The translations under genes and the position numbers were made by a program. A stretch of 64,000 bases of DNA from Orbicella franksi (lineage: Eukaryota): NCBI GenBank assembly GCA_964199315.1, contig OZ116700.1, forward strand, positions 15,934,001 to 15,998,000. The letters run 5' to 3'. Under the pieces are notes generated by a model. That model saw nothing but the letters and a program-made list of their open reading frames with translations. It was not told where the DNA came from and searched no databases. Shown here one piece after another: positions 1-64,000 of this stretch. Within the stretch, counting starts at the first letter, position 1, and every line of letters starts with the position of its first letter.

Positions 1-380
1 TACATGTGATTGTGGATGATGCTGTTTCCATGGCAGGGGACGAATGTGGAGTGCAAAGATTGAGATCTCAGGTGGACATCTTTGGCATCAACCCTGTAAA
101 TCAGGTGGCAAATTTGTTGAGAGGCGCAGAATTTGTCAAGATCGTTCAGTGTAATTGTTTGGCATGAGCATATGTTTCTTATTATTGTGAACTCTGAACA
201 GTTTATCATTATTGACTCACATTGCCACATCAACAAAGGAGCTATAATTGCATGTTGTCAGATGGGAAATATCCTTTCCCTGGCGTTGTGGATGGACGCC
301 ATGATGAATGCAACTTGGCAGTGCTCGTTAACCATAGCTTTAATATCTAAAGTATTTCATAACAATCTGCAAATCCCATT
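1..380 (+). pseudogene. Frameshifted coding remnant, possible papain-fold (herpes C76-like) protease fragment
   Basis: Open frame from base 3 (HVIVDDAVSMAGDECG...) shifts into ORF 133-396, which contains FIIIDSHCH..GAIIA, a hydrophobic-D-S-H motif. Motif resemblance only; the 5' part is off-window. Confidence 0.3.
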
Positions 381-1144
381 GAAAATGATCCCTTAAGGTA
401 CCTGCCCAGGGTATTTTGTGGCATATCTAGGCAAGCACCAAGAGCAAAATGATGTCACAGATGGACACCAAATCCCTACAAAATCGATCTTCAGTGAATG
501 AAAAACTCGAAAGTTCTGACATTTTTCTTGTAGTGGGTTTCCTACAGTGTTTTTATAGTTAATCATTAACCTGTGTCTGTGAAAGAGATTTGCATTTCTC
601 TCCATTGTATTAGCAAAATCAGTAAAAATAAAAACAAAAATTTGTTATTGAGAAAGAAAAGGACAAACAGTTTCGGTTTTAGAAAAATGTATATGAAGCT
701 CTTGTTATGACCAGGTGAAGGTAACTGGACTTTGTGCACATGCGAGAAACCAACACTTACTTCATTCCCCTCACCTAAACTAGGATTTGTCCAACTATAC
801 CTTTTGTAAATGCCTGCCAAATTTCCACGGTAGAGGACAGTTAATTTTCTAGGAAAACTAAATTTCTTGGTTGCAGCTCTCTATGAAACAGTAAAAGTCA
901 AATAAAATGTTGCTGTCCTTGAGAAATGAAGCGCAATTGTTCTACGATCATCAGGACACTTCTATCCGCCATTTTGGTTTTATTTCCGCTGGTCAGTTCC
1001 TTCTCAATATCGCCGTAACCACATTTTATCCCGCTGTACTTTCCCCTACCTGGTCGGGAGTTTTGTTTTATTGGCTGCTAGGTGTGCTGTGAAATCTGAT
1101 CGTAACAAAAATTACTATGTGAGTTATATCCAGTGAGAAATAAG

Positions 1145-4100
1145 ATGGTGCGGCCAAAGAAAAAGAAAAGGTTATCAAAAGCAGATTGGAAAAGTATTAG
1201 GAAGGCAAGGGGAGAAAAGTTAGCTGCCACAAGGGGTGTAGGAGCAGGCAGCAGAAAGAAGTTTATGCTCCCTGCAAAATGGAAAGAGAGAAGTTAAAAA
1301 TCAGGAGGACACAAGCAAGTACAGTTTGAAAGCCCCGGTAAATCTGTGTACCAATCTCGGAAAGAAGTAGAGAGAGTGCTAGTGTCAAGAAATTTAAAGG
1401 ATTGTCTGAACAAAGGCTGTGCTACTTCAGAAGAGTCAAGTCAAGATGAATCAGCCGGCTCAGAATACATCCTGACAGATGAAGAAACTTCAAAAGTGGT
1501 CGCCTGCAGTATTAAGTGTGAAGAACAATCAAAGGCAATGGAGCGAAGATTCTTCGTCTGCGAGACAACATAGCTCACGGATTCAGTGAACCAAATCAAT
1601 GAAACTTCAAAGTGCTCAACAAAAGACTGCAACGGTAAGTAATTACACCGACAGCTGAAAATGGCAGCAGGACTTTTTAGGCTCGTATTTGTCTAAGATT
1701 GAAGTTATCACACTCACCGTACCTTAGTTCTTCAAACCAGTGTTATTATTTGTGAAATACAATATGTGATTGTAGTTCTCTCAATCAGGTAGTCAAAAGT
1801 ATATTTCGTTGAAATTAATTTTCTTGAGAATTTCTCACAAATGCTTTTCATGGCTAAGATTGTGTTTATTTTCCCCAAATCAGTCAGCTGTTCAATGGAT
1901 GTTTTATATTTCAGAAATGCACTAAACTTTGTTTTGTTTGTTTGAAAGGACTTTTTTGTGAAGTGAAGATGTCTTTGACTATTCCTTGTAAATGCCTAAG
2001 CCAATAACAAATGTTATGCTTGTAAAAATCTGTCCCAAACCAGCAAACCCTCAGGCATCAACAACTATTACAATAAACGCAAGTGTAGTCATTAAATTAT
2101 GAGCAATTTTTTTCTGAATGGTAATGTAAGCTTAAAGATATTTTTTCCTCTTATTTTCTATAGGTATTCTAGTAGTTACTTAAGTGGAAACTAGCGGTCT
2201 TGGAGGATCCTTGCAAGTGTCGTTTGCCTGCAGTAACTGTAGTATGTAAACAGTGAATTTCAATGGATCTGCTTTTGTTGAAGGATCAAGGAGAACAGTT
2301 GTAGGCCATGCACCGGCTGTGGCATTCTTTATTACCGGACATGGGTATGCAAAGTTTTCAAGGACATTGAAACAGTGTCTGGGGATCAGTTGCATTTCCA
2401 AAAATCCTCATTACGATACAATTAAACCGGTGTATCCACACATCACAGATATTCTGAATGAGATGTGCGAGGAAGAAAAGCAAAGAATGAAAGCAAAAGA
2501 GGAAGGAGAGTTGGGCAGTTGGGAGAGGGCTGTTGTCACATCAGATGGCATGAGGCATACACATGGTCATTTTAGTAAGAATGGGTCATTTACTGTAAAA
2601 AAATTATTTGACTGGGGGATTGTTCTAGTATGGACACAAGTGTATGCGGGGAAAAGATACTGTGGTGAACAAAGAGTTGTTTGAAGGAACTGCAAAGTCC
2701 ATGGAGGGGATTCTTGCAGAGGAATGTTACAAGCAAGCTGCAGATGAGGGTTGTAAAGTGGAAGTTGTGTGGCAAGATGGTAACTCCAGTGCTGCAAAGG
2801 CCATCAGACAGTACCATCCAGATGGCAAAGTGTTCAAGTGTGGAGGACATGTTGGCAGAGCCCACACCAACTAGTTGACAGACCAAGAAGAAGGAATTCT
2901 CAGCAGACATAAAGAGAAAATACAAAGATATTTTTCCTCTTGTGTCGTGGTTGAAATGCAAATGTGATCGATATAAGGCTGGTTGTGGTTGTCTGAGTGA
3001 TAGTTTTTTGACAAGTACTCGTGTTAGCCACTTCTGTTGTCTGCAGCAATGTGAAGATTCCCAAAAGTATGCTCGGCGAATGAGAGCTCTTGGTGCAGAG
3101 ATATTCATGAATAGGACGAAGGCGAATCTTGGGGATTCCATGAAAACATTGTCTGTTCTTGCATGAGATGTGATGAGGATGAGGAGATCCAGCATGAAGA
3201 TCAGGCCTACAAGACGAAGGCTAAGCTAACATGTGATTTCCACCAGATGGTGTATCGTTTGGAATGTGAATGCCGTGCAGGAGATGCTGACAATGTCATC
3301 CACCCTACCATGAGTAGAGGTCACTCCAACCTCTGCGAAGCCCACTTCAGTGTCCTGCCAGATTTCTGAGCTAAGGATCAGAATCTTTGGAGGTAAGAAT
3401 TATTTAATCGTATCTGTAGGAAGATGCTCCATTGTTATAATTCTCTGTTTGCCTAATTTTGCTATATGATCTTGTTGAAATTATATTTTTTGTTGTAGGC
3501 ATGCATGCCAATTGGTTGCACTGAAATGAGTCCACAGAAGTAAAAATAAGTTCACTTAGATATTAGAATCTTATCTTACACATTTGCGGTTCCAGAAAAT
3601 TCATTAGAAATTCTCAGGTGGAAAGGGGGGTTCTCAAAAGTCAAAACTTTTAAAGGGAAGTATGAATCTAAAATTGAATGTTCAGAGGGGTGGGGGTTTC
3701 AAATAAAACCTTCCATTGTTGGGGGGTATGGATATTTCTTGGAACAACACAATTGGAAAAGGCTGGAAAAAAAGTAAAGGGTTTCCTGTTATTGGACTGG
3801 TAGTTTCTTTTCAATTACACTACACGACTTTGACAAATTGTGGGTTTTGCCAAGGGAACATGACGTGGTGCTATGAAGCCCGTGGCAAGTCTTACCAATG
3901 GATAATCGACCTGTATGACAGACTTCAGTTGCCAGTCATACCATCCATCACAGAGAGAAGTTGAAGAATGCATGATGGAAATAGAAAAGGGGAGAACAGA
4001 CCCCAAAAAGATCAGAATTCAGATGAAGGTGGCCAGAGCAGAGGAGCAGAAGGCAAGGAAGAAATGGGTAAAAAGGCAAGCAGTCCCACACACATACAGA

Positions 4101-4290
4101 TAATGATAATGATGATGATGGAGACAATGAAGAAGACCCCAACCTGGTAACTGCAGCAAGACAAGTCATTGGTGTGGCAGAGCTAAGTGATGGAACTCGA
4201 ACCCTCATCAGTGGGAGAACCTGTAAGTGTGGATCCAGACAACATCAAAGGACAACACATTCAGCCTGTCCTTTAAACAAAAGAAGAAAG
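1145..4290 (+). pseudogene. Kolobok-type (Mutator-like fold) DDE transposase pseudogene, spliced
   Basis: Exons about 1145-1634, 2164-3392 and 3780-4290 with GT/AG ends. Motifs AVVTSDG..HTHGHFSKNG, FEGTAKSMEG, VWQDGNSS, CGGHVGRAH, GHSNLCEAHFS and C-terminal CKCGSRQHQRTTHSACP. Several stops and frameshifts. Confidence 0.85.
3584..3752. repeat. Short degenerate MITE-like repeat in transposase intron
   Basis: Ends TTGCGGTTCCAGAAAA and TTCTTGGAACAACACAA are imperfect inverted repeats around about 170 bp of non-coding DNA. Confidence 0.4.
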
Positions 4291-4905
4291 AAAGAAATTT
4301 CAATGAACACTGTACTCCTGTATGATTGGCATGGAGCTGTTATTCATTAAGTTGTAAGTTTCTTATGTACAACCTTTCTGGAATTGACAATAATTTTCAA
4401 CTTATTTATAAGTCATAGAGGTTGCATGTTGGCAGAAATTGGTCATCTATTTAGAAACTAAAAGAACCATTGACCAGTGTAATGAAAAGTACCAAGGGCC
4501 TGTTTAATTACATGAGGCCTGTATGGATGCTAGCCTGGGTAAGGCCTCCATCTAAGCATTTACATCAAGCCATCACTGTTTGGTTATCTCACCCTTGAAT
4601 TGGCCCTGAGCTATGAAGGTTTAAAAAGCTGTTAGCAGTCTGGAATATCCCAATATATTAGGACAGCCGTGACTCGCATTTGAACCAATGAGAATTCGCG
4701 TTGCGATTCGAGTGTCACGTGTCAAAACAAAGCAGTAGTTCCAAGATGGCGGACGAAGGGAGATTCAGCGAGTCGTTCTGTCCATTTATATTATTCGAAC
4801 AGTAAGGTAAATAATTGTGACATTGTATATTTTGTATTAATTAAAGAAGGATTTGAAAGGCAACTCTGTTTTTGAGTTCTTTGAAAGGGTCTTGAAAGAG
4901 TTTAA

Positions 4906-5766
4906 AGTGCCTATAACCCCAAAACATTTTTTTCGCCTAATCAAATCTCTGTATGGAATTGGGAAAAATGTCGCAAAAATTTTTGAATTCGGTTAAAACC
5001 CAAATTTTTTACGAATTTTTAAAGTTGGCGCTGTTAAGAGCACGACCGAGCATTCGGGAGAATGGGACTAGTGACGTCATTCCAGGCCATTGCCAGCGTC
5101 GCTCCAGTATAAACTCTCACGTTGTTTTGTGTGTGGGATAGAGTACTGAGGGTTAGTTTTTCGTCAAAAGAACTGTTATTTGACTCAACAAAAGTTTGAA
5201 TATTCAAACGTACTTATAATGTCGTCCAGCGATTCTAGCTTGCATATCGACGTTTGTCAATCCAGGGAACATTACTTCGTAGTCCTCTTCTCGGAAATGC
5301 TTTGAGCACACTGCCGAGTACTTCGTGGGCTCCCAATGAGCACGCTTAGATTTTACGAAGTCAACCCATTGCTTTCTTCTTTTTCGCTTCTGCGGTTCAT
5401 CAGCCCCTTCAAAAGGTATGGGATGAAGCGAAATACCTTCTGCCTTACTTGGCTTATTATTACAGCCGAAAACAACGCATTTATCTGGCATTTTCAAGAT
5501 TTCTGACCTTCCGAAGCGAAGCAAACGCGGTTCCAAACAAGAAAGCGATCAATGGCCTGGAATGACGTCACAAGTTTCGCTATACCCAGACCCTTTTCAG
5601 TGACTCTGTGACTCGGTCGTGTTTTGAAAAAGTGCCATTTTTCCGATCTTTAAAAAATCATAAAAAATCGCGGTTTGAATCGAATTAAAAAATTTTTGCG
5701 ACATTTTCCCCAATTCCGTACAGAGATTTAATTAAGCGCAAAAAATTTTTTCGTGTTATAGGCACT
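4906..5766 (-). mobile_element. Non-autonomous Kolobok-type derivative (861 bp) retaining a THAP domain
   Basis: TTAA|AGTGCCTATAAC ... GTTATAGGCACT|TTAA. Imperfect inverted repeats of about 190-215 bp, both containing GTGACGTCATTCCAGGCCATTG. Confidence 0.85.
5204..5491 (-). CDS. THAP zinc-finger domain (truncated transposase N-terminus)
   Basis: MPDKCVVFGCNN...LHPIP...KQWVDFV...AVCSKHF: the C2CH THAP signature with conserved P, W and AVCSxHF. Confidence 0.9.
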   Translation of the reverse strand: MPDKCVVFGCNNKPSKAEGISLHPIPFEGADEPQKRKRRKQWVDFVKSKRAHWEPTKYSAVCSKHFREEDYEVMFPGLTNVDMQARIAGRHYKYV

Positions 5767-6809
5767 TTAAAGAAGGCTAGCAATTAGCTTGATCAAATCA
5801 CCACATCAGAATTAAAGGCGCAGCCAGCACGATTTAATAGAGCTTAAGAGAGACTACTTTGAAGAATTCTGGGTTTATTTCCGTTTTTGTTCCCTAATTA
5901 GTGGAATCGCATACCCTTACATATACTGAACTGATTTGACTTATATTGAACTGATTCGACTTAATCTTAATGAAGGGGGCGTTGTTCGATCAATCGAGGA
6001 TTGCAAGTACGTTTTGATGTTCCGCCATAACTCCGAAATTCAAAATGCGTTGCATTGGCCAATTTCAACTGTTATAAAGCGGGGAGAATTAACAAATAAC
6101 TCACTTTCTGGTTAATTTTCAAAACGATTCAAGCAAGAGAGACTTTTTTGCGACATACAAACACGTATGAAACCAGCAATGAATTTCTGTAACCCATAGC
6201 CCAAAAAGTGAAATATAATACAAGGGCAGGTATTTTTGTTTTAAGAAAATCCCACAAAGAATATTCAAGTAATTCAAAGATACGAATTTATTGAACACCA
6301 AAACTGGTACACTTTTCTATGTTTATGTTTCAACTTTTATGTCATTCAACTTTTATGTTCCACAGATATTCAAAACCATGCAATAAATTTGTAGTTGATT
6401 CAGTGTTAAAATTATTTACTGCGACCAAAAATATATATAAAAAAATGTGCACTGATAAACAACACCACTTCATTCTTTATATCACTACTTATTAAAACGA
6501 GAAACAGGAACAAAAACAAGTCATCCGTCCTTGCTCTCTTCTCTTTGTCCTTCATCTCTCTTCACTTCTTTGGCTTTTTTGTCTCACTGTGTTAACTGAA
6601 AATAAGAAACTTTTGATCACAACTAGAAAACATGTAAGGGTAGATGTTTTCAGTTTTCATTGATTGATAATCCAGCCTTTCACTAAATGGCTTTCTTATG
6701 ATTGCTTTTACTGATTTTCATATGTTCTGTGATGAAAAAAACTACAAATAATAAATAAGCAAGGAAATACATTGAATGTGTACAGACAAGTCTCTTTGTT
6801 TTTCTCAGG

Positions 6810-7383
6810 ATGAATCAGTCACAACTTACTGTAGTGTAGAAAGACTATTGGATAATAACAAAGAGGGGCAGGAGTAGTAATTGATGAAAGCAACCAACTC
6901 ATATCATTACAAGAATTACTTATAAGTACTAATTGGAAACCTGCACTTCCATCGTCTCAAGGCCCTCAACATCTGGCAGATGAGACCTTACGATGCCTTC
7001 AACCCTATCTGCAAATTCCTTTGTCACTTTTAAAACCCACATACATGGGATTACAGCCCCTCCACCAGTCTGTTTGTTTTTTTCCACTTCTGGGTGGTGG
7101 GCGGTTTTTTACTGACTGTTGGTTCACCAGTGACATGACTGTAACAAAGAAACACAAGCTCGTTAACCACGGAACAAGACTTGAAGATTTCCAGGGAAAT
7201 ATCAATTTTGATGTATGCCAATGTCAGTAAAAAATAGGTTTTCAAAAGAAAGATGACTGGCTAAAAATATTGAATAATGATGCAGAACTAAAGAAGAGAT
7301 CACCTCTTGGCAAGATCATCAGCGACTGGGGATTTTCCCATCCATATACAACAAAAAACTGTTCTCAGCATACTAACCCGTGA
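6810..7383 (+). pseudogene. Degenerate reading frame of unknown function inside the 4636-15996 element
   Basis: Acceptor TTTTCTCAG at 6809, then about 190 codons with one frameshift and one stop (...ISLQELLISTNWKPALP...DDWLKILNNDAELKKRSPLGKIISDWGFSHP). A possible first exon starts at AAGATGGCGGAC (4746). No homology recognised. Confidence 0.4.
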
Positions 7384-7921
7384 ACTGATTTGATTCGTCT
7401 CTCCTCGAGTAGCTGGACGAAAGTTTTATTAAGAAAATATTGGACACGGCCGAGAGGCTTTCCCACTACTTCTCTCACTTTGTATTCCATTCGCCTTGAT
7501 TTACTTTTCATGACCGTGTCCAATATTTCATCATCCAAAGCATGTGGCACTTTGCAGAGAAGTGCATAGGAATCTCTGGCCGTGTCTGCATCTTCCTGTT
7601 CCACTGTCACTGTGCAGCCAATGGGCAGCTTAATTCCAAACTTGTGGTACCTAAAATAGAATAGTCGTGGCTTACTATTGCAATTCTATTTTCAGAAAAC
7701 ATGAGTTTTAACCGAAAGATAACATCTGAAGTCTATGAAAGAGTGGTGCCTTACCCTTTAATCACACCATTCGTAATTTGTATCTCCACATCGCTGAATT
7801 CCTCGCCTTCTTCAAGGACACTGTGATCTAGTAGTACAAGGAAACATGCAAAGATCTATGCATTCGGTAGCACTGAATATTAACAAACAGGGAATAATTG
7901 TTTCTTACCTCGTTTCGCCAT
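7365..7921 (-). CDS. Three-exon HIRAN-like protein gene
   Basis: Exons 7921-7909, 7827-7755 and 7650-7365 splice in phase with GT/AG: MAKRDHSVLEE...VIKGYHKFGIKLPIGCTVTVEQE...RDSYALLC...GKPLGRVQYFLNKTFVQLL. This fits the xGYH...E..N..D.YA...VG.V HIRAN pattern. Confidence 0.6.
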
Positions 7922-8144
7922 ATTGTACCAAAATACTAAATAATTTAGCACGAATGCTACTGTGGCAATCCAGCAAGATGGCAAGATGCAACCTGAGTTT
8001 CCGCGACATTTTCCCGGCAGCAAATTTGGCCTTCTCATTGGCTTACAAACTAAGCTGTTGTCACATCTGGAATTGTGATTGGTTGAAATAACCGTATGTT
8101 TACATGCTGCGATAAGCGACATGCTCAAGTAGCCACATTTGAAA

Positions 8145-8843
8145 ATGGATTCAGAGGTAAATTATGCTGCCAACAACAAGAGAAATGCTTCAGACCAAGC
8201 GCACAAATCCAAGTAAGGATAAAAAGCTATAACTCATATTGCTTAACTACAACATCTAATTAGAGCGTAGCCCAATTGTACCACAGGAAAACTCAATTCA
8301 ACACTCATACCCCACGCGTCCTGCATCCAACACATCATTTCATTTCTGTCTATTTCACAGGCAAGACATAAATCAAGATAAAGGTCTAAAAAGGTCAAAA
8401 AAGGGAAAGGAGAACGTTACACTTAAACAAGACCCTCGCCAACATTCTAAAGTTTTGTACCAGCGACGCAAAGGCTTATTTCAATCGGGGTTTAAGCTAA
8501 ACAAAATGATTGGGGTAGAGGGTACTCATTGTAGTTCAAAACCAAAGAGAAAGGAGGTTTTTTGGAACAGGATCCTTACAAGAGGAATATTTGTCTGGCA
8601 AATTACACGGCACTGGTAAAGAAGAAACGCAAGGTAGATGTGGAGAAAATTGCGCAAACAGTGCAGTAGTTTGTCCACTAGAAGACACCTAGTCCAGCTG
8701 CTGGCCAAAGTACAGGTAGACTTTCAGCCATAGTTGGTAGAGCCAGATCTAAAAGATTTCTCGACATGCCCACCACAGGTCCAGTAAAAAAAGTATTGTT
8801 GGATAAACCAATACCAGTTGTTCTGAGTCAGGATAAGGGCTGA
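8145..8843 (+). pseudogene. Two-exon MADS-box (SRF-like) gene remnant
   Basis: Exon 8145-8212 joins exon from 8361 in phase 2. QRRKGLFQSGFKLNKMIGVE/VLIVVQNQRERRFFGTGSL aligns in register with the SRF MADS core KRKTGIMKKAYELSTLTGTQVLLLV...FATRKL after removing one extra G at 8521. Confidence 0.55.
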
Positions 8844-9439
8844 GTACAGGAAAAATAATTTCCATAGCTACAAGCCCCCTCCCCCCTTCCCCTTACCACC
8901 ACCCCCTAAAACCTTAAAATTCCAGGTAGAGTGAATGTCATGGGCACTGCTTAAAATTATTTCATCCCCATAGTCATCTGCATATAATGTTTTTATTATT
9001 GTTTCCTGAAACCTTGAAATAAGAAACCATAAATGGAACTTACTGGACTTTTGGTTTGGCTTGAGACGGCAAAGTAGTGAGAGTGGTTTAGTTTTGCTGC
9101 CCCCAGTTCAATCCCACACACATTAAACTCATCCTTTGCTATATCTGTTTTGTTATTTCGCATTGCAGTTCAAAATAGATTACACATGTTCTCTTGCACA
9201 ATCGACTTTTCTTGTTGAATTCCAGAAAACCTATCAGAAAACCAGATAGTGGCAAATTGTTCACAAGTTTATATAATGATTTACATTAATTTACTTGAGT
9301 GTTCTTTCATTATTTACATAAATGTACATTGCTAAACAGTGACAAAATACCTTCAATTTTCAAAGATCTTTCAAATAAAGTGTACAATCTTAGAATTGAT
9401 AACTTATATTCATGGCCCTCATTTAGAGAAGGAAAAATA

Positions 9440-10310
9440 CCGTATTTACCCGTGTATTAGTCGATCCCGTGTATAAGTCGACCCCCAATTTTTGAGGCCA
9501 AAAACTAGATTTTCTTAATTTCCAGGTAAGAATTTCTTGGAAAACTTATCTTGTATTTCTTAAAATTATCTTTCAGCTACCACAGATATGTAAACAAATC
9601 ACAGCATGTTTCAACGTGCAGTTTTAAAGCTTATTATGGCAGGTATACGAGCGTTTTACCCAGTTTAGCAACACATGTGCATGCAGACTTTTCGATGATA
9701 ATTTTTGTAAAATGCTCACAAAAATCAAATGTAAGGATTTCAAACAAGCCTTTTTAAGTGCGAAGAGATTAAAAGTGGCTTTATAAGACAGGCAAAACAC
9801 CAAAGAAGCTCACGACTTTCAGAACGACGCCATAAACTAAGTGCAAAGCGTGTGTTGGGAACTTGGTAGTCAAGCCTTGAAATCGGTCAAGTACTGGTAC
9901 AGAAGTCCTCGCACTCGTATCCTGCCGGGTTACCAAGCAGAGAAGTTTCAAGCGTGAAAGATATTTTCTCCGAGCGGCTTTACTACGGCTTTGTTTAGAG
10001 GAAAAATATTGGTTCTTTATGACGAAATTGAGCCAGTGAGTGTCTACAAGATTCAGGTTAAAATTTAACGGATAAATGTTGATGCATTTCAACTTGAAGC
10101 TCTGATATGGAGAGACAGATCGCTAAGCGAACGTACGTTGTAAACTGTGCTGCCGTTTATCACATGTTTGTTAACATCGAAAGACAATTATTATGCTAAT
10201 TGTTTGACTGGCGCTTGGATCTCAAGTTTTGACCCATGTATAAGTCGAGGGCAAATTTTTGGACTGATTTTTAGGTCTTGAAAGGTCGACTTATACACGG
10301 GAAAATACGG
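9440..10310. mobile_element. Tc1/mariner-pogo-type MITE (TA TSD)
   Basis: TA|CCGTATTTACCCGTGTAT ... ATACACGGGAAAATACGG|TA, with internal GTATAAGTCGA repeats at both ends. No transposase recognised. Confidence 0.8.
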
Positions 10311-10373
10311 TAGACTTTGTATTTGAAAGATCATTACTGTTCACTGTTAAATATAAATAAAGGACATGACCAT

Positions 10374-13300
10374 TCAAATGTCATTCATCTGTTTTGTGTT
10401 TTCCTGATTCTGCACGTTGAGTAGTTCTTCTTGCTGCTCAATCTCTTCACAGAGAGCAATAATGATTTCTTTCTTGGTGGATGCCAACTTCTTTTGGATG
10501 TTACCTAACTGCTCTGTATAAAATCTGATTGCTGACTCATCTGAAAATTTGGATACAAGGTTTTCAATCCTTTTGACTAAATCAGCTTTCTTCATGTTCT
10601 TTAGTTGAGATGCTACCTCCCTCTCTCCTTTAGTTACATGTAAAGGAGTCAAGGGCAGGTCTTCTCTTTGCTTTCCATTAAAGAGCACTTCCTTGAATAC
10701 CATTTCTCGGTTGGCAGAGGCTACTTCCGTGACATCCACAAGACTCGGGTCAAGAACCTTGCCATCAACAGATGCATGCGATTTCTCATCGAATGGTCTG
10801 CTCAAATACCTGTGGGTATATTGGGAGGGGAGTCAATGGAAGTTTATAGATTGACGACATAATAAGAAAGATGTAATGGATGACAGCAACTATTTTGAAA
10901 CGAGCCCTTTTCTATAGCACTGCAGGAAACACAAGGCAAACTTACTGTACTACAAAAGTTCCACTTCACTCTTCAAAATACACAGAATCCAATTTTGCAA
11001 AACAGGTTATTTACCTGACTTACTTACTACGTTAGTTAATTTTTTTTGAGCTAATGAATTGCTTTTTAAATTTTCATTTTGTCTTGGAGATAAGGGTAGG
11101 GGTAACCATGTGAAACAAAGAAACACTATTTTCTTTTGGCAGCAAACCCCGCATAACTGATAGGCTTGATCAATAACTATTCCAATTACTGGCTATGTGT
11201 GATGCAGATTGTCTGTAATACATGTCGTTATTAATATCTACAATCCAGGAACAACAAGGTCACCTTTTGCGTCGCAGTGTTACTCGCCAAGCCACAATTT
11301 CTTTACTGAGATCCTCCCTCCTCCTGGATAACTGGGCCTCATCTTTGGGATCGTTCATGCCAAACCATGAGAATGTCGTACCACGCAGCTGAAGTATAAA
11401 TCAATTGAAATAATGACCCTTAAGGAATAAAATTCTACAGAAATGTGTTTATTGACTGTGTTGTAATGTCATGGCCATTATGATTACAAACATTCACCTA
11501 GTCCTGCATCTCCATCATGAAAATCCACTTGACAGGGGATTATCTATAATGGACCGGGGCTACAACCACAACCACACAAAATGTAAAAATATGTCATTTT
11601 ACCTGATAGAAATGTTTGACATATTCCTGCAACAAGCTGCTGTGAATTAATACAATTTTATCACCATTATATTTAGAAAAAATACCTTAGTAAGTTGGTC
11701 ATGATTCCTAAATATTGCTAACCACTCTCTTGCGGTCATTGTTCTATTTTCCCAGCATTTTGAAGATTTGTTCACTTCCTCAAGTTGAGCATCAAGGCCT
11801 TCACCTTTAGATTGGTTTCCACTACTGCCACAGATTCGTGTTTCTCAATGAAATTCTTGAGGTCCACAGGGTACAGGGTACGATCACACCTACATGAGGG
11901 CAATAAGAAAGAAAATTTTGTAAAACAGTTATTTAATTATTGGATTGAGCACCCTGATGATTTGTAAATCACTATGTTGTTGAAATAATTGTTCTTTTGT
12001 TTTAAAAAAATTAAAGCAGTTATATTTATATGAACTTGATTTAAACGTACAGAAACCCAGACAGCAAACTCAGTAATGTTCTTTTCCGTGGGCGACATGA
12101 AGATTACAACTATTGAATGAAAATTTTTAGGCCAAAGAAAACTTATATCAACAGCTATCAACATAGCAAGGGACTATCTTGTATCACAGTTTCCTATCAT
12201 GTAACTCAATCAGCTGGTATTTGGAAGTGAAGGGCTTGAAACTGAACAGAGGAGCAAATCCTGACTGACCAGTGTTAACATAGGCACTGTTGTTTCTTCT
12301 GATGCCAACATGGTACATTCTAATTAATCCAATGTAGCGCCAAGTTTGCTCAAACAAGTAGTGGTAGTTGTGGCATTTGACACCTGGTAACCACTCATAT
12401 AGGTAGTCATTCACTGACAGAGGCAACTTCTTTCCCATTCTGTCCCGTACATATGGCAACAGCAATTCGCACCAGTTTCCTTTCTCCATGACATTAAGCA
12501 TGGTCATAGAATAATGGTGATTCTTGGCTCCCCTTGCATAGTTGAGGGCACTTTCAGATGTAAAACCAAGTTCTTTTGCCAAGCTGCTAATGAAGACATC
12601 CCAGTTGATATCAAAGAATACCCTCACCATGTTCATCTCCACATGGAGAGGCCCGATACGCAAAACAACCCAGTCAAACTCTCTAACACAAGCAACACTT
12701 TCTTCACCATTGTGGCATGCATTCAAGTGCTCATTCCATTCTTTTCCATAGAAGGAAACATTTTCAGCACCAGAGCCCTCCTTCTGGCCGCACTCAATAC
12801 AAATCAATGTGTCCTCTAAAATACTGACTGCAATAAGATAAGGAAGACCATCCATTGTAACTGTTAACCACTCCCAGGAATTAGGTCCATGAAATCCATA
12901 CCGAGTTACACGTGCAGTCTGACCAACCCGGCGCAGCACTTCAGTAACTGTCTTATGTGAGTTAGGATTCACAAAAACAGGATCAGAAACAGAAATTCTC
13001 ACAGCACCAGGTTGGTGGTTGGATGGGACGTGGCTCCATTCAATCAAACTCTCTTCATGCACTTTTTTTAGCTCAGGTTGCACATCGAAATCGCCAACAC
13101 TCATGACAACCTCATTTTCTTTGAATCTATACAAATACTTTTTTACTGGCTCCACAAGTGCCATACCTAGGACATCTTCATCAGTTAGCTTTCTCTCTGC
13201 TGCTTTTAGATCCACCCTTCATTCTTTGTTTACACACTTCCGTTTCTGTTTTGGCATAACCGTTTTACAGTTTGGACACACCCGGCTATTTTCTCTGATG

Positions 13301-15466
13301 TTAATTTCCTCCACTCGCAAATCAACATCATCCTTGAATGTCCCCCCTTCGGTCATCTGCTCTGAGACAACATCCTTCAAACATTCCTGAATCATGAGTT
13401 TGTTCTGAAATAAAACAAATAGACAATCATAATCCAAATAAGTTTGGAAATGTTTTTGCGTTCCAAAGAAATCATTCAGATCTGAGTGGACTGGAAGCTT
13501 CTGAAAACAATTTTTGTTTTTATTTTTTCTGTGTGTTGTGATTGCCCACAGGGAAATGAACATTGCATAAATAATTCTTACTGTTTTTTTGTTTATCATA
13601 GTAAATGCACAGTACATGAAGCATGTTTTTTTGGACAATAACATGGGATCCACAAGAATCACACAACAACCAGTTTTAAAATGGCACTTAACGTTACATC
13701 TATGGTAGTAATATGTTCTGATGATAATAAATCATACCTCTCTTCTGAGAAGCTCCTGCATCTCATCTGAGAATTGGAGTCCCAGCTGAAGCTTGTCGTG
13801 TAACATCTTGTCATCTTTGGCTTTGTTCAGATTGTCCTGCCAGCACCTAAAATTAAATTGTTTTTGGAATAATATTTTTAACGAAAAAACCTTTTCAGTC
13901 AGCATTCAAAATTCAATATCTGCATGGAGATAAAAGGCCATACTTTAAAGGAGACAAAAGGCCTACAATCTGCACTGTCACAGCTAAGAGCTAAGAGCTT
14001 GTCCATGTTAAATAAAATAATAATTTTAAACTCATAATAACAACAACAACTGTTGTTGTTGTTGTTATTATGAGTTTGCTTTTTTCCTATGAGCATAGAG
14101 GTAAGGGAAAAGAAATGGACTGCATGAAAAATAAAAAAAAATGTAATGCTTATTTGCTTCTCTTATGGTCAAAGGTGCCATTTAACACTATCTACCAGAA
14201 AATAAAAGGAGCTTTTCTTTTGTAAGCTAGTGGACCATACCCTAGCACACAATCAGTGATATAATTTACTATGAATGAAAATTGTCATTACAATGAACCT
14301 GGGAGCCAGATCACTTCTAATTTGTAGCGAACCCAGGGAGTTGACTTCAGCCTGGCATACACTGGTCACTACGCTCACCCTTGACTTCTGACCCACTTTC
14401 ACTTTCCATTTATGCTGGACAATCTGGTCATTGTCAATTGCCACCATGCAGTCACCAGGAGGAAATTCTTTTTGGTCTGATGCAAGGTCTCTGGTCCACA
14501 ACTTCAAAGTAGAGTAGGACCCACCAGGAAGGGCCTTTCCAAACATGTTAACTACCAGCTTTGAATTGCTGACAGCAAGAAGGCTAATGTTAGTCATAAA
14601 ACTAGGTGGTCCAACAAATGTCATACCATGGATATGGTATAAGTGTTCCAGGGCTAAACAACGTTGAAAATAGTTCTTCTCTTTGGAAGCTAGTCCCTCT
14701 ATGACTGATTTAATGATAGGGTTGCACCGTGAAAACCACTCTTCTGCATCAAAATTCTGCAACATTTCCAGCGCTTTGTACGTCTGGGCAAAGGAGTGGC
14801 AGTCCACCTGCAGCTTTGGTTTCTGCTCATGAATAATTCACTGAACAATATTGGCCTGCATATCCTCGGGTACCTTAGCTATGCAGTCACCCAGCTCATC
14901 CTCCTGAAGAACATAAACTCCCTTGAGGCTGTTCTGCAGAAGTTCCAACAGCTGTGCCTTAGGAATAACAGAGCATAGCTCCTGAAAAATAGCACACTGG
15001 TCTGTGTAGGGTACCTTGGTGATACAGTCGCTAATTGTAACCATAGACATGCAGTAAACTCTAGGAGGCATTTGGTCATCCTCATGTTCTGAGGCCGAGT
15101 CTGTGTCACTGCCATGTAAATGTTTGCCTTCCTTTTCGCCAACTCTACTCTTCTTCTCTTTGAGGGCCTGCCTCGCGCCACTTGGCATTTACAGGTGGCG
15201 CAGTCACCACTGTGTGGAGACCACAATTTTGCTTCTTGTGAACACTTGAACTTTCCCGCCAAATAGTCCTTGTTGCTGCATTTAACTCTGCATTTCATGC
15301 AAATAAATCTGGGGTGCACATTAGGTGAATCCACCAACACAGAGACATTCCAAATTTGTTTAACTTCGTCGGCGTACTTAGTGACGTCCTCTTTCCTCTC
15401 ATTTCCCTTTGTTTTTTCTCCACAAATGCAGCAAAGTGCCTCAAGCATTCGAATATGCTTTTCCAT
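10374..15466 (-). pseudogene. Spliced DDE transposase with N-terminal RAG1/Chapa-like zinc domain and Academ-like core
   Basis: Exons about 15466-14299, 13846-13738, 13404-12192, 11898-11690, 11390-11262 and 10812-10374. N-terminus H..ML..LCCICG...HPRFICMKC...WSPHSGDCATC...RGRPSK. Core IDND, TMDGLPY, RIGPLHVEMN, KGEGLDAQLEEVNK. One frameshift, two stops and one mutated donor. Confidence 0.75.
14028..14077. repeat. Perfect 23-bp palindrome in intron
   Basis: AAACTCATAATAACAACAACAAC - TGTT - GTTGTTGTTGTTATTATGAGTTT. Confidence 0.9.
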
Positions 15467-16034
15467 GTATTTACGAGAGAAAAATTGAAAACAACTGTCA
15501 TAAATATGAAGGAACGATGCATTATTCACGCCTTATAACAACAGCGGTTCAGTTACACTTGTAAGGCCTCAAATTCAAAAAGAGTTTACAAAATTTCGAC
15601 GTTGTTTACAACCGTGGAATTTGGCATGATGAAACTTTAACACCACTAGAACCAGTAAAAAATATACACAGCTCAATGAAAAATACACAAATACTAGAAA
15701 TAACGCGTACTCTTTACTAACCTTAATATTTCACCACAAAATCGCGTCTACATTGTTGCTTAACACCAAAAATACTCAATGATTGGAGGGCAATTCAGGT
15801 TCTCACTCTAACAAAATGGCCGTTTATTCTCCTTCTCAATGTTGGGTCACAAAAAGTCCCGGATAATGCTGGCTAGGCTCTATGCGAGACTGGAAACAAC
15901 ATAGCTTCTTCGTTCCCATGAAAGGTCCGCCATTTTCCCTGATATCAATAGCTTCGTGACGTCACAGCTGTCCTTATACTGGGATATTCCGGACTGGTTA
16001 GGGGGTAATTAGTTTGCCTTGTTTCCCAGGAATA

Positions 16035-17250
16035 TTACTGGAAAACACTAATGAAGGATGTAGTGGATGAATGCTTTCTCTTGAAAAAGATGTGTGAGAT
16101 CTGAGGATGTCCCTTACATGACTACATCGTGGAAAAATGCTATAAGGGCAAAAAGAAGAGCCACTTCAAAGTATTACAAAGATAAATCTGCACACAACTG
16201 GGAGGTTAAACAAAGGTGGCCTACGAAATTAATATAAACCTTTCTATGTACGCAGATGACCATCAGATTTATGAAGCAGGAAAGGATCTCGCAAATGTAA
16301 AGTCATCACTTAGCAGGAATGCAGAAAAAGCATCTAAATGGTATTGAGACAACATGCTCAAAGGTAACTATAGCAAATACAAAACCATGGCAATGCAGAA
16401 CAAAAGAGGGATAACAAATTCGACCACGAGTATTCAAGGCAACAGCATTGAGTCGACAGAGAAGCTTAACCTTTTAGGAGTGACGATAGATAGTAAGCTG
16501 AACTTAAGCCATCATATCAACGTGTGTAAAAAAGCAAGCCAAAAGGATCGGAGTCCTCATGAGACTGAAAAACCTGATACCAACAGAAACAAAGCTGCAA
16601 TCTTACCACACCTTACTTATTGCCACCTCACCTGGCACTTCTGCAAGGCTAGTGATAAGAGGAAGCTTGAGTGCATACAAGAGAGAGGACTCAGGGCAGT
16701 ATTTAAGGATAAACATTCTAGCTACAAGAAACTAATGGCAAAAGTAGACATACCATCATTGTACAACAGACGATTACAGTATATTGCTATCTTCATGTAT
16801 AAGATTAAGAATAAATTACTACCAAAGAGACTTTGGAATCTTTTCCAATTAGACGGTAGTTCATATTACTTAAGGAAACGAGAATTTGTTCTACCACAAT
16901 TCTCCTCAGCAACATATAGAAAACACTCACTTCGTTACCAGGGGCCCAAACTGTGGAATGATCTCACTCCCAGAAACAGAAATCTACCCTCTTTGAAGCA
17001 ATTTAAAAGCGTCATACGTAATGAGGATCTTACTGCTTTAACTGCTAATGTTGGTGACTGTCAAGGCTGCAACCTATGCCGAGAATGACTCTTCATTTAC
17101 ATAAGTTTTACGATTAATATATGTAATTTTAATATTTTAATAGGGTTTAAGATACATAATTTTAATATATTTGTAGTCTTTTTAGCTAAGTTAACAGTTG
17201 TAATTAGGTTTCTATATAGTGTATAAGTGCCCACAAATATTTTGTAATTC
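16035..17250 (+). mobile_element. CR1/L2-type non-LTR retrotransposon fragment (5'-truncated, internally deleted)
   Basis: EDVPYMTTSWKNAIRAKRRA linker, deletion near 16203, then MYADDHQ and KLNLLGVTIDSKLN and the C-terminal ORF 16354-17088, followed by an AT-rich 3' region. Confidence 0.85.
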
Positions 17251-17359
17251 AGAGTTGAATGAATGATTTTAATTAGGTTACTTGGTGGGTGTCCACGATT
17301 AGTAGAGGGGACTTCTCCCCTCGGCTACTGCCTTTTGACACAATAATAAAGTTATTCTT

Positions 17360-17420
17360 ATTCTTCTTTTTCTTCTTCTTCTTCTTCTTCTTATTATTAT
17401 TATTATTATTATTATTATAG
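17360..17420. repeat. Compound (CTT)n(ATT)n microsatellite
   Basis: Visible directly. It follows AATAAA and may be a retroelement tail. Confidence 0.9.
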
Positions 17421-19019
17421 GGAGAGTAGCATGAAAATAAAACAATAATTATTATAACTATCCATGTAATCTTTAATAATTCCGTCAACAAATAGTCTGA
17501 TTTCTAATAAGTCAAAATTTGACTATTTCAATTCTTGTTATTTCAAATATTGCTATTTCAACAAACTTTTATGATATGGGTAATTTTGTATAAGACAGGA
17601 AATAGCTGTGGATCATTATTTTAATACAAACCATATTTCCATTGTTTACCTTATAACAGCTTTTTTTGAGACAACTTAATTTTTTGATTTTGTTTAAAAG
17701 GTGATATTTTGTGACCATAAATTTCCAAGATAGTGTTTCTTCTAATAGAAAACTGAATTTACTAATCAAGGAAAAAATAGAGATCCACTGTTTTCCTTGA
17801 CACAATAATTTGAATGCCTTCGTGGCTTATGAGGTAGGAAATTTTGATTAGGTTGTTTAGTGAAAAGCAGCCCTCCTGGAATTATTATATAGCAATATAA
17901 ATCATTTGGCATGTTTATTTAACTTTTATAATAAAAATTATTTATTTATTTATTTATTATTTATTTATTTATTTATAAAAATCAGTCAATTTTAGCAGCC
18001 ACACCCCTCCCCCCTCTTATCAGGGCAATGACATGTACAGTGCACCTGCTCATCTTGCCAGTCTCAGGAATCTGGTATTAGTTGACCTGGAGCATTTGAT
18101 GGCCTCTTGGTTTTTACATCACTGAATAAAACATGGTGACCAGCTTACTCTGTGGCAAATTCACAGAAATATTTATCGGAATACTGAGAAGTTCCACTTC
18201 TCTATGCCTTATTTTGCTTAGACAGCTCATTGGTCTCTACCATTGAAAATTCTGTAAAAAAAGTGCTCAGGGGTTTGCTCATAGGGAGAGGGGATCAACA
18301 CTTTGAAATTCACTGATTCATAATTACAACTTTCCAATAATTTAGCACAATTTCTTATAAGTTATGTGTGTAAAAATATAATAACTGTTGGGCTCTAGCT
18401 ATCTAAATGTATCTTTGTCTTCTGTGCTGGCCACTTTGCAGCAGCTAGGTCTCCGATAGTTACCTTGTAAACCTTAAAACAACAAAAAGCCAATGAACAT
18501 TTATACATTTTTCCTTACACTACTTTATATTGAATAACCAAGGAGACAAAGAACTTTGTGGGAGAGTGGAAGTCATTACACAAGAATGATTTTGGATAGC
18601 TGGTGTTTCGGGGAACTGTATAAAAACCGGAATACAGAAAGTATGTCATCTACCCCAAGGAGTCAGCTCCTACAAGTCGGCATCTCCAATTCTTCTACTC
18701 ATTTTCCATCAGCCACGTCCATACACATAAAATGATAACAACAATAGACTATTCATACATCCATAGCATAAGAGAACTGAGGCTTTCAAGGCAAACATTC
18801 AGGAAAGGTTTATCTCCATTTTCAAGCTGTCTTTAGACTCTTCAATTGAAAAACCTTTGATATGACAATAAGTAATATTTGCAAATAAATGAAACTCATT
18901 TTCATAGTAAAAATTTTGCACTTCACCTCGCTTTGGAAAAGAGACCACAGGCAATTCGGAAATGGCCTATTGATGAATCTTTATTCCAAAAAAACAACTA
19001 AACCAAGACATTGAACTTA

Positions 19020-19894
19020 CCGTTGAATGGATTGGATCTGGTTTCTCCAGATTACCTGGTATGATTGCCCTCATCACCCTTTTCAGGGTAGCAGGGAATA
19101 CATAGGTCAGCCTTCCACAGACCATTGACCCAAGAGTCATATTGCTTCCAAACTAAATGAAAATGAGAAAACTTACATTTCAGTTACAGATTTAGAAATT
19201 GAGAATTCTCTTCCCCAGTGTGTCATATTTTCCATACACCCTCTATTACCCCACTGGCCCCTCTATACATGGGTCGTGAAATTATACAAATCCTGCACTC
19301 ACTCACTGAAGGGACATTTGAACTTTGGGTAAAACTATTCATTCAGATGAAACCGCTTTTGGTGCATTATAATTATAGAGAGCTTCAAGATATTGAAAGT
19401 TCATAAATAATTCAATAAATCTATGTTTAGCCAAAAGACTGCCAGTTTTATTTCATGACAGCAGTAAAGACAGCTGTGAAAATAATAGGAATATGAACAA
19501 CAAGATAAGAATCCTCTGCTAGCAGGGAAGGATAGTGCACATGTAGAGTATCATGATCATATTCAAGCACTGTTCAAATGTAGCAGACGAAACCATCAAA
19601 AAAACTAAGAAGAATTTTGCAAATAAGCAACTTACCCATAGAAATCTCCAAAGCGATTTACATAATCTGGCATGGCCTTTGTCAGGCGTTTCATTTGACT
19701 TCAGTTCATAATTTTGCAACATTTTTAAATCTATCACAAATACAAGAACACCCAATAAGATGACAGGAAAAAAAATGCACACAACACAAAATCATGTGGA
19801 CTTACCCATTTTTTGGAAATTCAGAACAGAAGGCTTCGAATGAAGCCTCTCCGGATGCAGTTAGTATACTGCAACTCTCCGCTATTGCCGCTAT
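19020..19894 (-). pseudogene. Spliced accessory gene of Kolobok-1 (KolX-like)
   Basis: Exons about 19894-19806 (start ATG mutated to ATA), 19729-19636 and 19165-19020 give ...HARLCKSLWRFLW|FGSNMTLGSMVCGRLTYVFPATLKRVMRAIIPG. It starts about 270 bp inside the right TIR, convergent with the transposase. Confidence 0.45.
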
Positions 19895-20614
19895 CTTTGT
19901 TGGTTCTTATGGCTGCAGGACTCTGAGGTGAAAACCGCTGCCTATAAATTTGCATGCTCAACTGCATGCCTAGTAACTGACCCAGATCCTTTCTCGGTCA
20001 ATGGAAGTGACTTCTGCTAAAAAGGCGTAACTTTGACAACAGTAAGAACGTTTTTGGCACTAGAGATTGCAATAAAAATGTACTTTTTGAATATTAGATA
20101 ACATCAACTATAAATGGGCCAAAAATCAATCGCATCTGAGAACATGAAAAACTGCCTGGGCAGGTACCTTAAGAATTATATAACAAAGGAAAAGAAAAGA
20201 GTGGAGGGCATGTATTGTATCCAATTGAACTTTTATTTTCCTTTCATTTAAGAATAGACTTGTCATATCAATTGTTTGATTAAATGTTTCTTATTTGAAG
20301 ACAAATTCCATTGTTTCTTGTCGATGATGAATAAACGTAGGATAACTAAAATGTTTAGCAATAAAACTAACGATAAAAAATCAGGACTTTTCAACCTTTA
20401 TTAATCATTAATCTTTGCTGTAAAATCAAACTCTAAGAAATTACTCATCAAGAACCACAATATTGTGAAAACAATAACATGAACATTTAAGCTGCAAATG
20501 GAAGAAAATTTCATATTTACTACATAAGGTTCAGGTCATTTTTTGACCAAAATGTGTCATCATAACTTTTTTCCATATATATCGTACAATCATAACATCA
20601 AGAATAAACTTAAG

Positions 20615-20796
20615 AAACAATAACCTGCATTAGATTCTGAAATATGCTCGGATATTTGTCTGCTGGCATTATCTGTTCGAGAAGCACACAGTTTTCCAAG
20701 AGTGTACCTTGAGGAAAACTGTGGCTTTGAGGAAGAGATAATGTCAAGGACAAATATCCCAGCACATTTTCCGACCAAATGGAGACTATTGTGTTT
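20615..20796. repeat. About 180-bp MITE-like dispersed repeat; partial second copy near 21435-21500
   Basis: Inverted ends AAACAATAACCTGCAT..ATATGCTCGGATATTTGTC and GACAAATATCCCAGCACATTTT..GGAGACTATTGTGTTT. Confidence 0.6.
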
Positions 20797-20858
20797 GTCA
20801 TCCTTCAAATACTGGCAAAATAAAAACTTTTCCAAAAAAAGAGGTGGCATTTCAAATA

Positions 20859-21145
20859 TGGTGTGTAGAGGAGAATCTTTTGGGGAGATCGCCCAAAGAT
20901 TCCAAGTGGCAGAAGCAACAGCTGAAATATACACCATTGACATGATTCCTTACAGGCAAGGAGACAATGCAATGTGCAATCGTCTCCTAAAGGAAATGGT
21001 AGTATCTGAAGGGCAATTTATCCGTGTGGTAGAATGTTTAACTAGTCCCGGGGTAACCCTTCAAGAGATCTTGGATGAAACCGATCTGCGATGTCATCAG
21101 ATACATGCAGTGGTTGTTGCACTTTTGCACGGGTTTCGTTTTTAG
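20859..21145 (+). pseudogene. Isolated helix-turn-helix exon (RecQ/WRN C-terminal HTH-like)
   Basis: GESFGEIAQRFQVAEATAEIY ... LQEILDETDLRCHQIHAVVVALL resembles that HTH pattern. No upstream part found. Confidence 0.3.
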
Positions 21146-22199
21146 AAATTTAAAATGACACAATCTTGTTCAAGCCATACAGGAGAACCTAAGGGTGGGC
21201 AGCCCAGCTAATTTTTCATGCGCACAACTCGCCTAATTGCGCACTTGAGCAAATAACGGCACGATTTCTTATAAAAGGGCATTTTCACCTGCTGTCTTAA
21301 TTACTTGTGAGCAAAGGAAGTCCACAATTCATCCTATAGATCTCAAAACTTAATAAAATGTTGAGGGTTTCACTAAAATATATTTGAATTACTTTGTAGA
21401 TGCTAGCTTGTTTTCAGACTCAATCTTGAGCCATTCTCATGAGCATATATAAACAATAGCCTCCATTTGGCACGAAAATATGCTAAGAAAATATGCTCAT
21501 GGAAATTATCTAATGTATTGTGAAAAAGTAATGCAAATGAATTTTGATGAAATTCCTGCTTTTTGGGGCTTTTCGAAGAAATTTTGCTTGAAACGATATT
21601 TCCATGAAATTTCCCCGCATTTTCGTGGCACCTATTGTTTTGATCCGCGCGGTTTTTGAATGCTAATTCACTTTGCACAATGATTAACCGCGAATTTTCG
21701 AGTAATAATTCGCTCCTCTCAAAAAGTTGCCGCGATTTTTTGAATGATAATGTGCTCTTCCCGAAAATTTGATCTATTGTTTATCAATAGGCCAAGAGCG
21801 TTTCCAAAACACAATTCGCTAAGTGGGATATACAAATGACCTTTCCAATCATTGCGTACGAAAGAAACCATTAATCTGCCAAAATAGCATCACAGCTCGA
21901 CGAAATCTTAGCTATGAAACTCACTGGTTATTTCAGAATGCTAAATTGTTGACTTGATCCAAAACCCCAAAACACCACAGTTCCGATAAATAAATGCAAT
22001 TGTACTTAATCACTATGTTATACACTTGCCAAAACGCCATTTTCGCAGCATGTAGAACCACGCGATTTTTCTCGTGCCAGACCCGTCTCTGTGCCAGTTT
22101 GCTGTCATAGTGACTGTTCATGTTTATATAACTTAGACCTGAAATCATTTGCTCATTCGCTTTACATTTAATATTTAAAGCACCTCAATGGTCAGTCAT

Positions 22200-22590
22200 C
22201 ATGCCTTAAGTTTCAAATTAAACAAGAACTCGAATCAAGCTCCTTCACAAGCAAGATCTTCACCCAGCTGGAATATTCAGGTCATTGAAGAACAAAAGTT
22301 TAATAGCAAGCAGTAGTAAGCCACACTAGCGTCTCTCGAATCATCAAGAAACTAAAAATTACTGGCTCCATGGTGAATCTAGCGCACTTGAGAAGACCAA
22401 CAAAGTTGTCTGTGGATGCAGAAGCATTTATAGATCAACAGATGCAAAAAAATGATGAGACTATAAGCCAACAGATTCAGAAGATGCTAGCAAAATGTGG
22501 GATTGTCGTGAGTTCGTCCACTGTATGAAGATCTCACCAACAGCAAGCCTGGACTCTGCAGCAGACCGCTTGTCAGTTCATCCGAGATCT
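22200..22590 (+). pseudogene. Tc1/IS630-type transposase N-terminal fragment
   Basis: Degenerate frame ...RIIKKLKITGSMVNLAHLRRPTKLSVDAEAFIDQQMQKNDETISQQIQKML..CGIVVSSSTV.R, a paired-HTH region. The catalytic part is absent. Confidence 0.6.
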
Positions 22591-24052
22591 CGCAATATTA
22601 GAAGGTCACACATCAGTTCTCTAGTTTGTCTGTGATATATGTAATATTCTCGTTATGCCGCAATATTTGAATTTTCATATTAAATGTTAAAACTCGTAAT
22701 AAATTTTGGAAACAGATCATTGGCGCAATCATCCATACCTGTTTATCCCTATAAGTTAGTCCCAATGATTTTTATTAAGGCGATGAAAACAGAGCGAAAT
22801 AATTGTGAACTGTTTGAAGACTTAAAGCAACACCCAGTGATCTCAGTTCAGGGTTGTTCGAAAAGTGGATAACATTATCCAGCCTTCAAACAACTTCGGC
22901 CAGGGCCCTGTTTCTTGAAGGTCTGAGAAGTTTTTGCACTTGGCTGGAAAGCCATAGCAAACTCTCAAACCCTATGATAACAGCACTGTTTTATTTGCAT
23001 ATTCTTAATATGCATAGAGGTTCTCTTCATACGAGAAGTTTCAGGCATATACACCTCTCACTCAGGTACATTAAGGACTGGCTCTTTGTAAAAAAATTAA
23101 ATAAAATCAAAAAAATAATATATTAAATCAATTCCACCAGCTAAAAACATTCAATGTTGACTATTAAACAGAACGTGAAAAGAGGTTCTTTTGACAGGTG
23201 TCACTGTCGTGGTAACTTATGATGTCATCAGACACGAGGTGTTTAAAAAGCAACTAGATTGTAAGCCCTAGCAGCCCTACTAAACAAGCGAACATCTGCG
23301 GTTGTGGTTTTTCATATAAATGCACAATAGTGGCAATTAATTAAACAAACTGGAAATCATGTCCTTGAAGGTGCCTTCAGGAGTCAAAGCCTTCACCAAA
23401 TGATAACACACTCGAAATGCAACTATCGAACTGTTTAAAGAAATATTACTGACAGAAGGCCATGATTTCCAGTTTGAAATGGGGCTACTTGTGAAGTTTA
23501 TCATTACACATGAACTACGTAAAAAGGTGACTTTCACGGGGTCTGCAAGTGAGTGGTTTAGTGCAAACATCGGAAAGATCTTTAGCGCCATTTTGTTTTC
23601 ATAACGGCGTAACTTATGAACAGCGGTGACCGACTTTATAAGGGTTGTCATAGCAACACAATGTCAACGATGGAGAAATCAAAAAGGCGGCCGAAGTAAA
23701 CAATTTCTCTAAAGCGTTATTTTTCTATTTTCCAAAGAATATAATGCGTTAACAGTGACAAAATAACCTTTAACAATGTAAAAGAAAACAGGAGTCAAGA
23801 AGAGGTATTTCCAATGAATAAAAGCGAAAAAAGAAGTCAAAGTAGTCGTTTTATAAGACCGCATGTCTGTAATAAACAAGAATTTTAGAACTGCATCTTG
23901 TTTTGCTTTACTCTTAACTGCCAGTGGATGTACCGTAAAGGCGGGCCTTTGTAATTATGATGAAATCCAACACTAGGATTGAAGGAATAACGTAGTAAAT
24001 TTCTACAAAAGCACGCTCATTTTCAAAAAAAGGGCGCTCCAACCACACGAAG

Positions 24053-27000
24053 ATGCCAAGTGCTAGCTGCAGTGAAAAGGTTGCTTCCACCTTTCTACGT
24101 CCGCGTTCTCGTGGATTTGCGAGAGTTGCTGCTCTTCTATTAGGAAGACAAGTCTCTGCTGAGCTATTGAAAGAAGAGAAAGAGGGTGAGGCAAAATTTT
24201 GTGCACGTAAACTTCAAGAGCACTACAAACGATACACTGAACTCTTCAAAGATCAAGAAGACGTGTTTCAAATCGACTTCACCAAATTTCGTAAGAAACT
24301 CCCCCAACTAAGGGATTTTTTCAAATCCTGGAACCCACGGCAGAAGGTGGAAAAAGAGAAATATGTGAACCATTTTTCACCTGAAAGTTGGAGTCAATTG
24401 CTGCCAAAAAGGAAGAAGGAACATCGTCTTGCTGATTGCAAGGGATGTCAGAGACGAGATGCGGAATTCCAGGCCTTATTTCCAGTGAGATCCAAGCAGT
24501 TCAAGGGAAAAGCAAATGTAGAGAATATCTTTTCCAAAAGCAACAACATCAAAATCCCATCAGTTCCACTAAAGTGTCGGCAGCCATACCCACAGACCGA
24601 AATCAAGAAAATTGTAAAGGGTCTTTACGACAGGGTTAACTTGGCATTTGAAAAGATTTGCGAAGTTTTGTTTGCTACAGCCATGACAAAGGTTCCTGAA
24701 ATTGAGCTTCAAAACAAGAAATCCCCCAATGAACTGCGCAAGGCTTGTCGTGACAGATATAGGAAAGTAAAATCTAACATTGAAGATGCTTGGAAAACAG
24801 ATTCTCTGGAAAGGTAAGTTTGGACTAAAACTGGCATCTGTTTACATAATATGCAATCTCCCCTACCCCAAGGCCCAAGCCTACCCAATAGCTCTGAGGT
24901 TATAGGGAAAGGGTACAGGGGAGGGGAGGGAGGAGGAAATAACATAAGTAGAAGGTTTAAAATTTGAGTTCCCAGCAGGGGCAATCGGCAAACACAGTCT
25001 CCATTGATCTTGCGGGAAAAAAAATCAAGAACTTTTACTTACAGGAAATAAAACAATTTGCCCTGTCAAGAGCATAGCTCTAGAGCTCTGAAATGTATTG
25101 CAGAAAATGTGTCAAGTTACTGACTAGGCTGTACACAAATTAAATGTATTGTAAATAGGCAAGAAACTCCACAAACAAAAACTAAATGAGATTCATAACT
25201 AATAGACTCTTCACACAAAGTTTATATCATAAAGGGGTCCCACATAAACATCATTGAAGGTAGGAGATGAGGGGAAGTTCTCTGAAATTAGCATATGCAT
25301 TAAGGTGCATGCACTCTCAGACTGTGCACAGACACGTAATTTATAACAATAAACCATACATGGTTCACATTTTCCTCTCTTATAGTCTGAAAAGGAAATT
25401 AGGCTTAAGTTTGGACTCTGAGCTGAACATTCCTAGCCTATTGATGTACATGTAATTCCAATGAGAACCTTCCCAACCTCCAGCAAAAAGTACTCAATAA
25501 ATACTACTATAAATCCATCAAAAATATATTTTCTTGTCATTTGCACAGATGTTTGGGAGAACGACAGTCGTTTGCAGCAAGGCAACAGGAAAGGCTTGCA
25601 TCATCCTTTGAATCTGTGAAGGCTGCAAGAAAAAGACGGAATTGTGAAATTGAGAAAAAAAGATCAGGGAAAAGGCAAAAGAAAACTCACTCTGGAAATT
25701 TTGACAGAACGACATGGGACAAGGAAACACTAAAGAAAGAAATTGAAAGCAAAAAGGATGGCGAGAAAATCAATTGGTCAGAGGTTGCTCGCCGATACCA
25801 TGTAACCAACAACAGGGGGGAAATTGCTAGGAATGGTGGGCAAATAGTCCAGGAATGGCTGGTGAATCAGGGAGTAAATATTCACCGTTTCAACCCTCAA
25901 GGATTGCCAAACAAGTTAAGGGCAAGAAGAAGAAAGAAGAGAGGACAAGGTGGTGAAATAAGCATTCCTGTCCCAGAGACAAATGATGAGCTCAAGGAAA
26001 AACTAAAAATGAAGATAACCTCTGGTGAATATACCTTGGGAGAGCTTATTGTGCCAAGGAAGGTAATCTCACTGCTTACTTGACCATTATTTGAGAAGCA
26101 AGAATGCTGAAATTGTTCAAATAAAAAACATAAGCTTTGCTAATTACTTGTTCATTATTTTCTATATTTTGCAGTATGAAAAACTGGTCCTTGATAAAGA
26201 TGGCAATATCAAAAAGACAGAGTTTGTGGTTGAAGAAAGAAAACAACCATTGGAAGAAATTCGAAAGAAGACATTAAAGCTCCATGAAAAATTCATGAGA
26301 GTTAAGCCAGATGAATTCTATGAGATGCCCAGAGAACAAGTGGTCTCCAGATTAAAGGAGTTGAATGAGTATGATGAAAATGATGGTCTAACAAAAATGA
26401 GGAAAAAACTGAAAAAAATGGAACGGACACGTCACCTGCAAATATGGCATCACCATTCAACACTAGCTAATCATGGGCACATCCTTTTCATGGTGTCCTG
26501 CCTTTATGACCCAGCTGTGCATCTTACAAACCTGGAGTATAAATTGGAAACAGGGGAGGAGGTTGATGTTCAGACAGAAGTGGAGAAACCAGAAATTTAC
26601 ATTGTTGGGAGATGCCATAGCAGTGATACAGAACAACTTGCCTATGTAGAAAGCAGGTTGTGCTGCCTCCAGCACCTTCAAAGAAACCTCACAACTGAGA
26701 AAGAAGGATGCACGGTAGAAATAAACAACAAGATGAGATTCTTCCATGGTGACTCGCCAGCCCAGAACTTTAAAAGTGGTCAGCAGAAGGGAGGTCATTA
26801 TTATTGCTCTGGATGTGGTGTTCATGCAAGCCGTGTATTTGAGCTGGACCACACTTTCAAATGCAAGTTTGTATCATTGAAGGATCGCCAAGACTGTGTA
26901 TTAAAGGGTCTCATCAGCAGGAACTCTGTCAATAAAAAATCAAAGCCACTAAGCAATTTAAAGAAACAAGATCTGATTCGTGAGCTAGGGTCAAGAAGAA

Positions 27001-29699
27001 TCTTTCAAGGAGACACAAAAAAGGAGTTGGAAGATAATCTTACTAATGAACTGCAAGGTGTTCAATGTGTACCAGCTTTACTGTTTGAAAACCCAATAGA
27101 AGATCTTATAGCTATAAACATTGAAGATTATGAAATTCTTGTGTGTGAGCCAATGCATGATGTTTCAAAGCATATTGAGAATGTCCTCACGGAACTGCCA
27201 AGTCACATAGCAAATGCTGAACACAAAAAGTTCATTGAAGAAACAATTGCATTAACTATTGGTGGCAAAGAAACCAAGCGAGCATTTGACTACCGATGTG
27301 CCATAATAAATGTTTCAAATCAAATCAAAGGAGTTGTTGATGGCAAAGTTCAGGCCTTAGTTGACACTCTTGTTGACATTCAAGAAGTTCTATACAAAGG
27401 TGATGACCAGAGATGTCCAAGAAATGTTCTCCGCCTACACAACAGCATGTGGTATCATGCCATCTTATGTCGAGAAGTTCTTGGGTTCAAGTTAAATGAG
27501 ATAACAAGGAAATTCTATGGCACATACTTCCATGACTTGACAGCTCATGCTCCTCTACAGCTGAGGCTTGTCAGTGGGAAAACAGCAAATACAGAAGAGG
27601 AAGAACGCATGTTCAACACAGTCAAATCCATTACATCAGCAACTTCAAATGGGCACCCTGACCACATCATCAGAAATTTGTTCATTCGCCTTCAGGCTGA
27701 AGAACAGCTTGGAAAGTCTAGAACAACAGTGGCAAAGCAGGAGTCACAAGTATCAAAGCTAGCAAAATCTCTTGGTCTTCGCACTAACACTATAATCCCT
27801 ATACTAGTCATCAAGAAACATGCCAGGTCCTGGCAAGCCCATCTTCAAAGAATAGCTGATTTTCTTCTCCCAGGAAAAGGTATTTGGTGGTGTCAGAAAG
27901 AAGGGGGAATTGAGTTCTTTGATTCACAGTGTGCTTTAAAGGACAGGTCAGAAGGTCCTATTCTTCATTACTACCGTTCAAGGAATCACAAAATTGAAGA
28001 GTCTTACCTTCAGACGTGTTGGAATGAATGCCTTGAGAAGAAGTTGTGCATTCCTAGTCATGTCATCTGGACTGAAGATAACCATGGTAAAGTTACAAAA
28101 GAGGCCACTGGTTTCTTGAATGATGAGGGCATTGGTAGCCATGAAGAAGTAGACATCCCAGTATTAACTGCAACAGCCAACCTTCTTATTCCAGATGATC
28201 TGCAAGAGGAAGAGGATGAGACTGTTATCATGTTTAATCTTGTTCCAGATGATGAATCCATTCTATGTCCAAAGGGTGATGATAATCAGAATTGCTACAA
28301 CTACAATGATCAGGAAGTGGAAGCTGATGTCTGTACAACACTGGAACCAGACATAGTAGATCAAGGATCACAACCCACCAATGAAGTTCAGAAAGACTCC
28401 CTCATGACAGGTAAACACTTTATTGACATAAAATTAGACTTTCAGGTGACTTTAAAGTCACAAATAATATTACTTGTATATCAGAAAGCAAGAAGTAATT
28501 AGGAACACAGTACCCAAACCGGTTCTAAATGCCACCAAAGATAAAGTCACTAGCATGTATGTAGCAGGTTCTAAACCTCTAGCTTTTACAATAAGGGAGA
28601 TCAAAATGGACCTCTATAAATGTGATCACCATTCACTTCATATCACGTGTATCATTATAAAAAATATTACTGTTGAATAGGAGACATGTGCCAGTAGTTG
28701 TCCAATGTTCAGCTACCGTCTCAAGACCTCAAATAAATTTCTAATTATAATGAGTTTAATTTAATCCAAGGTCCGCAGAAGAGAGCAGAAAATGACGAAA
28801 CCCTAGCAACTCCATGTGCCAACCCATCTATAAGAAATCTCTCACAAGAGAGTGACAAGACTGTGACAATGAAGTCTTCAGAGAGAAGTGCAGTAAGTAA
28901 ATTACATTGGAAATAATGGCCTTGATTATCTTCATTTATAATTAGCTGTTCATACTCACAGTTGCACCATTTACATAGAAAGTATCTTGTACCAACAAAA
29001 ATATCACGACATATACTGACCCATTAAGTTTTAGAGTGCAAATACATTTCAAAGCACCAAAGTTAGTGCAAGCATGAAACCATGTTACCACCCTCTTCCA
29101 AAGTGAGCAATGGAAATACTATTAAATAAAAACTTTTTTATCATCAGTTTTTACAGCTGTGTATTTTGTTGACATAATATAACCAACCACTGAAATTATT
29201 TACTTCAGTGCAATTCAGTGAAGCAATGCCCGAAGTGAATTAGTGGCACAGGGAAACTTCCATTTTGCCATACACGTTTTTTCTTTCCTTTTCTCCACAA
29301 AACTCTCATGAATTTATTGTGCAATTTTCTTTCAAGGGAGGCAGCAATGACCGTCAACTTCAAACTACACTGGGAAAGAGTGTTGCAGTTGTCCTTGGAG
29401 TTACTCCAGATGTAGTTGTTTTTGACAAGATGAGAAGTGAATATGAGAAACATCCAAAAGACACATACTGTTATGAAAGGTTTATGGATGAACTGGTAAA
29501 GATTCAGACTGGCATTCTGAAAAAGCTAAGGGAGTTAACTATAGCACGCAGGGAATGGGACAAAGACTATTTTTTGAAAAATAACCATTTACCAACCTAT
29601 GCTCATGTGAACCAAGATGAGGAGGGTAAGCAGCTAACAAGGAAAATTAAATATGCAAGAGTCCTTCTGAGGGAGTGGAAAATGGACTTCACTTCCTAA
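24053..29699 (+). CDS. Five-exon Transib/RAG1-CMC-clan DDE transposase-like gene, about 1331 aa, open throughout
   Basis: Exons 24053-24813, 25549-26062, 26175-28410, 28771-28892 and 29337-29699, all GT/AG and phase-compatible (3996 nt). Motifs IWHHHST, RFFHGDSPAQ..SGQQKGGHYYCSGC, EPMHD, YGTYFHDLTAHAP and NTEEEERMF..K. Confidence 0.75.
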
Positions 29700-29736
29700 C
29701 CCCTGACTATCTTAACCCTGGACTAATCTCAGCCAT

Positions 29737-30310
29737 TTAAACTACAGTGTACATGTAAGGCCAAGCTTTATTTAGTATAATTTCATATATAATTTGATAT
29801 GTAAGATATTTACAACACCCACATGTAAGGCAGAGTTCATTATTAGGATAAATAAATAAGCTTACAGGCTCCGGAGAGGAGATTTTAATGCTACAGCAAT
29901 GTATACAAGGAGCTGTGTTTTTCCGAGAGGTGTAACTTAACTGTGAAACAGATATTAAACTGAGCTTACAAGATTTAATATTGTAATACACGCAGCTAAG
30001 TTTCTTACCTTCCTGATCGATAAATCAGGACCATATTTGTCCAGCTTGCAATAAACAGAATTTACACTTCGCAACTCATGCTGTTGTTTGTGAATGAGTA
30101 AGTAATGTCCTTTGTACCAACCCTGTTTGTTGACAAACAACTGGAAAATTTGAAAGGAAACTAAGTATTTCGTGCATCGTTGCTAGGCAATTCCGGGCTT
30201 CGCATCTGGAAATTGCTCCATCCGCTAAGGATTTGAACCGTGGACTCAGGTTTTTTAGTGAACTGCGGGAACTGTGCACAGCAGTTGTACAAACACAAAC
30301 ATATTTTCAT
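29737..30310 (-). pseudogene. Possible small spliced gene convergent with the 24053 transposase
   Basis: Minus-strand donor AAG|GTAAG at 30008 and acceptor TTTCACAG at about 29942 link LFVNKQGWYKGHYLLIHK...DLSIRK to a Cys-rich frame (CIHCC...CLTCGCC). No homology recognised. Confidence 0.3.
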
Positions 30311-30644
30311 GCACAGATTTCGCGGGAAAGGCTCACTTGCGACAATTTTGTCGTTTCCAGAGAGAATCATGCCACAGTTTACCAGTGAAAATACAATTGA
30401 AGAAAAACGAAGGATGAGAAATGAACGCAACAAAAGGAAACTCTTACGGACTGCAAAGAAAACGGAGGCCATGGGAATTCTTAGACAAAAGGAAAGAGCT
30501 GCGTACTCATGAGCGAAAGAAATGGCATGCACTAATTACTTTAAGTGGAGACTAGTGGTTGATCAAAACAAAACCAGGACCTTGGACAGAACCAAAGTAA
30601 GCTTGTATTCAGACACGTCAAAAACGCATAACCAACACAGTGTT

Positions 30645-33600
30645 TGTTCTGTCACACTTTGTAATACCTGTTGCACTTTGTAATAAAACTGTCGCACTTT
30701 GTAATACCTGTCGCACTTTGTAATAACACTTGTCACACTTTGTAATAACAAGTTGTCGCACTTTGTAATAAATTAAGCTGTCGCACTTTGTAATAACAAG
30801 TTGTCACACTTTGTAATAAACTTTCAAATTTCCTTTGAATAGGATATTTGGTAGAAATTATATGACTTAACTAATCCCCCAAGGCACAAATACGTTCTTC
30901 CTTGATATTTTGCTCTGCATACTAAACTGACCGGATGAAAATGAAACTCGTTCTCCCCCACGCTTCTCGCAATTGTTATTTTGGAGATAACACAGCTTGC
31001 TTAGCAACGATGGAATGCAATAAGTGAACAGAGGGCAAATAACTCCTGGTAAAAATAAAAAGATACGCGAGAGGGTTGAGTCCAAGGGTTACTAAGGGAG
31101 ATGGAGACTTCAAGTGACTTGCCACATGTTCCATATGAGGTAATTTTTGGGGGAGTAGTCACAGGATTTAAAATAGTTGCTACAATCATGGCTAAAAGTC
31201 GGGATACCTTGAACACCATTACAAGACAAATACCAAAATTCTTTTTGCTCTTTTTATTTCACCTTGTCGCGATTTCATGAAGTTACTTTATTCTTTTGTT
31301 AAATGACAACTGCATGTACTAAAAAGTGTGTTCATCCGTTTGCCTAAATAATAATGTACAGATTCGTTTTCGGTTCTACTCGAACGACATCCCACGACAT
31401 CTCATGGTCGCCACGTTGGCGACTCATTTTCAAGCCTGGTCACCAGAGGCAAAATTTTAGTCACCATGGCGCCTAAACTGGTCGTAACTTGGAGGGTTAA
31501 TATTTATAAGAACAATAATAATAATAATAATAATAATAATAAAGCTAAACAAATTATAATAAAGTTAATTAGTACATGGATAGTGAACATATGAACAACT
31601 CCACCATAGGCTCTTCCGCTTATGGGCGGTCTTGGAGAAAAACGTCATTTAACTTTGTGTCAATTTTGACGCCTAGGAGCCGGCTTTTCTATTATGATAA
31701 GACTATTCTTTTATTGTGCAACTTCATAGTTTTTTCCTTCAATAGAGCCGGTATGGCATATAAATGGATCTTAGCCTTTATGAGCTGCCTTATGCTGTGT
31801 TTTTGCAGTTTCAGAGCAGAAAAGAAAGGGAGATATTTTCATTCATTAAGCGACGAGGCTTACGAGACGCTGTTGCTGCTGGTACAAGGAAATTTTAACG
31901 TGCCCGTGGCAGAACACACACGCGAACAGAGGAATGAAGTAGTGCGCTATTGGCGCCAACGTGATAGCTTACACCTTGGACCTCAGTCTACCCCAACACT
32001 GTACTTTGATGGCAAGAAAGTAGTTAAGAAGTCGTCGATAGCAAGTCTTGTTGCAAAAACGTTTCATCAAGCAAAAGCTGGTGGATGTAAAAAACTGCGA
32101 AATCGAGCCGCAGATGGCTTCGCAGGTCTGAGCGAAAGAAATATCCTACGAGTGACAAACAACGAAGCGAAGTATCGCATACACAATGTCAAATTCACAA
32201 ATAAAGCCACGCCAAGGCCAGTAACCGCCAGGACCATTCAAGGTCAACATCAAATTGACCTGATGGACTTAAGCAAAGAGGCTGTCAACCACAACAGGCA
32301 TGTGTACAAGTATGTTGTAAGTGTAATGGATATTTTCAGTAGGTATTTGTGGTTGCGGCCGCTGGAAAAAAGTCAAGCCAACATGTTAGTCGGGCACTTC
32401 AGAGGATCTATAGCGAGCACGGTCCACCGGATCGCCTTCAAAGTGACAGAGGAACAGAATTCGAAGGGAAGGTTAGACCTCTTTGCAAACAGTTAAAAAT
32501 AAAACTAATTAAATCGAGACCCTACCACCCGCAGTCGCAGGGAAAGATTGAGAGATCGCACAGACCATTAAGAAAAAAAATCATGTACGACTTAGTATCC
32601 CTGGGTAAAAAAGGGGTTAACTGGGCAGCGAATCTTGAAGACTATAACCGGATTTTGAATGAAGAATGCAAAGAAGAACTTGGCTGGAGGTCTCCTTTCG
32701 AAATATACTATGGGCGGAAGTCAAATCAATTAGTGAAGGCGTCGCTGGACTGTGTAGATTCTGATGATAACATGGTTACCACAGCGCCAAATAAACAGGA
32801 ATTGGCCTGCCACCTGAAGAAAGTAAAAAAGATCCGACGGAGAGCTAAGCTTTACAGCAAGAAGCTTAACGATCGAATGGTAAAGAGCCACAAGCGACGC
32901 CACAAAGCGGAAACTTTTAAAGTAAAAGAGCATGTTCTGGTACACTACAGACCGCAAAAAGGAGGTAAACTTGCACCGAAAAGAAGGTTTGTTGTTAAAG
33001 ACACAGTAGTAAAGAAGAGAAAAACAAATCCTGATACATATAAAGTCAGATTTAGGCCTCCAAATTCTTCTAAACACATAGAAGAATGGTTTTCGGTAGA
33101 AGACATTGCAAACATTAGAAAACGCCACTGAGGAAGCACAGCAGAAAATAAAACAATAAAACAGCAGAAAATAAAACAACTTCGGAAAAAAATGTACATA
33201 CCGTTAACAGCCCGCGATCGTTTTCTGGATCTAGACTTTCCCGACATGGATTTGTCTCTCATGTACAATCCACCAGGTGACGGAAACTGTCAGTTTGGGG
33301 CACTGTGCTTCTGGTTAAACCGTCTCCGTATACACCGATCAGCAGGAACTGTCCGGGAAGAAATTATAAAGTACCTGACAAACAATCCAAACAACAGTGA
33401 AGGTATGCCTTTGGAGCTTTTTGCGGCCACACCCTGGGCAGAATATTTACACAATGGCAAAGAATGGCACCTATGGTGACCAAATAACTTCGTAATTTCG
33501 ACCTTGGGACCTGATGCCACAGCGGTAATTTCTCCCTCTTCTAGCATACCCACTGCAAGAGTTCAGCTGGGGCATTATGCAGAGAACCACGGAGAACACT

Positions 33601-35488
33601 ACATATGTGTGGACGGCAGAGTGTTGCTGGAGGAGGAGGAGCAGGAGAAAAAGACAAATGGAGAGGTGGAAAAGGTGGAAGATGATGAGCAGGAAGAAAG
33701 GGCAGAAGAAGAGGTGGACGATGATGGCGCGGATTTGTTATCTACTCAGGAGGATTACGCACACGGCCAGTATATGGGAAAGGAAAGAGAGGTGCCTGAA
33801 CAAGATCAACATCGTATACAAATCCCCATCCACTTTGTTGGAAACGAGACCGTTGGAATGGTTTCCACGAACGACGCAACCACCCCCATAGAAAGGCTCC
33901 CGAATGAAATTTTAGAGAAAATACTTTCCGAGGCGTTATTATCTTCTGGTTTTTCCTGGCCTAACCATGTATGCCGGATGTATAACCTATGTTCAGTCAA
34001 CGTCCGTTTTCGTGATATCACCCGTAGACTGGTCTCGATGCTCCCGAGTATTTACTTCTCTGAGGGTGGTGAACTTGGCATCGTTAGCGTCAGGAGCCTA
34101 ATTAAAAAGTTTGGATCTTCGAGTGGTGTTGTGCTGGAGGTACGGCGAATAGTTGCCAGTCCAAATTGGGCAAATGCTTGGCTGGATCTGCGATTTCGTG
34201 GTTTGGGATGGTTTATCATCCTCAACATATTCTGGCGAAAAAGTCAAAAGTAGCATTTTGTTGAAATCTGCTTTGTCATTATTATCCACTCGGCTAGAAT
34301 AGAATCACCCATGGTCTTTTAATGACTTTTTGCTTTAAAACAAAAAACAGTTCCTTGAACTGAGGAGAGAGAAACATTCTGTTCGTTCAGTTGTGTATTA
34401 AGTATTTATAAACAACTAGTTAATTCCGTTTCATGTTATAGTTCGTTGTTGTTTATTCAAGGTTGAAATAGACTTTTATTCAATGGTTCTGATTCAATGC
34501 TTTAATACCACATATACTGATTACAGCTATGATGGTTGCTGTTCCATATTCTGGCTTATGTCAAGCCAATGCGATTTTTGAATTAAAATACGATACTATT
34601 TCACAATTATTCTATTCAACTATAGTTAACGGTCCCTTCTTAGAAGACTCCCAGTCAAAGCCTTTATTTCCGGATCGTACCATTTTGTACAGCTGTTATA
34701 AATACCAGCAAGATGTGTCCTCTACTCTTTTACTGATACACTATGTCCCTGCAAGTTGCTTTCCAGTTTCGTCCTCTCTAAAACTCCCACGGAAACAAAC
34801 CTTTTTATTTTCATCCGCAGGAGATGCCAGTATATTTAAAATTCGAATCTTTATTTAAGATGTGATAAATACCTTTTTAATACCTGAATTAAGCTATCAT
34901 TTACAAATTAAACATGCAATAGGGTCTCATTTGCACGATAAATTAGACTAGTACCTAGCCAATGGAGCGGCTTAACAAAACCGATTTTTAAGTCATTATT
35001 CGTGATGACAAAGTGTTTCTGTCGCGATACATCGTAATCAAGACAAATAACAATTGCGAGAAGCGTGGGGGAGAACGCGTTTCTTTTTCATCTCCTCAGT
35101 TTAGTATACAAAGTAAAATATCAAAGGACGTATGTGCCCTGGGGGATTAGTTAAGTCATATAATTACTACCAAATATCCTATTCAAAGGAAATTTGAAAG
35201 CTTATTACAAAGTGTGACAACTTGTTATTACAAAGTGTGACAGCTTAATTTATTACAAAGTGCGACAACTTGTTATTACAAAGTGTGACAGCTTAATTTA
35301 TTACAAAGTGCGACAACTTGTTATTACAAAGTGTGACAGCTATTTTATTACAAAGTGTGACAAGTGTTATTACAAAGTGCGACAGGTATTACAAAGTGCG
35401 ACAGTTTTATTACAAAGTGCGACAGTTTTATTACAAAGTGCGACAGGTATTACAAAGTGCGATGATTATTACAAAGTGCGACAGAACA
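30645..35488 (+). mobile_element. Ginger2/TDD-type integrase DNA transposon
   Basis: TGTTCTGTC...GACAGAACA termini and 5-bp TSD GTGTT (30640-30644, 35489-35493). Long TIRs (about 30645-30980 and 35045-35488) with tandem TTATTACAAAGTGYGACA subrepeats. Confidence 0.9.
31753..34253 (+). pseudogene. Integrase-OTU-F-box polyprotein pseudogene of the Ginger2 element
   Basis: rve core QIDLMDL...DIFSRY...QSDRGTEF...PQSQGKIER (frameshift near 32365, stop at 33129). OTU motifs PGDGNCQFGAL and GEHY and F-box-like IERLPNEILEKIL follow in the same frame. Confidence 0.8.
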
Positions 35489-35729
35489 GTGTTAAACCGC
35501 CTGGTGGTGTTTACACCAATGCAAAACATTGTGGTAGCATGATTCTTAGCTATTTTGCATTCTGGTATTCAGATAATTCAATTGTTCTGAGGTACAAGTC
35601 CGCTGCCTCAACTTCTAGTAGACAAAAAGGGAATGTGCGAGGGTGGGCCCATCACTTGAGGCTATACATGCACTGGTCTAATTTTTGTTTACTGTTTCAC
35701 TTTTTAGGCAATGTCACTCTGTTTTAAAA

Positions 35730-36810
35730 TCACCAAATACTGTCATCCACTCTGGTATAGGTACACCGCTAATGAGTTCCTACGATATTTAAACAGTCAT
35801 CACGATAGCATCAAATTTACTATTGATTTTGAACAAGACAATGAAATTCGTTTTTAGACATCCTCATCAAACGCTGCCCAAACAACACTTTTGCCACATC
35901 CATCTACTGGAAAAAGATGTTCACTGGCCTTTATACTAAATGGGATTCCTTCACTCCATGCAAGCACAAAATAAATCTCATTTGTACACTTACTTATCGC
36001 TGTTACCGAATTTGCTCCTCTGCTTTCCTGCTTAAATCTGCCCTTGATGACCTTCACAAACTCCTGCTTGAAAATGGCCACCCACAAGGTATTATCACTT
36101 ACAACATTAATGACGTCCTAAACAGAAACAGAAACAAGCCACGTAGCCTCGTCCCTACAGTTCTGAAGAAAGATATTATCATCTTATTACCTTACTTAGG
36201 TGTACAAAGTGACCAAATCTCTAAGCATCTGAAATCATGTGTATACAATTTCTGTTCATTTGTCAATCTTAAGTTAATTTTTCAAAGCACTCGCCGAATC
36301 AAATCTTTCTTTCAATACAAGGACCGTCTAAATCGTTCACAAAAATCTAAGGTCATTTATAAAGCTGCTTGCTGGGACTGCAGTGACTTTTACATAGGCA
36401 AAACAAAACGACGGCTTTATGATAGGAAAACGGAACATTTCAGGGCTCTCACTAAGAATGACCCCACATCAGCCATTGCCGACCATATAAAAGCCACAGG
36501 TCACAACATCAAGTGGGATCATTTTGATATTCTAGCTTCTGGTAAAACAGATTATCATTGTAAAATTAAAGAAACTGCTTATCCAAGAACTTAAGCCAGC
36601 TCTTAATGTAAACGTCAGCAGTGAGAAGCTGATACTTTATTAATAAGCTTAGGCTTTTATCGTTTTACTGTTAAGAAACAGATGTTTCTTAATCTCGTTT
36701 CCAGACCCCTTATTTACATTTCATATATAGTTTTCAAAAATTGTAACAGTCTTCTTATTCCACTTTTGAAAATGTATGTTGTGTAGCATACGAAACGTCA
36801 AGTTATTAAA
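35730..36810 (+). mobile_element. Penelope-like retroelement 3' fragment (RT thumb plus GIY-YIG endonuclease)
   Basis: FLDILIKR upstream. ORF 35917-36594 has VIYKAACWDC..FYIGKTKRRL..RKTEH and SAIADH...HNIKWD...IKE. Confidence 0.88.
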
Positions 36811-37890
36811 ATGCATAAGTTTAATATGTTTACCACCACTATTTGTGTTTTATTCCTCGTTAAACTACGATGGCCCAAGAACAAAAGCCTTTATGATACT
36901 GGCATCCAATCGAGGGGGGGTGGGGGAGGGGCGTGGAGGCGAGTATAATACTTCCAGAAATGTCTTCCCTAGTTAGCATGAGAAACCAACGAGCCACTTG
37001 ATTCTCTAAATTGAGATTAAACTACAATTTTTTCTCTATTTTGTTTGTATATTTATTTATTTATTTGTTTGTTTTTTTCGTTTTTTTTTTTCTCTAACAT
37101 ACACTGTAACTAGAATTATAGTGATAACATAATTTCAGCTATATTGGAAACTGGGGACCTAAACTAATAATAATACAAATCTAATGTAGTTAGGTGCCCC
37201 AATGATACAATCTAGCATTTGCAATTTATGAGAGTATTTCACTTCATTTTCTAGGTTATTGACAGGAATGCCAAATCAGTACCTTCCTGTACCAAACATT
37301 CAAACGTTAATTTAATTGATCCCACTGAACTTCGTCCAGTCAATGGAAAGAACGTAATACTGGGAGAAGGATCATATGGTCGATGCCTTCTGAAACACTT
37401 GCCTGGCTAGAAATACAGGTGGTTGAAAAGCAGTCTCTCAACCATAATGCCAGTGAGATGCTGAAGGAAGCTCAAATAATGCAGGCACTGACACAAAAAT
37501 ATTCTTGCCATAATAGGTGTGCAACTTCAAAAGGAGCCCATCTCCTTAATTATCGAGTTCAAAGGGGAATGCGACACATCTGTAACAATAAGTAAACTGT
37601 CATCATCTGACTGTGACAATGAAACAATACAGAATGTAAAAACTACACTGACAAATAATGATTGGTTAAGGTATTCCTGGAGGCTAATTTGCATATATTT
37701 CTCCCATACCTACATGCATCAAATCGGTCAAAACACTGGCCCAAAGTTAGTCACATTTTCACATCTAAAACGTTATTGTATGTACTTTCTTCAAAAAACA
37801 ATATCATTCTGTAAGAATTGAATTTGGCCCTGAAATTTGATATTTGAATGGGCGTGGTCGAAACCCCCTCGGTTTGCTTCTTTCTATATA

Positions 37891-38976
37891 CCGTAAAAAC
37901 TCGTGTATAAGCCGCACCTTTTTGCTGAAATTTTGGGCTCAAAATGGCAGGTGCAGCTTATATACGAGACCATTGCTTTCAGAGGGGGCTAATTGCCTAG
38001 TTAGGGGTCAGATATAGCACTTAAAAACGTAAGTATATAAACATTCAACATTTTGAAACCTGTTGCTGTTGTTGATCATTGCTTTTGATAGAAGTGGTGG
38101 CTCCCAAAGGAGCGTTTGTCTCTTCAGGTTTTAAACCTGAATCTTCTTCGCGAGTAGTTCTTTCAAGCGATTCATTTGTACTTCCTTTGCGCAGCTTAAC
38201 TGTAACTGGCATGGAATCTCCATTCCTCCACAAAGCTGCTTACAATGCCTTCTGCAACCGCTCACTTCAATACTGATCTCTCCGCCATGTGCAAGAAAAT
38301 ACCACGCTATTTGTGAGAACTCACGGGGCAAATGACCGACTGTTTCGGTGTTCTTCACAACTTGCACCGCGTGTTTATCCATAGGATTGTTAAACTCGCG
38401 TCAAGCAACAAGTTTTTCACCAATTGAAGGCTTCCATACATGTTTATAAACATGGTATCCACGCACAGCTGATGTGAAATGGAACTTTTCCATGTTGTTT
38501 ATTGTTCGTTCAATCATTCAATTCGATTGATCTACGTGACTCGGCCCAGGCTTCTTATCGGTTTTTAGCTAGCCAATCAAAGTGTATTTCTCTTGTGTCC
38601 AGACTCTTAAATGACTGCGTGGTTACTAAGCAATCATTTTGCATCCATCGGTCAGAGATTGTTTTGCTCGGATTTCCGTTTGAATTTCATCGTTTTCCAC
38701 TATCGCCTTTAGCAATAAAGGCAACATCTTGTCTAAAGAGCCTCTCTTTAGGAGGATATCGGAAATTCCATTGAAGAATAGCTTGTAAAAGGTATTTCAA
38801 GAGTTATTTAGCTCGCAGCAAATACACAGCATCAGATTTGACCAAGCTTACAATGTACAAGTAATCACTTTCTTTTGCTCAGCGCATTTTAAAGAGTTTT
38901 CTTTTTTTCAAAATCAAGCTCGAAAGTTGGGGGTGTGGCTTATATACGAGTGCGGCTTATACACGAGTTTTTATGG
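37891..38976 (-). mobile_element. TA-flanked mariner/pogo-type non-autonomous element carrying a HIRAN remnant
   Basis: TA|CCGTAAAAACTCGTGTATAAGCCGCAC ... GTGCGGCTTATACACGAGTTTTTATGG|TA. Internal RGYHVYKHVWKPSIGEKLVA*REFNNPMDKHAV...VGHLPREFS...GGMEIPC (about 38131-38470). Confidence 0.85.
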
Positions 38977-41900
38977 TAACTCAAAGAATATTCCTTCCAC
39001 GTTAGAAAGGTTTGGCCAATTGATGCACAACATTGAAAAATAAAATTTTGTGGGAGTACGTCAAGGAAATGTAAAACAGAAAAAATATATGTCTAGAAAT
39101 GTGATTATGTGTACTTATGAAATTGGCGACACTACTACGAGTCTTGAATTCGAAGGCATTTGACGTACTCCCACAAAAAACTTCGTTCACATGCGTAGTT
39201 TATGTCTGCCAAGTTTTAAGTCCTTCCATTTAATCTACGAAAAGAAAATGAAATGAAAAATCCCCACATTTGAAGCACATTCTGTTTTGACACACAAAAT
39301 CAAGCTTTTTTTTTTTAAGCTCTCCTTCGATCGTTTTCAATGGCAGCCATCTTGTCAAGGCCTACAATAACAGTTTCCAGCGGTATATCGTCCAAAACGG
39401 CCCTGTTTTTTACCCCTCTTTCCTTATACAGGGTGCTATTTTTCCCGCCAAACCAATCATAAAAAGCGATTACAAACAATGACGCCTTAGCATAGCAACG
39501 GCACCCGCAACGGCATCCAACTATTAGTGTTGACAGCTGAACGCGACTAGAGCTAAGCAAAATTGAAGCAAGCGAGAAATTGAACGTGCTAGATCTCATA
39601 GACTAAAACCGAAAAAAAAGAGAACAAATTGGAGTGATGCCACCGAAAAAACGACCGAAACAAACGAATGAGAAGTCGGCGAAAGCTAACGAGGCTCAGG
39701 GTTCTGGTTCACAATCGAGAATCGCGCTCGATTTTGAAAAGTTGAGGGAAGCTGGCTGGACGATCAAACAAGAGGAGAGGGAGTCTTCTTTGGGAGTTAA
39801 GGTTTACTTTTGCTACTCAAACCCAGGTGGAAAGACATTGAAAAGTGCTAAGGACGTAGAGCGTCAACTGAAATCAGAAGGAATCTACGAAAGATTCACG
39901 ACTGAAAAAGCTGACCGAGCGCCCCAAATCTGTCAAACAGATGTGAGACCTCAAGGATCTTCTTCATCAGACCCTGATTATGAACCCCATGTGATTCACG
40001 AGGTAAAGGAGGAGAAATGGTGAGTTTTTGGTTGCTTGTGTGTGCAATGTGTTATCTTGATTATGAATATGCTTGTAAACTACTGATTTATGCGATTTTC
40101 ATAAGCTCTGTGAACTTCTATTTATTCAACTGCTCATGTATGTGAGAACTGACATTAGCATTCTTTTGCCATATTGTGTTGTTTTCATCCCAGCCTATTT
40201 ATTCACACTGACAAAGATACCCCTGATGGAAGCATTTGGTTTTTGATATTTTTAGTGGTAGGACTGATGTTCCAGAAGGTTTGTTCGTGGCCACGACTTC
40301 GAGCATTGTCTCTTTTGTTCAAGATTTCAACCAAGTTTTTAAATGTTCATCAAACAACAGAAAATGTAAAGGTATGTTTTATTTTTTTGAGTTTATTCTT
40401 GTAATGATGTCTGATTAGCGAAGGCCACAAGTAAACCCTTTGTTTTCGATACGGTCTACAAAGTGTATCTAACTTGTCTACAGTGTATAAATTTTATTTT
40501 ATGACCCACATGAAATTTAATTTCTCCTTACACTCTGAGTATTACTTTGCTGTGCATTGAGGCTAAAATTCAGAAAACTTGCACCTGACAGCTCTAGTTG
40601 TAGAAGACTAGGGAAATTTAAATTAATTTAGTTTTGGTTCTGTGTCAAAAAAAAACTTGTCTAAATATGATAAAACCCTATTTCTTACCTCTTCTAAGAT
40701 GTCAGTTTTCTGATGTTGAACATTTCCTAGCTAACTTTGACCTGCTGAGTTTTTCTAAATGTTTGCAGCAATTCTCAGTTTTCAAAATGTGTTACAGTCA
40801 AACCTCGACTTACGGCAACCTCTCTGCAAGCGCCACTTTTTTTGGTCGCAGCAGAAAATCCATACATTCACTCTTATTTTACGTCTCTACAATGTCCACC
40901 TCTTGACAATAGCAACAACCAACTAAAACGCATCCTGACTGCCAAAGTAACCTTTCGACCATGGCTTGTTAATCAATTACTGACAAATGGTGAATACAAA
41001 CCACACTTTCTATTGGAAAAGATCACCATGCTTGATCTGTACTGTGTGTATTTGGTCTCTGTTTCTATTTAGTTTTTGTTTTATTGATATATTTTGATTG
41101 TGTTGTATATTTATAGGCTAAAATAAGCCATTTTCCAAAAATTGTGTACACCTGAAAAGAACACGTCATATCCCCCCCCCCCACCTCCCCATAATAGCCA
41201 CCTCTCCACCTCTCTCTCCACTTATTTGTTAGGAAAGCTTGTCCTGACAGCCTTTGAGAAGAAAGGATTTGGAGGGGCTATGGTCTTTGCATTCAAGTGC
41301 AGTGCCTGTTGGATTACTGGAATTGACTACAGAAGTAGTTACCTGGCTCAGGATTCCAGGAGGCAAATAGTATCCTTGGCCCTTACCTTGGCATTTTTTA
41401 CAAGTGGTCATGGTTATGCAGGGTATAGAAAAACACTAGGAAGGGGGTTGGGCTTAGGTATCACCTCTGAAAAGCCCTATTTGGAAGTGATTGACCTTGC
41501 CCTTCCACATATAAAAGACATGGTGGATGAGATGTGCGATGATGCTAAGCATCAAATGAAACAGCTCCCTCCGGAACAAATAGGCAGTTGGTCCAGAGCT
41601 GTAACATGCTGTGATGGGTGCTGGCTAATACGGGGACACTTCAGTCAAAATTGCACCTTTGTCATAAAAAATTACATGACAGGTGCTCTTCTCTATTATG
41701 GCCATCTGTCTATGCGAGGTGCAGATAGGATTTGTGATGAAGAGCTATGGAGAGGCACAGCCGAGGCAGCTGAAGGCCATCTGAGCCAGAAGCTCTGGGC
41801 TAAGGCAAAGGAAGAAGGCCTAAAAGTCACAATAAATTGGCAGGATGCAGATTCTTCATCAGCTAAAGGGTTCAGGTACTCATTTTCAAATGAACAGGAG

Positions 41901-42379
41901 TCAAAAATAATGCTGTGTGGGGGGCATGTGGGAAGGGCACATGGGAAAAGGTTGGAGGAACTGAAAACTATGTCATCATTTACTCCAACATATATTGCCT
42001 TGCACAAATCAGAATTTCCTGCAACTCAATCAGTGAAATGCTGTTGTGCTGGCAACAAGCATAAATTTGTTGCTTCAAGTAACAAACCAGCTTGTGGTTG
42101 CATTGGTCCTGGATTTATTCAAAATGCTAAGCGTAACCATTACTGTGCTTTAGTTCAGGCTGGCACAAGCCCTGAGAAGTACAAAGAGACCATGTTGACT
42201 CTTGGTAAATACTGTTACACTATGCACATTCGCTTGCACCTTTGTATGTTTTAATCATATGCACTTGCACCTTAATTACACTATACAACATTGTCACGCA
42301 CATATCCAGATAGCATGTATTTATTACTTGCAGCAACTTAATAAATTCAGTTTTTGAATGTGTTACCGAACGACAAACA

Positions 42380-42397
42380 TGGTGGCAACGGTGGGAT
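42380..42397 (+). promoter_or_regulatory. Primer-binding site, tRNA-Leu-like
   Basis: TGGTGGCAACGGTGGGAT is complementary, with one mismatch, to a typical animal tRNA-Leu 3' end (ATCCCACCGCTGCCACCA). Confidence 0.65.
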
Positions 42398-42460
42398 TTT
42401 TTTAGTAATCTAACGGATCTAGCGCTTTACCGACTCAACTATTCTTCAGTCTACAGCGAT

Positions 42461-45244
42461 ATGGCTTCGAACACCCCGTTTCCCGAGTTTAAGACAACAG
42501 GAGATGACAAGCACGACCTGGAAACATACATAGAAGATTTGACAGATTACTGCATCATGCAAAATTGGTTCGATCCATTGAAAGAAACTGACGCACTGAA
42601 ATGGACCAAGCCTGATAAAGCTATGGCATGTTTCCGGGCATCTCTATCTCCGGCAGCGAGAACGGTTTATAAATACAGCTTGGGTTTGGATGAAGCCGAC
42701 CAAAAGAAGCCTCATTGTGTCGTCACCGCATTGAGAGAGTATTATGGCGCTAGCGTTGGAGTGTCAGGGGAATGGCAAAAGTTTCTTCGTTTGCTGCAAA
42801 ATGAAAACGAATCGATTGCTTCCTGGGAGACGCGAGTGCGTAATCAAGCAGCACAGTGTGAATATGAAGACTTCGCTGACGAGCTTATGAGGGACCAATT
42901 TATCGCTGGTTTAACGTCTGATACTCTTCGAGTGAAACTTATCGGGAAAGGGCATAAACATAAAAACACCGCCCAAACAAAGGTTACGCTACGAGAAGTT
43001 GTCGAAGTTGCCAAAACGTTCAAAGCGACTGTGTTCGTGAATCAGCTCATGAAAACCGCCAGGAACACACAACAGGAACAAGTGAATTTTACGAGCACAT
43101 CAGCATTTGCAAATCCGCGGCAAAATCTGAAGCCGGTACAGCAATTGTCACAGTGTTTCTGGTGTGGCGGCAACCATCAACAGCCCCGTCAACAGCACTG
43201 CCCAGCATTTGGCAAAAGATGTGGAAAGTGTGGGATCTCTGGTCATTTCGTGCGTGTCTGTAGAGGTGGAGCAAGGCGACAAGGACGACAGCAGCAATCA
43301 AATTTTGTCGATGAAGACAACGGTGAAGAAGCATTTGTGATGGATTGCGAGACACCCTCACAACCTGCAAGGAAATTCTTTGCCCATTTACATCTTATAC
43401 ATGGAGAAAAAACAAAAGTAGTGAAAGCACAAATCGACTCGGCATCCACGTGTAACACCATACCCATCAGTCTACTAAGCGAGGTGTTTCCTGACGTAAA
43501 GATTTCGCAGACCAGAAGCAGAATTAACACGTATGGAAGCAAAACTATGCGCCCTGAAGGCCAAGTAACTTTGTGTTGTGACAGAAGGGGCAAGATTCAC
43601 ACCATAGATTTTCTTGTGGTCAACGTGCCTAATGAGAAACCACCACTTCTCAGCGGAAGAGATGCACAAGCCCTGGGTTATTTGAAGATGTATGCTGATG
43701 AAGCAAACGCAGTTGAAGAAGAAATTCCGCGCAATATGCAGTGACCTCCACCACTAGGAAAACTGACAAAGGAAGACATGCTTCACCACTACTCAAACGT
43801 ATTTAAGCCAGGCCGCAGAAATCCTCTTGGAACCCCCTTGCACATTGAACTTGATCCTAATGTTACTCCAGTGCACGCCTCAACGCATCAAGTTCCCGTG
43901 GCAAAGTTGGACAGAGTAAATGACGAGTTAAAGAGACTATGCAATGAAGGCATCATAAGGCCGGTCACACAGCCTACAGACTGGCTCTCAAACATCCTGG
44001 TGAAAGAGAAACCGAACGGCAAACTTCGAATATGCATTGATCCAAGTCAAACCATTAACAAGGCCATCAGAAGACCCAAGTACACAATACCGACGATTGA
44101 AGAGAAGCTTCCACAACTGACTAAGGCCAAAGTGTTCACAATTGTTGATGTATCTGAAGCTTTTCACACCATCGTGATGGATGAAGAGTCTTCTTTACTA
44201 ACAACGTTCCAGGGACCAAATGGTCGCTACTGCTACACTCGCATGCCATTTGGGATCGCCTCGGGACCGGAGGAGTATCAACGGCGCCAACATGAATTCT
44301 TAGACGGCTTACACGGGGTAATAAACATTGCCGACGACATCTGTGTTTTTGGATGCAGAGATTCAAAAGAGGAAGCTGACATTGATCACGATAAAAATCT
44401 TACAAGCCTGTTAGAAAAGTGCAGCAACCATGACCTGCGACTTTCGGTGAAGAAATTACAGTTTAAATCTCCCTCTGTCACCTTTATGGGGCACAAGCTT
44501 ACCGACAAAGGCGTAGAACCCGATCCAGCTAAAGTAGCCGCAATTACAGAGATGCCAGCGCCCACTGACAAATCTGGGGTAGAGCGATTTCTTGGCATGT
44601 GCCAATACTTAAGCAAGTTCTGCCATAACTTGTCAGAAACAGTTCTTCCATTGAGGGACTTGACTAAGGAGGACTCTGCATTCATGTGGTCAAACAATCA
44701 TGAAAATGCATTTAACTCGGCAAAGAACCTCATTGCTTCAGCAACTACATTACGCTACTACGACGCAACCCTTCCCGTGACGCTACAAGTGGATGCATCT
44801 GAAGATGCCATCGGTGGCGTATTGCTACAAAATGATCAACCTGTTTGCTTTACATCACATACCCTCAACAGCACAGAGAAGAACTACACCCAAATTGAGA
44901 AAGAGTGCCTTGCAATCGTCTCTTGCATGGATAAGTGGCACCAGAACCTATACGGAAAGCACGACATAACGGTACATACAGATCACCAGCCGCTTGAGAC
45001 AATATTCAAGAAGCCTCTCAACAAAGCTCCTCGCAGACTGCAAAGAATGATGCTGAAGTTGCAAAGATATCAGTTCACTGTCCGATACAAGAAAGGAAAG
45101 GAACTCTACGTTGCGGACACCTTGTCTCGTGCAGCCGTCACTGGTCAGCCCTCCTCCACTGCCAAGCAAGAATGCAAAGTGTTCCGTTTGGAAATAGCTG
45201 AGATGGATCTTGAACCAAACCGAGTTACACCCGACACACTCAAA
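42461..45244 (+). pseudogene. Gypsy gag-protease-RT-RNase H
   Basis: CCHC knuckle, IDSAST protease, RT (IADDI) and RNase H (VDASE, YTQIEKE). One in-frame stop at 43742; cut at 45244. Confidence 0.93.
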
Positions 45245-46713
45245 ACTAAAGTGTTCATGTAAACAAAGTCTTTACATCTCCGCAAGAAAGTCATTAAAGT
45301 GTTCATTCCATAAGGAAGTCGTTGAATCGTGAGGGAAGTCTACGTTCTCTTGTTGAACGGCGAGGTGGCGGTGTAGGCTCTTGGTCCAACGGCTGATCCG
45401 TTTCCTCTGTTTGTCCACTTTCAGATGGTAGGGATGCAGTTTCCAATCGGTCCAATTTTTCATCATAGTTGCCCACTGCAGGTTCTGCCTTTGCCTCCCT
45501 GATTTGTGCGTGGTTTTGCCGGACTGGTCCCATTGCTGTGCTCACGAGGCAGGACCTTGGTGCAGGTCTTCCAATTACCTCCCCATAGATCCAGGGTTGG
45601 TGTTTGTTCATAGGCCTAGGTTTCACATACACTTTTTCTCCTTTTAGAACTCGGTTAGCGGCGCCGGCACCCGCTTGTCGTACTGAGCCTTAGATCTCCG
45701 TCTTCTTTCCGCAATTTTTTCTTGTACTAGACTTGGGGACACTGTCTGTGGAACAAGTTGACGCGGAGCTGTGGGAATGTCCTGCAGTCTTCTAGACATT
45801 AGGCGTTGTGCTGGCGAGTAATTGTATCCCTGCTGGGGTGTGTTTCAGTATGCTAGGAGGGCCAGATAGGGGTCCTCATGGCAAGACTTTTTCAGAATGT
45901 TCTTTGCAATTTTGACTGTGGACTCCGCCTTTCCGTTCCCTCGGCTGTGGTATGGCGATGATTTGCGTATGATGAAACCGTATTCTCGAGCAAAACGTGA
46001 ATATTCATGGCTTTCAAACTGTGGGCCGTTATCGGTTATGCACTCGTCTGGAATTCCATGTCGAGCAAATTGTCTTTTCATGGCTCGAATAACTGTTGGC
46101 TGATGTGTTCCCGCTGAGGGGGTCTAGTTCAAAGAAGTCGCTGTAATGGTCGACCATAACGAGGTAGTTGCTTCCATCCAGCTGAAAAAGGTCGGCACTT
46201 ATTTTGGACCACAGTCTAGTGGGTATCTCATGGGATTTCATTGGTTCTTGCGGTCGCTCAGTTAGGTATTGGGCACAAAGTCCACATGATAAACATTGCT
46301 CTCTGATTGCTGCTTGCATTCCTGGCCAGAACAGGGACTCGCGTGCCCGTCTTATACTGCTGTCAGCTCCCTGGTGTGCTTTGTGTATTTTCTGTAACAT
46401 CTCGTCTCATAGAGTGGCTGGAACAATAACTTGATGGGACCTGTAGAGGACACCATCATAAACTGAAATTTCATCTCTGAAATTCCAGTACAGTCTCAGG
46501 TGCTCTGGGGTTTCCTTTCTTTCTGAAGGCCACCCATTCAATACCACCGTGTGTAGGGCTGCTAGAACTGGGTCTTTGGCGGTTTCTCGTCTTATTCGTT
46601 TGAGTGTGTCGGGTGTAACTCGGTTTGGTTCAAGATCCATCTCAGCTATTTCCAAACGGAACACTTCGCATTCTTGCTTGGCAGTGGAGGAGGGCTGACC
46701 AGTGACGGCTGCA
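45245..46713 (-). pseudogene. Gypsy integrase region in inverted orientation
   Basis: Minus-strand ORFs carry HKAHQG...WPGM...CGLC, ISADLF, VDHYS and ITDNGPQF...GKAESTVK, directly continuing the RNase H linker. Confidence 0.93.
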
Positions 46714-49480
46714 AAGATATCAGCCGTTGGACCAAGAGCCTACACCGCCACCTCGCCGTTCAACAAGAGAACGTAGACTTCCCTCACGATTCAACGACTT
46801 CCTTATGGAATGAACACTTTAATGACTTTCTTGCGGAGATGTAAAGACTTTGTTTACATGAACACTTTAGTTTAATGACTTTCTTGCGGAGATGTAAGGA
46901 CTTTGTTTACTCATGAACAGTTCAGAGAAATTATGTTTAGGTCCACTATATAATGGACATTCTATTATTGATTTTATCTTCCAAAAGGGGAAAGGTGTTA
47001 CACTATGCACATTCGCTTGCACCTTTGTATGTTTTAATCATATGCACTTGCACCTTAATTGCACTATACAACATTGTCACGCACGTATCCAGATAGCATG
47101 TATTTATTACTTGCAGCAACTTAATAAATTCAGTTTTTGAATGTGTTACCGAACGACAAACAATACCACAGCAGGGACATTCATGCGTGGGAGGGGGGGA
47201 TCTTGTTCTTTTCACCATTAGTAAAATGTACCTGTAAGGAGTGTATTGTGGATGGAAATGGGTTTTACCCAGAGATGAAATGCCAAGGTCAGCTTTATCG
47301 CTCTGCTCACCCTCTGACATGTGAATTTCATGCACTGCCTTATGAGATAGAGTGCGCTGAAAGGGCAAAAAAAGTACACAAGGTAATTGACCCTGATATG
47401 GGGAAGGGGCATTCAAATTTGCCAGAGGCCACTTTTAGTGTATTGACAAAATTTAGGGCCAAGGATACAAACCTCCATCAGAAACATTATCAAGCATCCA
47501 CCAATTTGGGCCTTCTTCAAGCAAACATGACATGGTGCTTCAAAGTGAAGGGGCCACAGTACCACTGGATTGTTGACTTATATTCCAGAATGGGACTCCC
47601 GATACTCAGTGGAATACAGAAAATGGTATGTTTATAGCTTTTATCACCTTGATTCTCTAACCAGAAAGTTACATGTTTTGAAGAGTTGATAAGTGAAAAA
47701 TTTCCCTGGCAACTGATCATAAATGTGGTCACTGAAGAAAGAAACTCTGGGGACATTTGAAGGTTATTTTTAATTTGTTTTGCATTAATTCTTTTTTTCA
47801 CAAGTGCTTAAATGACAATCAAGAGTGAATGAGATGTTTGGAGCGCTATAAAACAGATGCTGGAAAGAGGAAAAGGGTTCAGAGAAAAATCAACCGATCG
47901 GAGGAGCAAGAATTAAGGTGAATACTTATTATTTTGATGATCATGTTACATATAGAAAGTGTGTTCATGGTTAAATAACCAAATGCATACAGGAGAGGGT
48001 TTTTGGGAGAGATCTAAAGCTTATCCAGGCCATTTTTGAGTATGTTTGGGTAGCTATTGAAGGCAGAAGTCCCAGATGGACATAAATCCACAAAGTGATT
48101 GTCTTACTGGAATAGACTTTCTCTGGTGGTTTATAACCTTATGGAACATTGTTATCTTGGAATTTCATTATGGTACAATGATTGGCATGGAATTGACCCT
48201 TTTCATGGTCAATGGAACTGGCTTATGGGAAAAATATGATGCTATGACAACAGTAGGAACTTTTCATAGTAATGTATAGATTGAATTATAAATATAATCT
48301 GCTATCATTGGGCCAAACATAAATTGAATCTGAGAACAAGGAAAATATTGTGGCCAAGTTCTGTCAAATATTTTTAGTGCACTATAATACACTTTTCTGA
48401 TTACTTTTGAGCTGAAGGGAAGAGAGATTATGGTTGCCAATGGTTTTACCATTGTTTCATATTATCTGATGTTGATCTGTTGTTGTTGTTGTTTGTCTGG
48501 GAATAGGAAGAAGTATGTAAAGAGTTGTCAGATAAGACATAACTATGGAGAAGATGATGAAGCAAATCTATTTTGGTGGCAGAAAATCCTGTTCAGGCTG
48601 GATCGGAGTGTGACATCACAGTACCTGGAGATCATGTAGTTGACCCACCAGAAACAGCCACTGCGACTCTTGGAGGCAAGAAGTGTAAATGGTGTGGGAG
48701 TACCACCCACAGTCGAAAAACTCACAAGGATTGTCCTCATAATCCCAAAAATGCACCAACTTCTACATGAACATTGGGACTGCTAAACATTTTTAGTCAA
48801 TTGGTATGAAGGTGAGGATGGATTCACTAAAGAATTTTACGAGTCTTTTAATGATCTCATTTGGCAAGATCTGCTAAATTCTTATAATGCAGCTTTTCAA
48901 GGTGGGTCTTTATCTATTTCTCAAAGGAGGGGAATAATAACGTTAATACCAAAAGCTGATGGGGATCTGTCCGAACTTTCCAACTGGCGTCCAATATCAC
49001 TGCTAAATGCAATGTTACTGTCACGTCAGTAAATATAGTTAATGGAACGTGACCCTCGTAATCAGTAAGCCTTTCATGGCGGCGTTGTTTTCAATTAAGC
49101 TATTGTGTAGGCAAGCTCCCAAGGCCAAGCAGACTCTGAGATACATTGTATTCTAGCTCAAACATTATGGCTTTGTTACTGTTACGCCACAATATGTAAT
49201 AACTGACACAAAATGTAATAGTTACGCAAAATGTAATAACTTTCGACGCAAAATGTAATAACGTCGGTAACGGAAAATGTAACAACTTTTGACGCAAAAT
49301 GTAATAGCACAAAATGTAATAATGTTTTGGTTGGTATATGTTTGTTGGAAATATTCATTTATTTATTTTTTAATTATTATTTTTTATTTATTAAGATCGT
49401 AATAGGCACCCATCAGAGACTTGCCCTAGGCAAGAGTTTCAATATCAAGGCACAATTGATAGCAAAATCTTCCCACTTAA

Positions 49481-52400
49481 TGTCGGAAACGTCTTGTTAG
49501 CATGTTGCGTGACAAATAGGGCATGGCGATTTCACATTGATGTAAACTGAGCTAGTAGATAAGAATTAACAATCACCGGAAATTCTTGTGTGACCAAACT
49601 AAGATAGCTAATACAAGAATAGGATCGAGTAGAATTACGGACAGTTCGAGAATTGTACTTGATGTGATTAAATGGTGACTGTGTGATTAAAATACAAACG
49701 AAGACATCTTGTGACGTTTGGAGAGCACTAAGGTAGAGGGGACATTCTCCAAACGTGGCACCTCCGACGGGACCGCTATCTACATGGTTGTGAGTATAAT
49801 TTAGTCCTAAATTCTATTTAAACCTACGCTTCCGACGGAGATGGAGAATGCAAAGGGAAAACTGCAAACGAAACTTACGCAACTAGAAATCCATGCTAAG
49901 AGAACGGAACAAGTGCTAGATTCGGGATCTGTAGATGCTATCGAGAGACATACGGGAGCATTAAGGTCTACAATATCTGAAGCGGACGAGTTAAAGCGTG
50001 TGTTGGAAGCCTTAAAGATAGAAGCAAAGGAAGATCTTGGTGACATAGGCACGTGGAATGCCGCGATTGACCTTCAGTTGCTGAAAGCTGACGAAGAGGT
50101 TGAGAAGCTTCGCAAATGGCTCGAAGACAGAAGACGCCAAGAGACGACCGCGCGTGAACATCAACTCAAATTCGAGATGAAGCTGCATGAAGAAAAGATG
50201 AAACTTCAGACCAATCTCACTACGAAAGAGAGCCACGAGGGAGGCGGGTCACCTAAACAAACACAAGCGAAGCTACCAAAGATCGAGATTAAAAGGTTCG
50301 AAGGCTCTTCCTTGGATTGGCCGAGGTTCTGGGGTCAGTTCACGGAGACGATCGACAAGGCCGAAATAGCACCTATCAATAAATTTACCTATTTATGTGG
50401 GCTACTGGGTCCAAAGGTTAAAGCCGCTGTGGAAGCCTTGCCATTTACAGCTGAGGGTTATAATAGAGCCAAGTTGATATTACTAAGCAATTATGGGAAG
50501 GAATCCGAAGTAACAAAGGCGTACGTCAAAGAAATAATGGCTCTCCCTGTCATCACAAGCGCCAACCCTAGGAGGATAAGCGAGTTTAGCGAAACATTCA
50601 CGTACTGTGTCCAAGCGCTGGAAACAATGAATAAACTCAGTGAAGTTAATGGAAACATACCAATGACACTGGATAAACTGCCAGCAATTCGGGGAGACCT
50701 AGTATGAATGGATCCGGAATGGGAGAAATGGAATTTCGTTCAGTTGTCAGAGGCAGTAAGACTTTGGACAAAAAGAAACCTGGTTGAAGAACGAGAAACA
50801 TCGGAGCAACTTAATTCCAAACGTGACCACTCAAATAAGCTCTTCCAAGCACGTGGTGGCGATGGTAAGCCAAACAAATGCGTTTATTGTAGTGATGTGA
50901 CGCACAGATCGTCGGAATGCCAGAAGATCTCAACCGTGGACGAACGAAAGCAGTTTCTTGCGAAAAAGAAGTTATGTTTTAATTGTGCAACACCGAATCA
51001 CCGCGCCGCAGAGTGTTTCAGCAAGAAAACATGTTTACATTGTCACAAACGCCATCACTCTTCGATATGTGATCGTGAACAAACAGACAGCGGGAAGCAG
51101 ACGTTGATGACAGCCAGTGAGAACAATGAAGGAATCATGCCAGTCTTAACAGTAAAGGTCGATGGTATTACCTGTCGCGCGTTGATAGATACCGGCGCGG
51201 GGAGCTCATATGCATCTGCGAAGCTGTTGGATCTCCTAAAGAAAAAGCCAAGTGAAACGAAAACAAAACGTGCGCATATGCTAATCAAAAGTAACCAAAC
51301 TAGAAGTGTACGACACCGTCGTAGAATCCTTAGACAGGAGTTATCAGATGTCTGTAAAACTGACGAGAGTGAACAAAGCAGAGCTATTGTCGATTGACAA
51401 CCCAAACTACAGACAATTGATAAACAAGTACCCGCATTTGCACGGAGTCAAAATCACAGACCGTGACAAGAAGGACCAACTTCCCATACATGTTGTACTA
51501 GGAAGCGGGGAATATGCGCGCGTAAAAACTGAGACAAAGCCTCAAATTGGACAGGATGGGGAACTGGTGGCGGAGAAAACTAAACTGGGATGGTTTATCA
51601 TGAGTCCTGGATCAGAATTTGACCACAACACGATGCTGCTGACGCAAACATCACAGAGCGACTACGAGGACCTGTGCAGGCTTGACATACTAGGGCTTGC
51701 AGACACACCAGAACATGACCAGAGCATAGTGCATGCAGAATTTAAGGAAAAACTACAACGCTCACCGGAAGGATGGTATGAAACCGGACTACCATGGCGA
51801 GGTAATCATCCAGACCTATCAACAAACGAACAAGGAAGTATACGACACCTGTCAAGTCTGACCAGAAAACTGCAGCACATTAACCTCACCGATGAGTACG
51901 ATGCCATTATACGAGAACAACTCCAGAACAAAGTAGTTGAAGTTGCACCAGAAGAAATCGTGGGGAAAGAATTCTACATCCCACACAAAGCAGTGGTTAG
52001 AGAAACGGCTGAAACGACCAAGATGCGCATAGTCTATGATGCTTCTGCAAGAGCAACGCCTGAGTCACCGTCGCTGAACGAGTGCCTTTATCCTGGCCCT
52101 CCATTGCAAAACAAGCTTTGGGACATACTAGTGAGACAGAGAGCATACCCCATAGCTGTAACTGCAGACATCCAGAAAGCCTTCTTGCAAATACGAATCC
52201 AAGAGTGTGAACGTGATGCATTAAGATTCCATTGGAGGAAAAGTGAACACGGGAAGTTAGAGATACTACGTTTCACTCGTGCGCTGTTCGGTCTAGCCCC
52301 ATCGCCCTTTCTACTCAGTGGCGTAATCGAAGTTCATTTAGATGCTTGGGAAGAACGAGAACCAGAGATAGTGGCAGAGCTTCGACGCAGCTTGTATGTC

Positions 52401-55400
52401 GATGATCTACTCACCGGTGGACGAAATACAAGCCAGGCCCAGCAGCGTAAAGAGAAAGCCGTTCAGATATTCAGCGACGCAACGTTCCAACTCCACAAGT
52501 GGCATTCCAACGTCAAACAGCTAGAGGAAGATCCAAACCTGATCGTCCCCCCTGAAGAGCAGTCATTTGCCAAACAACAACTAAATGTTAAACCAAGTGA
52601 ATCTAAGATGTTGGGACTCAAGTGGGACAAACAGCATGACACCTTAGCGGTAGTGATACCCAAAGAAGAAACCCAGCCAACCAAGCGAGGAATCCTGGGA
52701 AAGATGGCTAAGATTTATGATCCCTTAGGCCTGATTGCACCATTGACGCTCACTGCAAAGCAGATTTATCGTGAGTTGTGTGAAACCAAAGTACAATGGG
52801 ATGCGAAGATCAACGGAGAACTCCTACGGCGCTGCAAAAAATGGGAGGAGCAATTACCTCGTGAACAGCAAGTACCGCGATCAATAGCACGATATCAAGA
52901 AGCAGTACAAGAAGTGGAACTACACTCTTTCGGGGACGCATCAGAACGAGGAGTAGGAGCGGCAGTCTATGCAGTTGTACGCCAACCATCAGGCAACACT
53001 CAACGATTAGTGGTCGCCAAGAGTCGACTTGCTAAACAGGGACTGACTATTCCACGCCTAGAATTGATTGCAGCGCACATGGCTACCAATCTATTGATAA
53101 ACGTGCGGAACGCCCTAGATAACGTGCCCTCCCCAAAGGTGTTTGGATCGTTAGACAGCACCGTCGCACTTCATTGGATCAAGGGAAATGGCCAGTACAA
53201 ACAGTTTGTCGCGCATCGAGTTGCCAAGATACAATTACACAAGGAGATCGAGTGGAGGTACGTTCCTACGGATGAAAACCCTGCAGACCTAGCGAGCAGA
53301 GGTGCTCCAGTTCAATCAGCACTTTGGCAACAGGGACCGGCGTGGCTCCAGGACAAGTCCAAGTGGCCAATCAACCCAGTCACTCGATCGTCACCAGCAT
53401 CAGAAATGGAAGCCAAAGTCATTAGGGAAGTGCTCCACCTAGCGCAAACCAAACCAGAGCCAGACGAGTTCGACGAACTCCTCGAACGCAACAGCTTGCG
53501 CCGAACTTTAAGAGTCGGCACATGGATCAAGAGATTCATCCATAACTGCAAGCGTAAAGAGAAGAAACTTGGGCCCCTACTCACAGAATAGAAGACGTAC
53601 GTGGTTGGTGGATTAAGCGAGTCCAACGGCGAGACAGAGAAACCACGGACTACCCTCAAATTAGCGGGCAACTCAACCTGAAACCCAATGAAGAGGGAGT
53701 AATGACCTGCCACGGCCGGATACAAGGGCAAACTCCGATATACCTACCGAACAGTGCAAGTTTTACAGGAAAACTGGTCCAACAAGTTCATTGCGCGACG
53801 CTGCATGTGGGAGTCGCTCTGACAATGGCAGCAGTGAGAGAGAGATACTGGGTACCGAAGCTTCGTAGCTTGGTCAAATCGGTCCGAAGTAAGTGCTATG
53901 GTTGCAAGAGATTCAATGCAACTCCAGCAAGAAACCCAATACCTGGTCAGTTACCGGAAGATCGGACCACAGTTGACGCTGCATTTGAAGTCATCGGTAC
54001 AGATTTCGCTGGGCCAGTGAAGTACAAACAGGGAAAGAAAAGTCAAGGAAACGCCTACCTGGCTATCTTCACTTGCAGCCTTTCAAGGGCTATACACTTA
54101 GAGTTAATGGCCAGCCTGGAGACGGACAACTTTATCCCATGTCTCAAGCGTTTCATCGCTCGTCGTGGACGACCACGGGTCATCTACTCAGATAATGGCG
54201 GTACCTTCATCAAAGCTGAGAAATGGCTACGGGAGTTACGAAAGGATAAGTGTCTCCAGGGTCTTCTAGAACAACACGAGATCTCATGGAAATTCAACTT
54301 GAGCCGTGCCCCTTGGTGGGGGGGTCAGTTTGAGAGATTAATTGGAGTCGTGAAATCTTCCATGTTCAAAGCTATTGGTGGAGCCACTCTAACCTGGTCT
54401 GAGCTCAGTGAAGTGCTACTCGATGTTGAAACGCAGATTAATCGCCGCCCATTAAGCTATGTGGAAGACGACGTCGAGTTACCAATCTTAACGCCCGCAA
54501 CCTTCTTGTACCAGCGAACAAACCAGTTACCAGAAGAGGAGACCTGGAGGATAACAGATCGAGACATCCGGAGGCGTGCTAAGTATCTGCGAACCTGCAA
54601 GGACAAGATGTGGAGTCGCTGGCAGAGAGAATACCTTACAGCACTAAGAGAAAGACACAACCTGACGCACGCAGTGACCAAGTTCCAACCTAGGAAAGGA
54701 GACGTCGTCATAGTGAAAACCGACAGCAAGAATCGTGGAACATGGCCGCTGGCCATAGTGAATGAAGTGTACCCGGGCAGCGACGGCGTCATACGCGCGG
54801 TTCAACTCAAAACCGCGAAAAGCATGCTGGAACGACCAGTACAACATTTGTACCCATTGGAACTCGAGTGTGATCTCAACACTCCAGTGGCAGACCCGCG
54901 CTTAAACCCACAGGCTCAGGATTTCCGTCCTAAAAGAGAGCAGCATCAGCAGCAAGGGTACGAATGAAACAACTTGCGGATGCTGAGCAATGTGAACTAT
55001 GAACAGAAATCAAACAAGTTGCGGATGTTGAACAATGTGAAATACGAACGGTAAATCAGTTCGTGAAAACTGATCCATTAGCAGTAGAATATATCATTGT
55101 TTTCTTTGAGGGAATCAGTACACAGCCTGAACTGTGAATTTTGAAATCGTCAATAGGAAGTGACGTTGATCGAGGACTGATTATCGTTTTGTTACCGCTC
55201 ATATGTGATTTAATAGTTCAAGACTCAAATCACGTGATTGAAACAGAATTATGACATATGCTTCGATAGCGAACCATATGAGGGGAGTGTGTGTCGGAAA
55301 CGTCTTGTTAGCATGTTGCGTGACAAATAGGGCATGGCGATTTCACATTGATGTAAACTGAGCTAGTAGATAAGAATTAACAATTACCGGAAATTCCTGT

Positions 55401-55564
55401 GTGACCAAACTAAGATAGCTAATACAAGAATAGGATCGAGTAGAATTACGGACAGTTCGAGAATTGTACTTGATGTGATTAAATGGTGACTGTGTGATTA
55501 AAATACAAACGAAGACATCTCGTGACTTTTGGAGAGCACTAAAGTAGAGGGGACATTCTCCAAA
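49481..55564 (+). mobile_element. BEL/Pao LTR retrotransposon
   Basis: 273-bp LTRs 49481-49753 and 55292-55564 (about 5 differences by eye) and a purine tract before the 3' LTR. TTAA flanks both sides. Confidence 0.93.
49841..54967 (+). pseudogene. BEL/Pao gag-pol (gag, protease, RT, RNase H, integrase)
   Basis: KLPKIEIKRFEG gag, triple Cys knuckle, LIDTGAGSSY, ADIQKAF, LYVDDL, FGDASE, GTDFAGP, SDNGGTF and GGQFERL. Stops at about 50705 and 53589, frameshift at about 51300. Confidence 0.93.
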
Positions 55565-57179
55565 TTAAAATGATTGAATTCCCATGCACATCTTTAAATT
55601 AAGCTGTACACTAAGATCTTAAAGAACCTGATTTTATACATAAATGATAACTCGGAAAATAATTGGAAGTAAGGGATGGCTTGTGCAAGAATATAAAAGA
55701 ATATGCCATTTTATCAATGTAGGGTAAGGGATATAAATATATCTAAAATATATCTGCTTAAGACAATGTTAGAGCAACATTGCCATTTTGTTAACGTTAA
55801 TTGTTTCATGTGGCAGGAAACGCAACTTTCCATCCATGTATGACAAACTTTCCTTAATCCAGATGCTTTGGAGAACATTATAGAAACAACAGTGGGGAGA
55901 TATCCACAGATGCAGCAGACCCTGAGAGCTGTTTCAAGGTTTTTCAAATGGATCGTCCACAACGTACCTCTTCCACAAATTTACCTTCCAGAGCTAGCAG
56001 ATGTTGCCGACATACACCAGCTAAGCATACAAAAAATAATAAACATAAAGGGAAAGAACAGTGGAGCAGTAATCACTCTAAAACACATAATTAATGCTAA
56101 GAACTGGACAAACACCTGAGTTCGCTTAGTAGCTTACAGCTATGGGTGGTACGGTGTCTCCAAGATCTACTGGAGAACCCGCAATTAAAAGAGCCCTGAA
56201 ATAGTTTAAAGTTTAAGTTTCAGTTTACATTTTCAAGTTTCATTTTTCCTTCCTCAGAGTTGCAGTTAGATTTCGTTCGAAATAAGATTTTCATCAATTT
56301 AAAATATATATGCATAATTCTTTTACCAATTTTTATTTTAAAAAATGGAGCTGACTCGCTTCTAGCGTGACATTGCAAGACGTTAAATTGGACAAAGTCG
56401 CTTGTTTGTTAGTACGTTAATTAGTGTGACAATATAACGGATAAAGAATTGAATGATATTTCATTGTTGCTATATAAAGTTAGCATATATACCATTACAA
56501 ATCATAGTTTTTGTACCTTAATTTCAAAATAAAGAAAGGCATGTGTTATTTGGAGGGCTTTTTTGTATGAAAAAATACTTTTCTATAGGAATTTCACGAG
56601 AGTTCACCTATTCACCATTTTTCCCCTGGAAAAATCAAAGTAGCCTTTTGGAAAAACTCGTGGCGTCCGCCAGTTTTAAAAAAAGACAGATGTTCTGTTC
56701 CTTACCCACATGTAATTCCTTATATTTCGAACAAACATATACCAACCAAAACATTATTACATTTTGTGCTATTACATTTTGCATTACTTCTATGTATTAC
56801 ATTTTGCGTTACCGACATTATTACATTTTGCGTTGAAAGTTATTACATTTTGCGTTACTATTACATTTTGTGGCAAAGGTTATTACACTTTGCGTTACTA
56901 TTACATTTTGTGTCAGTTATTACATTTTGTGGCGTAACAGTTACCTCTAGCATATTATAACGATCGATAGCATTGGCCAAAAATATTAAAGCACTATTCA
57001 TGGCTAAGAGTATACACGTGTAATGCTAAGCTGTCCGGTAGTACAGCTCTTTCTACTGGCCTTCCCAGCAGACAAGCGTCTAGCTATAAAAGCTCAAACA
57101 AACTGTTCAGAGTTCACTTTGGTGTTCTGTTGTACAGCACAGTTAGCACTTGCTATACTATTGTTAAAAATTTGTTTCT

Positions 57180-59594
57180 CATGGCTCACCGCTTACACCG
57201 TGCTTTGAACACAAACCCGGGAGAGGATCTCTCAAAGCTTTCCAGCGAGGTCCTCAAACTCCATTTACAAGCCCTCAATCTTCCAATCACGGGCTCTAAA
57301 GGACACCTACTTAGCCGTCTCAAGCGGGCTACGCAGGGTAACGCGGCTGCACCACGGCGAAAGCCACAAAAATGTCTGTCTCAGCCCAAAGCTCGGCGTG
57401 GGCGCTCAGTGAAAAGGACCGCCATCGAGTCGCAACCATCTGCCGAAGCTGTAAACCTTCTACGCAGGCGAAATGTGCCATCAAGACTCGAGCACAAGCA
57501 GGAAGACAGCGCCCTGTCGGACACAGCCTCCTTGTCCTCGATCGAGGAGATGTTGGAGTCCGATCCCGAGCTGGACATCCCAATTCTACCAAGTTCCCAA
57601 CAGGACACCGGCTTCAGTCCCGTCCAGTGTTCAGCGATCGAAGCGATCGTGACACAATCGGTACACTCTGCATTCTCCGCGTTCCGTACACCACCCACAA
57701 CAACTCCAAGCCCATTCACTCCTGGCATGGCTTCTCCTCTGGGTCTCTCGAGGCCAGTAGATAAAAGCTTGGAGGACAAGATACTCAGGGAAAACCGCGT
57801 CATTCCCAAACTGTGTGCTTCGACTTCAACAAGTCCTCCGGTTGCCAGCACCGCAACTCCAGCTACCCGCACGTGTGTTGCGGCTGCTACTCCAGTGACC
57901 ACATTGCCCCAGACTGCACCAGGCAACAGTCCAGCCCCACTAGCAAGACCACGAAGCCCAGCGAGCGTAGCAAGTAAAGTAGAGCAGCAACGGAGCCAGC
58001 AGAAGCCACTAGTATCCTCCCCTATTGTCATTTCTCGCTTAGAATTAGAGTTAACTAATCATCCTGATCGTAATTTCGTTTTTAATTTGCTAAGTACGCT
58101 TAAGGAGGGCGCTCGCATTGGTTACTCCGGGCCGCATTCAGACCGGGTCTCCCCTAACCTTATTTTGGCAGTACAGAACCCGGATGTAGTTTCCTTGAAT
58201 CTGCAAAAGGAAGTAGCTCTTGGGAGTGTAGCGGGTCCCCACCACTCCCCGCCCCTGCCCAAGTTTCAGTGTCACCCGATGGGCGTGGTTCCCAAAAAAC
58301 ATTCAACTGACTGGCGCACTATCTACCACCTCTCCTACCCCCAGGGCGATAGCATTAACGATTACATTCCAAAGGACCCCTATTCCCTTAGTTATGTCCG
58401 GGTTGACGATGCCATCCATATTCTCCAGTCCCTGGGAAGGGGAGCCTACATGGCAAGACTGATCTTAAATCAGCCTTCCGCCTGATACCAATTCATCTGG
58501 AGGACTGGAGCTTGCTGGGTATCCACTGGCAATCCCAATACTATGTAGACATGTACTTACCCGTTGGGCTTCGAAGCGCCCCGTTCCTTTTCAATCAGCT
58601 GTCGGACGGGCTTGAATGGATCCTTAAAAGTAACTATGGCCTCCAGCATGTTATTCACATCCTGGACGACTTCTTCAATGCCAAACGGTCCAAATTGGCA
58701 TGTTTATCTAGCTTTAGCACTCTGCTACAGGTGTTCATGTCCCTCAAGGCCCCTGTCGTAGCATCCAAGACAATAGGCCCCTCTCAGGAGATTGAGTTCG
58801 TGGGAATTGTTTTAGACAGCATCCGCATGGAGGCCCGCTTACCACAGGATAAACTCTCCAGGATTAATGAACTGTTGAATTCTTTCAAAATACGTCACTC
58901 AGTACGCCTGGTCGAGTTACAATCCCTCATTGGGACTCTTCAGTTTGCATGCAAGGTGGTGGTGCCCGGGAGAACCTTCCTTCAGCGGGCAATTAATTTG
59001 ACCAGGGGGGTCCCAAGCCGCTTTCACCACATACGGCTTAATAAGGAGTTCTTTAAGGATCTGGAAATGTGGAAAGTTTTTCTCTTAACCTGGAACGGGC
59101 GTTCCTTTTTTCTAGAGTCTTCCCATACCCCAGCTCAGAATCTAGAGCTCTACACCGATGCCGCGGGCTCTATAGGCTTCGGTGGCTATTTCCAGGGAAG
59201 GTGGTTTCAGGGTCGCTGGCCTCCCCACATGCTTTTGAACCAAAAACGGGGAATAAGTATTGAATGGCAAGAACTCTTTCCCATCGTTGTCGCTTGCGCC
59301 ATGTGGCACCCCTCTCTTGCCGGGAAACGCCTTCAATCCTGGTGTGACAATATATCGGTCGTGTCTATTATAAATTCGTGGCATTCCAAAGTACCACGCA
59401 TCATGGACTTGGTCAGGCGGCTCGTGCTCCTTTCTATGCAGCACAACTTTGTAGTCCGGGCTCGCCATGTCCCTGGGGTTTCAAATGAGATTGCTGATGC
59501 ACTCTCCTGCTTTCAGATGCAGCGCTTCCAGGCCCTCGCTCCCGATGCCGACCAGAGTCCTTGTATCATCCCGCCTTCACTAATGACCCTTTGA
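57180..59594 (+). pseudogene. Ngaro ORF1 remnant (SAP-like N-terminus) fused by deletion to RT/RNase H
   Basis: LSSEVLKLHLQALNLPITGSKGHLLSRL; PMGVVPKK, LPVGLRSAPFLF, HILDDFF, YTDAAG, ELFPIVVA and NEIADALS. Frameshift at about 58460. Confidence 0.88.
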
Positions 59595-60577
59595 GGGAGG
59601 AAGTCCTGACGTATGCCACCTGGGGTCTTGCCTAGAACACAAATCGAGCTTACAGCTGTGGGGAAAAGCGCTTCCTAGAATTTTGCCTGATGAATCGCCT
59701 CCTAGGCCCAGACGGGGACATATTACCTGCCTCCGAAGGGACACTGGTTTATTTTGCATCCTATCTAGCTAGAACAGTGCGTCATAGCACTATTAAACTC
59801 TACCTAGCGGCCGTTCATAATCTTCACATTACGGCAGGGTTTAACGACCCCCTTAAGGGTAAGCTCCTTCTCCAGAAAGTCCTGCGTGGCATTCTTCGCT
59901 ACCAGGGAGACCAGCGCATCCGTCGCCAACCAGTAACTCCTCGGATGCTTTTAGCTATTTGTCCCGTCTTGCGGTCATGGCTTAGTCCGTGAGATTTTTC
60001 TATGATATGGGCCGCTTTTAATTTGGTGTTTTTCGCCTTTCTCCATTGCAGCGAGTTTACATACGCAGGGGTTCATCAATTTAACCAACACTTTGATCTT
60101 TGTACTGATTGCATAGCCTTTCATCCCAACCTGGCAAGCCCACAGCGTATGACGGTACATCTCAAGTTGTCAAAAGCTGACATATCTAGGCAAGGGCAGT
60201 TCCTCACCATAGCCGGTACCTCGTCAGCCCTTTGCGCGGTTACGGCCATGCAAAAGTACTTTCTTCTAGCTAGGCCAAAACAGGGGCCATTGTTTTACTT
60301 CCAGTCAGGTCGCTATCTTACCCGGGGTGTGGTGTCGAACCTCCTTAAGGACAGTTCTAGAGTTGCCGGCCTCCCTTATAAGTGTCTTTAAGGCCATAGC
60401 TTTCGCATAGGTGCGGTGTCAGTCACAGCCGCCGCTGGCTTGCCGGACTGGCTTACTAAACTTCTAGGTCGCTGGTCCTCAGATTGCTACCAGCTTTATA
60501 TTAGAACTCGTCAATCTACATTAGAGTCGGTCGCCCCCAGGATGGCTAATGTTTCGGGGGATTTCTCACCGATCTAA
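59590..60577 (+). pseudogene. Tyrosine recombinase of the Ngaro element
   Basis: STIKLYLAAV, FFAFLHCSEF, KLSKAD, GHSFRIGA and LGRWSSDCYQLYIR. Several stops and frameshifts. Confidence 0.9.
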
Positions 60578-62454
60578 CTCTTGTTTTTCGTATTTGCTTG
60601 GGGGGATGCATTGCCTTGCATGCATTGGTGGCGGTTAAGCCTGTGCAGCGACTTCCCCTAAGCGTCTTGGCTACATTGCCTATGAATATTGCCCGCTACC
60701 AATACTCTTGTCCGATCCAGCACGTGCTGTCTTGCAGTGAGCTCGTAGTGCTGGGGAGATAAGTGAGGTTCTTGTTTCACGCAATCTCCGGAAGTCACAC
60801 AGGCTTACCTAACGCAAGGCAGTGCTCCCCCATTAACGCTAACTTGGGGCATTGTTTGTTTTAATTAGTAATTTGTGTGATAACCAAACAACAAGTCACA
60901 ATTAGATTATTTTGAAAGGAACAGTTACATTAAATGCAATTTTACTGTCACGTCAGTAAATATAGATAATGGAACGTGACGTTCATAATCAGTAAGCCTT
61001 TCATGGCGGCGTTGTTTTCAATTAAGCTATTGTGTAGGCTAGCTCCCAAGGCCAAGCAGACTCTGAGATACATTGTATTCTAGCTCAAACATTATGGCTT
61101 GTTACCTCTAGCATATTATAACGATCGATAGCATTGGCCAAAAATATTAAAGCACTATTCATGGCTAAGAGTATACACGTGTAATGCTAAGCTGTCCGGT
61201 AGTACAGCTCTTTCTACTGGCCTTCCCAGCAGACAAGCGTCTAGCTATAAAAGCTCAAACAAACTGTTCACAGTTCACTTTGGTGTTCTGTTGTACAGCG
61301 CAGTTAGCACTTGCTATACTATTGTTAAAAATTTTCCCTCCCTCCCTCCCTTTGGAGAAGAGGTTGGTTTGCTATTTCTTATTCTAATAAACTTGGGTCA
61401 CTCCTGTGTGGTGCGGTTAAGTCTGCGCAGCGACTTCCCCCAAACGTCTTGGCTACGTTGCCTATGAATATCGCCCGCTACCAATACTCTTGTCCGATCC
61501 AGCACGTGCTGTCTTGCAGTCAGCTCGTAGTGCTGGGGAGATAAGTGAGGTTCTTGTTTCACGCCATCTCCGGAAGTTGCACAGGCTTACCTAACGCAAG
61601 GCAGTGCTCCCCCATTAACGCCAACTTGGGGCATTGTTTGTTTTAATTAGTAATTTGCGTGATAACCAAACAACAAGTCACGATTAGATTATTTTGAAAG
61701 GAACAGTTACATTAAATATTGATTATAAAATTTTGACTAAAGCTTTGGCAAAAAGAATAGAAAAATACCTACCAAAATTAATTGATTCAGATCAAACCAG
61801 ATTTGTTAAGGGAAGGTATATAGGCCAGAACATAAGACTTTTAAGTGATATAATGGAATATCTAAATGCTAAAAGACCTCGGGACTTCTCCTTTTTATAG
61901 ACTTCGAGAAGGCTTTTGATAGCCTTGAATGGGATCTTACTGCTAAAGCCTTGAATGTTTTCAATTTTGGCCCAAATGTCAAAAGATGGATATCAATCTT
62001 TTATCATGGTGTACAAAGCGCAGTTATAAATGGTGGATTTTTGTCAATCATATAAAAGTATGCAAGTCAAAATTGCCTAAACAGTCATAATGCAATGCAA
62101 CCAGCTTACAATTTAAATCCATGACAAGAGTTTTCTCTGCTTTCCCATTTTGACCTGCCTTCAATCTTTACAATTACATGGTTCTGTGACAGGGTAATAC
62201 AAAGGGGTTATGATAAACAGCATCTCTTTGCTCAAATAAAATCACTGTCCTGGATGAAAACAACATTGCTACTTTAATATATGGTACTGATTCAATAAAA
62301 CCACCTTGGAAGTGATCATTCAAATTCCTTTTTTTTCCTGGCATTAATTGTACATATAAGTTTGCCTGTGCTGCTCAAAATGCAAGCTGTTCAGGTATGT
62401 AACTATTATGAAGTACCAAATGTTCACTAAACACTAATGATAGGATCTTGGAAA

Positions 62455-64000
62455 TTACAAAGCATAGCACACACACCACATTTGATTTACTATTCCAAAC
62501 TGGCTTAATGGCATAACCCCCTCAAATATTAAAACGTTCTTTACTTTGTTGATGGACCTTTCAACATGGATACGCAAACTTGCAATTTCCTGTGTTTTGG
62601 TAACACCTTCAGCAGACATTTGATCAGACATTCCAAGGAATGGGGGGATATTAAGGGTCACTCCAAGGGGAAGCACATCCTCAATTGTAAAACCCTTGTC
62701 GGCTATTACACAGTCTCCATTTTCAAAGGGTAGTTTCAAAAAACCACTGCGTTCCACTATTTCTTTATCAGATATACTGCCAGTGCATAGCTGTCCAATG
62801 AATGTTATTGACCCTTTAGGGGAAATTCCAATCAGTCCTTTCAGAGTGGTGTGACTCTTGTACAAGCTAAATAGCTCACTGTTCAACAAAAGGCTGCTTA
62901 GCATGTGGCACCGCACCTCTGTGCAGTCATTTATCACTCTTGTACTGGGGTACTTCTCTTTAAAGGCCTCAGGCATAGAATCATCCACAGATTTTCTGGA
63001 GGGCCAGATATTGATCTGGCCAAGTTTCAAATACATAAAATTAATCCAAGAAATAAATATGCTACTTACAGTAGACTGTGATACTTTAAACAAGTGTGCA
63101 AGATGAACCTCAGCAAAACCTTGCCTCAGTCTGCACATTGCCAGGAAAAATTCTTCTAGAGGTAACAAAGTCCTTGGCCTTCCTTGCTTAACTAAGTTAC
63201 CAACTGCAGCCTTTTGGGAATCTTCTTGGCCTGACAACCAGTATTTAATATTTTTTCCATTGACACCTGGATTTAAATACTCATATAGAGCCATCATTGT
63301 CTGCACATTTGGAAACCCAGTATAAAATGTTAACAATGAGTCATCTGTTTTGATGTTCTCAAATGAAAACACGTGTTTTTCGAGTTTATCACATTTCTGC
63401 TCAAAAAGATCAATGTTTTGCTTTAAAGATGACACCTCCAATTCTAATTTTTCTTTTATTTCAATAGTTTCAGCTAACAGTTTCTCCAGTCGTGTAATTT
63501 CTTGATTTTCTTTGGACTGTAAATCATTTACAGCTGATGGAAATTCTTCCATTTCCGGAGCGAGGTGACTTTCTGTGCTTGTCGTAAGGACATGTAAGTT
63601 GGATGATTCCTCCACAATTTCCCTCGAACAGGAAGCCTCAACAACTTCAGCGATAGTTTTGCTTACCTTCCGTGACACAGAAGTGGCCGTACTGGAGATA
63701 CGAGGCGTTGGAGGCGGTCGCTTGTGAGGTGAGCTTCGTTTCCAAGTGAAAACAGAAGGAACAGCCCCTTGTCTTAATGAAATCACGCCATCTAAGCTCT
63801 TCTTCAAATCATCCAGCTTAAAGTGCCATGAGCATACCTTTGTTGTACTTGATATCTGAAAATCTTTCCCCTCATCTCTCCGAATAGCATGTATCCACTG
63901 CTTTCGTGTTTTTTCTTGCGTTGGAAATTTAAAGTAAGATACCTTCTCTCTGGTCTCTTCTTCACAATATCCTTTCCTAGTGCAAAGTGGAACACAGCAA
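62455..64000 (-). CDS. THAP-domain ISL2EU/PIF-Harbinger-type transposase (5' end off-window)
   Basis: CCVPLC...KFP...QW...VCSWHF THAP, then LEEFFLAMCRLRQG HTH and the DDE core DCTE, IADKGF, RIHVER. The frame is open until a shift near 62465. Confidence 0.88.
   Translation of the reverse strand, partial: CCVPLCTRKGYCEEETREKVSYFKFPTQEKTRKQWIHAIRRDEGKDFQISSTTKVCSWHFKLDDLKKSLDGVISLRQGAVPSVFTWKRSSPHKRPPPTPRISSTATSVSRKVSKTIAEVVEASCSREIVEESSNLHVLTTSTESHLAPEMEEFPSAVNDLQSKENQEITRLEKLLAETIEIKEKLELEVSSLKQNIDLFEQKCDKLEKHVFSFENIKTDDSLLTFYTGFPNVQTMMALYEYLNPGVNGKNIKYWLSGQEDSQKAAVGNLVKQGRPRTLLPLEEFFLAMCRLRQGFAEVHLAHLFKVSQSTVSSIFISWINFMYLKLGQINIWPSRKSVDDSMPEAFKEKYPSTRVINDCTEVRCHMLSSLLLNSELFSLYKSHTTLKGLIGISPKGSITFIGQLCTGSISDKEIVERSGFLKLPFENGDCVIADKGFTIEDVLPLGVTLNIPPFLGMSDQMSAEGVTKTQEIASLRIHVERSINKVKNVLIFEGVMPLSQFGIVNQMWCVCYAL

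Follow-up and report, generated by a model that had tools for sequence, protein, structure and literature searches.

Animals have, by the textbook account, two MADS-box genes, SRF and MEF2. A 64,000-nucleotide stretch of contig OZ116700.1 from the coral Orbicella franksi (assembly GCA_964199315.1; this whole stretch is called the window below) raises the question of whether a further one exists, carried by a mobile element, and of what such a gene might do there. An earlier note, based on the letters of the window, had described positions 8145-8843 as a MADS-box-like gene inside an animal DNA transposon, readable after a correction of one nucleotide.

Gene structure and state of the window copy

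The open reading frames place an ATG at 8145 and a TGA at 8841-8843 on the plus strand, in agreement with the position proposed earlier. The gene was found to be divided into two exons (Table 1). Splicing from 8212 to 8361 preserves the reading frame, and in the DNA alignment the coral-metagenome contig L001 keeps both the context of the exon-1 ATG and the donor. The same layout of a short first exon, an intron and a long second exon is present in the RefSeq model of the Nematostella relative P0038. Spliced reads across intron 1 were absent; the contigs from RNA-labelled runs follow the DNA collinearly, intron included, and a run of polyA raw reads contributed 0 reads at the locus.

Exon 2 is read in three frames, each piece of which can be aligned to the related proteins P0001 or P0002. 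The extra G at 8521 separates ...KMIGVE from VLIVVQNQRERRFFGTGSL..., while the intact homologues P0001 and P0003-P0008 read GA(E/D)VLIIVQNDRERRFYGTG without interruption in a single frame. The one-nucleotide correction suggested in the earlier note was therefore correct at this position, but it does not suffice, as a second break, the loss of two nucleotides after 8682, must also be repaired for the frame to reach 8843. At that point the contigs of two other runs, X15 and X16, have 'AC', and L001 and a further coral-metagenome contig, L003, also have two more bases. A third change in the window copy is an in-frame deletion of 24 nt. In the alignment of the window with L001 and L003 the extra base at 8521 is confined to the window; L003 is damaged by another +2 frameshift (TT) further upstream, and L001 by one TGA at a codon position of the other copies. 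Since the damage differs in kind and in site among the three, it points to independent decay of a gene that was once open. Intact relatives do exist, and their coding sequence runs through both 8521 and 8682. The stretch 8145-8843 is a decayed copy of a MADS-box gene, a dead pseudogene.

Two introns were considered and rejected. An intron of 50 nt at 8522-8571 (GT..AG) in place of the frameshift is incompatible with relatives that code through the stretch, and an intron after 8632, apparently implied by the first reading of the sequence, falls in a part that is coding in the relatives, the window having instead the -2 frameshift after 8682.

Over 7700-9300, contigs of three other runs (X1, X15 and X16) match the window with 98.9-99.7% identity, and they seem to represent the same locus in related individuals or species. 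All three carry the break at 8521, and X15 and X16 are free of the one at 8682. Given that the 8521 break is shared at what is apparently one locus, it arose there long ago and is not a trait of the family. Run X1 (405 million letters) yielded a single 3.5-kb contig over 7700-9300 with a word depth of 132, four differences and both frameshifts; either this run is not shotgun DNA, or the broken version is present in many copies.

Table 1. Features of the MADS-box gene and of the transposon that carries it (window positions).
Feature	Position	Strand	Remarks
Left target-site duplication	4631..4635	.	GTTAG; same five bases at 15997-16001
Left terminal inverted repeat	4636..4657	+	CAGTCTGGAATATCCCAATATA...; 22 nt, 91% complementary to 15975-15996
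Upstream divergent accessory gene, conserved ORF	7365..7610	-	81 aa piece; tblastn
MADS-box gene, exon 1	8145..8212	+	MDSEVNYAANNKRNASDQAHKS; 68 nt, phase 2; donor CAA/GTAAGG at 8212/8213
Intron 1	8213..8360	+	Acceptor ...TTTCACAG/G at 8360/8361, conserved
MADS-box gene, exon 2	8361..8843	+	Three frames: 8362-8520 (ending ...YQRRKGLFQSGFKLNKMIGVE), 8522-8682 (reading VLIVVQNQRERRFFGTGSLQEEYL...) and 8685-8843 (TPSPAAGQSTGRLSAIVG...PVKKVLLDKPIPVVLSQDKG, stop 8841-8843); two breaks
MADS-like domain	8404..8596	+	Basic N-extension, DNA-binding helix, beta hairpin, short second helix
Break 1	8521	+	One extra G, +1 frameshift, mid-domain
Break 2	8682..8683	+	2 nt lost after 8682, -2 frameshift
Transposase gene pieces	10374..15529	-	10374-10805, 12184-13215, 13219-13662, 14253-14807, 14879-15529
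Right terminal inverted repeat	15975..15996	-	91% complementary to left repeat
Right target-site duplication	15997..16001	.	GTTAG

Homology to MADS-box domains

When the two pieces of the window domain were searched singly in Pfam and the PDB, no match was obtained. With the pieces joined by an X at the break, SRF-TF (PF00319) was the sole match among 24,736 Pfam families (E=0.016, 15.1 bits against a curated cut-off of 26 bits), spanning 8446-8548 of the window, and the best match among 177,635 PDB sequences was SRF (E=0.58). Across a scan of 64 kb such a likeness of the window alone is suggestive and non-significant. The MADS signal thus depends on the join or on the relatives, as the single pieces match nothing. 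The earlier note had counted about 45 residues aligned to SRF without gaps; the likeness stands, but the length does not, the window copy aligning over approximately 39 residues before one gap and P0001 over 55 residues ungapped.

Relatives were collected by a word search that returned P0001 and P0002 and then eleven further proteins, from which a 13-member profile was built. P0001 alone matched SRF-TF at E=7e-5, and its PDB matches were limited to SRF, MCM1 and MEF2A; the PDB matches of the 13-member profile were all MADS proteins (18/18). An exhaustive phmmer search of 1.84 billion representatives returned 38 at E<=1e-3, including two ordinary plant-like MADS proteins and two spurious bacterial repeat proteins; P0033 and P0044 were dropped from the family as bacterial repeat proteins matched spuriously. 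The window copy and its close relatives, each taken alone, score 15-23 bits (21-22.6 bits for the close intact relatives) and remain under the SRF-TF cut-off, while 16 of the 17 more distant family members scanned exceed it with 27-40 bits.

Searched against the PDB, a 38-member family profile matched SRF at 1.5e-13 (54 bits), MCM1 at 1.4e-12 (51 bits), 14 MEF2 sequences at 4e-9 to 1e-7 (35-40 bits) and SEPALLATA3 (SEP3) at 3.6e-5; the first match outside the MADS proteins was at 0.07. Together with the predicted fold described below, these profile matches confirm that the transposon-borne family is homologous to MADS-box domains. The profile and fold matches of the intact homologues, and a frameshift at 8521 that is specific to the locus and its orthologues, speak for the MADS-box assignment made in the earlier note.

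By profile score and by its ...TG(a/t)xVL... signature, the box resembles the SRF/MCM1 type more closely than it does MEF2; the placement SRF/MCM1, MEF2, SEP3 is a ranking of profile scores, used here instead of a tree. Where the family has L(S/T)xxTG(a/t)xVLxxV, like the type I proteins SRF and MCM1, MEF2 and the plant type II proteins have LCDAE. MEF2, a type II MADS protein, shares the fold with the family and fills the top Foldseek rows, but it is the weaker match by sequence (35-40 bits), and the family has no MEF2 domain after the box. Most family members keep the R..(T/C)LSKR(R/K)xTLFKKA helix and a basic N-extension. In the coral lineage that includes the window the helix reads LYQRRKGLFQ(A/S)G, with YQRRKG in place of SKRRK (SKRKTG in SRF/MCM1) and a Gln aligned to SRF Lys163, a base-contacting lysine in the SRF-DNA structure. 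Through this Gln the DNA specificity may have shifted in the coral lineage. The best-conserved part of the domain is formed by the dimerisation strands (MTGADVLIIV). Some relatives begin at the conserved Met of MTGADV; these had the look of broken genes, but they are better explained by prokaryote-style gene calls that are blind to the upstream exon and intron.

Predicted fold and protein architecture

The family protein is about 170-210 aa long, with an SRF/MCM1-type MADS box in its N-terminal 60-70 residues. Residues 9-187 of P0006 were modelled with AlphaFold2 from an alignment of 38 family sequences and no templates. The model predicts a helix at 24-49, strands at 54-58 and 63-67 and a second helix at 70-76, with pLDDT of 91-96, and the remainder is mostly of low confidence with two short helices. 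In a Foldseek search against the PDB the matches ranked 1-46 were all MADS structures (MEF2, SRF, MCM1 and SEP3), with target-normalised TM scores of 0.54-0.72 and probabilities of 0.94-1.00. The predicted structure thus has the MADS arrangement of an N-extension, a long helix, an antiparallel two-stranded sheet and a short helix.

The basic N-extension, the long DNA-binding helix, the two-stranded sheet and the short second helix are all features of SRF and MCM1. The family differs from these proteins in its multicopy, transposon-encoded state, in its length and private tail, and in that no CArG association was found for it. The tail is predicted to be mostly disordered and contains conserved motifs that are private to the family, namely PLExTPSP, RVSAIVG and IPEPVRKLLxDKPIPVVL (PVRKLLxDKPxPVxL). 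A disordered tail with short conserved motifs is a common shape of a partner-docking region.

The host transposon

The element in the window is 11.4 kb long, ends in 22-nt inverted repeats (CAGTCTGGAATATCCC...) and has GTTAG on both sides. The likeness between its ends extends to about 4672, and the left repeat holds the dyad CCAATATATTAGG. The inverted-repeat sequence has two matches in the window, which are the two ends, against 0 expected, and the ends are homologous to those of L003 and L001. The L003 insertion covers 2480-16367, with homologous ends and the 5-bp target-site duplication (TSD) ATGCT, and the insertion L009 of the amphioxus Branchiostoma belcheri covers 3053-14772, with perfect 32-nt repeats (CAGCTCGGAATG...) and the TSD TCTAT. 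Three independent insertions (window, L003 and L009) have CAG...CTG inverted repeats and a 5-bp TSD. These repeats and duplications in the window, in a second coral lineage and in amphioxus, along with a conserved gene order, bear out the location inside an animal DNA transposon that had been proposed. Judging from its sequence, the L009 element appears to be young and may be active. Its site is an intron of a host gene that codes for 4911 aa with RCC1/PHR/ANAPC10 domains, and there are gene models for all three genes of the element (B. belcheri assembly v18h27; PMC7417228).

A small minus-strand gene, the plus-strand MADS gene and a minus-strand transposase follow one another in every locus that is long enough, i.e., in five coral-metagenome contigs (L001-L005), in Nematostella (L006) and in B. 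belcheri (L009); in L007 and L008 the order is visible in part. Protein identity amounts to 35-42% for Nematostella L006 and to 39% over 342 aa (E=2e-77) for L009. The MADS gene is a constant part of this cut-and-paste transposon, which is Chapaev-like. Its products are listed as 'uncharacterized protein LOC109487284 [Branchiostoma belcheri]' at NCBI for amphioxus and as 'uncharacterized protein LOC116601981' for Nematostella.

The upstream minus-strand gene occupies the same relative place in L001-L005, L007, L008 and L011, with 37-66% identity by tblastn, and its single ORF pieces gave no match in Pfam. A Nematostella ORF in the same relative place (L006 8933-9235, minus strand) resembles this gene by eye, and BLAST shows no link between them; it contains ...VSREDDNTFDKTAVKC..., similar to a HIRAN motif, and Pfam was without a match on single pieces.

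With regard to the transposase, the piece at 14879-15529 carries the RAG1 N-terminal (Chapa) zinc domain (Pfam RAG1_imp_bd, E=3.9e-6, 27.1 bits against a cut-off of 23.3), and in L001, L003-L005 and L009 the gene next to the MADS gene is annotated with the same Pfam family. All transposase pieces are collinear in one amphioxus gene model of 1078 aa (L009 9936-14485) and are conserved in Nematostella. The homologue of the 143-aa ORF at 10374-10805 (minus strand) is the C-terminal part of this amphioxus transposase, so that the element probably has three genes and not four. The 343-aa core piece had no match by sequence in Pfam or the PDB, and hence none to RAG1 or Transib. A stop codon at 13216-13218 splits the ORFs of 147 aa and 343 aa, where Nematostella has a continuous ORF of 360 aa. 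By sequence, the window transposase is probably broken as well.

According to PMC4411706, which cites Kapitonov and Jurka (Repbase Reports 2007 and 2008), Chapaev and Chapaev3 belong to the Transib superfamily, carry the Chapa domain and have been detected in lancelet and Nematostella. The element described here shares with them the Chapa zinc domain and the 5-bp target duplication, and it occurs in Nematostella and lancelet, the Chapaev genomes of PMC4411706. A sequence search of Pfam and the PDB detected no Transib/RAG1-type catalytic core, and the class of the element is assigned by the zinc domain and the TSD. A MADS gene is mentioned 0 times in PMC4411706.

Several smaller features were observed within the elements. 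At 4901-5771, inverted repeats of 124 nt (87% complementary) surround a THAP-domain ORF (5204-5536; Pfam E=4.7e-13), and together they have the look of a small element nested in the transposon's left arm. The interval from the MADS gene to the transposase tail contains, at 9438-10312, inverted repeats of 19-27 nt (93-100% complementary) that are separated by approximately 800 nt and possibly delimit a nested MITE. In L003-L005, the left arm of the element also holds a PAX/DDE_3 (Tc1/mariner-type) gene pair (L003 6330-7314, minus strand), probably a nested insertion, which would explain the greater length of these elements (13.9 kb). Finally, the subterminal regions (4660-4760 and 15880-15970 in the window, and the ends of L003 and L001) contain TGACGTCA (CRE-like) and (A/G)AAATGGCGG / AAGATGGCGGAC (YY1-like), which are conserved between the coral lineages and are likely promoter elements of the outward-lying genes.

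Selection on the MADS-box gene

Among the lineages represented by the window, L001 and L003, dN/dS was 0.15-0.17 for the box, compared with 0.15-0.45 for the tail, with dN of about 0.19 set against a saturated dS of about 1.0-1.3. Identity between the lineages was 68-70% in exon 2 and 38-53% in the intron. These values show the pattern of a gene under purifying selection which, by this measure, has been working for most of its history.

Possible role in transposition

Our preferred reading of the locus, to which we give a probability of roughly 60%, is that it holds the decayed copy of a two-exon MADS gene which is a fixed component of a Chapaev-like element, and that the product of this gene dimerises and binds DNA of the element as an accessory factor. 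MADS domains work as obligate dimers; they bind sites of dyad symmetry and bend the DNA, and strong bending is established for the dimers of SRF and MCM1. Because MADS domains are known as DNA-bending dimers of this kind, we infer that the protein may bind the element's own DNA together with the transposase. By analogy with known systems, it is probably an element-encoded, dimeric DNA-binding accessory factor.

The steps of such a mechanism can be outlined as follows. The protein would pair through its beta sheet, like other MADS proteins, and the dimer would bind element DNA, either at a candidate site formed by the dyad inside each inverted repeat or at the promoters of the element. Bound to the dyad, it could help the transposase to find, bend or pair the ends, while the tail motifs might recruit the transposase or a host partner. 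In corals, the dyad of the inverted repeats is TCCCAATATATTAGGA (CC-W9-GG), which occurs in 3 of 4 ends and has no further occurrence in the two elements; its spacing differs from that of the CArG box (CC-W6-GG). The dyad in the amphioxus repeats, TAGGCAGATTTGCCTA (TAGGCA...TGCCTA), is unrelated to it in sequence. Since the transposase must also bind the inverted repeats, a conserved dyad in them does not point specifically to the MADS protein. No enrichment of the canonical CArG box was found, with 2 occurrences in the window against 5.7 expected and with 1 and 0 in the two elements.

Separate DNA-binding proteins encoded by the element beside the transposase are known from PIF/Harbinger (a Myb-like protein) and from En/Spm (TnpA), and they serve as our working analogy, although their folds are unrelated to MADS. 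In RAG-type recombination, the host protein HMGB1 is an architectural DNA bender that aids RAG1/RAG2 and binds without sequence preference. The parallel we draw with it is that of a DNA bender which would assist a recombinase related to the wider group of the element's transposase; HMGB1, on the other hand, is host-encoded and sequence-nonspecific. Within its element, the MADS protein might thus be the equivalent of the Myb-like protein in PIF/Harbinger, of TnpA in En/Spm and of HMGB1 in the RAG system.

A more far-reaching version of this proposal can be put forward only tentatively, and we would not expect all of it to hold. According to it, the third MADS lineage of animals exists solely as a transposon gene, was acquired once, before the split of cnidarians and chordates or with passage between them, and encodes a dyad-binding, dimeric, DNA-bending factor whose tail motifs recruit the Chapa-domain transposase.

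It may also be asked whether the protein acts on the host. In that case it would bind CArG-like sites of the host or form inactive dimers with host SRF, and thereby shift host transcription to the element's advantage, for instance in germ-line or stem cells. A domain nearest to SRF/MCM1, with dimerisation strands as its most conserved part, would suit such a role, as would an element that is itself without canonical CArG enrichment. However, the base-contacting position is altered in corals, the tail motifs are private to the family and accompany the transposase across phyla, and our analysis gave no evidence for host targets. We thus regard action on the host as unlikely.

Somewhat less can be said for a gene with no role in transposition, that is, a host box of SRF type which an ancestral element captured once and which has since been carried along or kept for the benefit of the host. 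Host fragments are known to be captured by DNA transposons, damage is present in the window copy and in two others, and the contig depth in one run hints that the copy with both frameshifts may be common. On the other hand, the gene has a fixed position in the elements of corals, anemone and amphioxus and is retained in the young amphioxus copy with perfect repeats, and useless cargo is not expected to persist for so long in a mobile element. The dN/dS of about 0.16, measured over a saturated dS, also argues against such a passenger, which appears improbable.

That the stretch is non-coding or unrelated to MADS genes, with a GT at 8522 and an AG at 8570-8571 marking a frame-preserving intron of 50 nt, was conceivable as long as single pieces that match nothing and a joined copy with a non-significant E=0.016 over the 64-kb scan were considered, but it can practically be dismissed, given relatives that code straight through, and a profile, relatives above the threshold and a fold that all indicate MADS.

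A third MADS-box lineage in animals

The gene that we prefer to regard as an accessory component of its element belongs to a third, mobile, SRF-like MADS-box lineage in animals besides SRF and MEF2, which is multicopy in corals, a sea anemone and amphioxus. The lineage is annotated merely as 'uncharacterized' because it rides in a transposon. In the literature that we searched, neither Chapaev elements nor any animal transposon were described as carrying a MADS gene; Repbase Reports lay outside this search, and prior notice there is possible. Counts of MADS/SRF-TF genes in cnidarian and cephalochordate genomes will be inflated unless the transposon copies are recognised. The amphioxus copy, whose ends are perfect and whose genes are open, lends itself to assays of binding and transposition.

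With regard to transposon biology, the MADS box would join, as a new fold, the short list of DNA-binding accessory proteins encoded by eukaryotic cut-and-paste transposons, and the group to which the host element belongs bears on the origin of the RAG1 N-terminal region. Should the more far-reaching version of the proposal hold, the MADS protein would be to its element what HMGB1 is to RAG-type recombination, but encoded by the element itself, and the elements would be a source of MADS-binding sites strewn through the genomes of their hosts.
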